The position numbers were made by a program, and so were the translations under genes. The notes below the pieces were generated by a model. The model did no database searches and was not told the DNA's origin. It saw only the letters and a program-made list of their open reading frames with translations. A DNA stretch of 64,000 nt from positions 17,608,001 to 17,672,000 of the forward strand of contig NC_043018.1 in assembly GCF_006345805.1 (NCBI RefSeq), in the 5' to 3' direction. The stretch comes from Octopus sinensis. Its lineage: Eukaryota. The first letter of the stretch is position 1. Each line of letters opens with the position of its first letter. Of this stretch, positions 1-64,000 are shown one piece after another.

Positions 1-97
1 ATGCATACATAAATACATACATATACATATATATAATATAAATATATATATATATATAAATATATATATATAATAAATATATATATATAATATAGAT

Positions 98-129
<32 letters not shown>

Positions 130-150
130 CATACATATATATATATATAT

Positions 151-220
<70 letters not shown>

Positions 221-226
221 TATATA
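1..226. repeat. (TA)n/(TACA)n microsatellite
   Basis: Direct reading of tandem TA/TACA units. Confidence 0.95.
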
Positions 227-440
227 CGGAGTAAGCACATAGATGTGAAACAGGTGGAAAAGAGGCTACTAAAATACCAGCGGTAGAGTAATATGCTTAT
301 TTAAAAGCAGCAAAAATATATCAAAATTTGTTACTCAGAGTTTCACGTTCCTTCTTTAGACAGTTTTGCTAAAATAGGACAGAAATAGAAATAACGATAT
401 GATGAAAACTAGTTAAAGGATGCGCCTTTAAAAATGGATT
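227..440 (-). mobile_element. Short dispersed repeat, probably Penelope-like terminal-repeat derived, with degenerate hammerhead motif (329-362)
   Basis: 227-310 recurs in inverse orientation at 43264-43352; both copies abut (TA)n. Minus strand reads UGU-CUAAAGA-aggaacgu-GAAA-CUC-U-GAG-UA-ACA, i.e. HHR layout with G5A and a collapsed stem II. Confidence 0.5.
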
Positions 441-478
441 TTTTTCATTGGTCCTTTCGATTAACGGTCTTAAACATG

Positions 479-510
<32 letters not shown>

Positions 511-531
511 CATACTCACACGCACACATAA

Positions 532-690
532 CGGTCTCTTCTTTCAGCTTCTGTCTACCAATTCCACTCATTAATCATTGGTCAGATCGGGGGTATTGCG
601 AAACACTTGCCGGATGTTTCACGCAAACGGACTGAAACCGGAACCATGCGGCTGGAAAGCAAATTTCTCACCATACAGAATCGCATGCGC
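532..690 (-). mobile_element. SINE family B, 5' half
   Basis: Reverse complement matches the head and body of the full copy at 45415-45845. Confidence 0.8.
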
Positions 691-1374
691 CTATGATTTT
701 GGAATGCACATATTGTTTTTTTTTTTTTTTATTATTTTAACATTGCATCACAATTCTATGGAAAAAAAATGTTATAACTGCATAGAATATAAATGAAAGA
801 ACCAATCTTTGACATTAAGTTTTGCATGCAACATTTTGCGTAATATTTATTCTTTTTCACTTTCTTTCTCTTTCCCAATTTTCGTTCCGTGGATTAAACA
901 TCCAAACATTGATGACGTTGGAATACAATATACTGTAATTACAGTGAGAGCGAATGGTACGCATGAAATAAACATCGTAACTTTAATTCGCATTTAAACA
1001 TTTAATTTTGAGCAAATAATCGTATCCATATGTCCTTCGCTCACGGCAATGTTTGCTAATACAAAATAAAACGGGGAGTTGATTTCAGTGTTAGTTTTTT
1101 CAAAATGTCGTGGCTCTTTTCACTTTCAGCTAAATGTATAAATCTATTCTGTATTTTTGTTTAAAGTTATTTAAAACACATGCAGTGCATTCGATGAACC
1201 GATCCTTAACACGTGCAGATATTTGACTTCCCTGGCATTTGTGTATACAAAAAGATAAATAAGTAAAAAATATAGAGTAAGCCATTGGTAAAGCAGCAAG
1301 CAATATATAAAGTCTGAATCGAATATGCACTCGATGCTCTTGAGAGGAGAAGATGATCCATTCCAAAAGTATTT

Positions 1375-1703
1375 TCTCTTAGATTATATCACGAACGTTT
1401 TCAACCGATTCTGATGAAACTTGACACACACATAGCCCAATGTCATAATTCAAAACTAACGCAGCGAAAATTTTGAAAAGTTCCCCCAGTTCTGAAAAAA
1501 TCGATAAATTCGACATGGGGTCGATAATCAGAAACACAAACCACAGACTGTCTAGGGGACGCAACTCGACCTTTTTAACTCTCGAAAAAAAATTTACCAT
1601 CATTTTATTTCCATTTTTTGGCTATTTTTTGGCTATAACTCTCTAAAAATGCTTTATAGTTATTTCCCTTACAAACCCGAGCAACGCCGGGCGATACTGC
1701 TAG
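1375..1703 (+). mobile_element. Probable non-autonomous Helitron (3' end clear, 5' end uncertain)
   Basis: GC hairpin cccgagcaacgccggg (1676-1691) followed 8 nt later by terminal CTAG (1700-1703) and then T, the canonical Helitron 3' signature. Confidence 0.6.
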
Positions 1704-1844
1704 TCAAATATAAAATCTTGCTTGTATGTGAGTGATGTTATAAAATTCTCCGCGGTATGGAGGTCTTATAATACTAAAATACATCCGTAATTGTTCCTGT
1801 CTTTGTCACACTCACTTATTAACCCCAACCGCATTCTATATATA

Positions 1845-2280
1845 TAAAGGGTACAGTGAATAAAGTGTCTAAATTACGCAAAAATGAAAATAATACTGAC
1901 ATATCATTTCAACAGATAATTACCAAAATTGCATAAAAAATATCTTGGAATACTAAAGTCAAAATTTAATCAAGAAAATCGCCATTGGCCTCAATTACGG
2001 CCTCTTCAGGATTTCGGAATCTCCTGCAGTTTTTGCCGGCGGTCTCCTTGTTCAAGTTGGTGAATGCTGCCTTAATCCTTGCCTTCAGTTCATCTTTGGT
2101 GTAACAAAGAGTTTTGTTGATCTCTCGCCCATTGGGCTCCACACGATAATCAAGGGAGCTACAATCTTGGGAGTTAAGTGGCCAGATGTTATGGTTGATG
2201 TAGTCGCAGAAATTCTGTGACAGCCATGGCTGGGTTATCCTACTTGAGTGGCATGGGGCAATTTTCTTTCCTGGCATAGT
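1845..2280 (-). pseudogene. Tc1/mariner transposase remnant, C-terminal catalytic region
   Basis: ORF 1966-2277: APCHSSRITQPWLSQNFCDYINHNIWPLNSQDCSSLDY...KDELKARIKAAF...EAVIEANGDF matches the QDxAPxH...WPPNSPDxNPLDY...GxxF tail of Tc1/mariner transposases. Confidence 0.85.
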
Positions 2281-2959
2281 GTTTCTTTGTGGTATTGAAC
2301 CAACTTCACACTATCCGTCCTTATCGCAGGACACTATGCGGCCGTGATTGCTAGTGATTTCCAGGCAAAGTATACACAGCGCATGCTCTCCCTCAGATGC
2401 ATTGGTAGAGAAAGCTCCATCTCCCTGTTGCACTTATCCGGAGACTTCGCGAATATCGGAATGTTTTCACCAAAATCAAGTGCAGTTTCACTGAAAGCAT
2501 CCCCACTACTAACCCAGCAGTGGAATTGATAACTCTACTTCTGCGAAAGCCTGCATATTTTTTCCCCAAGCTACAATATACGTCAACAGGAAGAATGAAC
2601 AGTCATATTTATAACAACATATGAACTCCCTGCTGGTGAACTTCACACCACGGACTGCAGATGACCAGGATAGTGCACCAATTTACCTTAGAGCTGGCTA
2701 CTTCATAAAAAACGCAAGGTATTTAACGTATGCCTGCATAAGATACTCATGTAGACAAATCAGACGTATACATGCACATCTGATGAAAATACAAACTCAT
2801 ACACGAACATACACACGTACAGCGGAAACGTGTGTTAAGAAAAGCTATATGTACGCATAAACATATATTCGTACCGCATAGGCACGTAAGATCACAACAA
2901 ACACTAACACACATCTATACGCGCACGTACAATCGGATACACATATACATACACCAACG

Positions 2960-3360
<401 letters not shown>

Positions 3361-3814
3361 GCGTGAGTTGTGCTGTATGTGTACCTGTGTACTTATGTTA
3401 TTCTGTACTGTCATTCATTTATTTTGAGTTCAGATATGAATATTATTCAGTGTTCAAAACCTTATTCAGATTAATTAATGTAATGGCGTCACAAACTCTC
3501 TTAGCCGTTATTTCCTTGAAACGATTTAGATACTGAAATCATATTTTTCACATTACACGACCTGTTCCATTTATAAACGCTTCAACAGTTCCATTCATTA
3601 AAAAAAAATCTTGTACTTACGTCATCCATTAGAACGCAAATATAACGTACATGCAAATTAAATGAAGCGAATATTATTTGTTTCCCCCTTCTTCTTCTTT
3701 TCCTTTGCGCTCACATATACATACAGGTGCGTGTACGCATGCGTTTGCTTCTATTTTCAAACTTAAACTCAGCTCTTCATCGGAGAGGATGCGACGCAAA
3801 ACACAAATGAACAC

Positions 3815-4350
<536 letters not shown>

Positions 4351-4934
4351 AAGAATGAATGTATATATCGTAGGAAATAGAAAGCCAGAAGCAAATTAAT
4401 GTTTCCATGAACGTGACGTAAGTGCTTATAAAGGCTCGAAGGAGAGGCACACACTTCAAAATAGACCATTTCTCTTGCATATATCGCACTTAAAAAAGTT
4501 TAACCAACGGCAATATTTTGCGATTTCAGTGAAGATTCGCAAATAAAATGTAAGCTTACGTATTGCATAAAATCAATAAGGCAAATTTATTTAGACATTC
4601 AAGTATAAATGAATGTACGCATATATGTGTTCCGTTCCTGTAAGCACATTTGAGTATGTATGTATGTACGTAGTTATGTATGTATGTATCTCGCGTTCAC
4701 AAGTAATCTAATTATGAGTGAACTTTCGTTATTTTTCCCTCTATGCCTACGTGAATTGTTTTTGAGGATACATTGTCTGGGAGACTCTTCTTATAGTAGA
4801 AGAAATAGTAAAATGTTGGGCTGCTATTTTTAAAAGTTCGATATGTGGTGAAGCAATTTTTTTTTTTGCTGAACCCTAATTATATAAAGTAATGCCATAC
4901 ATGCATACTGGAGTTTTAATAAAAAAATTGCCTT

Positions 4935-5070
4935 ATTCCGCCGAAGTCGACTTTGCCTTTCATCCTTTCGGGGTCGAAGAATTAAGTACCAGTTGCGTAC
5001 TAGGGTCGATCTAACTGACTCCTCCCCTTCCCCAAAATTTGGGGACTTGTGCCTCGAGTAGAAAAGAATA
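4935..5070 (+). mobile_element. SINE family C body, 5'-truncated, with alternative tail type 2
   Basis: Body attccgccgaagtcgactttgcctttcatcctttcggggtcga...gtaccag shared with 27013-27244; tail ccccaaaatttggggacttgtgcctcgagtagaaaagaat differs. Confidence 0.8.
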
Positions 5071-5216
5071 TACAACAAAGGCTCAATATGAAGATATGAC
5101 AGAAAATTAGATAATACTGTGGAATTCGTACCTAAAGGTGAGGCGTAGGTTCCTTTTTAGAATCCCATATATATATATATATACGTATACATATATTTTT
5201 TTTTCAAATATTTCAG

Positions 5217-5275
<59 letters not shown>

Positions 5276-6439
5276 ACCCCTATTTAGAATTCCATAAAAC
5301 ACATAAACGATAGTTATAACCCTTAAACATCGAAGAAAGTGTTGCGTGATTGTGATTGTTAAACAGGCCCCAAAAAACTTTATGGTAATTTTTATAATTA
5401 TTATCCTTTGAAATAGAAGAAAACCATAATAATTGTTAGTCTCACGATACAACAGAAATTTTGCGTGAAAATACCATTTAGTAATATTTCTAATAATGAT
5501 ATTTCAAATATGATAACCATAAAAGATTCTCTAAGACAAATTCACGTGTAGAGATAAATGTCTCTTTAACCAATATCGGCAGAACAGCAGTCGACCTATT
5601 ATCTATAGCAATGTCAATGGTATTTGCCTCGTCAAAACCTCAATCAACATTGGAATAGGAAATCTAAACAGTGACCGTCAACTGAAATTAGTATCTATTG
5701 TTACCCATCAGCATTATTTATTAAAAGCGTTTGTTAGTAATTGGAGTCTTCACAATGTGTGAGTATGTTATTTAAAATCTATAAACGTATACGTCCTTCA
5801 AAGTGTAGTAAGATCTAATTGCTATTGATGTAGGTGATTTCTACCATTCTGGAGTGAGTCGGCCAATTTGAAATGCAATATTGAATTTTTCTTTTTTTTT
5901 TTATACATTTTGAGATAAATTATGCGGATCAAAAAAATTATGAAACTCCATGAATACGTAGCTTGACATTATATGTTACCTAAATTGCAAAGATCACATT
6001 TATTGCGTATAAATTTTTATAAACATAAAGCATTCTCCGTTCTCCCCCCGTAGCAAGTATAAAGACTCCTGTCTGTGTGAGAAATCAATATTTATCACAG
6101 AAAATTTGCATCCAATTCAATTGAAGCCAGGCAAAAATAATTTTATCATATAATGTATTTTTCTTTCGTAAATGGCAAAGAAATATGCTTTTAACTATCT
6201 GGTACACTAGATGTGAATGCTCACTAAAAGATATAATATAACACGACAGAAATACATGACTACATAAAAAACAAACATCTCTTACATTGAAAATGAACTA
6301 CATTTTTATCAACTGACATTTACTTGCCTAATTTATGTTCTTACGCTACTCATACATATGGATTTAGAAAGACATCCTAAATTATGAACGATTAATAAAG
6401 CTATACGTACATATATATACTCACACTCAGTATTACATA

Positions 6440-6766
6440 TGGAAGCACTCCGTCGGTTACGACGATGAGGGTTCCGGTTGATCCGAATCAACGGAACAGC
6501 CTGCTCATGAAATTAACGTGTAAGTGCACCCTTAACGTAGTTCTCGGGGATATTCAGCATGACACAGAGAGTGACAAGGCCGGCCCCTTGAAATACAACA
6601 GAAACAGGAAGTAAGAGTGAGAGAAAGTTGTGGTGAAAGAGTACAGCAGGGATCACCACCATTCCCTGCCGGAGCCTCGTGGAGCTTTTAGGTGTTTTCG
6701 CTCAATAAACACTCACAACGCCCGGTCTGGGAATCGAAACCGCGATCCTACAACCGCGAGTCCGCT
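6440..6766 (-). mobile_element. SINE family A, lacking the A-box end
   Basis: Reverse complement of the 20684-21070 family, ending in gtcgtaaccgacggagtgcttcca. Confidence 0.9.
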
Positions 6767-6855
6767 AAAATTACATACATGCACACACACACACACACAC
6801 ACACATATATACACACACACATATATATACACACACACACATACACACACACACA

Positions 6856-6910
<55 letters not shown>

Positions 6911-7679
6911 CAGAGAGAGAGAGATTAAACGGTATTTTATAGACTATTTATACATTTATTGATATTGGAGCTTTTTAAAATCCGTTAATCTTCAAATTTG
7001 CAATTGTCACACACACACAGACACACACACACACACACACACACAGTTGAACATCAGCTGTTCAGATCTGTTAACAAAGTTGTATATGTGTTAAAACAAT
7101 ATGAACTATATGTAGTAATAACAGCCCTCGGGAATATAGGCAACATTTTTGTTATTGAATAAATACATTCATAGTAACACGGTTATTAGCGACATATATT
7201 TAGCACCAGAATTCTACCAAGTACAAACAACAGGTGTGACGTTGTTGTTTGGAATTTCACAAAAAAGAAGTATCTTTGGTTCTAGAGGGAATTTGCATTG
7301 ATGATTTGGACATCTCTTCCAAATTTAACAGATGGAATATTCTTGGCCTGCCGCTTCGAGACATATGACTTCTTAACCTCAATTAGCTCATTTATGCTAA
7401 TAGTTATCGATAAACTTAGTTATGCCAGTAAATATTTAAGTAACAATCTGGAAAAAGATAAGCTTTTTAGAAGGGAAAAGGGACCAGTTACGTACAATTT
7501 TGAAATATATCCGAAAGTGGAACAATAAAGTCATGTAAGAGTTTCTGAAGTTTAATATTTCATATTTACCGTTTTTGTCATTCAAAATCAGGTGAATGCG
7601 CTTAGTTTCATATGTAGAAGCTTCATCAATCTCTTGCTTTTTTTTCTTCCTTCGAAGAAAATTTCTAAAACTATATTAT

Positions 7680-7790
7680 GGGCGTAGGGGTCGCTGCGTA
7701 GTAAAAAGCTTGCTCCTCAGCCACATGGTGAGTCTATTTGGGAGACAGTCTGTGAAGAAGCCCGTCGTATATATGTATATATATACATAT
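7680..7790 (+). mobile_element. SINE family B, internally deleted fragment
   Basis: Head ggcgtaggggtcgctgcgtagtaaaaagcttgctcctcagccacatgg joined to gtgagt...gaagaagcccgtcgtatatatg. Confidence 0.7.
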
Positions 7791-7801
7791 ATATATTATA
7801 T

Positions 7802-7892
<91 letters not shown>

Positions 7893-10014
7893 TGGAGGAA
7901 AGAAAATAGATGTATGATATGTATGGTTATTGAATTCGTAAATCCGTTTTATAGGCATAAGGGTATATATGTGTATTATTCCAATGTCCTATGAGTAAAA
8001 TGCAAAAGTCCAACAAAGTTTAATATGAGTCCATCCAGATATAGAGTTTATAAGCAATGTAAGATTCTCTTAACGTTGGTCATTCCCAGTAGGGAATTTA
8101 TATAGAGTATAGCAGATTAAATGTTTGTATTTAAAGTGAACTAGAAATAGGGAGTATATTAGTATAGTTAAATTGAAAATAGGATGCGAGGAATGACAAA
8201 ACAAGGGGGCGGAAAAGGAGGAGAGAAAGAAAGATTGAAAGAGAAAGAAGAAAGAAGAATGGTAGAAATTACAAATTACAGTCTGAAATTAGAAAAGAAA
8301 ATATATATATAAGCGCTTGCTTTTGTGAATTTGCCTGTGCCTTCAATTGCGCTATTCCGCTGATTATTTATCTCCCCTCCCATACATATCTAGTGTGTGA
8401 GTAAACCCGTACCGTGTTACAACTGTAGTACTATTTGTATACGCACGACTAGTTTCTTTCGTGTTAAAAAATCGTGCTAAAGAAGCCAGCGATATTATCG
8501 TAAAACTTGTTAGGTCTTTCACTATTTTACTCTAAACACTTTAAATTATTGATATAAAATTGGCCCCAAAATATCAATGCAATATAGATATTATCTGTGT
8601 CATTCCAATACATTTATATTCCATAATAGATGATTATGCGCGGTGCTATCAGATAACGATCTGTTATCTAATTGAAATTTCTTTCACTTTCTACCCACGT
8701 ATTGTTGTCATACCGTTGAACTTTTCTGTCAATATATGTGATTCATATTTTGCTTGCTTAAAAGTATTGCCTGAACGGCTGTAATTTAAACATTATGAAT
8801 TTGATTCAGTTAACTGCGGCTGTATAAGCCATGTCTGCTTTGCATCAAATGATTATTTTAAAAACCTTTACTATTTTCTCCGATCTTAATCTTCTTAAAA
8901 CATGTCTGCGGAGCGAATTTTAGATTTCAACAACATTTAACCTAGGCCATTATCTTTTCTGAAAGGCTAAACCGTGTTTTCGTGAAGAAATAAGAATTCA
9001 CAATTTACAATTTCCCCAAGTTTCGGCCATTGAAATATACGGTGTCATTGAACCATATCTTAAGAGATGTCATTGAAAACGAAATGTGAGCGGAGAAATG
9101 TCAGGTACAGAAATATAGCGATTAAAGCACGACTCTCTTATTTATAGTGAATTGTCTTAAACATTAGATCCGATAAATAATACATGTCTTTCATGGTGAG
9201 ACGTCTTTAACTTAAGCTCAGAGAAGTAAGAAATGCTTTTTAAATAGTTATTTCATGACAGCACCATATGTTCACAAATGTAAACTTTAATTTGGACATG
9301 AAGATAAAATGTGGTTACAAAGATGTACCTAGGAAGATAGATTGTGGTTTCGATAGATAAATAGATTATCAAAGAAAGAAAAGATACGATGGGAAGTTTT
9401 AATAAATAAATGTATTGTATTTTAACTATTTTTCAGTTTCTCGTGTCTGGACATTCGGCAGTCTGATAAAAAAAAATTGGAATACCTGATAGATTTCATT
9501 CTCTAAGTGATATCACCCTATCGAACAACCTCAGAAACATTCGTTATAATTGGTTTGTATAATTTATATTCATCTTTAAACATCACGAAACCTTTGTCAC
9601 ATTAGCATTTCTTTTCTTCCATGTAACGTTGGTAAAATTCACTTTAGCTCTTTTCTCTTAAATGTGGTTTCGTTGCTAATCTCACTACGGATCTGAAGAT
9701 ATTTAATTTCAGAGCTGGTAGATTTTGTTATGTTGTTCTCCATTTGAACTTTACTTTAAACCGCTCACACATGTCACAAAAGTCAATCTGTTCCTGCCGA
9801 TGACGTCTTGTTTTAGGAATGTGGTTTGTCATTTTGGGCAATTTTGGATTTTCTTTGTGAGTTTATGATTTGCTTAACTCAGAATCACAGGTGTCGGGCA
9901 AAAGCGATACAAACAACACTGTAAATAATTACCCTTTACGTCGACTAAGACATTTCGAGATTTTCATTATTAAACTGCTTGTTGGTACATTTGTAGACAG
10001 AGATGGAGAATACC

Positions 10015-10235
10015 TATGTCTTTATTACCCACAAGGGGCTAAACACAGAGGGGACAAACAAGGACAGACACAGGTATTAAGTCGATTACATCGATCCCAG
10101 TGCATAACTGGTACTTAATTTATCGACCCCGAAAGGATGAAAGGCAAAGTCGGAATTTGAACTCACAACGTAACGCAGACGAAATATCGCTAAGCATTTC
10201 GCCCGGCGTGCTAACGTTTCTGCCAGCTCTCCATC
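10015..10235 (-). mobile_element. SINE family C, full length, 17-bp TSD
   Basis: Direct repeat cagagatggagaatacc at 9998-10014 and 10236-10252. Confidence 0.92.
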
Positions 10236-10466
10236 CAGAGATGGAGAATACCGAGTGTTCTAAACTGCACTTTATGAATAAAACGAAGAGAAAGTAAAGA
10301 CAAGGAAAGCGGATGCTGCATGAATTCCGTCCAGACTAATTATTTTCCCATTTCGAAAATAATGAAATGATGAAATATGTGACAATCACTGACTAGAAAT
10401 TTTATGAACTTCATAAGAAATATAGAAAAAAGAATGAACGTGTCTACCTTATGTATTTGCTCCTCA

Positions 10467-10835
10467 TAGGAGCAGGAGTACCTATGTGGTAAGTAGCTTG
10501 CTTACCAACCACATGGTTCCAGGTTCAGTCCGACTGTGTAGCACTTTGGGTAAGTGTCTTCCACTATAGCCTCGGGCCGACCAAAGCCTTATGAGTGGAT
10601 TTGGTAGACGGAAACTGAAAGAAGCCAGTTTGTGTGCTTGTTTCAGTCACCCCGCCATCGCTTGACAACCGATGTTGGGTGAGCTTACGTCCCTGTAATT
10701 CAGCGGTTGCGCAAAAGTAACTGATAGAATAAGTACTAGGCTTACAAAGAATAAGTTCTGATGCCGATTTGTTCGATTAAAGGTGGTGTTCCAGCATGGC
10801 CGCAGTCAAATGACTGATGTCAATAAAAGAATAAA
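10467..10835 (+). mobile_element. SINE family B
   Basis: Pol III-like head (tgtggtaag...ggttcagtcc), body gagtggatttggtagacggaaactgaaagaagcc, tail gcatggccgcagtcaaatgactga. Confidence 0.88.
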
Positions 10836-11054
10836 ATTCATAATCATTCCAAATATTATGGAGAAATAATCATTTCCATTCTACTAATTCTTCACTAACG
10901 AGGTCAAATGCAGTGTAGATTCTAGGTGTAAATGGAACTTGGGTATAGATTGAGAAATATAAAAGCATTGTCGTCTTATCAGTCGAACTTTCTGCCTTTT
11001 TTTTTGTCACCCACCGCTGTTTCTACAAAGAAATAATTACACACAGCAATTGCA

Positions 11055-11260
11055 GGTAAAATTGATTTCAAATTTTGGCACAAAGCCAGCGATTTCGTGG
11101 ATTGCATCGACCCCAGTAATCAACTGGTACTTATTTTATCGACACCAAAATGATAAAAGGCTATGTTGGACTCGGTGGAATTCGAACTCAGTACGTGAAA
11201 ACGAACAAAATACCGCTAAGCATTTCAGCCGAGGTGCTCGTAATTCTGCCAGCTTTCCAT
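11055..11260 (-). mobile_element. SINE family C, diverged, alternative tail type 3
   Basis: Reverse complement has the family C head and body (agctggcagaa...gagttcgaattcc...aagtaccagttg...gggtcgatgcaatc) followed by ctttgtgccaaaatttgaaatc. Confidence 0.75.
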
Positions 11261-11420
11261 CTTAAACTGCAGATACATTTAAACAACAAAAATACAGGGA
11301 CTAACAGTTTAAGCAACAATACCGGTAGCAAAGAAAGGGGACATCTGCACCTGATTTTGGAGAGGTTCTTTTATTCCATCAAAAGCTGCAATAAAAACAG
11401 TTTCAAAAAATGCCTTCTAC

Positions 11421-11508
<88 letters not shown>

Positions 11509-11511
<3 letters not shown>

Positions 11512-11666
11512 GACAGGCTTCTTTCAGTTTCCGTCTACCAAATCCACTCACAAGGATTTCGTCCGCCCGCGAATACAGTAGAAGGCACTTGCCCAAGGTG
11601 CCACACAATGTGACTGAACCGGGAACCATGTGGTTGATAACAAGGTACTTACCATACAGCCATTCC

Positions 11667-11668
<2 letters not shown>
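11509..11668 (-). mobile_element. SINE family B, 5' half
   Basis: Matches the reverse complement of 45415-45580. Confidence 0.85.
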
Positions 11669-11698
<30 letters not shown>

Positions 11699-12492
11699 AT
11701 ATATTATATATACATATATATATATTTAACATATTTTCATGAAATCATACATATATATGTGTGTGTGCGTGTGTGTATTCGTGTGTGTGTATTCGTGTGT
11801 GTGTATGTGTGAGTATTCGTATCTGGTGTGAATGAATCTGTGCGTTCGAAAGAAATGTCGTTCGAAAGACGTTTGCGTTATTAATCCTTTGTGGTATTCG
11901 TTGTACAATGAATATAGATTTGACGCTTGTCACTGTTATCTTGAGCAATGCACAAAACCAGCAATTAACCGGCTGTGAACCTTCAAGCAACTAAGCAATC
12001 GTTGAGGGATTACAATATTAAAATAGATAATAAAAATTAGTTAAACAGGTGATGATTTCCTTGTCATATGAGAGACGACAAGCAATTAGAAGGACGGACG
12101 AATAATCAGTTTCGAAGAAACAGAAATTTAAATTTTCATTGTCAAGCACTACACCATCAGAATTGGAAGGAAATATACCATTGAGACATCACCAATTCCC
12201 ATTTATATTAGGAACATGTTTGCATTACATCATGCGAAATAATGAAGGTGACCTGTAGATGTGACGTATGTGCCTCTTTAGAGGCAGGGCCCCTTGCGAG
12301 CTGAAAAAGCTTCAGCTGGGTCTTCAATGTTTTTAAAGAATACCATTCTCCTGAATCTTATATTTTGTGTTAGTTTCAGTACTTACTTGTACAAATATTC
12401 GCAATTATTTGGTTAAAAAACGAAGTGTAACTTGACTAGTTAATTATTAAATAGCTTTATTACTATTCTTAGTTTCGTGTTCTTATCGACAT

Positions 12493-12826
12493 AAGGGTAA
12501 AGACCCCTTTCGGTCATGAATGACCATGGGATTGCACCTAGAAAGTTACCCTCCTAGACACACGTCCGGGAAAGGTTGTTTATGGAAGACCAGCAGTCGC
12601 CCATGCATACCAGCTTCCCCCTCTCCACGCCACCAATGTTATCCAAGGGAAAGACAAAGGTCGATACAGCTTGGCACCAGTGACGTCGCAACTCATTTCT
12701 ACAGCTGAGTGAACTGGAGCAACGTGAAATAAAGTGCCTTGCTCAAGAACACAACACGCAGCCCGGTCCGGGATTCGAGCTCACAACCTCACGATCGTAA
12801 GTTCGACGCTCTAACCACTGAGCCAT
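12493..12826 (-). mobile_element. SINE family D (tRNA head plus conserved central domain)
   Basis: Minus strand: A box tggctcagtggtt, B-box-like gagctcgaatccc, then gtgttcttgagcaaggcacttta...cactcagctgtagaaatg. A head fragment recurs at 25362-25410. Confidence 0.85.
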
Positions 12827-13059
12827 AAACAATGTTTAAATGTAACCTAAATTTTGGAAAGAATATCGATGGTTAAGTTGAATATAATTTACAAGGAGCT
12901 TCTGAGTACGCTTTAATAACAGTATATCACCGTTTTCAAACCGATTAAAGGTGTGTTATTTCATTTAGATCTCCCAAGCAGATAAAATGCTGACTAAAGA
13001 AACGGAAAAGACATGTCAGATGTGCGGAACACAGTAATTTAGAAAATGAGATATTTCTA

Positions 13060-13860
13060 AATGCATTATGCACTTTCGTACACAAAATTTGTAAGGAAAT
13101 TTAAGCCTCCAAGGAAACGTTCCAACTGTATCAAAGAGAAGAATAGTCGTAGGAAACGTGCGGATATTACAAGAACACCGCTATTCATTCAACATGTTCA
13201 ACACATTATTGGTGTTAATTCTGGAAAGGCACTGAGAGTTAATATCAAATTACTTCACATATCAGAGTGACCTGGCGGAACAGTCGTATGTACTAAAGAG
13301 AAGCCAATTAAGAACCTTAATTACACGGGGAAACCGTTTGATCCATATGACGTGGATTCTTAACAACGTTACAAATGTCAATGACATGTCGTGCTTTTGT
13401 TTTTCCCCTGATGTGAAAAACTTGAACAAGAACAATTTCTAACTGGGGAAGCAAGAGATAGTTCTCAGGTTTCTCATAGTGATATACAGTGTTAACGCAA
13501 GTTTTAGGTGAAGCGATAACGATTGTCATGTAATGCAACTGTACATCTTTCCACAGAGTTTTAAAATTAATGCTCCTAGACATGTCGATAGCCTGGAGAC
13601 AGTTGTTTTGCCTGGGATGGATAATGTACGAACCAGAAGTCCATATATCTTTCAACAAGACTGCGTGCCTTTTCACAAATCAAGAACGGTTGTTAGACAA
13701 TATCTATCATCCTATTAACCCGACCTGTCCTGAAACTCACAGTAAAGCTATGCTCAGGTGATATCCGAAACAAATAATAATAATTTAGTGCAGGAATTTT
13801 GGTCCCATAATGAAGCAGTCTTCAAATTTGATCAGAAGCCTAATCGATAAAATATGCACA
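13060..13860 (+). pseudogene. Tc1/mariner transposase remnant
   Basis: RADITRTPLFIQHVQHII (N-terminal region) and QLYIFPQSFKIN...LETVVLPGMDNV...PYIFQQDCVPFHKSRT (second catalytic D, FQQD motif); many stops and frameshifts. Confidence 0.75.
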
Positions 13861-15990
13861 GTATTCTGATCAGAAAGCTTATCGAGAATATGTGCAAAAT
13901 ATTTTTTCTTAAATACGTTTTGTTGTTTAATTAAATTAGTGTATATATCCTCAGATACCTTTGGCACCCTGTAGAATGTATTACTTAATTCCTCTCCGAT
14001 TCTTCCCATTTTAAGGAACTCAATCGTTAATTAGTGACCGATGTCAGATATTTAAGATATTTGACATTCAAGTAATTATATTTATCCTAGAGAGTTTCGA
14101 GTTCAAATTGTACAAGGTTCTCAGTTGTATTCATATCCCTGCAGGTCTCATGAAATATATTTTATCTAAAGCAGCAGCAACAAAATGAAGTTTATTTCCA
14201 GTTGTATTTTGCACTCCATATGTTCTACAGTTTGATCCAGTAACAAATTAATAATATTTCTAATAATACTGAAAGTATAACGTAAACATTACACGAGCTA
14301 GCATTGGTATCGAGATAGATATAGACATCAAAATGTCAATAGTGTAGTAATATTATTTTGCAACAATTACATTCTAAATGAAAAGTGTTACTGTATTGAA
14401 ATTAAAAAAACATTACGAAAAACCGGAATTATCGAACGCAATAAAATTCTGAAAAAGAAAACCCAAAGAATTCTAGTGAACATAACAAGAATGCAATCGT
14501 TCGTCGTTTGAAAATAGTCATGAATAAACATGAAATTTAGCTCTGAAAATATTTTTTAAAAAACCAACTGAATTAAATGTGTAATTGAAACCAGGAATCT
14601 TAAATATTGGAAAACACATAAGGCAGTAATTGAAAATCGTAAAATGTCTAGATAAAACCAAAAATACATATATGCGTCTGTGGCTATGGTTTCTGTGCGC
14701 GTGTACGTGTTTGTGTGTGTATATGTATAACAAAATTATTCACACGTTTACCTAATTTCCACCATTTTGTTGCAAAATATTCTGTTTAAATACTCATTAT
14801 ATTTCTCAGTGCACATCGAGCAAGAAATCAGTAGGAGGCGATTTTAGTTTGAAAATATTTTTTGTTTTGTTTTAATACATACAATATAAGAACAGTCGTT
14901 TCTCGAAAATATATGACTCGAAACATACGTTTCCTAGAGATATATACAGTTCGCATGAAATGGTCAGTATATATCTAATTTTGCAATATTCCCGTGTATA
15001 CTACAGTAAAGGCGCATATAAATTATTTGAGACTGAATGTGATGTATTCTACAACACAAAACACTAGTCTAACTCTCTCGTGAACTATAAATTGTTATGG
15101 ATGTGTCTTTATAAGCTGTAATCGGGTTAGGAAAGGAATATATTTTGTGTTTAATCAGATTGAACCTCTATACATTAATACTCTAACGCACTCCTGTAGA
15201 GACGTAAAACCGCCTCTTTTACAGCATAGACATTTAACATCAGTAAGATTAATTTCTTATTGACTGATAAATTTGAGGGCGAAAACGCGCTACTTATAGC
15301 GATGTGAAATGTAACATAAATATCTTCCTTGTTAATTGTTGTCTTATAGTGGCTGTCAACAATATTATTGCTGACATAATGGCGACTGACTGACACAGTG
15401 GAAATATATCAAAGGCAAAGTAGCAGTCTTGTGGTGTTTTGTTTTCTTTTCCTTTCTTTTGGAATGCTATGCTCCACCTCGTAAACTGAAGAGCAGAAAC
15501 GATTTTTGTAAACTAATTAGGCGTGTGTGTCTAGGGAAATATATACCGGAAGTGGTTATGTTATTCTTATGAGTTTTGCGATCGGAATCTGTTTTACTTC
15601 AGTAATGTAACCTTGAGGAGTAAAAGGCCTATGTTCCAAATACAAATATAATTGCTTATTTTTGTAATTAATTCTGAATTCAATTATATCCTGTATATAA
15701 GAAACTATATTTCGTTGCGATGAACTAGCATTTTGCTAGCCGCCGGGTTTTGCTCAGTTAACAAGTGTTGTGTTGTACATGTAGGTACGTGACTTTGTAT
15801 ACATATTGCGTTGAGCTTATAGTCTGCTGCATAATAAACAATAGTTTATTTGGTTAAGAGTAAACTACAATTTTTTTTTTATTAACAAAACACTAAAGAC
15901 ACCAAAAGTAAAGACAACTAAATACTATGTCTCTGAATTGATGTGATGATACAGGAAAAGATACATAAGAAAAATATTTGAAAATCTTAC

Positions 15991-16110
15991 GTAAACAAGT
16001 TATACATAAATCGCCATGTATTCGAATCCATTCGGATTATTAATGGATTCTCATTTGTAAAAATATATGGTGTCTTGTAAATGATTGTTGTCATACGGTA
16101 ATTATAAGAA
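15991..16110 (-). CDS. Candidate internal exon (phase 2-2) of an unidentified gene
   Basis: Acceptor ctttatattcag|, donor |gtaaga, 120 nt, one open frame: SYNYRMTTIIYKTPYIFTNENPLIIRMDSNTWRFMYNLF. No homology support. Confidence 0.25.
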
Positions 16111-17689
16111 CTGAATATAAAGCATAAGACTAAATATTTATCTTGCACAGAAATATAAACAGGACTATATACATTAAATAAATTAAAATGCGATCTAATA
16201 ATCTCCGTCATATCAGAATGTAGTTGGATCTCTTTTCCAGTTCGAATATTTCGGAGTGGAAAAGAGAAACGTGATTGAGCTTCTTAAGAGCAGCAACCTA
16301 AAAATCTTACCTAGAAACACAGTGAAGACTCTTGTAGCTTTAGAGATGTAGAATCCGACAATACGCGCCTAGCATCATTTCGTTCCTTGTCCAAATATGC
16401 TCGTGTCTCAAGACGGTCAGGAATATGACCCTGTGCTGCCCAACAGAAAACAATTTTGCTTATTGATTAAGCAACTCTCGTGCAGTCTTTTGATGAACAC
16501 CACTCAGGTATTGTTTCAATATTAAATCTCTCAACCTTACAGCAATATCATTACAGTTTCCTGCATCGGCTGCACACCAATTATATACATTGATACACAT
16601 TTTAAGCTCGTTTCATAATAATATTTTCCTAATTTTTCGTATTGAGATCACACTATGTTTAACCCTACTTTATATTTAGTCGTTGCTAATAATTATATGT
16701 AAAACATCACTATAAAATTAGATTAAAATATGAGTACAAAATTACAAAATACCTTAAATTCTTTGAACAAAGATTAATGTTGTTTCATTTAACACATAAA
16801 AATGATGTACAATTAATGTTACTATTCCTGTCTTGAAACTAAAAACGCTTCATAAGAATAAATAAAACTTAATTTATTATTATAAGAGAATAAAGAATGG
16901 GATTAGCACGTTTTTACATGGAATCATAAAAGCCTAACCGTTTGGCAAAATATGGTGTTCCCTGCAAAGAGCGGAATATATAGAATAATACCTATTCTTG
17001 CGTAGAACATGAACATACATAAAATTAAGAATGCAAACCTTGCAAATTAGGCCATATTCCACATGAAAACCATGACGGCATCTGTGACCATTTAATAAAT
17101 ATGATTTGTTGTTTAAAGATGTCCGATTAACCGATATATTTATGGCGCTTGATTATATGCCGTCTAAATTTTATGTCATTTAATATCGTAATTCCCTTCT
17201 GTCGAGAGTAATTGGTCCATCAATATTTGCGGCGGTATATATTACTGGCAGCATATCTGTACAATGTCTTGGTTTATTACAATACGAAATACGTTTTGCA
17301 AACATAAACTTTGCAAAACGGTCCCTACTTACAATGCCCCGAATAAGTAAAATGGGGAAACATTTGCAAAATGCTTCATCAACGATAATAAACAAACATG
17401 TCCAATAATATTTCATAATGAGATCAAAGAAAATTCTCCATCAATCTGCACCGTTAAAAATACATATTTTTTTTATATCAGGTAATTATGGAAAATATGG
17501 TAAGCGTTTATAGGTTTACAACAGACCAATGTCGCAGTACTTCATTAGTCATAGCCATGCGAAATCACACGCACACAGATCCATTTAGATATATGTGTGT
17601 TCGTGTGTGTGTGCTTGGCTTTTGTGTTGCATTGTGTGTGTCTCAACGAACAACGTAATGATATATTTTATAAACACGCACACACACGC

Positions 17690-17783
17690 AGCCACACTCA
17701 TACACACAGGCACATACACGTGCATATATACATATGCGTGTGCGCGTGAATATATATATATATAATATATATATATATATTAT

Positions 17784-17818
<35 letters not shown>

Positions 17819-17874
17819 GCGTTCACACATAACACAAACATACACGCACTTTGAAAGAGTTGGACAAGTAAATG

Positions 17875-17934
<60 letters not shown>

Positions 17935-17943
17935 TATGGATAA

Positions 17944-17987
<44 letters not shown>

Positions 17988-17993
17988 GCAGAC

Positions 17994-18076
<83 letters not shown>

Positions 18077-18090
18077 CATACAGACATATG

Positions 18091-18167
<77 letters not shown>

Positions 18168-18181
18168 GTAGGTAGGTAGAT

Positions 18182-18216
<35 letters not shown>

Positions 18217-18245
18217 CTGATAGTGAGAAAGACAGACAGATACAC
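17690..18245. repeat. Compound (CA)n/(TA)n/(GATA)n/(GACA)n/(GGAT)n microsatellite
   Basis: Direct reading. Confidence 0.95.
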
Positions 18246-20683
18246 AGATAAATGTATTACACCAGACTTTTAAAGCATGGGCATATGAAAAATCTACGAG
18301 AAGATACATAGTTTAATATAAATATGTGTGTGTGAGTTCGTGTGTGCAAGAGAGTGTGTGTATGTGTGTGTGTGTGTCTGTGTGTGTGTCTGTGTGTGCA
18401 TACACATATGTCAGTGTGTACATCTTTATGTATTCATCGTTAATTGTATCTATTTGCGTTTTCTGTGGATATATTTCTCTTTATTCAGGCATATCAATAT
18501 TACGTGCGTCTGCCACAGTCTACACTGATGCCGCTGTACAAGACATTTCCGCTCTTAATTGTTGTCTCTTTTAATACATACACGACTGAAATAATTAATA
18601 CGGGAGATATAATCCAATACATTTCTGGAATACCATGCTGGAATATACAAGCTCATTAGTTTTCATAAACTGCCATGCTCCACCCTACTCCTACCCGATT
18701 CTTCCCGCAAATACGTATTTCTATTTAATCAATTATTTAATACTACCCTTGCTTCACAACATCAACTTTCTCTATTCAGTGGCTTTCACTCCGATACGAA
18801 TATTCCTTCACATAAAAATAGTTTGCTTCCTTTCTACTTTTCCCGCTTTACATTTACAGATAAATTTGATTTTCGGCAATTCTTGTCAATATGGAAATGA
18901 AGATAATGTCCTCCTATAGCATGAAAGCGTTACTTACAAATTGTATTCCTCCTGAACCTCTCGTTTTAAGCGTTCAATTATGATTTAAGATTAGGAATAA
19001 TTTTATTATTCATGGTTATGGACAAATAAGTCTACCTACGAGTCACAGGACGTTAAGCAATTTTGATATGCCACATTAGAAATAATAGAAAACTATATTT
19101 CTTGAATGAAATTGTATGTGATTTTTCTCGCAGAAAAAGCTTAATGTGTAGAACATATCTTCTTGAGCTTTAAATTTGATCAATACACATTAAATGATAC
19201 ATGAATAGAGAAGCAAATTCGTGTATTTGGGTAGTGTAATCGATAGCTGGAAAATACTGACTTTAGTTTAGCTGTATCCAATGAATAGAGAGGAACAGAA
19301 GACACAATATTTATTTTAACGACCATTGGTCGCACAAATAAATACAAGAGGATAAATGTAACGAGGAGGGTGTTGATATATTTATGGTTTTTAATGTCAT
19401 AAATACACCTTGCTGTCGTTCAACACTTGGAATGGTCGCTGGAAGTCGTTAGAGGTACAAGGTCTAAGCTGAGAAACTGCAAGCAAATACACTCATACAC
19501 ACACACACATACACACACGCAAACACACACGCAAACACACACATAAGAGCGCGCTTACACATATATACGTGCATATGCACACAATCACGTATAATCCAAC
19601 CGGCCATTACATTAAAGCGAAATTTTAAGATTTTACCAGTTTAAGATATTCGTTTTGATTATACAACCCAATGAAAAGAAAATCTGTTGTTCTCTTAAAG
19701 AGTCTTTTATCAAATACATAACAGTGACATACAAGACAGATTTAGCATTCGTTGGTTGCGGAATTGGCGATTTATTTCCACGAACATTATTTTATATTCT
19801 ATGAAATACGTGAAATATATTTGGTGAGCAATCGTAAATCGGTGTAATATGACTCCTCATCAAAGAATGAGCTGCCAATGAAATCGTATTTTATTTATCT
19901 TTTGAAAATCTTTTCTAAGATTAATGTGAGTAATCTTTCGTGTTTAGATATAATTTCAATAGTGTTCGAAGAATATTTCTGTCAGGAATATTGATGTTAA
20001 CACCCAATAACACGACCATAAAATGCATACATGGACGTCGGACTATTCGCACACACAAAGCATATAAAATACATGCATAGTTATAATCACACATACAATT
20101 ATTAGACGTATTCAAACACTAACACACGCAGCTAGTTGGACACACGTTGATATTCACACACATCCAATCGCGCGCACAATCCCGCGAACACGCACACACA
20201 CACACACACATACACACACACACACACACGCACATACACACACAAACGCACACAAAATACGATTGACTCTCACAATCAATTTTGATGAATGGTCACTCAT
20301 TTCTTAGCTAAATTGGACGAACAATTCGCTAAGTTTATGTATGAAGTGGTTGAGTATCTCTCAGCTACAAGTGCCTATATTATAATTCTCACGTAGAATC
20401 AGCGTGATATGCGGTTGGGTCAAAAGTTCAGTTTTTTTCAATTACAGGTACAAGATCCCTTATAGCTTCCGAACGATGCAATTCATTCAGAGAGAGAGGG
20501 ACCGAACCCGAAACTATTGTAGGGATACATGCACCTAAGTTGCTACACGTGGGAACGAAACAAAATCATGGTTGCAAAGGAGAATTGAGGCAACAACAAA
20601 TCCCGTTCAGTTGGAATGTATTGTATTGTTCTGTTTATGTCGAGTATGATTTGGCGGAAATATGGCTGCCTTACATGTTTACC

Positions 20684-21070
20684 GTGGAGGCGCAATGGCC
20701 CAGTGGTTAGGGCAGCGGACTCGCGGTCATAGGATCATGGTTTCGATTCCCAGACCGGGCGTTGTGTGTGTTTATTGAGCGAAAACACCTAAAGCTCCAC
20801 GAGGCTCCGGCAGGGGATGGTGGTGATCCCTGCTGTACTCTTTCACCACAACTTTCTCTCACTCTTACTTCCTGTTTCTGTTGTACCTGTATTTCAAAGA
20901 GCCAGCCTTGTCAATCTCTCTGTGTCACGCTGAATATCCCCGAGAACTACGTTAAGGGTACACGTGTCTGTGGAGTGCTCAGCCACTTACACGTTAATTT
21001 CACGAGCAGGCTGTTCCGTTGATTCAGATCAACCGGAACCCTCATCGTCGTAACCGACGGAGTGCTTCCA
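20684..21070 (+). mobile_element. SINE family A (tRNA-derived), full length
   Basis: A box tggcccagtgg, B box gtttcgattcc; flanking near-direct repeat acatgttt(a/g)cc (20673-20683, 21070-21080). Confidence 0.92.
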
Positions 21071-23659
21071 CATGTTTGCCCTCTGTTAAATATATTTTCT
21101 TTATGTTATGTTTCAATACACTTCGTCAACCGTTGTACGTATGTATTTTTCTCTCAACCCTCTTTTTCTTGCTCTCTTTCTCTCATTCTCTCTTTACTTC
21201 CGAACTTCAAATACTGAGTTTTCCTTTCCATTATTTCGAAGTTTATTTGTCAAGTAAGAGGGCGAATCATTTTCTCTCCTCCTCCTTCACCTGTGCTTAG
21301 CTGCTTTCCTGTGGTGGTAAACTCCTGGCTCAGACGTGCAGAGACGAGAGCACTGTTAGAAGCCTTCAAGTCGGATTTTACTACTGAGACAAGTAAAAGA
21401 GTAAAAGAGTATATCTATACATAGGTAAAGAGGTAGGCAGAAAGAGAGTAAGCCCATACAACGTAAGGTCATGGTTGTGAAATCGCACGCCACATTTCAA
21501 GACCATTCGTCTAGCAATCTTATTTTCTACTATATATCAGGTCAAATATGTCAGGTCAAACATGTTTGAACCTTCAAGAGCAACGTAAAGCTTCATGAGT
21601 CGGTATATGCACTTCGAGCCCCTTAGCTCTCTTCACTACCAGATACCAAGAGAGGCATGTCTGAAATGAATTGAAATCTTAACTTTCTTTATCAGAAATC
21701 AGTAAATATTATATACTAATTGCACAAACTGACCGCTAGGCCGAGACTGATATGTGGCGAAGTGTTCGAATAAGTGACGGGAAAAATAATCAAACTCTAG
21801 AGCAGTTCACATATGTGTAGGATATGTTGAACGTCTAATGGCTTGCACTGCAAGTTTACCTGGGGTCAAAAAGCTTAAGGATAAAAGAAGCACTAAAGGT
21901 TCAAATCTTCCAATCATATTTGAACTGATCTTAAGTCTGTTTCATTTACGCCATTGCTTCGAGTAAATAGCCGCATAGTTTCTAGCATATCATGTCAATG
22001 TGAAGGTTAACACCATTTAGCATATAATTGCTAAGTTGTTATGAAGCTATGTTGTGGAATGTAGAAAGACGCAAGCCAAGTTAACACGGTAGGATTTGGT
22101 CTTTAAATAGATTGGAATCAAAACAAAAATATTTAAAACGGAGGTCTAACCTAACTTTGGAGTTGATATTTATGCCACAGAACTACCTAAATTTACAAGA
22201 GTGATAACGGTGCGTATGTAAATGTATACTCTAGATCTCTGATTTAAATCATTCCTGTAGGAAGAACAATTTAATTATTTCGAATTAATTGCATTAATTG
22301 TAATTAATGACACTTCTCAAAATAATTAATGCTCGCATGTAGAAACAGTGATTCTATAAAAAGCGTTGGCAGCAAAAATGTGTGGCTGACTGCTTTTATG
22401 AATAGCAGACAATTAGTCACTCAATAGCTTATAAATAACATTCTATGTTACAAACTAAGAAAAGACGTCGGAAACAAACAAAACTTTAGCACAACGAAAT
22501 GTATTAATCTAATTAACTTCATCTCATACGCATGCCTGTACTTTGCATATTATTTGGATCCGCAGCTAAAGTTACATACATATTAATGAAGAGTGGATAA
22601 AGGAACCGAAAGTGTTACTGATAGTAAAACAACAAAACACATGTTCGATTCAACGGTATTCTATCAAGCCACTAGAAATAGCAACATAACTCTTTCTCGT
22701 GCCTTATCTTACTAACGTAAAACATAATTATCCCATAGATAGCTCTAGACACACATAATGGCTAAGACCACAATTGAATTCCAGATGTGAGACGAAAAAT
22801 CTTGAATAAGTTTTCTTTTCTCTTCGTGTTGATATTACTTTATTCTCTATTATGTAAATGGACTCAGTAGAAACTGACCAAAGAATCGCTTAAAAAAGCC
22901 AGGAGAAAATGTAGATGAGAGAAGAGAATATATGTGAATAATTTCCTATCTTTCGTCTTACCGTTATTTCTTTGATGTGCTTTACGACTATTTTCCGATC
23001 AATATTGAAGATTGAACAGATCGAAAAAGTTTGGTGAAAAAAACTAAAGTCGTAAAAGCTTACTTGCAAAGAAATCTTTCGGATTAGCATTTCGTAACCA
23101 AACTCATACACACACACACGCATCTAATTATGCGTTTGTGTGCGTGTATATATAGTATATACGTGGGCACGCGTCCTTCTGTATACACGTGAGGTGTGCG
23201 TGGGTTGTGCCTATGTGTGTGTTTCTGTATGTATATGTGCACGAGCGCGTGTATGTGTGTATGTGTTTAAAAGTCTGGCCATTTACCACTATTAAATTTG
23301 AAGTGAAAATGTCTGTGCTTTCAGATTATTCTCATGACTTCAGAGGAAGATAAACGAAGCATCACAGACTATATATAAAGACACACATTTCTACAATATG
23401 CATCCAGTAATGGAAACATAAATCCAGGTGAAGTATTCGTTCTATCTATTTAGAAAGGGATGTGAAATTATGCATCGATCAAGTAAATGAAATATACTTG
23501 CATAAATATTAGCAATGTACATAAAGTGGTATACATTTCTTTTTGCATATGAGATACACATCACTGTGCGCTGAACTAGACACCGGGAAACACAATAAAA
23601 TATGGGAGGTGTTGAATAATGGGCAATAGAAGAAATGTTGAAAGAAGCGGTATAGGAGT

Positions 23660-23890
23660 GGCGGCGAGCTGGCAGAAACGTTAGCACGCCGGGCGAAATG
23701 CTTAGCAGTATTTGGTCTGCCGCTACGTTTTGAGTTCAAAATCCGCCGAGGTCGACTTTCCCTTTCATCCTTTCGGCGTCGATAAATTAAGTACCAGTTA
23801 CGCACTGGGATCGATGTAATCGACTTAATCCGTTTGTCTGCCCATGTTTGTCCCCTCTGTATTTAGCCCCTTGTGGGGAGTAAAGAAATA
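23660..23890 (+). mobile_element. SINE family C, full length, 13-bp TSD
   Basis: ggtataggagtgg at 23649-23661 and 23891-23903; B box gagttcaaaatcc. Confidence 0.92.
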
Positions 23891-24124
23891 GGTATAGGAG
23901 TGGTCTAGTTACCAAATTAGAAGTCTACATATTGGTTACTAACTTAGGGACTAAAATAGCAGAAGGGTAACTAATTATGTTAGCTGTAAAATCTATGAGA
24001 CAAATTTGAGGAAAGTTTTATCACACGAACTGCGGGCCTTCCGTTAAAGCAATATGTTCCACTGAGTTTGTGAACATTCATACCATGTCAAGATTTGAAT
24101 GACCAAACTAATATAAACCAGTGT

Positions 24125-24508
24125 GTGGAGGCGCAATGGCCCAGTGCTTAGGGCAGCGGACTTGCGGTCGTAGGATCACGGTTTCGATTCCCAGACCGGG
24201 CGTTGTGAGTGTTTATTGAGCGAAAACACCTAAAGCTCCACGAGGCTCCGGCAGGGATGGTGGTGATCCCTGCTGTACTCTTTCACCACAACTTTCTCTC
24301 ACTCTTATTTCCTGTTTCTGTTGTACCTGTATTTCAAAGGGCCGGCCTTGTCACTCTCTGTGTCACGCTGAATATCCCCGAGAACTACGTTAAGGTTACA
24401 CGTGTCTGTGGAGTGCTCAGCCACTTACACGTTAATTTCACGAGAAGGCTGTTCCGTTGATTCGGATCAACCGGAACCCTCGTCGTCGTAACCGACGGAG
24501 TGCTTCCA
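24125..24508 (+). mobile_element. SINE family A, full length
   Basis: Near-identical to 20684-21070; TSD ataaacca(g/a)tgt (24113-24124, 24512-24523). Confidence 0.92.
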
Positions 24509-24686
24509 TCCATAAACCAATGTACTCATCTTCCAAGGATATAAGAAATCCTCAGTGAGTACAATATTTATCGATAATATATCAATCAACGTAGATCGTG
24601 GTGAAAAATCATGCAGGAAAAACTAAGATAATGAAGAACATGAGAGGAAATCCAGAATTACGAAATATATCTCTGTTACAATGATT

Positions 24687-24998
24687 GGGAGGCGCAATGG
24701 CCCAGTAGTTAGGGCATCGGACTCGCGGTCAGAGGATCGCGGTTTCGATTCCCCGACCGGGCGTTGTGTGTATTTATTGAGCGAAAACACCTAAAAGCTC
24801 CACGGGGCTGGCTCCGGCAGGGTGGGATGGCGAGCCGTGTTGTACTCTTTCGTCACAACTTTCTCTCACTTTCTCTCACTGTTTCTTGAGTAACGCTCCG
24901 ATGGACTGGCGTCCCTTCCAGATTGGGAGAACACATACGCCACAGAAACCGGGAAACCGGGCCCATAAGCCTGGCTAGGCTTGAAAAGGGTAACGTTT
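24687..24998 (+). mobile_element. SINE with family A head and body but a different tail (A')
   Basis: Shares sequence with family A up to caactttctctcact, then diverges to gccacagaaaccgggaaaccgggcccataagcctggctaggcttgaaaaggg. Confidence 0.85.
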
Positions 24999-25423
24999 AT
25001 CGTTTTATCGTGCAATGACTTCGTATTATAGAGTAATTGTAAGGTTGTTCTGTCGTACCAAAAACATAAAGGTATGATAAGCGAACGTCAGCAGTTCATG
25101 ATATAAGTTCTACGTTTTTTGGAACCTATAATAAGTCATAACGTGTGTCTCCATCTTTTATGCAAGAAAATACCTCTCCGCATGCGTATAAATTCCCTCA
25201 CAGAGTCTTCCCAGTTGTTTAGGTAGTTAATAAAGGCCTAGGTAATAGGTAAAAAAGTCAAGAGAGCAAAAGGACGAAGTGATGTGGAATGAGCAGTATT
25301 ACCAAGCACTAAACAGGTTTGCAAATGCATCGGTTTCCTTCTAAAATCAATAGTAATGAGTTATTCACAACCTCACGATCGTAAGCACGACGCTCTAACC
25401 ACTGAGCCACGCGTCTTCACACA

Positions 25424-25502
<79 letters not shown>

Positions 25503-25557
25503 TACATGTATTTATGTATGCATATATGCCCCTTAAGCATATATATATATATATATG

Positions 25558-25596
<39 letters not shown>

Positions 25597-25758
25597 TATA
25601 TACATACATGTATGTATATATGCCCTTATGCATTGTTATAATACATGCACGATTCATACGCACACACGAACAAACACACGCGCGTAGCGCGCGTGCTTTG
25701 GTATGGAAATCCAGGAGCAGCACTTGTCAGTTCGCAAGAAATATATAATAACTGTACT

Positions 25759-25797
<39 letters not shown>

Positions 25798-26397
25798 TTT
25801 TGCTCGTTCATATTCGCATATTTAGTATAAATATTTAAGTAAATACTTTATCATTTTGAATTTAATTGCGAATGTTTTTGTTTTGATGCTAAACTCTCGC
25901 GGGATATTTACTTTGCTTGCTTTAATTCTTAATTTGAAAACACGTTGTTTTGCAACTCTGCTAAAAATTGTCAGGTCAGCATCCGATTTCATTCGTCTTT
26001 GTTGTTCTTCTAATATCTAATAATAAATAATAACTTAGACTAGGTCTTAAGCTGTTTTCGAAGCTAAACATTATTTATGCCACTTGAGGGTTTACAAGAA
26101 GTTTTTTCTGATGACAGGACTTGAAACAATTCAAATATATCAAACAATCCGAAATTAGATTTTAATTTGAAAATGTTTGCGTCAAAAGAAAACTGCAAAA
26201 TATTCAGAAAAAAACCCAGAAAATAACATTAAATTGAATAAATACTAACATTAAATGATATAGAATCGAATAAATATTGTATAATATAAACAGAACAACT
26301 GCAAAATAGAAATAACAAACGAAATTTTCATTATGGCCAGAACAACGAACAGAAATTTAAAGCCAAAGTCATAACATAAACAACAAACAGAAGAAAA

Positions 26398-26570
26398 CGT
26401 CATCATCATCATTATCCACATCATCATCAGTGTTATCACCGTCATCATTACTATCATCAACTTCATCACCCATATCATCATCATTCGCATCATCAGCATT
26501 GTCATTACTACCATTCATATCATCATCATCATCATCATCCTCATCCTCATCATCATCATCTTTGTCATAA
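26398..26570. repeat. Degenerate (CAT)n/(ATG)n trinucleotide array
   Basis: Direct reading; explains the poly-D and poly-M ORFs at 26251-26635. Confidence 0.9.
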
Positions 26571-26574
26571 TTAC

Positions 26575-27640
26575 TGTTGTTCTTTTCTAAATATTCTAGC
26601 AATTCCAAGGAATGTTGTTTTCGTAAGTGCCCCACCCTCGTGTTTTCCTCAATTTTTGAAAAAACTAGTTTTCAAATCTGATGCTCACAGTACCAAGCGT
26701 CCCAACAACCGCAACCACTTCCACCGTTTCCATTGACCACAAATGTCCTATCTCCCATGAGAGTACTCCATACCTCTCAATCCTCAATTCTTTGTCAGTT
26801 GGAAAAGCCACATCAATCACCATAATATATGGTTTGTGATGTTCAGATTAATTGTCACATGGTTCCATAAAATCTTAGAATGGTCCGTTTCTTCAATGTC
26901 TTCTGTTTTTTCCTCATAGCATTTATTTACTCTTTCAAGACCATATCTTCTGCATAGAACGATTTTCGCAACACTGTCATGGCGTCGTTGGTATTCTTTC
27001 CGTATACCATAAGGCGGTGAGCTGGCAGAAACGTTAGCACCCCGGGCGAAATGCTAAGCGGTATTTCGTCTGCCGTTACGTTCTGAGTTCAAATTCCGCC
27101 GAGGTCGACTTTGCCTGTCATCCTTTCGGGGTCGATAAATTAAGTACCAGTTACGCACTGGGGTCGATGTAATCGGCTTAATACCTATGTCTGTCCTTGT
27201 TTGTCCCCTCTGTGTTTAGCCCCTTGTGGGTAGTAAAGAAATAAGTATTCTTTCCGTGTCAGCTTTGAGTAATGGCTGGTGATATGCCACACACTTTCTC
27301 GTTTTCCTCTACATATCCTATATTCTTCCACTGCACCTGATTCGTCAATGTTGCACTTAACATGGTTTGTTCTTGTGCTGCACAAGAATTTCAGCACTTC
27401 AATCAATTTCGTTGTCTCCTGGTTTCGCTTCCATCCATCAACACTTCTTCTGTTGCACAGTGCTTTTGTTCCTCTGTAAATCTTTCGTCTTCATTCGCAT
27501 TTATCTAAAGGCCAGCATCCCAATGCGGCGCATCAGAAGCAGCTTCGCTTTCAGTTCATTCATTTGTCACATTTCGATCTTCTCCGTTCTCAGCTTCTTC
27601 AAATATTTCCCCCGTATTCTAATTAACTCATGTAATTAAA
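26575..27640 (-). mobile_element. R4/Dong-like (RLE-type) non-LTR retrotransposon remnant, C-terminal region, interrupted by a SINE
   Basis: Minus translation TNHVKCNIDES...YRICRGKRESVWHITSHYSKLTRKEY|QRRHDSVAK...LCRRYGL...SKILW matches the zinc knuckle/RHD/KILWD region preceding the restriction-like endonuclease. Confidence 0.8.
27013..27244 (+). mobile_element. SINE family C, full length, 13-bp TSD, inserted in the R4/Dong remnant
   Basis: gtattctttccgt at 26991-27003 and 27245-27257; removing the insert restores EYQRRHD. Confidence 0.93.
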
Positions 27641-27854
27641 TCAAGGAACCTTCTAGTTAACTCAGATTCTATGTCATTCACTTAACCATTCCTTCTAATT
27701 CTAATTCTAATTCTAATTACCTCACAAATTCACAGATAATGATCCAAACATTCCCCCTTCCTTCCAATGCCCCTTTTCTCTGATTGCCCTTTCATTTTCC
27801 TCATTAGTGTTACTCGCGAGGGAACAAGTCATAACTACGACATTCACTTGTTTA

Positions 27855-28262
27855 GGCGGCGAACTGCCAGAAACGTTAGCACGCCGGGCTAAATGCGTAG
27901 CCGCATTTCATCTGCCGTTACGTCGTGAGTTCAAATTCCGCTGAGGTCGACTTTGCCTTTCATCCTTTCGGGGTCGATATATCCTTACGCACTCGGGTCG
28001 ATATAATCGACTTAATCCATTTTCTGTCCTTGTTTGTCCTATCTGTGTTTAACCCCTTGTGGGTAGTAAAGAAACAGGTACTGTGTCAGTCGATACGTTC
28101 TGAGTTCAAATTCTGCCAAGGTCTACTTTGCCTTTCATCCTTTCGGGGTCGATAAACTAACTACCAGTTTCGGACTGGGGTCGATGTAATTGACTTAATC
28201 CGTTTGTCTGTCCTTGTTCATCCCCTCTAGGTTTAGCCTTCTGTGGGCAATAAAGAAAAAGA
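27855..28262 (+). mobile_element. Tandem SINE family C (full unit plus headless unit)
   Basis: Unit 1 27855-28076; unit 2 restarts at ggtac (28077), equivalent to the internal ggtat site. Confidence 0.85.
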
Positions 28263-28378
28263 ACATACACTTGTTTGCTCCAGCTCAGTCTTGCTTGTTG
28301 GCTAGCAGATGCTGGTTGACGACTGCTTCCTCCCTAGTGCACAACGAGACACGTTTCGGACGTGGTACATTCATCATA
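28263..28378. repeat. Unclassified ~115-nt dispersed repeat, also at 63501-63618
   Basis: About 6 mismatches over ~110 nt between the two copies; both directly follow tandem SINE C. Confidence 0.85.
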
Positions 28379-28745
28379 GTGATGCGAAAGTGCGATGATT
28401 TTGTCGGGGTCAACGAAGACGAACTGTCAAATAGTTTGGAGATCTGTCAAGCAGGGGACTACAATAGATAATTTGCAAAAGTACTTGGCTTGACTGTGAT
28501 ACTGAAGGGTGCACCCAGATCGAGATAAACTCTTCAGGCATGGAAGTGTATTCGAACGGGCTCCCCCGAAAGGTGCGCAAAGTGGCGTCACACATGTGTC
28601 TATGTATTGTAATCATACGATTCAAGTGTATGCCTTTACACAGTTTTAAGTACACTGAATAGAATGTTATGTATGTATATTTAAAGATGCGTATGAGGGT
28701 GTGTATACAGAAGTATATTTATGTGCCACTGTATATTGCACATTG

Positions 28746-28778
<33 letters not shown>

Positions 28779-29085
28779 ATATATATATATATATATAATA
28801 TATATATATATATTATATATATACACACGAAGCTTTAGCTTTATCACAAGTTATTGTTTTTGTTCTTTTATTTTTCATACTAAAACAAGAATTAAAATTG
28901 TCCAATTCCAAGAACACGACATGCAAACTAATGACTTGATTAAACGCGAGAACAGTTCTCAACATTCTTATGCACAAGGACAATCAAACTTAGATAATAT
29001 TATGTACGTATACATGTGCGTGTGTTTGTGTAAGCTTCTGTGCGTGTATATATATATATAAGCATATGTACACATGTATGCATTC

Positions 29086-29386
<301 letters not shown>

Positions 29387-31628
29387 GTGTGAGGCCTTTC
29401 AGCAGCATTTTGCCCGACTGTTCGGAACGAGTGGAGGGCAAGAACGTAGGGTGGACTTCAGTGCCTACCTACATAGCCTACCACGACTCTCGACAAGAAA
29501 GGCGGGTGCTGCGAAGGTGCCATCACGGCGACGGAAGTGCGGGAAGCGATGGCAGAATGCTCGAGGGACAAATCACCGGGTTTGGATGGTCTACCCTACG
29601 AGCTTTACAATTGTATGCCAGACTTGTTTGGAGATCTCTTGGCGGCGGTGTACTGCAACTGGCAGCAAAACGGGAGCATTCCTGGTTTTGTGAGCCGAGG
29701 AGCCGTAACACTGCTGAAGAAAGATCTAAACAAGGGAATGTAATAGATAACTTTAGGCCATCACTCTGCTTAATGCAGACTTGAAAATTTTGGCCAGGGT
29801 GCTAGCCAAGAGGTTGGCGCTTGTCATCGAGAAACTGGTCGACAAGGCGCAAACGTGCGCCGTGCCAGGCCGGACCATCCATGAAACCTCCATCTGATGC
29901 GCTACATCATAGACAGGGTAGTTAACGAACCTGGCATGGTGGGGCCCTGATCAACTTGGATCAATCGAAAGCCTTGATAGGGTAGACCATCGATACTTGG
30001 AGGCAGTCCTGAGAGCGGATGGTTTCGGTCCCGTCTTCCGCGGCTGGATAGCTGCCTTGTACAGAGGCATCCGTTCGGTAATTCGCGTAATGGACATCTA
30101 TCGAGACCTTTCGACATTGCACGTTCGGTCCGTCAGGGATGCCCCCTCTCGGCGCTTCTATACGTATTGACTCTTGAGCCACTACTGCGGAAGCTGGCGA
30201 CTCTAAGGGGCATCCCGCGAGAATTGGGATGCGGGACGAGCGTGTCTGCATACGCGGACGACGTCACCGTCATAGTGTCTAGCCACGAGCACATCGAGCT
30301 GGTCGGCGAGACACTGAAAAACTACGAGCGGTGACAGGAGCGAAAATCAACCGGGAAAAGTCAGTGGGCTTGCGACTAGGCACCTGGAGAAGCAAGCCCA
30401 TGCCGTCCACCAGCGCCTCCGTCGTGGGACGCTGGACCGACGGCCCGGTTGAGTTGCTCGGGGTCTGGTTCGGTCCGGACCTCCAAGTGGAGAAGAACTG
30501 GAACGAGATAACGAGTAGGGTGGTCACTCTCGCCGGCAATGGGCCGAGAGGAACTGTCCCTAAAAGGGTCGAGCGGAGGTGACGAACACGTACATCGCGT
30601 CCGTCATCTACTACCGCCTGACCGTCGTACCTTGTCCCGACCCTACCATCACAAACTACAACGCATCCTCTTTCGCTTCTTGTGGAAAGGATGCGTCCGA
30701 TGGTCAGGCGATCCATTTGCTGTCAACACCCGTTAAAAGGAGGGCTGGGCATGCCGTGGTTGATGATGCGCAGACACGCGCTGAGACTGCGACATCTCTG
30801 GCTCTATGTAGACGACGGTGAACAGGTGTGGTCGCCGTTTGTGAGGCACGCTTTCCCGCAGCTCGTCTCCATGACCGAACTGCAGTCGTGGATCAAAAAG
30901 AGGCCGAGGAAGGGCGAATGGCACCGCGAGTGTCGCGTTGCTCTCAAGCAACTCTGCCGTGCCTTGGTCGACCTTACGTGACTTCACCACAACCAAAGCA
31001 TTCTATAGGGGTTTAGTGGAGGGGAGGTACGACGACGAGCCGGGGCGAAACCTGGACGTCGACGAGGAGTACCTGACCCGCCTGTTCGGGACGACTTTCG
31101 GCCAGGGCCCATGGACAACTTCCAGAGATCCCTGGCCTGGCAGTGCTACCGAGAAGCGCTACCCGTTCGGGATAAGCTCTACAGACACGGCTCGAGAAAC
31201 ACGGGGCCGACCTGCCGAGATGCGGTCAGAGCGACGAAACCGTTCTGCACGTACTCGTTCAGTGTCCAACAATTTCCGACCTGTGGGCTTATGTCGAACA
31301 ACTGCTGTCACGTGTGGGACGAGTCGGTTTATCAGCTGAGTCTATCGTCATATTGTCACGCCTCCTTCCTTCAAACGGGAAGGAAGAGCTATTTTCATCA
31401 TCCCTGTGGCTATGGCGAAAGAAGTATTGGTGGACGCGTCTGAAAGGATTGGAGACAAACACTTTCCTCTCTGGTCAATCTCTCATCAACTTCTTCAAGT
31501 ACCACTTGAAAAGGAAAGTGAGAGTAGAGAGGCAAGTTTTGTCTAGCGAATGTTTTAAAAAAAGATGGGTGAATGTAGCAAGAATGGCACGTATGAATGA
31601 CGAAGCCACCTTGAGCATAGTCCTATGA
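29387..31628 (+). pseudogene. Reverse transcriptase (ORF2) of the Tx1-type LINE, frameshifted in this sequence
   Basis: Contiguous RT-thumb-zinc knuckle protein recoverable across multiple 1-nt frameshifts; stop at 31628. Confidence 0.88.
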
Positions 31629-32011
31629 ACCCAGAATCGAAAACAGAGAGTTGCTTATTTGCAAAAAAGAAATATAAAATGTGACTTCATTGACCGAGGT
31701 TACGTGGTCTTTTCCGTAGGCTTTTCTTTCCACGGGTAAACCTCACCTGTCCTCCCCTTTACACTTCATATTGACATTTCTGTGATAACGATCCCTATTG
31801 ATCAATTTTTTTTTCCTCTCCCCTTTATTTTTTTAATTTTTTTTTTAACCCCCCCCCCCCTTTTAATTTGTCCTCTTTCTCTCTTTTACGATCCCTTTTG
31901 ATCGAAACTCCCCCTCCTTTTTTTTTTTTTTTTTTTAAACCTTCAAAAGAAAAGCTCTACCTTGTAATTTGTTCTATCTGTGTGCAGCCCTGTGTGGCTA
32001 ATAAAGAAACA
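29387..32011 (+). mobile_element. L1/Tx1-type non-LTR retrotransposon, 5'-truncated within ORF2
   Basis: GC-rich block with RT motifs KSPGLDGLPYELY, NFRPITLLNADLKILARVLAKRL, LDQSKAFDRVDH, VRQGCPLS, YADD (30251-30262), GAKINREKS; C-terminal CPRC...HVLVQCP knuckle; pyrimidine-rich 3'UTR ending aataaagaaac. No endonuclease domain or ORF1. Confidence 0.93.
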
Positions 32012-32700
<689 letters not shown>

Positions 32701-33307
32701 GATTGTGTGAGTGTCTGTGTGTGTATATATTCAGTGAGGTTTTGTACACGTTCCTCAAAGTGCCTATGTACATGATCCCTTGCTTCAGGTTTACTTTATC
32801 GATTTGCTAAACAACGTACGCCCCTCTTCGCTTTATGCGCGTGGACATTCCCCCCCCCCACTGAAAATTTTATAGCAGTATTTTATATCCGGGCTTTTAT
32901 ATGTTTATTTTTCTTCCCGTTTTACAAAGTTTATATGTTATTTTTTTAAATGTGGATATGTTGTTTTTTTGTCTTACTATTGTTTTCCTAGAAACTACAA
33001 TATTTTATTATTGAAGTATTTCTTAAGGAACTGAAAAAAAAATTTCCACGTAGCTCGTGAAGGAAAACATAAATATATATATACACATTTATGTAATATA
33101 CATACATTTAGTGAGGAGCATATTATTATATGTTTTTCATATGTATCTTTCGTAACCAGGTTGATAATAAACTGCTGCGACGTGGTTAATCACAGAGATT
33201 CATGTTAAATATAGAGACACCGCAGTTGTTCCTCTCGAGGGATTTGATAATATTTTGAATTTAGTAAATTCAATAAATAAGCGTTTGCAAAGACGGTATA
33301 GTGCTGT

Positions 33308-33401
<94 letters not shown>

Positions 33402-33474
33402 GTAGATCCCGTTGAGTCGCGGTTAACCACAGTAAATAAGGTACTCAATACATAGCAGAGTAAATTAATTTATT

Positions 33475-33575
33475 TTATAGAAGGAGCTTCTACAGAACTA
33501 GAACTGTTTCATTCAAATTTTTTTTTTTTTTTTTTTAATGAAACAGTTCTAGTCCTGTAGAAGCTCCTTCTATAA
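33475..33575. repeat. 39-bp inverted repeat (1 mismatch) with poly-T spacer
   Basis: Arms 33475-33513 and 33537-33575. Confidence 0.9.
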
Positions 33576-33699
33576 TATATATATATATACAAATGAATAT
33601 TCTATACACGTCTGCATCCGTAGAATATCAACGTATGGCGCACAATCAATTTGTTTTTGTGTATATATAACAGGAATCTTTGCCACCACTTTACTTGTA

Positions 33700-34440
33700 A
33701 CGAAAGAGGCGAAAATTGATTACGTTAACGTTAAAGAAGATGTATCACTGACCATTGATGGGGTTGATACAAATTCTGGCCCTGATGGGTTCCCAGCAAT
33801 CCTCCTCAAATCGTGCAAACGAGCCTTTGCAAATCCACTACAGCTTCTTTTTCATAGCATTTTACAAGTGGCAAGTTCTCAGACATACAAAGTGAAGGAA
33901 TAATATGCCTTATCCACAAATGAGGAAGTAGAGTAGATGCTAAAAATTATTGGTCTATCTCTCTGATCTCACACATAAGCAAAGGCCTGGAGCGAATAAT
34001 CCGCATGGAATTAATCGCGTTCCTTGCTGACTGACACCTATCATGGACTTTGACCAGGTGAAAGCTGACTAACACAGCTCTTACATCATTACAAGGCGTT
34101 AAAGCAGCTGCTAAATGATTCAACCGTGGATGCGATATATTTCTTGCAAAGGCTTTTGATAAAGTCGAAAATAGTATGATATATCACACTCCGCCGAGGT
34201 CGACTTTGCGTTTCATCCTTTCGGGGTCGATAAATTAAGTACCAGTTAATCACTGGGGTCGATATAATCGACTTAATACCTATGTCTGTCCATGTTTGTC
34301 CCCTCTATGTTTAGCCCCTTGTGGGTAATAAAGAAATAAGTATGATATATCACACTCTGCGGGTCTTCCGCGTAGTCGGGAAACTTGGAGAGTGGCTACA
34401 CGACCTTCAAATGATGGTATAGTACAGCAAACGGTGGTGC
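33700..34440 (+). mobile_element. CR1/L2/Jockey-group LINE RT remnant, interrupted by a SINE
   Basis: GPDGFPAILLKSCKRAFANPLQLLF...IICLIHK*GSRVDAKNYWSISLISHISKGLERII...KAFDKV...VGKLGEWL; multiple stops and deletions. Confidence 0.8.
34192..34338 (+). mobile_element. SINE family C, 5'-truncated, 19-bp TSD
   Basis: agtatgatatatcacactc at 34173-34191 and 34339-34357. Confidence 0.93.
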
Positions 34441-34510
34441 CCCAGCATGACCGCAGCATTAAAGCTTAAATAATTTACGGAATTTAAAGATATACACACA
34501 CACGCACACA

Positions 34511-34870
34511 TACGAGAGAGTACCCCAAAACCCCGGAATTTTGCAATATTACTTTATTCACTTAATTTTGCATGTTTATCTCTTTTCGTCTTCAAAGTAT
34601 TCTCCATTCGAAGCAATACATCGGTCCAACCCCTTCTTCCAATAATCGAAGCCTTGCTGGAACTGTTGCGAAGTGATACCTTTTAATGCCTCTGTCGTTT
34701 TTTTTCTTCACCTCTTCCATGTCAGCAAATTCCGTAGCTCCAGCTTTCGTCACCAGTGATGACCCTCTAAGAAAAAAGGTCCGGATCAACTTCAAAGTAT
34801 GCTTTCGGTTCACGAGAGTCATTCAGTCGTGACTGCTTTTGATCTATGAGCAAGCGAGGCACAAATTTTG
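34511..34870 (-). mobile_element. Mariner remnant (3' end with TIR)
   Basis: TA-cgagagagtacccca TIR-like end; minus translation FADMEEVKK...ALKGITSQQFQQGFDYWKKGLDRCIASNGEYFE is the typical mariner C-terminus. Confidence 0.8.
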
Positions 34871-35994
34871 GTGCAAATTTTTTTCATTCGCAACCTGACC
34901 AACATATATATACGTATATACATATATATATATATATGTTTACACACACACACACACACATTCATGTATATATATATATATATATTTGCGACTAAGAATG
35001 CCAATTGGCGGCAATTCAATTTTTGGTTTTATTTCGTGGTTAGAAGCCTTCGTTATTTGATACATATATATATGTGTGTGTGTATGTGTATGTGTGTGTG
35101 TTTATGCATGTATGTATGTATATATATATATATATGTATGTATGTATATATATGTGCGTGTGTGTGTGTGCATGTGTGTGTGTTTATGTATGTATGTATG
35201 TATATATATATATATATATATAAGATAAACAACGGTGCGAGTGTGTGTGTATGTGTGTATCTGTATATATCTGATAAGAATCTCTTATTCTATAACCGTA
35301 TTTCTTTGAGTTGTCTGAATATCCCCAAAAATATGAAGCATTGTAGTTCCAGAGTAATTGTTCACCTTTCACTCTTTCGCTTCACATATTTTATATTTCT
35401 AAACAAAGATCAAACAAAATGATCAAATAATTCTAATATTGGAGTTTTTTTAACAATTATTTGCTTTACAGAATGAGTTCCTAATTTTCTTTCTCACTTC
35501 TATTTCCAGGAGTTGAATGAAATCATGTAGGTGAAACTTTCAACTCGGAAATATTTCATAAAACGTGTTATAAAAAAATAAAAATAAACCGTCTGAATAA
35601 AAAGAAAATAGGTTTAAATATAAATAGATTTACAAACAGAGATTAGAAAAAATATCACTTCTGGAATTGTTTTTGTGTTATATTTTCCTTGAAACCATCT
35701 CATTCACTCACAATGTTAAATTTGGTACATTAGCATAATATGAAAGCTAAAATTACAAATTCCTTTGTCTATCGGAATATTCTGTGAAGAATATATGAAT
35801 AAGGATTTCTTTCCTACAGCCAACACATTAATTGTCTACAGTGAACTCATGAATAAGTGGAACTTCGATGATTAGAATCCGAAATTATAGAACGAACGTT
35901 CATTCTGTGACAAATATAATGGAAAATATATAAATATACATGCAAACAAACAAAAATACCTAAAGAACATTATTTAAAATATCAGCAAGAAGGT

Positions 35995-36072
35995 GGCAGC
36001 AGCGGCAGCAGCGGCAGCAATAGCAACAGCAGCAGCAGTAGTAGTAGCAACAGTAACAGCAGCAACATCATC
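35995..36072. repeat. Degenerate (CAG/TAG/CAA)n trinucleotide array
   Basis: Direct reading. Confidence 0.85.
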
Positions 36073-36914
36073 TGAAAAATTAATTTAAATTATTTTATAC
36101 ATAGCTATAAATTTACCATAAAGCAATAAATATAGCTCGTGGGATTTAAAGTGTAGGAATTAAAATTTTAATTTTTCTTGTACAATTTTTCACCATTAAT
36201 AACAATTTCCAATGAAGAAATAAAAGCAATGTTTACTGAAACAGTTCATTTTGAAAGTAAAACTGACCGACAAACAATCTCAGTTAATCAAAGCGAAACA
36301 ATTGTTACATTAGCGTCGTTCTTAGAGCTTTGCTTTCATTCTTGTGACAGATTCCACTTGACAATTTCGTAAGTTGTAAAAAGAGTTTATGTCATTTGGA
36401 AATTTCATATAGAAACAATTGAAGCGTGAATCCATCAGAGCCGAGAGAAGTGGTAAAGTACGGCAATATTTAATATAAAACATGATTAACTCAAATTACT
36501 GAAGCAGTAAGTGGAAAAGAATTAAACGGTAGACTCGATAAGATGCAAGTATATAATGGTTGATCTTCAGTAGAATGTCTGGAATCAGAGAGGTTTAATA
36601 AAAACATGAATAATTTATATTATTAAGTACATAGATTCTTGTATATTCATATGGCTACAAGTAAATGTGAAAACGCTCATATATAACTATACACATATGC
36701 ATCGCTCTTTTCTTTCATGACAGTCGTAAGGACAGCAACTTTTCCTATCTCTCTCTCATATCTTTTCGCTTGTCAAAGGAAATATTTTTCCAGCGTTCGC
36801 TATTTTTACCCTCTTTCTTGTCTAACTACCCTCCATGTTTCTTTTCATTCGGTTTCCTTACTAGTCTCCACTGCCCTGCTTTTGTTCCCAACTTGTTCCC
36901 GAATTTTATTTTGG

Positions 36915-37830
36915 TACGTATGGGAGGCTCACATTTTTGCGAGCCAGCCCCTGGAGTGCAATAAAATTTGGTTTCTTCCAGTGGATGATTGGGGCGGGTC
37001 AAAAGTTATTTTGACCCTGTGGACCCAATCAGGAAAGGAGTTAGTTTTTCCAGACTTTTTAACAATGGCTGCGAGCAGGTAACCGGAGATCTTTGAGGTT
37101 TCCCCCACCCACAAGAGTCAACGGAGTCTGGAACCTGGGCATACAAAAAAACTGCCCCCTCAGGACCAAATCAAGTTCCTGGGGAAGTTGGTTGAAACGT
37201 CTGTAGAAGAGGGAACATAGGCGGTCGATGAGGCGGAGGTCTCCTCAAAGAAGGGCCGCAAGAGGAAGAAGGTGAGCAACAATGGGTGCTCAAAAAGGAT
37301 CTTAGGGATGAGGGAGCGGAGGCGGATTTCCCGGCCACGGGGGAAACCCACCCTTCCTCAGTTAAGAGAAAAATAGAGGAAAAAAAGAGAAACGGGACAT
37401 TGCGGGCAGAGGGTAGCACAATACTGGAATGTTCCGGAACTTCGTCGGCGGGAAATGTGCCACCGGCAGTGGAAGTGACTACCTCGTCCTCTGAAGAAGA
37501 AGAATTACTTGCCTTCTTCTACAGGGGCGGAGAGGTGGAGAAGGTGTTGGAGAAGCACCATGAGGGAGCAATTATGACCTGCACACGGTATCGCGAATGG
37601 CCTCCGCAGATAGCTGTGGAGGTCATAACGTTGCCCATGTTGCAAAGACTGAAAAAGCTCAATGAAGAATATTGTGGCCGGGCGGTTCCGACACATCACC
37701 TGCTCTCTGCTTGAGTGAGGCGTGGGAAATGGCGGGGTACCTGGTTACAAGCGATACTGAAGAGGACTATGGGTAAGAAGTTGGAAATCCTCGATATTGT
37801 GAACTGATGAGAGGTTTGAAACTTCATTAT
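36915..37830 (+). other. GC-rich coding-like island of unknown origin (possibly retroelement ORF1 debris)
   Basis: Sharp composition shift; 142-aa ORF 37286-37714 plus upstream K/R-rich frame (SSKKGRKRKK) broken by a stop and frameshift; no recognisable domain. Confidence 0.4.
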
Positions 37831-38077
37831 GTTTTTAACTAAGGTACGAGGCGTAATGCCTCATTTTGGTGTTTTAATTATGAACAATTGTAAAAAGTTT
37901 ATTGCCTCATGAATCATAAATAAGAGAACAACGTTTTCGGGAAATAATCGTCGGGTGTTGTCTGTCTCCCCTATTAATCAGCATTTTCAATTTTTATCTC
38001 ATATGACATTACGTCTGTGTCCAGCCCGCAGCTTCCTTCTTTCTCCATGTAAGGCCATTGTGGCCAATTTAATGAAA

Positions 38078-38228
38078 TAAAAAGCTTGCTTCCCTACTAC
38101 ATGATACCGGGTGCAGTTCCACTGCATGGCACCTTGGAATAGTGGATTATACTATAGCCTCGGGTCGACCATTGACTTGTGAGTGGGTTTGGTAGACAGA
38201 AACTGAAAGAAGCCCATTGTATATATAT

Positions 38229-38265
<37 letters not shown>

Positions 38266-38435
38266 TTGTGTGTCTCTATTTGTGTTTGTCTCCCCGCCAT
38301 CACTTGACAACCGATGTTGGTGTGTTTACGTCCACGTAACTTACAAAGAGTAAGTCTTAAGGTCGATTTCTCCGACTAAAGGCGGTGCTCCAGCATGTCT
38401 GCAGTTAAATGACTGGAACAATTTAAAGAAAAATA
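38078..38435 (+). mobile_element. SINE family B with internal (TA)n and internal deletion
   Basis: Matches 45415-45845. Confidence 0.85.
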
Positions 38436-39489
38436 ATAAAAAAGTATACATTTATATATATACAAACACACACACACATATATGTATGCATGTATGTATG
38501 TATCTATTTATTTATGTATGTATACATGCATATTGCTTTTGTAGCAATCGATAATTTATAATGAAAATTATAACATCAGTTTCCAAGAAGTTACATTCGA
38601 ATCAATCAAGAATATATCCGGATTCCTATTTCAATTCTGTACCTGAGTATATTATAAATTTTATAACGTATCTTAACACCATTGATTTATCAGAAAGTAA
38701 ATTTTATTTCATAGGTATTCTCGATGTATTACTCAAATTCTATATTCAATACTTTTAACTATCTCACCGACCTTCATCGACTAGTGAGTTTGCCTAGCAA
38801 CGGGGTGCGTAAATGGCCTGCTAATGGAAAATAAATTCTACACCTAATACTTGATGAAATATAATTTTGTATGTCAAAGAAAGAGAAAAAAATCAATGTT
38901 TTTATCTGATTATATTTTATTTCCTGTTTATATAATGAATGGAAGACTAGAGAAGTGTTGAAGCGACCACCTTTCCAGGAAACCCAGAGCTGGCAACTCC
39001 AACAGAGGTTGCTACGATACTCGGCATTTGCTCTGCTTGATATATATATTAATTCCTTTTTTTTTATTTCCTTCATCTCCTTTATTCCGCTCTTCTTATT
39101 TCAACAATATTTTAACTTATTTAAGAAATATATTTTTTCCTTCTTATTCCATTATTTCCGCACCACAATCACGTTTCCTATTTTCTTTCTCTATTCTGTC
39201 ATCTTGTCTTTCATTTCTTCCATTTCTGCATTTTAAACACGTATTCACTCAGTCGACAGTACATGTATTTACAGGATATATATATTTTTTTAATCTTACA
39301 TTCATCTGATTGCAATATATTTGCCTAGATACCAATTATACCTTCCTGCTTGAAATGAGTTGAAACGTAGCATAATTTCCTTTCTTGTATAACAAGAAAA
39401 GACAGCAACCACGGAACAGAAACGGTCATATCGTAAATCAAAATAAAGTCATATTGTACACCATAGGTTCACAGCTCTCCTTCTCTACT

Positions 39490-40150
39490 CAGTCCTTACC
39501 TATTTCAATTGGCTGTTGTTCAACTTACGAGTAGGGACGTTTATCCCAGCTTCATAAAATTCAGCTAATTGTTGACGTAATCGATTTCTTTCAACAGTCT
39601 TCACTTCATCATCACCAAAATCTTTGCGTCTCAGTTCCTCTTTCATTGCACAAAAGAGATGAAAGTCTGAGGATACTAGGTCAACTGTGTAGGGGAGATT
39701 GCTCAGAGTAAACGCCCAAAAGGTTTTTCCAGTTTGCTCCCTCAAGCTCTTTTATCTTTGGAAACTTCGCATGATGCCATTTTACTGATTGCCTTTTTGG
39801 TTCTGCTTTATAAAAATGAATCTAAATTCCATCACCAGTTACGAGCGTTTGAAGAAGATTTTGTCTCTTCCACCGACAATAAGGAGTTCCGTGTAACACT
39901 TAACATTGTCAGTCCTTGGATCATCTATGCTTTATATCAAACAAGAGGAGATGGAACTCTCAGTGGTGGAGTTCTTCGCCACAAAGAAAAATAACCGGCA
40001 TCAACTTGGGATAAAAATCTGGCAGAAAGTTTACTTCAGACAGGGTCACACGATAGCCTCCAATTTGAATGCGAGGATGCTTCTGTTGTAACTTAACGAA
40101 TACAGAAATTAAGTTAACAAAACATTGCAAATCTTTTGACTCGCCTCTAT
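39490..40150 (-). mobile_element. Mariner remnant, internally deleted
   Basis: Minus: LVTGDGI*IHFYKAEPKRQSVKWHH (first D) and LPYTVDLVSSDFHLFCAMKEELR (YSPDL region); TIR-like cattgcaaatcttttgactcgcctcta at ~40123-40150. Confidence 0.85.
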
Positions 40151-40299
40151 ATATATTATAAATGTGTGTGTGTATATGTGTGTTTGTGCACGCGAGCCTG
40201 TGTGTGTGTGTGTGCGTGTGTGTGTGTATCATCTCCTTTATTCAAGAGAGGTTTCGTGTATTGTTCAATAGACAACAATGGTTGAACGCCACCTGTATA

Positions 40300-40612
40300 T
40301 TCGAAGAGAAAATCTGCTCTATCAATATGACTGGTGCCGGGTATCGATATGCCGTCAACGTTTCGGCTTCTTACTGTTATGTAAACATAGTAAAAACGAA
40401 CATTGTACAGTTAATACGTAACAGGGACAGTTGCACCGGAGACTACGAAGCCATGACCGGTAGAAAGGGCCACAGCAAGCGTTCTTCCGCTACATCTTTT
40501 TCACACGCTTTTACATTTTGTTCAGATGGCTATGTGAAGTTACTGGAGTCTGGGGCCTATCCCAATTGGGAAAGACTTACTCCGGGAAGGCCATACATGT
40601 TGCAGCAGGAAT
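40300..40612 (+). pseudogene. Tc1/mariner transposase fragment
   Basis: FSHAFTFCSDGYVKLLESGAYPNWERLTPGRPYMLQQ corresponds to the NxxxYxxxLExVVxPW...GRPYxxQQD segment. Confidence 0.65.
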
Positions 40613-40705
40613 ATGTTATATGTTTATGTATGTATGTGTGTATATATATATAATTGACAACAGTTGTCATTTGTAGAAAAACTTGTGAAACACGACTGAC
40701 ACTAC

Positions 40706-40747
40706 GTATACCTGAAGATTGTGTAACGCATGAAAGTACTAGTTTAT
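40706..40747 (+). ncRNA. Minimal type I hammerhead ribozyme-like motif
   Basis: Stem I GUAUAC/GUUUAU, core CUGAAGA, stem II UGUG-UAA-CGCA closed by a U.U mismatch, GAAA, palindromic stem III AGUACU, cleavage triplet CUA. Confidence 0.55.
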
Positions 40748-41193
40748 TTCAATGTTGTCAAATTCTAAAGAAAGCAAATAGTAAAGCGTGAAAATAGGAC
40801 TTAGATGTAATTTGATTAACATATTCTTTTATGCACAATCATACAAACTCAGATATAGATATGTAGATAGATAGTTAGAGAGAGAGACAGAGACAGAGAG
40901 AGAGAGAAAGAGAGAGAGACGGACAGACAGACAGAGACAGAGACAGAAAGAGATTAACTGATTGATTGATTGAAAGATAGTGATATATAATACGGGTGAA
41001 GAATTGATTCCTATCATGAAATTCATTCTACGGTTTAGCAGCGTTTAATAAGTCGTGGATGAGAATTCACAGAACATACACGAGGACGAAATCAAAGACA
41101 ATGCTATTACGACGGGGGTTGCTCATGCCTTCTCTCCATCCCCCCTCTATCTCTCTCTCACACACACACACACGTATATATATATATATATTT

Positions 41194-41194
<1 letters not shown>

Positions 41195-41235
<41 letters not shown>

Positions 41236-41300
41236 CGATAGATAGATAGATAGATAGATAGATAGGTAGTAGGTAGGTAGGTAGATAGATAGATAGATAG

Positions 41301-41365
<65 letters not shown>

Positions 41366-41417
41366 CACGCACACGCACAACCACACAACCACACACACAT
41401 ATAGATACATATATGTG

Positions 41418-41479
<62 letters not shown>

Positions 41480-41480
41480 T
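41195..41480. repeat. (GATA)n and (TA)n microsatellites
   Basis: Direct reading. Confidence 0.95.
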
Positions 41481-42815
41481 GAATGGAAGAGTTCAGCCAT
41501 GGGCTCCTAAGGAGCGTCCTCGTTCGAATTGCGTTGCTGCGCCTCTGTTTTGTTTTGTTCTGTCAACGGAATTCCTGTTTTTTCCTGAAGAGAAAGCCAC
41601 AATATGGTACCCTTATTTAATAAGAATTTGGAAATTTGTGGCCTTTGAAACATGTATAGAATGTAATAAAAGGAATTCTGTACAATCTTCGTTCAACTCC
41701 ATTTCTTCCATTCACTAATAATATTAAACTTCAATTATCCGCACCAACGCACGGTTGCCACACCAAATGGTCTTATCTCCAACCGTGCTTTTTTCTGCTG
41801 TGATTTTGGTACCCAGGTATCGGTTAAACTTTTGAATAATCTGTAACAAGAAAATTCATCTTTCTATTTCAACAATATATATATATATATATATATATAC
41901 ACGAGTTGTGTATGAAAAGTCTTGAGCCTCAAAAAAACAAAACATGGTACAAGACCTCTGATGAAGGTACAAGACTTCGTATATTCGTGTTGGTGTGTGC
42001 GTGTGTGTGTGTGTTTGCGCGCATATGTTTTCGTTTGTGTCTTTAAGAGTATCTATCTGTATATGTGTTGCTATATAAATATATATGCGTGTACAAGTTT
42101 TGGTGAGTTGGTGTGATATCTACACGGCACCATTCCACTAGTGTTTCAGCCGATCAACTCGATACATACTTTTCCTTCACCCTCCTCAATATTCAATACC
42201 CGCATAACATTCTGTAGCTATCAACCCACCACCACCACCACCACCACCATCACAACCACCATCCCCGACTCCTCTTAAACCACTGACTAGCAAACATCCT
42301 CATATAAATTCCTTACACTCTACCGACGCAAGTCGCCTCGTCCACTTCACATCTGTATCACTGACAATGGCAACAAATTAGGTATGCTTATAGTAATACT
42401 CACGTGAAAAAAACCTGATATTGGCAAATATCTTATCGAATTCCGTGCGAACATTATTAAGGATTTCCAGATATATGAATAGAATTGTTTTATACAAAAT
42501 CGGATGAATTTATGCACTGCCTTTAGGCTTACTCAGCCTTAAGGTAATACACTGATTCATGCAAAATTATAAGGTATAGAGCATCATCAAATGACATTAG
42601 CGGTAATTCTGTGTCTTAGAGAATCTTCTGAAAGCGATATTTGTGCTAAAATCATAACGCTTCGCTTACAATGTCAGAGGATTCTTAGAAACGGTGTTAC
42701 AGGCTGAAAACTGTAATTAAGTACGCTAATACTTTCGGGAGGACTCAGGGAACACAACGGACTCTGTGTTATTCTAAATTTGATCAGTTTCGCTATATAT
42801 ACATATATATATATA

Positions 42816-42862
<47 letters not shown>

Positions 42863-42932
42863 TATATACCCTCGATGTTATATAAATAGTGGAATTTATC
42901 TGTAATATAATATATGGCAATTGTTCGGTTGC

Positions 42933-42999
42933 CATAACAAAACTTCCAGTTTCGCATGTCGGGGCGGAAACCTGCTCCGGCATCTCGTCAGTTATTAAG
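42933..42999 (-). ncRNA. Type I hammerhead ribozyme motif, intact core
   Basis: CUUAAUAA-CUGACGA-G AUG[CGGA...UCCG]CAU G C-GAAA-CU-GGA-AG-U-U-UUGUUAUG: stem I 7/8 pairs, G10.1-C11.1, stem III ACU/AGU, GUU site. Confidence 0.7.
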
Positions 43000-43071
43000 A
43001 CAAGCAAAGAGAGCATTTTTGCCTTAATAACTGACGAGATGCCGGAGCAGGTTTCCGCACCGACATCCGAA
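42951..43071. repeat. 49-bp inverted repeat (2 mismatches, 23-nt spacer) duplicating most of the HHR
   Basis: Arms 42951-42999 and 43023-43071. Confidence 0.92.
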
Positions 43072-43348
43072 CATTTGTCACATATTATATAACACACATA
43101 CACACACTCACACACACACACACACACACAATACATATATTAGTGTAAAGAGGCTTTCCAAGGCGATATGTATTGACGTCTGTATGTAAATGGCACAACG
43201 ATAGGCAACAGGACTAGTATATATATATATATATATACTTTATTTTAAGCATCAGAAAATTCAGCTGCTTAAAATAAAGCATATTACTCTACCACTGGTA
43301 TTTGAGTACTCTTTTTTCCACCTTGTTTCACATTTATGTGTTTACTCC

Positions 43349-43424
<76 letters not shown>

Positions 43425-43459
43425 GTATATATATATGTATATATATACATACATAATGC

Positions 43460-44335
43460 AATTTACAATAATACCAGCAAGAAAGACTCTCCTGAAATAA
43501 ACTTAGAAAATCCCTCTGTTACAGAATACATTTAGAACAACAACTCAAGAAACAGTGGTGGAATGTTCACATTAAAAAGTATCTCAAATATAAACATAGC
43601 ATGCCGGATATTGTTGTTTGGGACAGGGGGGCAAAGTTATGCACCATCACAGAGGTTAACTCCCCTGCAGATAAAAATATCTCTATGAAAATCAAAGAAA
43701 AGCAGGATATCTATGCATCTATGCTTCGAAACATCCAGCTCTGATATCCAGACCAGGAATTCATACCAACAATAATTGGAGCACCAGGTTTTGTTAGTAA
43801 GTGGTGAAAGGAGAATCTGGATAAACTGGGATTTTCAGAAAGAGAACTTGACCGGCGAATTCGTACATTATGTAAGTGTGGAGGCGCAACGGCCCAGTGG
43901 TTAGGGCAGCGGACTCGCGGTCGGAGGATCACGGTTTCGATTCCCAGACAGGGCATTGTGAGTGTTTATTGAGCGAAAACAACTAAAGCTCCACGAGGCT
44001 CCGGCAGGGGGTGGTGGTGGTCCCTGCTGTACTCTTTCACCACAACTTTCTCTCGCTCTTTCTTCCTGTTTCTCTTGTACCTGTATTTAAAAGGGCCAGC
44101 CTTGTCACATTCTGTGTGTCACGCTGAATCTCCTCGAGAACTACGTTAAGTGTACACGTGTCTGTGGAGTGCTCAGCCACTTGCACGTTAATATCCCGAG
44201 CAAGCTGTTCCGTTGATCGTATCAGCTGAGACCCTCATCGTCGCAACCGACGGAGTGCTCCTACTACTACTACATTATATGAGTGGAAAAGTAAGAATAT
44301 GCAATACTCTTCTCAAGTTCCAAATGTGAATTTGT
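43460..44335 (+). mobile_element. R4/Dong-like RLE non-LTR retrotransposon 3' remnant, interrupted by SINE A
   Basis: KHSMPDIVVWDR...CTITEVNSPADKNISMKIKEKQDIYASMLRNIQL*YPD...IIGAPGFV is a PD-(D/E)xK restriction-like endonuclease. Confidence 0.8.
43878..44261 (+). mobile_element. SINE family A, full length
   Basis: TSD tacatta(tgta/tatg)agtg (43864-43878, 44271-44285) preceded by a (tac)n tail. Confidence 0.92.
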
Positions 44336-44851
44336 CTGTGCTAACTGCATCTCTGACATAATGAAATTAAAAGATATTTCACAGTCACATACGGCTCGCG
44401 TTTCCTTTGCCGTTCAGTGTATTTTAACAAGCGGGTTCCATGTTGTTTCCGTTATAAGAAGTGAGACAATTCAAAATATTAAAATAATTTATTTTCTTTT
44501 GGAACATTGAATCATGAAGCAGATAAAGCTATAACTAATTGGGCAGTAATAATTGGATAAAAGCCTCTCCGTGTGACATGATCACATATCTCTTGTAACC
44601 TTTGTGGACAGAGATCCCAGGTAATAAATAAAGTGGTAACATTCAGGGTACGCAAATCATTTGCTCCAGTTTCCTGTAGCAAGTGAAAGTGTTGAATATA
44701 TAAACAGATAGGCAGTTTGTTTCTCTGAGATGGTCAAATTAAAGTAGAATCGAAAATCGATTAAATTGTTGATTATTTTCTACAGTCAACGTAGGAAGAT
44801 TTAAATTAAGCCAGTTTATACATCTACTATATGCTATATAGGTTACATATA

Positions 44852-45059
44852 CAGTAATCCATCGATTATTGTGGGTGGTACGTTCCAAAACCTTCCTCAG
44901 AAATAATTAAAATTCAAAAAAAAATATAAATACCTATCGGCCGCAATAAGGCGCGGCATATTGTGGAGTCCGCGATATAAATTTAGATATATTAGCTAGG
45001 AAAATCCGCGATGTACTGAGTGCACAATAGGTGAACCGCGATATGTCAAGGGATTATTG
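44852..45059. mobile_element. pogo/Tigger-type MITE
   Basis: TA|CAGTAATCCATCGATTATTGTGG ... CCGCGATATGTCAAGGGATTATTG: imperfect ~23-bp TIRs starting CAGT after TA. Confidence 0.7.
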
Positions 45060-45414
45060 TGTATACGAATAAAATTATTAGTACATTCACACAAAAGGAA
45101 GTATCTCAAAAAGTCAAATTAGAAATACATCCCATTCGGTAGATACAGTATTGGGCTTTTCCTTATAATGTCTAATATCTCATGCGGTGAATATGACATT
45201 GGGTGAGCCATTATAACGTGCTACGCTGTCCACATCAATGTCTGATTTATGTTTAACTGAAACGCAACGTAAAAATAATATCTTCAAAAAGCTATCACAA
45301 ATATTAAACGTTGCACTTCCTTTGACTCATCCCTCGGTGAATATACATTGCTGCGCTACATTCTATACCAAACCAAACAAATATTTCTAGCTTTCACTGA
45401 ACATAAATGTACAG

Positions 45415-45845
45415 AGGCGCAGGAGTGGCTGTGTGGTAAGTAGCTTGCTAACCAACCACATGGTTCCGGGTTCAGTCCCACTGCGTGGCATCTTGGGCAA
45501 GTGTCTTCTGCTATAGCCCCGGGCTGACCAATGCCTTGTGAGTGGATTTGGTAGACGGAAACTGAAAGAAGCCTGTCGTATATATGTATATATATGTATG
45601 TATGTGTGTTTGTTTGTGTGTCTGTCTTTGTCCCCCTAGCATTGCTTGACAACCAATGCTGGTGTGTTTACATCCCCGTTACTTAGCGGTTCGGCAAAAG
45701 AGACCGATAGAATAAGTACTGGGCTTACAAAAAAAAATAAGTCCCGGGGTCGAGTTGCTCGACTAAAGGCGGTGCTCCAGCATGGCCGCAGTCAAAATGA
45801 CTCAAACAAGTAAAAGAATAAAAGAGTAAAGAGAATAAAGAGATA
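45415..45845 (+). mobile_element. SINE family B, full length
   Basis: A box tggctgtgtggt, B-box-like gggttcagtccc, internal (TA/TG)n, tail aaacaagtaaaagaataaaagag. Confidence 0.92.
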
Positions 45846-46380
45846 GTGGAATCGTTCCAAATTAGTGTAACGGCGCATTTAATCTCGGCAGGTTTTGAAT
45901 TTAAAACATAAGGCGAGATAATACATTAATGCAAGTCCGATGTTTATCGCTTGAAAGTCAACCACATTTAACATCCAAATAACGTTATCGATAGAAATGA
46001 TTCATCAAACACAAAGATTTATTATAAACATTTCGTTGATTTGTATGATTTTATTAAAAAAAAAAAACATTTTTGTTTACTTTGTCAATATTTATTTAAA
46101 TCCCAAGTGTGGATTTAGTATGTTATTGAATTGTTATCAGCCGTTTATGGCGAAGATGGAACATTTATCTAAGCAATGTTAATATTAATAAATCTTCACA
46201 TAAAACAATGTTAAAATCTTAATGTAATTAAAAGAAAAAAAAACAACGGCGCAAATACACGTACACATTAACAGAAAGACACATGCTAACACGTACACAC
46301 ACACACACACAAAGATATATATATACTTATATATACATACATTCATACACATATATATACTTATATATACATACATTCAT

Positions 46381-46450
<70 letters not shown>

Positions 46451-47364
46451 GCTCGGTTAGTGAATATATCTGCGTGCAAGTCTGCTAGTCAATTTAAAAG
46501 GAAAATAAGATTTCCTGTCAACTGTCAGCGGAGTTGAAATATTTCCAGACAAGGCTATTGCAATCTGATAGAATGAAATAATTTGCGTAAAATTCAGATC
46601 GGTCAAGTTTTTTTTAACCAGTTTCACAAAATCTAGAGAGTAAAATATTTTTCAACGGTCATATATCAACATTTTTTCTTTTTTTTTCTTTCATCGTAAT
46701 CGAGAGTAATTCATCATGGTGGACAATCGTTTGACGTTACTCAATGTCACAGCTAGTTTCAAGATGAATCTTTCGACAGTAAATTCTAATTGCAGATCGA
46801 TACTGGTGCACGTAGTCCATTTTGTCCAACTTCTGTATCAGCCGTGTAGTGTAGACAATTTCCAATGAGGTTCCGTACTTTCTTCCTCATGATTTCTTAT
46901 TTCTTAAACTCATTTGCTAATTCAGGAGGATGTCTATTATGTTGTCCCCGTGAATATGTCAAAGATGCGAAATATAGAATAGAGAAGAACCACAGAATAT
47001 TGTTACCAAAGTGATTCCTCAACTTCCCCGAAGAATCATATGGTGCATCCTATTCAGATTTGCTGCTCCAGCCTGCATCATATCACAAGCTGCATCTTCG
47101 CTCGCGTCATCCTCGATGTATTACTGGTACCTACATATTAAGTATGTCTCAGAAATGTTGCTTAATAACTGCACTGGCGCTGTGTACCTAGAATGTGTTT
47201 GGTCTATAAACGTTGCACAAGAGCTATCTGATATTTGAAAACCTAATTAAATTCCTTTAAAGAAACGTGTTTCAAAAGTAATTAACGGTTTCAAATACGA
47301 TGGAAAAATATAAATTCTGTAAATTGATATAACATCATGCCTATTTAAAGCACTCTACCATTAA

Positions 47365-47522
47365 CTGGGCTGGTACGTAAAAACACCCACGATAGTCTCG
47401 GAGTGGCTAGGTAGGTACCTGTGGAAACCTTGCCAAATTAGAGTGGAGCCTGGTGCAGCCTCCCGGGTTGACAGTTCTCAGTCGAGCCGTACAACACATG
47501 CCAGCATGGAAATCGGACGTTG
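47365..47522 (+). mobile_element. Degenerate SINE/LINE 3' fragment
   Basis: GC-richer block ending catgccagcatggaaatcggacgtt, resembling RTE-type tails (recognition by eye only). Confidence 0.4.
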
Positions 47523-47529
47523 ATAGATC

Positions 47530-47705
47530 GTTAGTCACTACACGCATTTTTTTCTCTCCTTGTTTTGTCTGTGACCCTTTCTGTAGAAGAGCCTAGGCTC
47601 GAAACTTAAAATACTTTTTCTATTCCTGAGCGTTATACTAATAAATCTGTTTATTTTGCACACCATCTGTCTTCGTCTTTTGTTTTTTTCGTAAACTCTC
47701 CCTAT
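47530..47705 (+). mobile_element. Short repeat family H (probable Penelope-like terminal repeat) with variant HHR at 47577-47612
   Basis: Homologous to 55011-55172 and 60916-61092; ends at (TA)n. Confidence 0.75.
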
Positions 47706-47800
47706 ATATATATATATTTACGCATAAACATGTGTGTCTGTGAATGTGTTAAATCAATGTTATTTTGGGGAATTTTTAAGAGTGACAAATCGCCATTTAC

Positions 47801-47940
47801 TGCTGGTATGATTCTATGCTGATATTTGTGTCAAATGTTTTGGGAATATCAAGCTGACTCATGTTTCTGTTTTGGCTTAACAGATTCATCAACCAGCGTC
47901 TTTTATATAAAGGAAACCTTCGTACTGCAAAGAGTCGTAT
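47801..47940 (-). CDS. Candidate exon (phase 0-2)
   Basis: Acceptor catcttacag|, donor |gtaaat; IRLFAVRRFPLYKRRWLMNLLSQNRNMSQLDIPKTFDTNISIESYQ; phase-compatible with the 48725-48805 exon. Confidence 0.2.
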
Positions 47941-48724
47941 CTGTAAGATGGTTGCGTAAGAATTTCAAAGAAATTAACATCTTTATGTCGTTCAATGAAG
48001 AAACCAATCAAATCAATAAACTCTTTAAATGTCAAGAAAAAGAAATTATAAAAATAACCCAGTAGAAACCGGTAGAAATTAGTGAAATTAGGGATGGTTG
48101 GTGGAGAGCAGAATATTGGCCAGTGTAAGAACAAAAGGGTTGAAAACGATTCTATAATCGAGGTCAATATGTCAAAATTAAGAATAATAGATTGTCATGT
48201 TGAGTGTATCTTGTTAACGAAGTAACTATTACATGCTTTCCATAAAATTTGGTGTCATATGTAAACTGTTTAAATAAATGTATGTTTGTGTGCGTATGTT
48301 TATATATATATATATATACAACAAAAGACTGGTAGAAGATTTTGATTTGAAATTCACCGGTGTTATCGTTTGAAGTTATCATATGACCCTATTACATGTT
48401 GAAATATACGGTATTTATATGATAACTATGTAATATATCACTTTATTTATCTTTGTAATATCTTGTATATACACCCTTTGTAAACAAATTTAGCGCTTTA
48501 AATACGTTTATTTGATACACAATTTTTGTGAGTGTATTTATTGCATTGTTCTGAAGAGAGAGAATTACCCCTTGGTTGTGATAGCAATCTATAATAGGAG
48601 GAACCATGCCATTAAACTAACAAATGTATCTATCAGGTATTATAACCAATCCATTGAAAATTTGGTGAGCTATTGTTATGTCTAAACGTACGCAGCAGTG
48701 CTGTGTTGTTGCAATACAGCTTAC

Positions 48725-48805
48725 TTCTTCGATGCTTATTATGGCCATTACCACAAATATTAAGATTGCCATCCAACGTAAAGTAGAACGTTTCATTTTT
48801 TGCAT
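48725..48805 (-). CDS. Candidate first coding exon encoding a signal peptide
   Basis: MQKMKRSTLRWMAILIFVVMAIISIEE then |gtaagc donor: basic n-region and ~13-residue hydrophobic core. Confidence 0.35.
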
Positions 48806-49777
48806 TCCGAATATAGCGAATATAGGATTACTTGAGGATTGCACCTCTCTCTTTCTCGCCCTTCCTCCACACAGGCACACATATCTCCCAAAGAGGCTGA
48901 CATACTAAAAAATATTGTATTATCCACATTGATGTCAATATATTTCCAACGTCATTTCTAAAAAATTATGCATTTGTTTCTATTTTTTGTGTATGTTTTT
49001 AATATCTTACTTTACTAGTCCTTAATCTGTTGTTGTTGTTGTTGTTGTTGCTGTTGTTGTTTTGGTCTTAATTTCTTTTCAACTTTATTCTTCCTCTCCA
49101 TTTATCGATTCACTTTAGTATCCAGTCATTTCTCACCTGATTCTCTTAAATTTCACTTTATATATCTTATTTTTATTGACAGATGCATGTATTCAACTGG
49201 AGCCGAAGATATTCAAAATGGCTGTTTTTTCACTCTATCCAACAATACACACAATGATGCTGTAGATGTAGCTTTCTGAATATAAATTCGTTTCTAAAGT
49301 TTTTCGTGGATTTCGTGTTGACACAGAAAGAAGGGAGAGAAGGTAGAGGAACTGAGAAAGATAACGGGAAAACTAAATATAAGATATCTGAAAAAAATAT
49401 ACTTGCATCGTTGCTTATATTTATGTAGATATATTTAGAAAACCAAACGAGACTTCTATATAGGAATTTCACACATAAACTGATGTATTGCGAAGTGATA
49501 CGCGTACGTGTCGTTGCACATTTAAAAGCATAACTGCATTAGTTTCCTATCAAAGCATGTTGTAATTATATATTTACTAATATTACCAGAGTGAGCTTCT
49601 CTAAACTTAAAACTACTTACACCTGTCATGTGGTTGTTTATGTGTTAAAAGCTTTTATTATTCAGCTGGGATTTACTTTAGTTTTGATTTCGGATGATCG
49701 GGATTTCTTACCTTAATTACTTACAAACAACATTGAATTTCTTCCAAAGTTTTACATGTTCACTGGTTACTGTATTA

Positions 49778-50210
49778 TACTCTTTTACTCTGTTACTTGT
49801 TTCAGTCATTTGGCTGTGGCCATGCTGGGGTACTGCTTTTAGTCGAGCAAATCGACCCCAGGACTTATTCTTTGTAAGCCTAGTACTTATTCTATCGGTC
49901 TCATTCACTGAACCACTAGATGACGGGGACGTAAAAACACCAGTATCGGTTGTCAAGCGATGTTGGGGGGGGGCAAACACAGACACACAAACATTCACAT
50001 ACATACACACCTATATATATATATATATATATATATAAATATATATACGACGGGCTTCTTTCAGTTTCCGTCTACCAAATCCACTCACAAGGCTTTGGTC
50101 GGCCCGAGGCACTTGAAGACACTTGCCCAAGATGCCACGCAGTGTTACTGAACCCGGAACCATATGGTTGGTAAGCAAGCTACTTACCACAGAGCCACTC
50201 CCACGCCTAT
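49778..50210 (-). mobile_element. SINE family B, full length
   Basis: Reverse complement of the 45415-45845 family. Confidence 0.92.
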
Positions 50211-51122
50211 AAACATCATTTTAGTTTAATACCATTTTCAACATTCATATTCAATCTACAATTTGCCACAAGGTTTTATCATAAAACTAAACATTATACA
50301 CTACATTTATGTATTGACTTATTGTTAACTTGAAATTTATATTTGGGTAAAAATTTCTATCAATATAATTGGCACCATCCAGAGTGGAGTATTTGGAAAC
50401 TGGATGCAATAGTCAGAGAGCTAGATAAACGAGATATATACCACATACATATACAAAATACCGATTCTAATGAAACACTAGATACGAGTCATCTTCTAAA
50501 AAGGCAAAGATAGACTGGGGTAAAAAACCTTTTTGCATAAGGACTGAAACATGGTTGACCATTAAGAAACAGCATAGCAGACTACACCAGTTACTGCAAA
50601 TAACCATAGAAATCTGTAAATAAAGAACTGCCAATATTTGGAATCTAGACAAACTGAGAATTTTTTTTTTAACATTTGAGTGAATTTTCCCCGTTTAAGT
50701 AAAATCGAAATACAACGTTCTTCCCTATTATATTGGCAAGAAAATGGAATTTCATTGGCAAATGTTGGTAGAAATGTAGTTTATGATTGGGAAATTAACA
50801 ATAATTACTTCCTATGGGTATCAAGCATAATTGTGTTCATAAAGTTTTAATTGAAGTTTATCTCATTTAGTTTCCGTCTCTTAAATCTTTCGAAAATATT
50901 AACCTTTCATATGCTTGTGCAAATTCCTTTAAATTACGAGGAGGAAAAGAAGTGACACGTTACACCGAATCGAACTCTGTAAGTCTCTTCACTTACTAAC
51001 AAGCAAATTATTCTTTCATTTACGTGAATTTTCTATAGGAAATTGAAATTTACCAAACAGAAAGATTGAATTTACTGGAAAATGGATAAGCTAAGCTAAT
51101 CTAAATATTCATACATGTTACA

Positions 51123-51124
<2 letters not shown>

Positions 51125-51163
<39 letters not shown>

Positions 51164-51484
51164 TGAGAGAGAGAGAGATACATACATACATACATACATA
51201 TATGCCTCTGAGGAAAGTCGTAACACTGGAAAGATTATTGGCGTCTTAGTATTTATACACAACATAAACAAAAATATTTCAATATTAGGTTTCCCTTTTA
51301 CAATGTATTTATATCTTGCTTCTATGAATTGAGTTGTAGCTTTTGGATTTAGAGAACATACACAAACACACCCAAGTACATATATGCATATATATATGTG
51401 TAAGTATATATATGTATATATGTACATGTTTATACATGTATGTATCTATAAGTATTTATATATATATGTATATATATATGCATA

Positions 51485-51518
<34 letters not shown>

Positions 51519-51530
51519 CATATATTAATT

Positions 51531-51569
<39 letters not shown>

Positions 51570-51570
51570 T
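51125..51570. repeat. Compound (TA)n/(TACA)n/(TG)n microsatellites
   Basis: Direct reading. Confidence 0.9.
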
Positions 51571-53998
51571 TGTACATAGATGTTTGAAAAATTACATGTA
51601 CAGGTAAAAATATACGTACATAAACATTTACGTGTATAGTAAATATTTTTGCATGCTCAAGTTAATGTATAGTCTTGCTCTGTTATATTATATTTATATT
51701 CAATTTTTGGCCTTTTTTTTGTAGATATTTTTAATCAAATCATTATTAAACGAAACCTCAGCAACTGAGTCTAAATGCACTCGACTATATTCTTACTTTC
51801 ATTTCCCCCGTAAGTGCCTCTTGCGATCCACGTCTTTTACAAAGGAGCAGCAAATGAAGAGGGAGCGGCTCTTATGTATTATCATGCTCATAGAGAGAGC
51901 AAACAAATCCCAACCAAATGCCTTCGTTGTTTCTCAGTAAAGAGTAGGGCCTATTAGCGAATGAAGTTTGGGATATTCTATGCTTGAAGAAAGAGGTTCC
52001 GATATGCGGTACTTGAATCACTTCGGTCATATTTGAATTTTAACAGTAAAGAACCAAACATTAGATACATATGTTTCTTGACAAATTAAATTAATAGCCA
52101 TATTTCTCTGACGTCATTCTCACATATGGGCAGCCAAAGACAGGACTATCAGCTGATTGGTGGATTTTTAGTCCAATCTTGACTATAATAAATGATTATT
52201 ATAATCAATAATCATTTATTGATTATACGCAATAAATGATTAGATATATTTATCTGTACACTGAGAGGATTATATATACATCTATCATACGCTATTTGGA
52301 TTAACGTCTCTTCTCTTAACACACAATAAGTTCGAAAAAAAATACTAAATATGGTTTGAAAGTAAGTCAATCCTACGTGGCCAATGGAATTTTGTGTTTC
52401 AAGCAAGATACTTCCAGTTGCTGTTAGGCTGATGCATATTTTTCAACCCAATCAATCACACGTCCTGTATTGGTACTAATACTCCTGTCCATAAGGAGCA
52501 CATGACCTGAAATGTGAGGGGAAGGGGTTATTTGTTTGCGTTGATTGGTTGATTGGTTGATTGGTGTTCAATTGGTATTTGTTTCATTGATCACGAAAGA
52601 ATGTAAGTCAAAGTCGACCTCGGTGGGATGTTTGGTACCAATATTAACACGAGCTTGTAAACTTTATGCTATAATTCTTGTTCTGAAACTAGCCCTGTTG
52701 CCTATCGCTGTGCCATTTACATACAGACGTCAATACATATCGCCTTGGAAAGCCTCTTAACACTAATATATGTATTGTGTGTGTGTTGTGTGTGTGTGTG
52801 TGTGCCTACCAACCTGTATGTGAATGTGCTTGTGAGTGTATGGAGAGATGGATGGATGGGTGGATGATAAATTTTTCCCATACCAATGTACAGTTTGTAA
52901 AAATGAAGGCCAAAAAGTGACATTGTATCTATAGAACAAATGATAGCAGGGGAGATAATCAAGCAACAACGGCCGATTAGAAACACTTTCTCTCTGCTAC
53001 TTCCTCGGCTTACAGAACAACTGATACCATTCAACAATATTACAAGCATGGAACCCCCTGAATGTTCAATTATTTCTAATTACTAATGAAAGCCTTAATG
53101 AGGTGGTTGATTTGTAGCTGTCACAGCCTACAGAAACAGACATTTCTATAACAGCGAGGTAATGTCGTAAAGACACTGAGATTTTTGACGGCTCTTACAT
53201 TTTCATTTCATTGGAAATTACAACCGTGAATAGAACATTTGTGTCAAGCACATCTTGTTAATTGTCGCCGTATCATGTATCCTGTCAGAGACCAGCTTAG
53301 TGTGGGATTGTTTGTTTTCTATTATGGTTTGTATTAATTATTCAGATATGCGTGTCGTAAAGGAGTGATTGCCTTTTCTGCAAGCTGTCACGCTGTCATG
53401 CTGTTAACAATCCTATGTTGGAATCTCTTCCCGGAGTTCTCATAAAAACAATTCACACGATATAATCCTATCTTTCCTGAGAAGATACAATACTCTGCGA
53501 GAATATATTTGTTTTGTTTTCGCGTTGTATCGTTTTCTTTTAGTGAGATAGTTAAACGTGTTGGCTGAGTTGCTAAAATGTGGAAATTGAACACTTTGAG
53601 ATTTTTTCATTGCAGCTCCTGAACTCAGAGCTTAAATATCGCTGAAGTCGACTTCGTCTTTCTTCATTTCAAACTCTATAAATAACGTAGCCCTTTCAGA
53701 CTGGAATCGATTCTCTTCTGTTTCTCTGTGAATAATTTCTCTAAGAAATCATCTCCAGTTATACTTTGTAAGGGACGGGCTCCACGAAGTCTAAAAATAC
53801 CTGACCTATAATATATTCCACGATGGCATCCATAATTATTCTTTCAACAGGTAAGGGCCCAAGGCAACGCAAGACAAAAATATAACATGAATGAATTATA
53901 TGTTGCGAGAACAATTACTGATTCAGTCTTCACAGGAAACTCTGTGAATTCCTATTTCCCAAAAGTGAGACCAGAATTTAAAATTCCGTAGTCAAATG

Positions 53999-54165
53999 TA
54001 GGCGCAAGTATGGCTGGGTGTTTAAAAAGGTCGCTTTGCATACAGAGAGTTTCAGATTCGGTCCTATTGTGTGGCATCTTGGCGCTGTAACCCCTGGACG
54101 GCTAATGCCTTTTCAGAAAATGTGCTAGACGGAAGAACATCGCATCTGATTATGAGATCGCCTGT
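53999..54165 (+). mobile_element. SINE family B, old diverged 5' part
   Basis: aggcgcaagtatggctgggtgtttaaaaaggtcgc...gtggcatcttgg...tagacggaa. Confidence 0.55.
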
Positions 54166-54169
54166 ATAT

Positions 54170-55010
<841 letters not shown>

Positions 55011-55169
55011 ATGCATTCTTTATTTTCTCTCCTTGTTTCTTTCCGTGTTCCTTTCTGTGGAAGAGCGTAGGCTCGAAACGTCAAAGACTTTTTCCCTTCC
55101 CAAGCGTTACACTAATACATCTCTTTGTTGTCTACACCACCTTTCTTCATCGTTTTTTTGTGAATTCTC

Positions 55170-55172
<3 letters not shown>
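55011..55172 (+). mobile_element. Short repeat family H with variant HHR at 55051-55086
   Basis: CUUU-CUGUGGA-A-GAGC-GUAG-GCUC-GAAA-CG-UC-AAAG; flanked by (TA)n on both sides. Confidence 0.75.
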
Positions 55173-55238
<66 letters not shown>

Positions 55239-55244
55239 GCTCAG

Positions 55245-55288
<44 letters not shown>

Positions 55289-57354
55289 TTCAATATTGTA
55301 TTTCCAAAATTCGTTTCCATTACACAAACGTATAAATCCCCAATCATTTCACTTCTGTATTCCACAAACTTGGCCTTGAAATCCGTGCAATACATTAATG
55401 TCAATATTACTGATATCAGAGTTTATGTGGAAATATCGGTGATGTATTCTCATACTTTTGTTCAAGGAGATAATGCCAGTTTACTTCATATTCAATCATT
55501 CTCATTTCAAAATTACTTTTACAAGCGACTAACTTACTTACATTATTGTGAGGCAAAATGGCAGCGCAATGAAATCCAATTCATACATCTCCTGTTGTTC
55601 AATAATATGCGTATGACAGGATGGCTAAATGGACTTTATTACAACGTGTATGAACCTGTTCGGAATAGAAACGGGAAGTCGGTATTGTTATCTAATGAAA
55701 TATTCATTAAAGTATTCTTGCTACTTAAAACAGATAGCTGCGTTTCCTGCACGAGAACCGTCATATTTACACCGTCGTAGACAGAATCAGTAGAAGATAA
55801 TTATGTTGGCACTATGGAGAACATAATGTTGTTGATATGGATGGGAATATTGAACTGTTGACCATTACTTCATCCCGGATTCTATCAAACGTTTTTTCTA
55901 TTTAATGCCACCGGTTTGAGGTTGTTGGAGATCACCGCATTTTCTCTTTGGGTTTTGTTGTATGAACCGGACAAACAACATTTAGTAAAGAAAAATGGAT
56001 TCTAGTTATGTCCATACATGTGCAGAGATCTCACTCGGATTATATTCCCGTTTCTCCCGGATCTACGATATATAAATACATCTCATTTTATGTTTATATT
56101 TACCTTTATACCATATATTAGATATCATTAATCCCTCAAGGCTTCCTATATTCGAAATACATCTCCTGTTATAGATTGCTTTGCACATTAATAAAGTTTA
56201 TAAAATATACATGGTTATACATAGAAATATCAAAATTGTATAAACAATTTAAATCTGCTCTTTGGGAATTTCCCTTTACTTAACACGACGAATTAAAAAC
56301 AAAACATTTGTGTACGTTTATATGTGAATGAAAAGACCAGAGAAAGAAATAAAGAATAAAGAACGAATGCAGGATGTTGAATTAGAGCTATATATGTATG
56401 TGTGTATGTGTATGAACATATAGATATGTAGAAGGATATAGCAAGTAAAGCGTGAAGATCAGGGGTGACACTCACACATATGCAGCCATACACTTGTATA
56501 AACACAAGTGCTTGTAGGTTTTGTGAAATATTCAGATTAGAGATTCTATCCTATTCTCGACCCATGGATTTGTCAAGTAAGAGAGAGTGGGGAAGAAAAG
56601 GGGGGAAGAAATCGGCGGGAGAGAATGATTCTCATTGAATTACAAATTTATTGAAATATCAATATCGTTTAATTATTATTCTTCCGCAAACGATATTGTT
56701 ACGTAAATAAGATTCGAATTAATGTCATTTGGTATTATCTTCTTAGGTATTTCACAACAAAATAATATCAGAATTAATATTTAATCTTAGGTTTCAAATC
56801 AAAATTAAGTAGAATTACGATTGTCTTTCATTCTTAGATGAATATTCCATTCAGGCATGTAATTGTCATCCATATATTCCAGGCAGGAAATTAATGCACA
56901 AATTATAAAGTAAACAATACCAGTTATCTATCCCCATCCCATAATCTATTTTAGTCTAAGTAACGTCATATCAGGATACATCATTATGGCGAAGATAAGG
57001 CTGTTTAACAGCTAACCACTTAGCGTTAAGATAAGAATAATTTCCGACTTATACAATAAGACCGTTCGATATTGTGAAAGATTGCAGCACAGTAACGTAA
57101 ATACTGGTGTGGTGTCACTTGGCGTGATGTAAAATATAAAGCCATCGACAGATCTACAGGGATATCGGAGCTTAATTGCATGTAACAATTTGAGATAATC
57201 ATATAAAGGTGGATAGATACGTTCTCCCATTCGTAATCGAAACACTAAGATGAATGATCAACATTTCCTTGACTGTCACAAGTAAAACTGATGGCTATAA
57301 TTATATACCCTTACATAAACATATAGACACATACATATGTGCATGTCTATATAT

Positions 57355-57625
57355 ATATATAATAATAAATATTAGGGAATAAATCCAAAATTACAGGGAA
57401 AAAATCAGATTTAGGATTAAATCCAATTTTATAGTAAAATATTATATTATATAATTCGAGACAAATAAAACTGAATAGAATATCGGAAATACACCTGACG
57501 AATGTCATTTGAAAACATGAAACAATTGTAGTGGCGATTTATTTACTTTATATTAATTTTTTTATGTATTGATTAAGTCTTTCAGTGTTTAAGTTGCAAA
57601 ATAGTGGTTTTGTCTCGAATTAATA
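57355..57625 (+). mobile_element. Short element between two (TA)n tracts carrying an HHR and 14-bp inverted repeats
   Basis: taattcgagacaaa (57452-57465) / tttgtctcgaatta (57609-57622) bracket the HHR. Confidence 0.6.
57492..57533 (+). ncRNA. Minimal type I hammerhead ribozyme motif, intact core
   Basis: CAC-CUGACGA-AUGU[9 nt]ACAU-GAAA-CAAUUG-UA-GUG: all core residues present, palindromic stem III ACAAUUGU, GUA cleavage site after 57530. Confidence 0.72.
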
Positions 57626-57629
57626 TTAT

Positions 57630-57709
<80 letters not shown>

Positions 57710-59190
57710 AGAGTTACGGAATGGTATGTATATGGATGAGTGTGTGCATATATACGTATATACATACATGTCTATATTTATCTCTGTCTCTCTCTCACTC
57801 TCTCCCTATATATATATATATCTATATATATATATATATTATATATATATATATCCGTTATGCGCAGTAGAATCAGTATTAGATCAATACGTGCATATAT
57901 ATAAAACACTTAATGTAAACACGTAGAGAAAGGCAGACCTAATGCGATATTCGTCCGTCGATATTGTTGGTGATGAAACTATTGTGTTTAAGAACACAAA
58001 ATGCATAAGAGAAGAGCGAAAATCCTCCATACAGTGGTACGAGAGAAAGGTACGTGCATTTCTACGTGGGTGGCCATTTTCAATAGCGTGTCGTCACAGA
58101 CAGCACGCTTACCGATGCACAGGGTGGCAGAGAATAAACTATCAGTGGTTTTCCGAGTAAAACCGCCTGAAAAGAAACAAAAGTGTTATATACTCCACAA
58201 GAAGTATTAGATTAGGTAAACCATATATATTATATATATATATATATAATATATATATATATATATCTATATATATATATAATATATATAATAATTCTTT
58301 GAGGGAATATCATTTCCACCTTACGTTTTTTTCTAATGTATATATATATATATATATATATAGATATATATATATATATATACATACATATATAAATATA
58401 CACGATGTGCAATATAAATTATGGTGAGAGGGACATTTATTGCGTTATACATTCGGACGGTATTCGTCTCTCTCCTTTTATTGATTTAGAAACAGCACGT
58501 CCATATTAGTTATTATCTCCGGGCGAATACTGGAGTAGTTTGCCTCTCATTATGCATTTATATTAAATATAATACTGCATAAATGGATACACACACACAC
58601 AGAAACTCAATATTGCAGATAATCCATTGGTACATAGTGTCTGTTTTAGTGTGTTCTTTTACTGCGGCACCTTTAAACATTCCATCAACCAAGATATAGG
58701 ATAATTGTTATTACCATACGAATTCCTCGCTCGCTTGTCAGTCGCATCGATGCCTCATCTATCTGAATTGATGTTATCGGCAATGGTAATCTCCTCTAGA
58801 TTTTTCTTTCTCTATCACCTGACAAATGCATGAATTACGATATGCTTTACACATTAGATGATAATATGATAATATAGAAGCACTATGTAACTGAAAATTT
58901 GAATGTTCATTGTGAGAATATTATTTAGTGTGTCTCTCATAATACAAGCGCATAGCATACTCGGGTGATGGAGGAGCGTGACTTACTGGCTAGAACGTTG
59001 CAGTCATTATCGCAAAGTTGTAGTTTCGATTCCTGCACTAGGTGCTGCGTTCTGTTTTTGAAAAAAAAATACACATTCATTTCACGTTGTTCCAATCAAT
59101 TCCGCTTGCAGAAACGATTAATCCTACGTTGGTTCCGTGTCCCACCCAAAGTTCAAGGGTGGGGTGGAAATGTATGCACCGAAGAATTCC

Positions 59191-59384
59191 GGAAACCGGC
59201 CTTATCGGCCTATGGCACGGGATCTTCGATATTTTTCTTCTTTTTTTTTGGATACAGAATGGAACCCGTGAAACATTTTCTCGGCGTGAATCCGTATGGA
59301 GAAATTTGGCTTCTTTTAAAAGCCTAGAGGTAATTTCTCTGTCTATCGTATTTCATTTGTATTAAGCTCAAAGAAATCCTAACA
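59191..59384 (+). repeat. Local direct duplication, copy 1 (contains exon-like 59258-59329)
   Basis: Roughly 90%+ identical to 59914-60108 by eye; poly-T...atacag| acceptor and |gtaatt donor. Confidence 0.9.
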
Positions 59385-59913
59385 CATTTTATAGAACATT
59401 TAGGTAGAAGTCTGCAGATAGAATATTCTGTTTTACGTTCCTAAGAATTTGATTCTCCTTATTAAAGGTAACGCAACGTCACGTCGTGAAGGTAAAACTG
59501 CATATGTTTTCGAATATGTATAAGAATGTATGAATCAAGAAATCAGTTGTTCCTTGTGAAAATCTAATATTTTTTACAAGTAAAAGCTTTTAGTAAAATA
59601 ATGCTTACAATACGTCCACACTTCTTTATTGATAGGATTGGCGCAGCTGTCGTTTTCTATTGGTCTTGAGATAAAGAAAGAATGGTGCAAAAACAAACTT
59701 AAGAACTTGATTAGTGAACCTAGGTTCGAATGTAACCTATAAAATGTTAATCTGCGAATGAGTACCTATACGTGGGTGAAGTACAAGTGTGAGTGTTGGC
59801 GTAACGAATTTAGATTTATTGACGGAAGAGGTTATTGTAATCCAGATTATTATATTAAAGGCTGTCACTAGAAATTCTTTTTATGTAAAACAAAGAATTT
59901 ATATATAAAATGA

Positions 59914-60108
59914 GGAAAACGGCGTTATCGGCCTATGCCACGGGAGCTTCGATATTTTTTCTTTTTTTTTTTTGATACAGAATTGAACCCGTGAAATATT
60001 TCCTCGGCGTGAATCCGTATGAAGAAATTTGGCTTCTTTTAAAAAGCCTACAGGTAATTACTCTGTCTATCGTATTTCATTTGTAGTAAGCTCAAAGAAA
60101 TCCTAACA
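59914..60108 (+). repeat. Local direct duplication, copy 2 (contains exon-like 59981-60053)
   Basis: See copy 1. Confidence 0.9.
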
Positions 60109-60915
60109 TCGAGTTATTATCAGATCAAAAACATATCCAGTAGATAAAAATATTTTAGGTTGCATATTGTTGAACTAAATGTCACCTTGTTGGGTAAAGT
60201 AAAAGATGTCTGACCAAAGATAGAGAAAGCAGAAGCGGAATGGGAGGGAGATATAAGGAATAAATCGATGGCAAAAGAGAACTGACATAGATACAATGCT
60301 TTTGTTTTAAAATCCTGATTGATGTAACGAGAGTAAATAAAGACATTCATATTAATTGCATCCTTTAACTTAGTTCATAATTCCATTTTAGGTGGAGTGA
60401 AACGTAATTTAGATATTGAACACGGCAAGTTATTACAAAGACGGAAAAAATGATTTTTTTCCCTTGACGACAAAATCAATAGTAACACTCTTAAATATAT
60501 CTTGCAATTTAACCTCACACCTATATTTGTGGATGCAATAAGTGGTGTAACGTATGCTATTGTGGCAGGGTCGTCCACCGGTAGATTGCTCATTTGAGGG
60601 TTTGATGTATAATAGGTAAACTGACCATATATTATACTATGGGTAAAACGCTATTAAAATGTGTGAAAAATATATTCTATAAATAAACAATGAATGTAAA
60701 TAGCTCTTAGACACTGGTCTACAAACGCTAGGCAGTAGTTTACCGTTAATCTCTAAGAACTATAATAGTAAAACTAATAAGACTGAATTCAACTTCGATG
60801 CAACAGCAGGCTGTCTCTAAGATTATCATTATTGTCTCCGAGTCAACACATACACATAAATACACACACACATACATACACACACGCACGCACACACATA
60901 CACGCCTATGTATAG

Positions 60916-61092
60916 ATCTCTAGCCACTAAAACCATTTTATTTTCTCTCGCTGTTTATTTCTATGTTCCTTTCTGTCGAAAAACGTAGGTCCGAAACGTA
61001 AAAGTCTTTCTTATTTCCCGAGCATTAAAACAATACATCTGTTTGTTGTTTACACACCCATCTTCATCTTTTGTTTCTTTTTAAATTCTCAT
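60916..61092 (+). mobile_element. Short repeat family H, diverged, variant HHR at 60969-61004
   Basis: CUUU-CUGUCGA-A-aaac-gtag-gtcc-GAAA-CG-UA-AAAG; stem II degenerate. Confidence 0.7.
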
Positions 61093-61544
61093 GTATATAT
61101 GTGTGTTTGTGTATGCATGTTTGTATGTGTGTATATACTAAATAAATATACATAGATAAAACAGTAGTATAAGTTTTTCTTATGATATCAATTACATAAT
61201 CTTTACACGTGTTTCATTACGGAATCCTTGTATGCTGTAACTCAATCGTTATGTAACAAATGCAGAACGATATTGATAGACAAGAATATCACAAGAAAAG
61301 AGTACTTTGATTCATTATTCAATACCAACAGTATTATGTCTGCAGTGCTCAGTTAGGACGAATGCTATAATAAAAACGTAAACTGATTTTTGTATTTTTT
61401 GTAAATTACATTAAGAAAACGTAAATTATATTCAGGAAATTAATTTTGGTATTTGATAAATCATGTTTAATACTTGAGCGGAATTTAGATATGAATAGAT
61501 TTTGAGAAATTGAGAGGGTTGGCTTCAATCATTTAAATATAAAT

Positions 61545-61740
61545 TCGGAGGCCGGACATAATGTTTAGCAGCATCTCGTCCGTCCTTGCATTCTAAGTTC
61601 AAATTCCGCCAAGGTAGAGTTTTACCCTTCATTCTCCCAGGGTTGATAAAATAAGTACCAGTTGAGCACAGGGGTCAATGTGAACGACTAGCTACTCTTC
61701 AAGAATTTCAGACTTTGTGCATATAACAGAAAAGGGTTAT
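61545..61740 (+). mobile_element. SINE family C, old diverged copy with non-Tx1 tail
   Basis: aagttcaaattccgccaagg...gataaaataagtaccagttgagcacaggggtcaatg, then tttgtgcatataacagaaaaggg. Confidence 0.65.
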
Positions 61741-61749
61741 TCAAATATA

Positions 61750-62075
61750 TAAGGTGTCCCTGAAGTCACTGATAGGTTTCAATTTTTAATAAGTTCACTG
61801 CATTGTTTCTCTTCTGGTACGAGTAGTTGCCCCCTCATGCTGGGACCATGTGTGAGGTCTACTTTGAATGGCCATCAGTTCCCCAGACTTGATTAGCCCG
61901 TATTTTTCTTGTAATGTTACCTGAAAGAGAGAGTTTACGTCAACAAACCTGAGATCTTTGTGCAACTGATGGAGGACATCAATCAATAGAGAAATCAGAG
62001 TGCACGGGCGTGCGAAGCCGAAAATGGCTGCCATTTAAGCGATATCATTTTTCATATCTGCTGTAGAGCTGTTGC
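61750..62075 (+). mobile_element. Tc1-like remnant
   Basis: WPS(R)SPDLISPYFFL*CYLKERVYVNKPE matches WPxRSPDLxPxDFFLWGYLKxxVY; ggtgtccc TIR-like start. Confidence 0.7.
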
Positions 62076-63014
62076 AGAATTTGGCTCGTGTATATTAATT
62101 TCCATTACGTCCTTTATATTGCATCAAACTTTCATGCATATATTTCTAAATTTATGCAAGTTATTAAAAATTGAAACCCGTCAGTGACATTTAGGACAAA
62201 TTGTATTACGCTTAAAGTATATGACTTTACGTGAAATCTTTTCGATCTGCGAGTAGTTGCCGGTATTTGTGTCTGATGTTACGTCGATGGAATTAGCAAA
62301 GATTATATATTGAATATGACTGCTAATATTAGAAGGGGAGAACATGAATATGCGAATCATTTAGTTCTATATGTAAGTGAAAATGATGCTTCTGTCTGTT
62401 CAGAGAAATGACGGCTAAAAATACTTAAACTATATTCCATACTTTGTGTGGTATGAAGCTGGAATAACATCGCTCTTGAATAATCATATGATTAGAAATT
62501 TTAGTTGTGCTTTCAGTTTTGTTCGTCATTGTTGATATTTTATCAACGATATAGTGACGTTTTTTGAAGAATGGATATTTAATAACGCCTATTATTATTC
62601 CAACATCGTTCCTATTGATGATATCTTTTTACCCCTCTCCAAAATAACCATCCATTAGAATAAATTTTAATATTTCCATATAAAATAGAATACAATTTGT
62701 CAAAATCTTCATGGAGCCATATTTGAAAGACGAAAGTGAAGGTCACTCTTGTTTCATTGTCAGATTAACGAGCGAACACATCCCGTCATTCTGCCATTCG
62801 ACTCAAACGTATAATCAAAATATGCAAATGCATTCAAAAATAACCCAAAATCTTCATACAGAGATGGCGTAAAAGAATGTTACCAACAAAGCAACATTTT
62901 GAAGTGCGTATAAAGCTGCGGCTACAATAACAAAATATCAATTTCTCTTACATTACTTCCATTTTTATTCGGCTCTCACGTTAACCAATTTGAATTAGAA
63001 TCTACATATTTTAA

Positions 63015-63500
63015 GGCGGTAAGCTGGTAGAAACGTTAGCACGCCGGGCGAAATTCTTTGCGGTATTTCGTCTGCCGCTACGTTCTGAGTTCAAATTCCG
63101 CCGAGGTTGACTTTGCCCTTCATCCTTACGGGACCGATTAAATAAGTACCAGTTGCTCACTGAGTGGATATGATCAACTTAATCCGTTTGTCTGTCCTTG
63201 TTTGTCCTCTCTGTGTTTTTCTCCAAGTGGGTAGTAAAGAAATAGGTATTTCGTCTGCCGCTACGTTTTGAATTCAAATTCCGCCGAGGTCGACTTTGCC
63301 TTTCATCTTTTCGGGGTCGATTAAATAAGTACCAGTTATGCACTGGGGTCGATATAATCGACTTAATCCGTTTGTCCTCTCTGTGTTTAGCCCCTTGTGG
63401 GTAGTAAAGAAATAGGTATTTCGGCTGTTTACGTTCTGGGTTCAAAATCCGCCGTGGTCGACATGGCTTTTATCCTTTCTGTTGGCAATAAAGAAAAAGA
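63015..63500 (+). mobile_element. Tandem SINE family C (one full plus two headless units)
   Basis: Units restart at ggtatttcg at 63245 and 63415, identical to the internal site at 63062. Confidence 0.9.
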
Positions 63501-63618
63501 AACATTCACGTGTTTGCTCCAGCTCAGTCTTGCTTGTTGGCTAGCAGATGCTGGTTGATGACTGCTTCCTCCCTACTGCACAACGAGACACGTTACGGAC
63601 GTGGTACTTTCACCATTG
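63501..63618. repeat. Second copy of the ~115-nt repeat seen at 28263-28378
   Basis: Direct sequence comparison. Confidence 0.85.
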
Positions 63619-64000
63619 TTAATAAATTCACGACGTTATTTAGAACTTTATCTGTATTTCGCCTAGAGTAGAAAAGAAAAAAATATAGATTGATTAAAAT
63701 ATGCAAATGTTTGTGATTCACTCTTCTTTTTCTTTTGTATTATTAAATTCTATTTTATTTTACATTTTCTGTTTGCTTTATATATAATTTAAATTCAGTT
63801 TTATATATTTCTTTGTAGTCATATATACAAAGATATACACACAAGAGCGCACAGAAACCCGTGTTAGTGTATACATTTAATATCGTTTGATATATGTATG
63901 TTTCTGCGAAGTAGATAACTGGAGAATTCCTAAGGTAGAATATAAATCTGTGAGAGTTAAACTCCAAAAGATAATTATTGGGTGAATGATGGAATTTGGA

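What the first reader, a model, noticed from the sequence alone, without database searches (positions are those of the whole stretch)
31960..32010. Tx1/L1-type LINE and the abundant SINE family C share their 3' ~50 nt (candidate SINE-LINE partner pair)
Seen: LINE end ccttgtaatttgttctatctgtgtgcagccctgtgtggctaataaagaaac aligns to the SINE C tail ccttg---tttgtcctatctgtgtttaaccccttgtgggtagtaaagaaac (28028-28075) at 40/48 identities with one 3-nt gap. Similarity stops upstream of this block. Established: stringent LINEs recognise a 3' tail that partner SINEs borrow (typical of L2, CR1, RTE), whereas L1-type enzymes usually act via poly(A). Inference: this SINE is mobilised by a Tx1/L1-type RT through tail recognition, an uncommon pairing. 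The long (13-19 bp) TSDs of SINE C fit an L1/Tx1-type endonuclease.
Basis: partly seen in the sequence, partly recalled or inferred. Interest (0 to 1): 0.78.

Follow-up and report, generated by a model that had tools for sequence, protein, structure and literature searches.

The report
Octopod SINE borrows Tx1-like LINE tail
The last ~50 bases of a decayed L1/Tx1-type retrotransposon in this octopod DNA are its own conserved hairpin-bearing end, and the abundant short repeat "SINE C" carries the same end, so the SINE most likely hijacks that LINE's enzyme, a rare kind of pairing for L1-type elements.

Summary
Window 31960-32010 aligns to the SINE C tail at 40/48 identities with one 3-nt gap. 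The local alignment score is 40, against 18.5±2.5 for shuffles.

The block is not a SINE fragment lying behind the LINE. It is the true 3' terminus of a 5'-truncated, frameshifted L1-group LINE (29387-32010) that sits inside an (ATCT)n microsatellite. Independent copies of the same LINE family carry the same terminal module. These come from Argonauta hians (three 3' ends) and from a JGI metagenome, an ENA assembly and Logan contigs. The rest of their 3'UTRs has diverged.

The module contains a 4-bp stem with a CUUGU loop just upstream of AAUAAAGAAAU. The stem keeps pairing through compensatory changes in 15 tails (95% paired against 70% for shuffles), including LINE relatives only ~45-50% identical in protein.

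Argonauta has its own SINE, whose tail matches the Argonauta LINE tail at 36 of 37 positions plus one gap. No copy ends in poly(A). SINE target-site duplications are 13-19 bp and start with (G)TAT or (C)TAT.

Best reading: stringent, tail-recognising mobilisation of octopod SINEs by a Tx1-like LINE. Tx1 placement rests on indirect evidence; no RT phylogeny could be run. I found no report of this pairing in the searchable literature.

The parts
29387..32010 (+). 5'-truncated, frameshifted L1/Tx1-type LINE copy. It covers ORF2 from about residue 430 of a ~1160-aa ORF2 to the stop, plus the 3'UTR.
   Evidence: Three-frame translation shows RT motifs and the C-terminal CCHC across several frameshifts. 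Pfam RVT_1 scores 2.4e-30. tblastn with L022 ORF2 and P0001 maps to 29492-31598. This is the only L1-group fragment in the window.
31626..31628 (+). ORF2 stop codon (TGA)
   Evidence: An ORF ends at 31628. The position is collinear with the stops of L001, L002 and L003.
31629..32010 (+). LINE 3'UTR (382 nt)
   Evidence: It is collinear along its length with the 3'UTR of L031, a copy of the same subfamily from another sample. That alignment runs to the L031 contig end, which falls inside the tail block.
31960..32010 (+). Shared LINE/SINE tail module (the finding)
   Evidence: 40/48 identity to the SINE C tail. It is the only 3'UTR segment conserved with the Argonauta LINE, at 91% over 33 nt.
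31986..31999 (+). Core hairpin: AGCC (31986-31989), loop CTGTGT (31990-31995), GGCT (31996-31999)
   Evidence: The MFE fold contains this stem. The same helix in 15 other tails is 95% paired with compensatory changes.
31977..32008 (+). Extended imperfect hairpin: the 5' arm UCUGUGU pairs with the 3' arm AAUAAAGA around the core stem
   Evidence: MFE folds of the window LINE tail and the Argonauta LINE and SINE tails, and of L025 with z = -3.7. There are only one-sided changes here, so support is weaker.
29086..29386 (.). (ATCT)n microsatellite abutting the LINE 5' truncation point
   Evidence: TRF reports 75.8 copies.
32012..32624 (.). (TATC)n microsatellite starting 1-2 nt after the LINE end
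   Evidence: TRF reports 154.8 copies.
27855..28080 (+).
27013..27247 (+). SINE C copy closest to the consensus (96.5%), with a 13-bp TSD GTATTCTTTCCGT
23660..23894 (+). SINE C copy with a 13-bp TSD GGTATAGGAGTGG
10011..10232 (-). SINE C copy with a 17-bp TSD GGTATTCTCCATCTCTG
34184..34342 (+). 5'-truncated SINE C copy with a 19-bp TSD AGTATGATATATCACACTC

Best explanation
Window 31960-32010 is the authentic 3' terminus of an old, 5'-truncated L1-group (Tx1-like) LINE. This LINE lineage ends in a conserved RNA module. The module is a short stem with a CUUGU loop (RGCC-CUUGU-GGCY), embedded in a longer imperfect hairpin in which UCUGUGU pairs with AAUAAAGA. It is followed by GAAAU and a few terminal bases or a short AT-rich repeat, and never by poly(A). 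SINE C is a ~235-bp element with a tRNA-like head, a body and then a tail that is a copy of this module.

Inferred mechanism:
- The LINE's ORF2 protein recognises the hairpin module in trans on SINE RNA. This is 'stringent' recognition of the kind shown for L2, CR1 and RTE partners.
- The endonuclease nicks AT-rich targets just before (G/C)TAT.
- The nicked strand anneals to the last few bases of the template and primes reverse transcription.
- Second-strand cleavage 13-19 bp downstream produces the long TSDs.

Shown here: the homology of the tails, the tail's ownership by the LINE family, conservation of the hairpin with compensatory changes, the absence of poly(A), and the TSD lengths and start motif.

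Inferred, not shown: protein-RNA recognition, trans-mobilisation, and the direction of borrowing (LINE to SINE).
For: (1) Significant tail identity: 40/48, z about 8.7.

(2) The tail belongs to the LINE. It is present at the extreme 3' end of independent copies in Argonauta hians (L001 ~6250-6285 and 6612-6650; L024 ~4130-4185), in L002, in L025-28, and partly in L031. The rest of these 3'UTRs is barely alignable.

(3) The SINE C consensus matches the L024 LINE end even better than the window LINE. The local score is 49 with z = 13.3 over 54 nt.

(4) Lineage-specific co-variation. The Argonauta SINE tail TTCTGTGTTCGGCCCTTGTGGCTAATAGAGAAATCTAT matches the Argonauta LINE tail TTCTGTGTCGGCCCTTGTGGCTAATAAAGAAATCTAT at 36 of 37 positions plus one gap, including the terminal CTAT.

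(5) Hairpin conservation. In 15 tails the 4-bp helix is 95% paired, against 70.5% for shuffles and 22-55% for slid controls. Three of the four pairs show double-sided changes (CG 9 / GC 6; GC 12 / CG 2 / AU 1). The loop C(T/C)TGT is almost invariant. A version of the hairpin is also present in LINE relatives only ~45-50% identical in protein (L004, L022).

(6) No copy of either element ends in poly(A).

(7) Four of four independent SINE C TSDs are 13-19 bp and begin (G/A)GTAT or GTAT. Four of four Argonauta SINE TSDs begin (C)TAT. LINE ends are followed by TAT- or ATT-type sequence.

(8) The RT is L1-group.
Against: - No experiment links the protein to the tail.
- The window LINE copy is old and its terminal bases (…GAAAC ATATCTAT) differ from SINE C's (…GAAAT AGGTAT). 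The actual source subfamily of SINE C, expected to carry GGGTAGTAAAGAAATAGGTAT, was not found in the data I could reach.
- Hairpin covariation rests on few independent events, because the sequences fall into two or three related groups. The stem is only 4 bp, and MFE z-scores for single tails are mostly weak (-0.1 to -2.3).
- The LINE's own TSD cannot be read because it lies in a microsatellite.
- Clade placement (Tx1 or L1) is indirect.
- Other LINE clades present in octopus genomes (RTE, CR1, Dong-R4; PMC13282606) could not be screened for a similar tail.
Confidence: 0.75

Rival explanations
1. The block is a fragment of SINE C, or a 5'-truncated SINE insertion, that happened to land directly behind the LINE. 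On this reading the LINE itself has no such tail.
For: 5'-truncated SINE C copies exist in the window (34184-34342). The window holds only one LINE copy.
Against: At least six independent LINE 3' ends, from Argonauta and from four other samples, carry the module at the same place. These are L001 (two ends), L024, L002, L025 and L031. The L031 UTR is collinear with the window UTR right into the block. The LINE version differs consistently from SINE C (GGCT against GGGT, AATAAA against AGTAAA).
Confidence: 0.02
2. The tails are homologous, but the module is a 3'-end processing signal rather than an RT recognition element. On this reading AAUAAA plus a hairpin directs cleavage/polyadenylation or transcript stabilisation, and the SINE is mobilised in a relaxed, poly(A)-dependent L1 manner, like the T+ SINEs B2, Dip and Ves.
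For: A canonical AATAAA (AGTAAA in SINE C) sits 5-11 nt from the end of every tail. T+ SINEs with AATAAA exist (PMC8466645, title and abstract listed).
Against: No genomic copy of the LINE or the SINE has an A-tail. Copies end 5-11 nt after AATAAA and the TSD starts at once. The AAUAAAGA stretch is predicted to be base-paired with UCUGUGU. The TSD start motif equals the terminal bases of the element and is not A-rich.
Confidence: 0.08
3. The tail similarity is a relic or was taken from a third source. On this reading a different LINE clade with a similar hairpin end (RTE, CR1 or Dong-R4) actually amplified SINE C, or the LINE captured its end from the SINE.
For: SINEs exchange tails often (PMC5786205, PMC4824008). 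Several LINE clades are active in octopus (PMC13282606). I could not screen those clades.
Against: The hairpin is present across LINE relatives at ~45-50% protein identity (L004, L022), so it is old in the LINE lineage. Argonauta SINE and LINE tails are nearly identical, which argues for ongoing matching rather than a relic. The 13-19 bp TSDs fit an L1-group APE endonuclease; that link rests on my own knowledge and was not tested here.
Confidence: 0.12
4. The match is chance similarity between two T-rich, low-complexity ends.
For: The block is T/G-rich and only ~50 nt long.
Against: z is about 8.7-13 against shuffles. There are 6 pattern hits against 0 expected. The same module recurs in a second genus.
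Confidence: 0.01

Closest known systems
UnaL2 / UnaSINE1 (eel, L2 clade): the experimentally proven stringent SINE-LINE pair (Kajikawa & Okada 2002, as cited in PMC3747384)
   Same: The SINE and the LINE share only the last ~50-60 nt. The shared part contains a conserved stem-loop followed by a few terminal bases or a short repeat and not poly(A). The LINE RT is presumed to recognise the tail in trans.
   Different: The clade differs (L2 against L1/Tx1-like), and so do the hairpin sequence and the terminal repeat ((TGTAA)n there). Mobilisation was shown by assay there and is only inferred here.
[quoted passage not shown]
   Same: An L1-group LINE whose conserved 3' end forms a hairpin with compensatory changes, and SINEs of the same genome share that end. 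Both show that L1-group enzymes are not always 'relaxed'.
   Different: Those are plant and algal lineages and end in poly(A). The octopod elements are animal, Tx1-like, lack poly(A) altogether and show a (G/C)TAT target signature.
SINEU mobilised by Tx1-Mar in crocodilians (Kojima 2015, PMC4494074)
   Same: A SINE is assigned to a Tx1-clade LINE. Shared insertion-site preference is used as evidence.
   Different: SINEU has snRNA-derived heads. The passage on SINEU-1's shared 3' sequences shown breaks off mid-sentence, so whether any LINE matches its 3' part is not stated in the text I read. The link reported there rests on a common target (Mariner-N4_AMi). Here the link is a shared, structured 3' tail.
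Microsatellite-targeting Tx1 families (Kibi (TC)n, Koshi (TTC)n, crocodilian Tx1 in (TTCC)n/(TTTC)n; PMC4494074)
   Same: The window LINE is embedded in (ATCT)n on both sides. L002 and L024 are followed by (ATT)n.
   Different: The repeat units differ. With only 3-4 junctions, specificity is not established. The repeats could instead be 3' terminal repeats made by RT slippage.
Human L1 / Alu (relaxed, poly(A)-dependent)
   Same: An L1-group APE+RT enzyme (best PDB match), long TSDs, and likely primer-template annealing at the nick.
   Different: No poly(A). There is a specific shared tail sequence. ORF1 is of the CCHC-knuckle type rather than Transposase_22.

Membership tests
Stringent-type SINE/LINE partner pair (shared 3' tail) | The SINE 3' end is homologous to the 3' end of the LINE 3'UTR, and only there | tested here: met
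   40/48 identity, z about 8.7, and no similarity upstream. z = 13.3 against the Argonauta LINE L024.
Stringent-type SINE/LINE partner pair (shared 3' tail) | The tail is an integral, conserved part of the LINE family and not a secondary insertion | tested here: met
   Present in L001 (two ends), L024, L002, L025-28 and L031. It is the only conserved 3'UTR block.
Stringent-type SINE/LINE partner pair (shared 3' tail) | A conserved stem-loop in the tail, supported by compensatory changes | tested here: met
   The 4-bp helix is 95% paired against 70.5% for shuffles. Three of four pairs have double-sided changes and the loop is nearly invariant. There are few independent events and the stem is short.
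Stringent-type SINE/LINE partner pair (shared 3' tail) | SINE and LINE co-occur and their tails co-evolve within a lineage | tested here: met
   Both occur in the window and both in Argonauta hians. Argonauta SINE and LINE tails match at 36 of 37 positions plus one gap, including the terminal CTAT.
Stringent-type SINE/LINE partner pair (shared 3' tail) | The same insertion-site signature (TSD length, target motif) for SINE and LINE | tested here: inconclusive
   SINE TSDs are 13-19 bp and start (G/C)TAT. LINE 3' junctions are followed by TAT or ATT sequence, but no LINE TSD could be read, because the copy is in a microsatellite or the 5' ends are missing.
Stringent-type SINE/LINE partner pair (shared 3' tail) | Tail-dependent trans-mobilisation by the LINE's ORF2p | not testable with these tools
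   Needs a retrotransposition assay.
L1 group of non-LTR retrotransposons (L1 + Tx1 clades) | ORF2 with an N-terminal APE endonuclease, an RT, and a C-terminal CCHC (zf-RVT) domain | tested here: met
   The window copy has RVT_1 and a CCHC motif. The relative L022 ORF2 has Exo_endo_phos + RVT_1 + zf-RVT. P0001-P0005 carry PF00078 + PF13966.
L1 group of non-LTR retrotransposons (L1 + Tx1 clades) | The RT is closest to L1-group RTs | tested here: met
   PDB phmmer gives human L1 ORF2p at 7e-43 against R2 at 1e-22. No CR1, L2 or RTE structures exist for comparison, so this is a weak test.
Tx1 clade specifically | The RT groups with Tx1 references in a phylogeny (for example RTclass1) | not testable with these tools
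   No named Tx1 reference could be retrieved. The nearest diverse relatives are unnamed or are molluscan hypothetical proteins from Patella and Solemya. Indirect support: tree-based studies place molluscan L1-group LINEs in Tx1 (PMC10294476), and octopus ones are labelled L1-Tx1 (PMC13282606, PMC8967140).
Tx1 clade specifically | Type-I-like ORF1 (RRM and/or CCHC knuckle) rather than Transposase_22 | tested here: met
   zf-CCHC is present in the ORF1 of relatives L004 (4e-5) and L022 (weak, below the Pfam cutoff), with no Transposase_22 hit. PMC5203782 describes this pattern as consistent with Tx1. It was tested only in ~45-50%-identical relatives and not in the window family.
Tx1 clade specifically | Target-specific insertion | tested here: inconclusive
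   The window copy lies inside (ATCT)n. L002 and L024 are followed by (ATT)n. L022 and L004 form head-to-tail arrays. There are too few junctions to decide.
tRNA-derived SINE | A short, non-coding, multicopy element with a defined 5' end and TSDs | tested here: met
   About 235 bp, nine copies or fragments, and four clean TSDs.
tRNA-derived SINE | [quoted passage not shown] | tested here: inconclusive
   Box-like motifs (TGGCAGAAACG; GAGTTCAAATTCC) are visible in the consensus. ARAGORN and Rfam call nothing.
Relaxed, poly(A)-dependent L1 mobilisation (Alu-like) | A 3' poly(A) tail on the SINE and the LINE | tested here: not met
   None of the SINE or LINE ends examined, in the window or in the loci, has an A-tail.

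The most novel reading that the evidence does not exclude
Octopod Tx1-like LINEs combine stringent hairpin recognition with an RNA-encoded 'address'. On this reading the last 4-6 template bases after GAAAU (AGGUAU in Octopus SINE C, CUAU in Argonauta, AUCU or AUU repeats in LINE copies) pair with the nicked target and so choose the insertion site. A SINE could then retarget itself simply by mutating its terminal bases. The same LINE lineage would then have driven the octopus-specific SINE expansion (SINEs are ~12% of the O. vulgaris genome). This would be the first animal L1-group lineage shown to be stringent, and it would support Ohshima's idea that stringent recognition is ancestral in the L1 group.
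Probability: 0.25. Interest if true: 0.72.

Novelty: new member of a known kind. Interest (0 to 1): 0.5.

Why it matters
SINEs are the largest repeat class in Octopus genomes, at about 11.6% of O. vulgaris (PMC13282606) and ~40% of the TE content (PMC8967140). Almost all of the recently active SINE families tabulated for O. vulgaris are 'unclassified' (893 of 900). The octopus and cephalopod repeat papers I could search name no LINE partner for them.

A tail shared with a Tx1-like LINE names a candidate driver for that lineage-specific expansion. It also gives a concrete, small RNA element of about 35 nt to test.

More generally, L1-group LINEs are the textbook 'relaxed' enzymes. [quoted passage not shown] An animal Tx1-like lineage with a structured, poly(A)-less shared tail bears on whether stringent recognition is ancestral in the L1 group. 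It would also be a natural system for studying how an L1-type ORF2p can read a specific RNA.

Tried and rejected
- **Metagenome protein scan.** I queried metagenome contigs with the ORF2 C-terminus. No relative was found.
- **Metagenome tail-pattern scan.** I scanned metagenome contigs for CCYTTGTGGSYARTARAGAAA. It gave 16 loci (L006-L021). All are chance 21-mers in what appear to be microbial contigs, with no SINE or LINE context.
- **Rfam and ARAGORN.** Rfam at gathering and E-value thresholds, and ARAGORN, were run on the window and on a SINE copy. No tRNA or family call came back, so the tRNA species of the head is undetermined.
- **Full-text search for SINE core strings.** It returned only unrelated primer hits.
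- **SINEBase supplement.** Not held, so I could not tell whether SINE C equals the published octopus SINEs OK, OR1 or OR2. The octopus genome paper was not held either.
- **Source names for clade placement.** Three cluster look-ups and a 1.8-billion-protein representative search returned no Tx1 or L1 names. The only named organisms were molluscs (Acanthosepion pharaonis, Patella caerulea, Solemya velum), each attached to a generic or hypothetical protein name.
- **SINE-SINE junctions as two independent template switches.** I first read the two tail-to-position-48 junctions (28075/28077 and 63243/63245) this way and rejected it. The two arrays are paralogous composites that share ~150 bp of downstream sequence, so they count as one event.
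- **Other SINE families as partners of the L004/L022-type LINE tail.** The families at 4935, 11254 and 61551 give only weak support (z 3.4-4.7 for one copy, not significant for the others). I kept this as a passing note.
- **Loci that do not reach the tail.** L023, L029 and L030 add nothing.

Full report
**What is there**

The window is octopod (cephalopod) DNA. The best protein relative of the LINE is an Argonauta hians protein at 67% identity.

Window 29387-32010 (+) is a 5'-truncated LINE with many frameshifts. Stitching the three reading frames gives RT motifs and the C-terminal CCHC motif. Pfam RVT_1 scores 2.4e-30. tblastn with a full-length 1161-aa relative maps the copy to ORF2 residues ~430 to the end. 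ORF2 stops at 31626-31628, followed by a 382-nt 3'UTR that ends …GGCTAATAAAGAAAC at 32010. The copy lies inside a microsatellite, with (ATCT)n at 29086-29386 and (TATC)n at 32012-32624. There is no poly(A).

**The observation**

- A local alignment of the whole 3'UTR against the SINE C consensus finds only this terminal block. The score is 40, against 18.5±2.5 for shuffles with a maximum of 28.
- A 35-nt degenerate pattern hits 6 times, against 0 expected.
- SINE C is a ~235-bp repeat with nine copies or fragments in the window, 88-96% identical to their consensus.
- Four independent copies have clean TSDs of 17, 13, 13 and 19 bp.

**Whose tail is it?**

The key alternative was a SINE fragment parked behind the LINE. 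I tested it by fetching other copies of the LINE family.

- **Argonauta hians, L001.** The ORF ends at 6013. The 3'UTR ends …TTCTGTGTCAGCCAGGTGGCTAAGAAAGAAAT at ~6285. Downstream lies a separate, 230-bp 5'-truncated copy ending …TTCTGTGTCGGCCCTTGTGGCTAATAAAGAAATCTAT at 6650.
- **Argonauta hians, L024.** A second locus ends …GTCCCCTCTATGTTTTTGCCCTTGTGGCTAATAAAAGAAATAATTATTATTATTAT.
- **L002, a JGI metagenome contig.** It ends …GGGCCCTTGTGGCCAATAAAAGAAATC followed by (ATT)n.
- **L025-28, Logan contigs.** They end …TTTGTTTAACCCTTGTGGTTTGAATAAA at the contig end.
- **L031, ENA.** This is the same subfamily as the window copy. Its 3'UTR is collinear with the window UTR right into the first half of the block, where the contig stops.

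Between the window LINE and the Argonauta LINE, blastn aligns the ORF at 67% and then nothing in the UTR except the last 33 nt at 91%. The multiple alignment shows the same pattern. The tail is therefore an integral part of the LINE and is under selection. The SINE C consensus matches the L024 LINE end even better than the window LINE, with a score of 49 and z = 13.3 over 54 nt.

**A second genus**

Argonauta has its own SINE. It shares the body core (…TCGATAAAACAAGTACCAG…) with SINE C but has a different head. Its tail, TTCTGTGTTCGGCCCTTGTGGCTAATAGAGAAATCTAT, matches the Argonauta LINE tail at 36 of 37 positions plus one gap, including the terminal CTAT. SINE and LINE tails therefore track each other within each lineage. 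This is what a working partnership predicts.

**Structure**

All the tails contain a 4-bp stem around a C(T/C)TGT loop, just upstream of AATAAAG. The observed stems are:

- GGCC/GGCC in L002
- GGCC/GGCT in Argonauta
- AGCC/GGCT in the window LINE (6-nt loop)
- GCCC/GGGT in SINE C
- AACC/GGTT in L025
- GGC/GCC, AGGC/GCCT and GGGC/GCCC in the more distant relatives L004 and L022 (~45-50% protein identity)

On a gap-free alignment of 15 tails, the helix is 95% paired. Column shuffles give 70.5% and slid partners give 22-55%. The covariation score is 0.636 against 0.185. Three of the four pairs show changes on both sides (CG 9 / GC 6; GC 12 / CG 2 / AU 1).

MFE folds place this stem inside a longer imperfect hairpin in which UCUGUGU pairs with AAUAAAGA. 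That would explain why both flanks of the block are conserved in SINE and LINE, and it suggests the AAUAAA acts as structure rather than as a poly(A) signal.

Caveats: the stem is short, the sequences fall into a few related groups so independent events are few, and single-sequence z-scores are mostly modest.

**Insertion signature**

No SINE or LINE copy ends in poly(A).

- The four SINE C TSDs begin GGTAT, GGTAT, GTAT and AGTAT.
- The Argonauta SINE TSDs begin CTAT, CTAT, TAT and TAT.
- LINE ends are followed by ATATCTAT… (window), CTATTTTT (L001) and (ATT)n (L002, L024).

Because the upstream TSD copy also carries these bases, the targets themselves had them. I read this either as an endonuclease preference for N|(G/C)TAT, or as annealing of the nicked strand to the last template bases, or both. 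This part is inference.

**Clade**

- The best solved-structure match is human L1 ORF2p at 7e-43, against R2 at 1e-22.
- Relatives have APE + RT + zf-RVT, and an ORF1 with a CCHC knuckle and no Transposase_22 domain. PMC5203782 describes this as the Type-I-like pattern consistent with Tx1.
- The nearest diverse relatives in a 1.8-billion-protein search are unnamed, or are molluscan hypothetical proteins from Patella and Solemya.

Evidence from the literature:

- Tree-based work places molluscan L1-group LINEs in Tx1 (PMC10294476).
- Octopus annotations list only L1-Tx1 for this group (PMC13282606, PMC8967140).
- Many Tx1 families target microsatellites (PMC4494074), which fits the (ATCT)n and (ATT)n contexts seen here.

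I could not run an RT phylogeny with named references. 'L1 group' is therefore tested, and 'Tx1' is likely but indirect.

**Comparison with what is known**

Tail sharing with stringent recognition is well established for L2, CR1 and RTE partners; the eel UnaL2/UnaSINE1 pair is the proven case.

For the L1 clade it is rare. [quoted passage not shown] The two partner LINEs, LINE1-1_ZM and L1-1_CR, are classed there as stringent and end in poly(A) repeats (PMC3472496).

For Tx1, crocodilian SINEU was assigned to Tx1-Mar on the basis of shared target preference and not a shared tail (PMC4494074).

Bivalve SINE partners reported so far are CR1, CR1-Zenon, L2 and Nimb (PMC11481361).

Almost all recently active O. 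vulgaris SINE families are listed as 'unclassified' (893 of 900), and I found no named partner in the text I searched (PMC13282606).

My searches found no report of a Tx1-like tail shared with cephalopod SINEs.

**Verdict**

- It is filed as a new member of a known kind, namely a stringent SINE-LINE pair, in an unusual clade and taxon.
- Mobilisation itself and the Tx1 label remain to be shown.

Noticed in passing
window 27851-28380 and 63011-63619: Two paralogous composite repeats. Each is a full SINE C joined tail-to-position-48 to a 5'-truncated SINE C, followed by ~150 bp of shared non-SINE sequence (92% identical). The 63-kb locus has one extra partial unit. The SINE-SINE junction falls at an internal GGTAT of the SINE, the same bases that follow the tail. 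This could reflect an RT template switch between two SINE RNAs, but it counts as one event and not two. At the 28-kb locus the array is flanked by ACAT(T/A)CACTTGTTT on both sides.
   Followed up: partly
window 4935-5070 (+), 11050-11254 (-), 61551-61750 (+); fragments at 52570-52629 and 53625-53711: Other SINE-like families share SINE C's head and core (…GGGTCGATAAAnnAAGTACCAG…) but have different tails. Two of these tails contain a GGC-(C/T)TTGT-GCC hairpin and a CCCCAAAA stretch that resemble the 3' ends of the more distant LINE relatives L004 and L022. The similarity is only weakly significant (z 3.4-4.7 for one copy). It may mean that several SINE families partner with several Tx1-like sublineages.
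   Followed up: partly
L022 1-14200; L004 1-8169: The related full-length LINEs (ORF1 ~750-770 aa or 401 aa with a CCHC knuckle; ORF2 1155-1161 aa) sit in head-to-tail tandem arrays. L022 has three successive 3' ends, at ~395, ~7325 and ~14200. The two upstream 3' ends (~395 and ~7325) have identical junction sequence (…AAATAAAGAACTCAGGAGCCAAGTGG…); the third (~14200) differs. This suggests site-specific insertion or array formation. The source species are unknown (ENA ERZ21867824, ERZ26052130).
   Followed up: no
window 29086-29386, 32012-32624; also ~17700-18300: Very long (ATCT)n/(TAGA)n microsatellites of 300-600 bp. One is split by the LINE. A (CTAT)n run also follows a SINE end in Argonauta (L001 ~8120-8190, minus strand). 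It is unclear whether these are insertion targets or grew from LINE and SINE 3' ends.
   Followed up: partly
window 30001-31000: The LINE coding region is 58% G+C, against a background of about 33%. It is the most G+C-rich kilobase of the window.
   Followed up: no
L001 ~7880-8020 (minus strand) and L024 ~5700-5850: These are short 5'-truncated elements in Argonauta that carry the tail module (GGGCCCTTGTGGCCGATAAAAAAATCATGATT; …GGCCCTTGTGGCTAATAAGAAATCG with a 17-bp TSD TTATTTGCTAGCTGG(C/T)C) but no SINE core. They are probably 5'-truncated LINE 3'UTRs of other subfamilies.
   Followed up: no
window 27013-27110 (SINE C head): The head folds into a long, stable hairpin-like structure (-38.7 kcal/mol, z = -2.1) rather than a cloverleaf. 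Neither ARAGORN nor Rfam recognises it, although A-box-like and B-box-like motifs are visible. Its RNA-gene origin is unresolved.
   Followed up: partly
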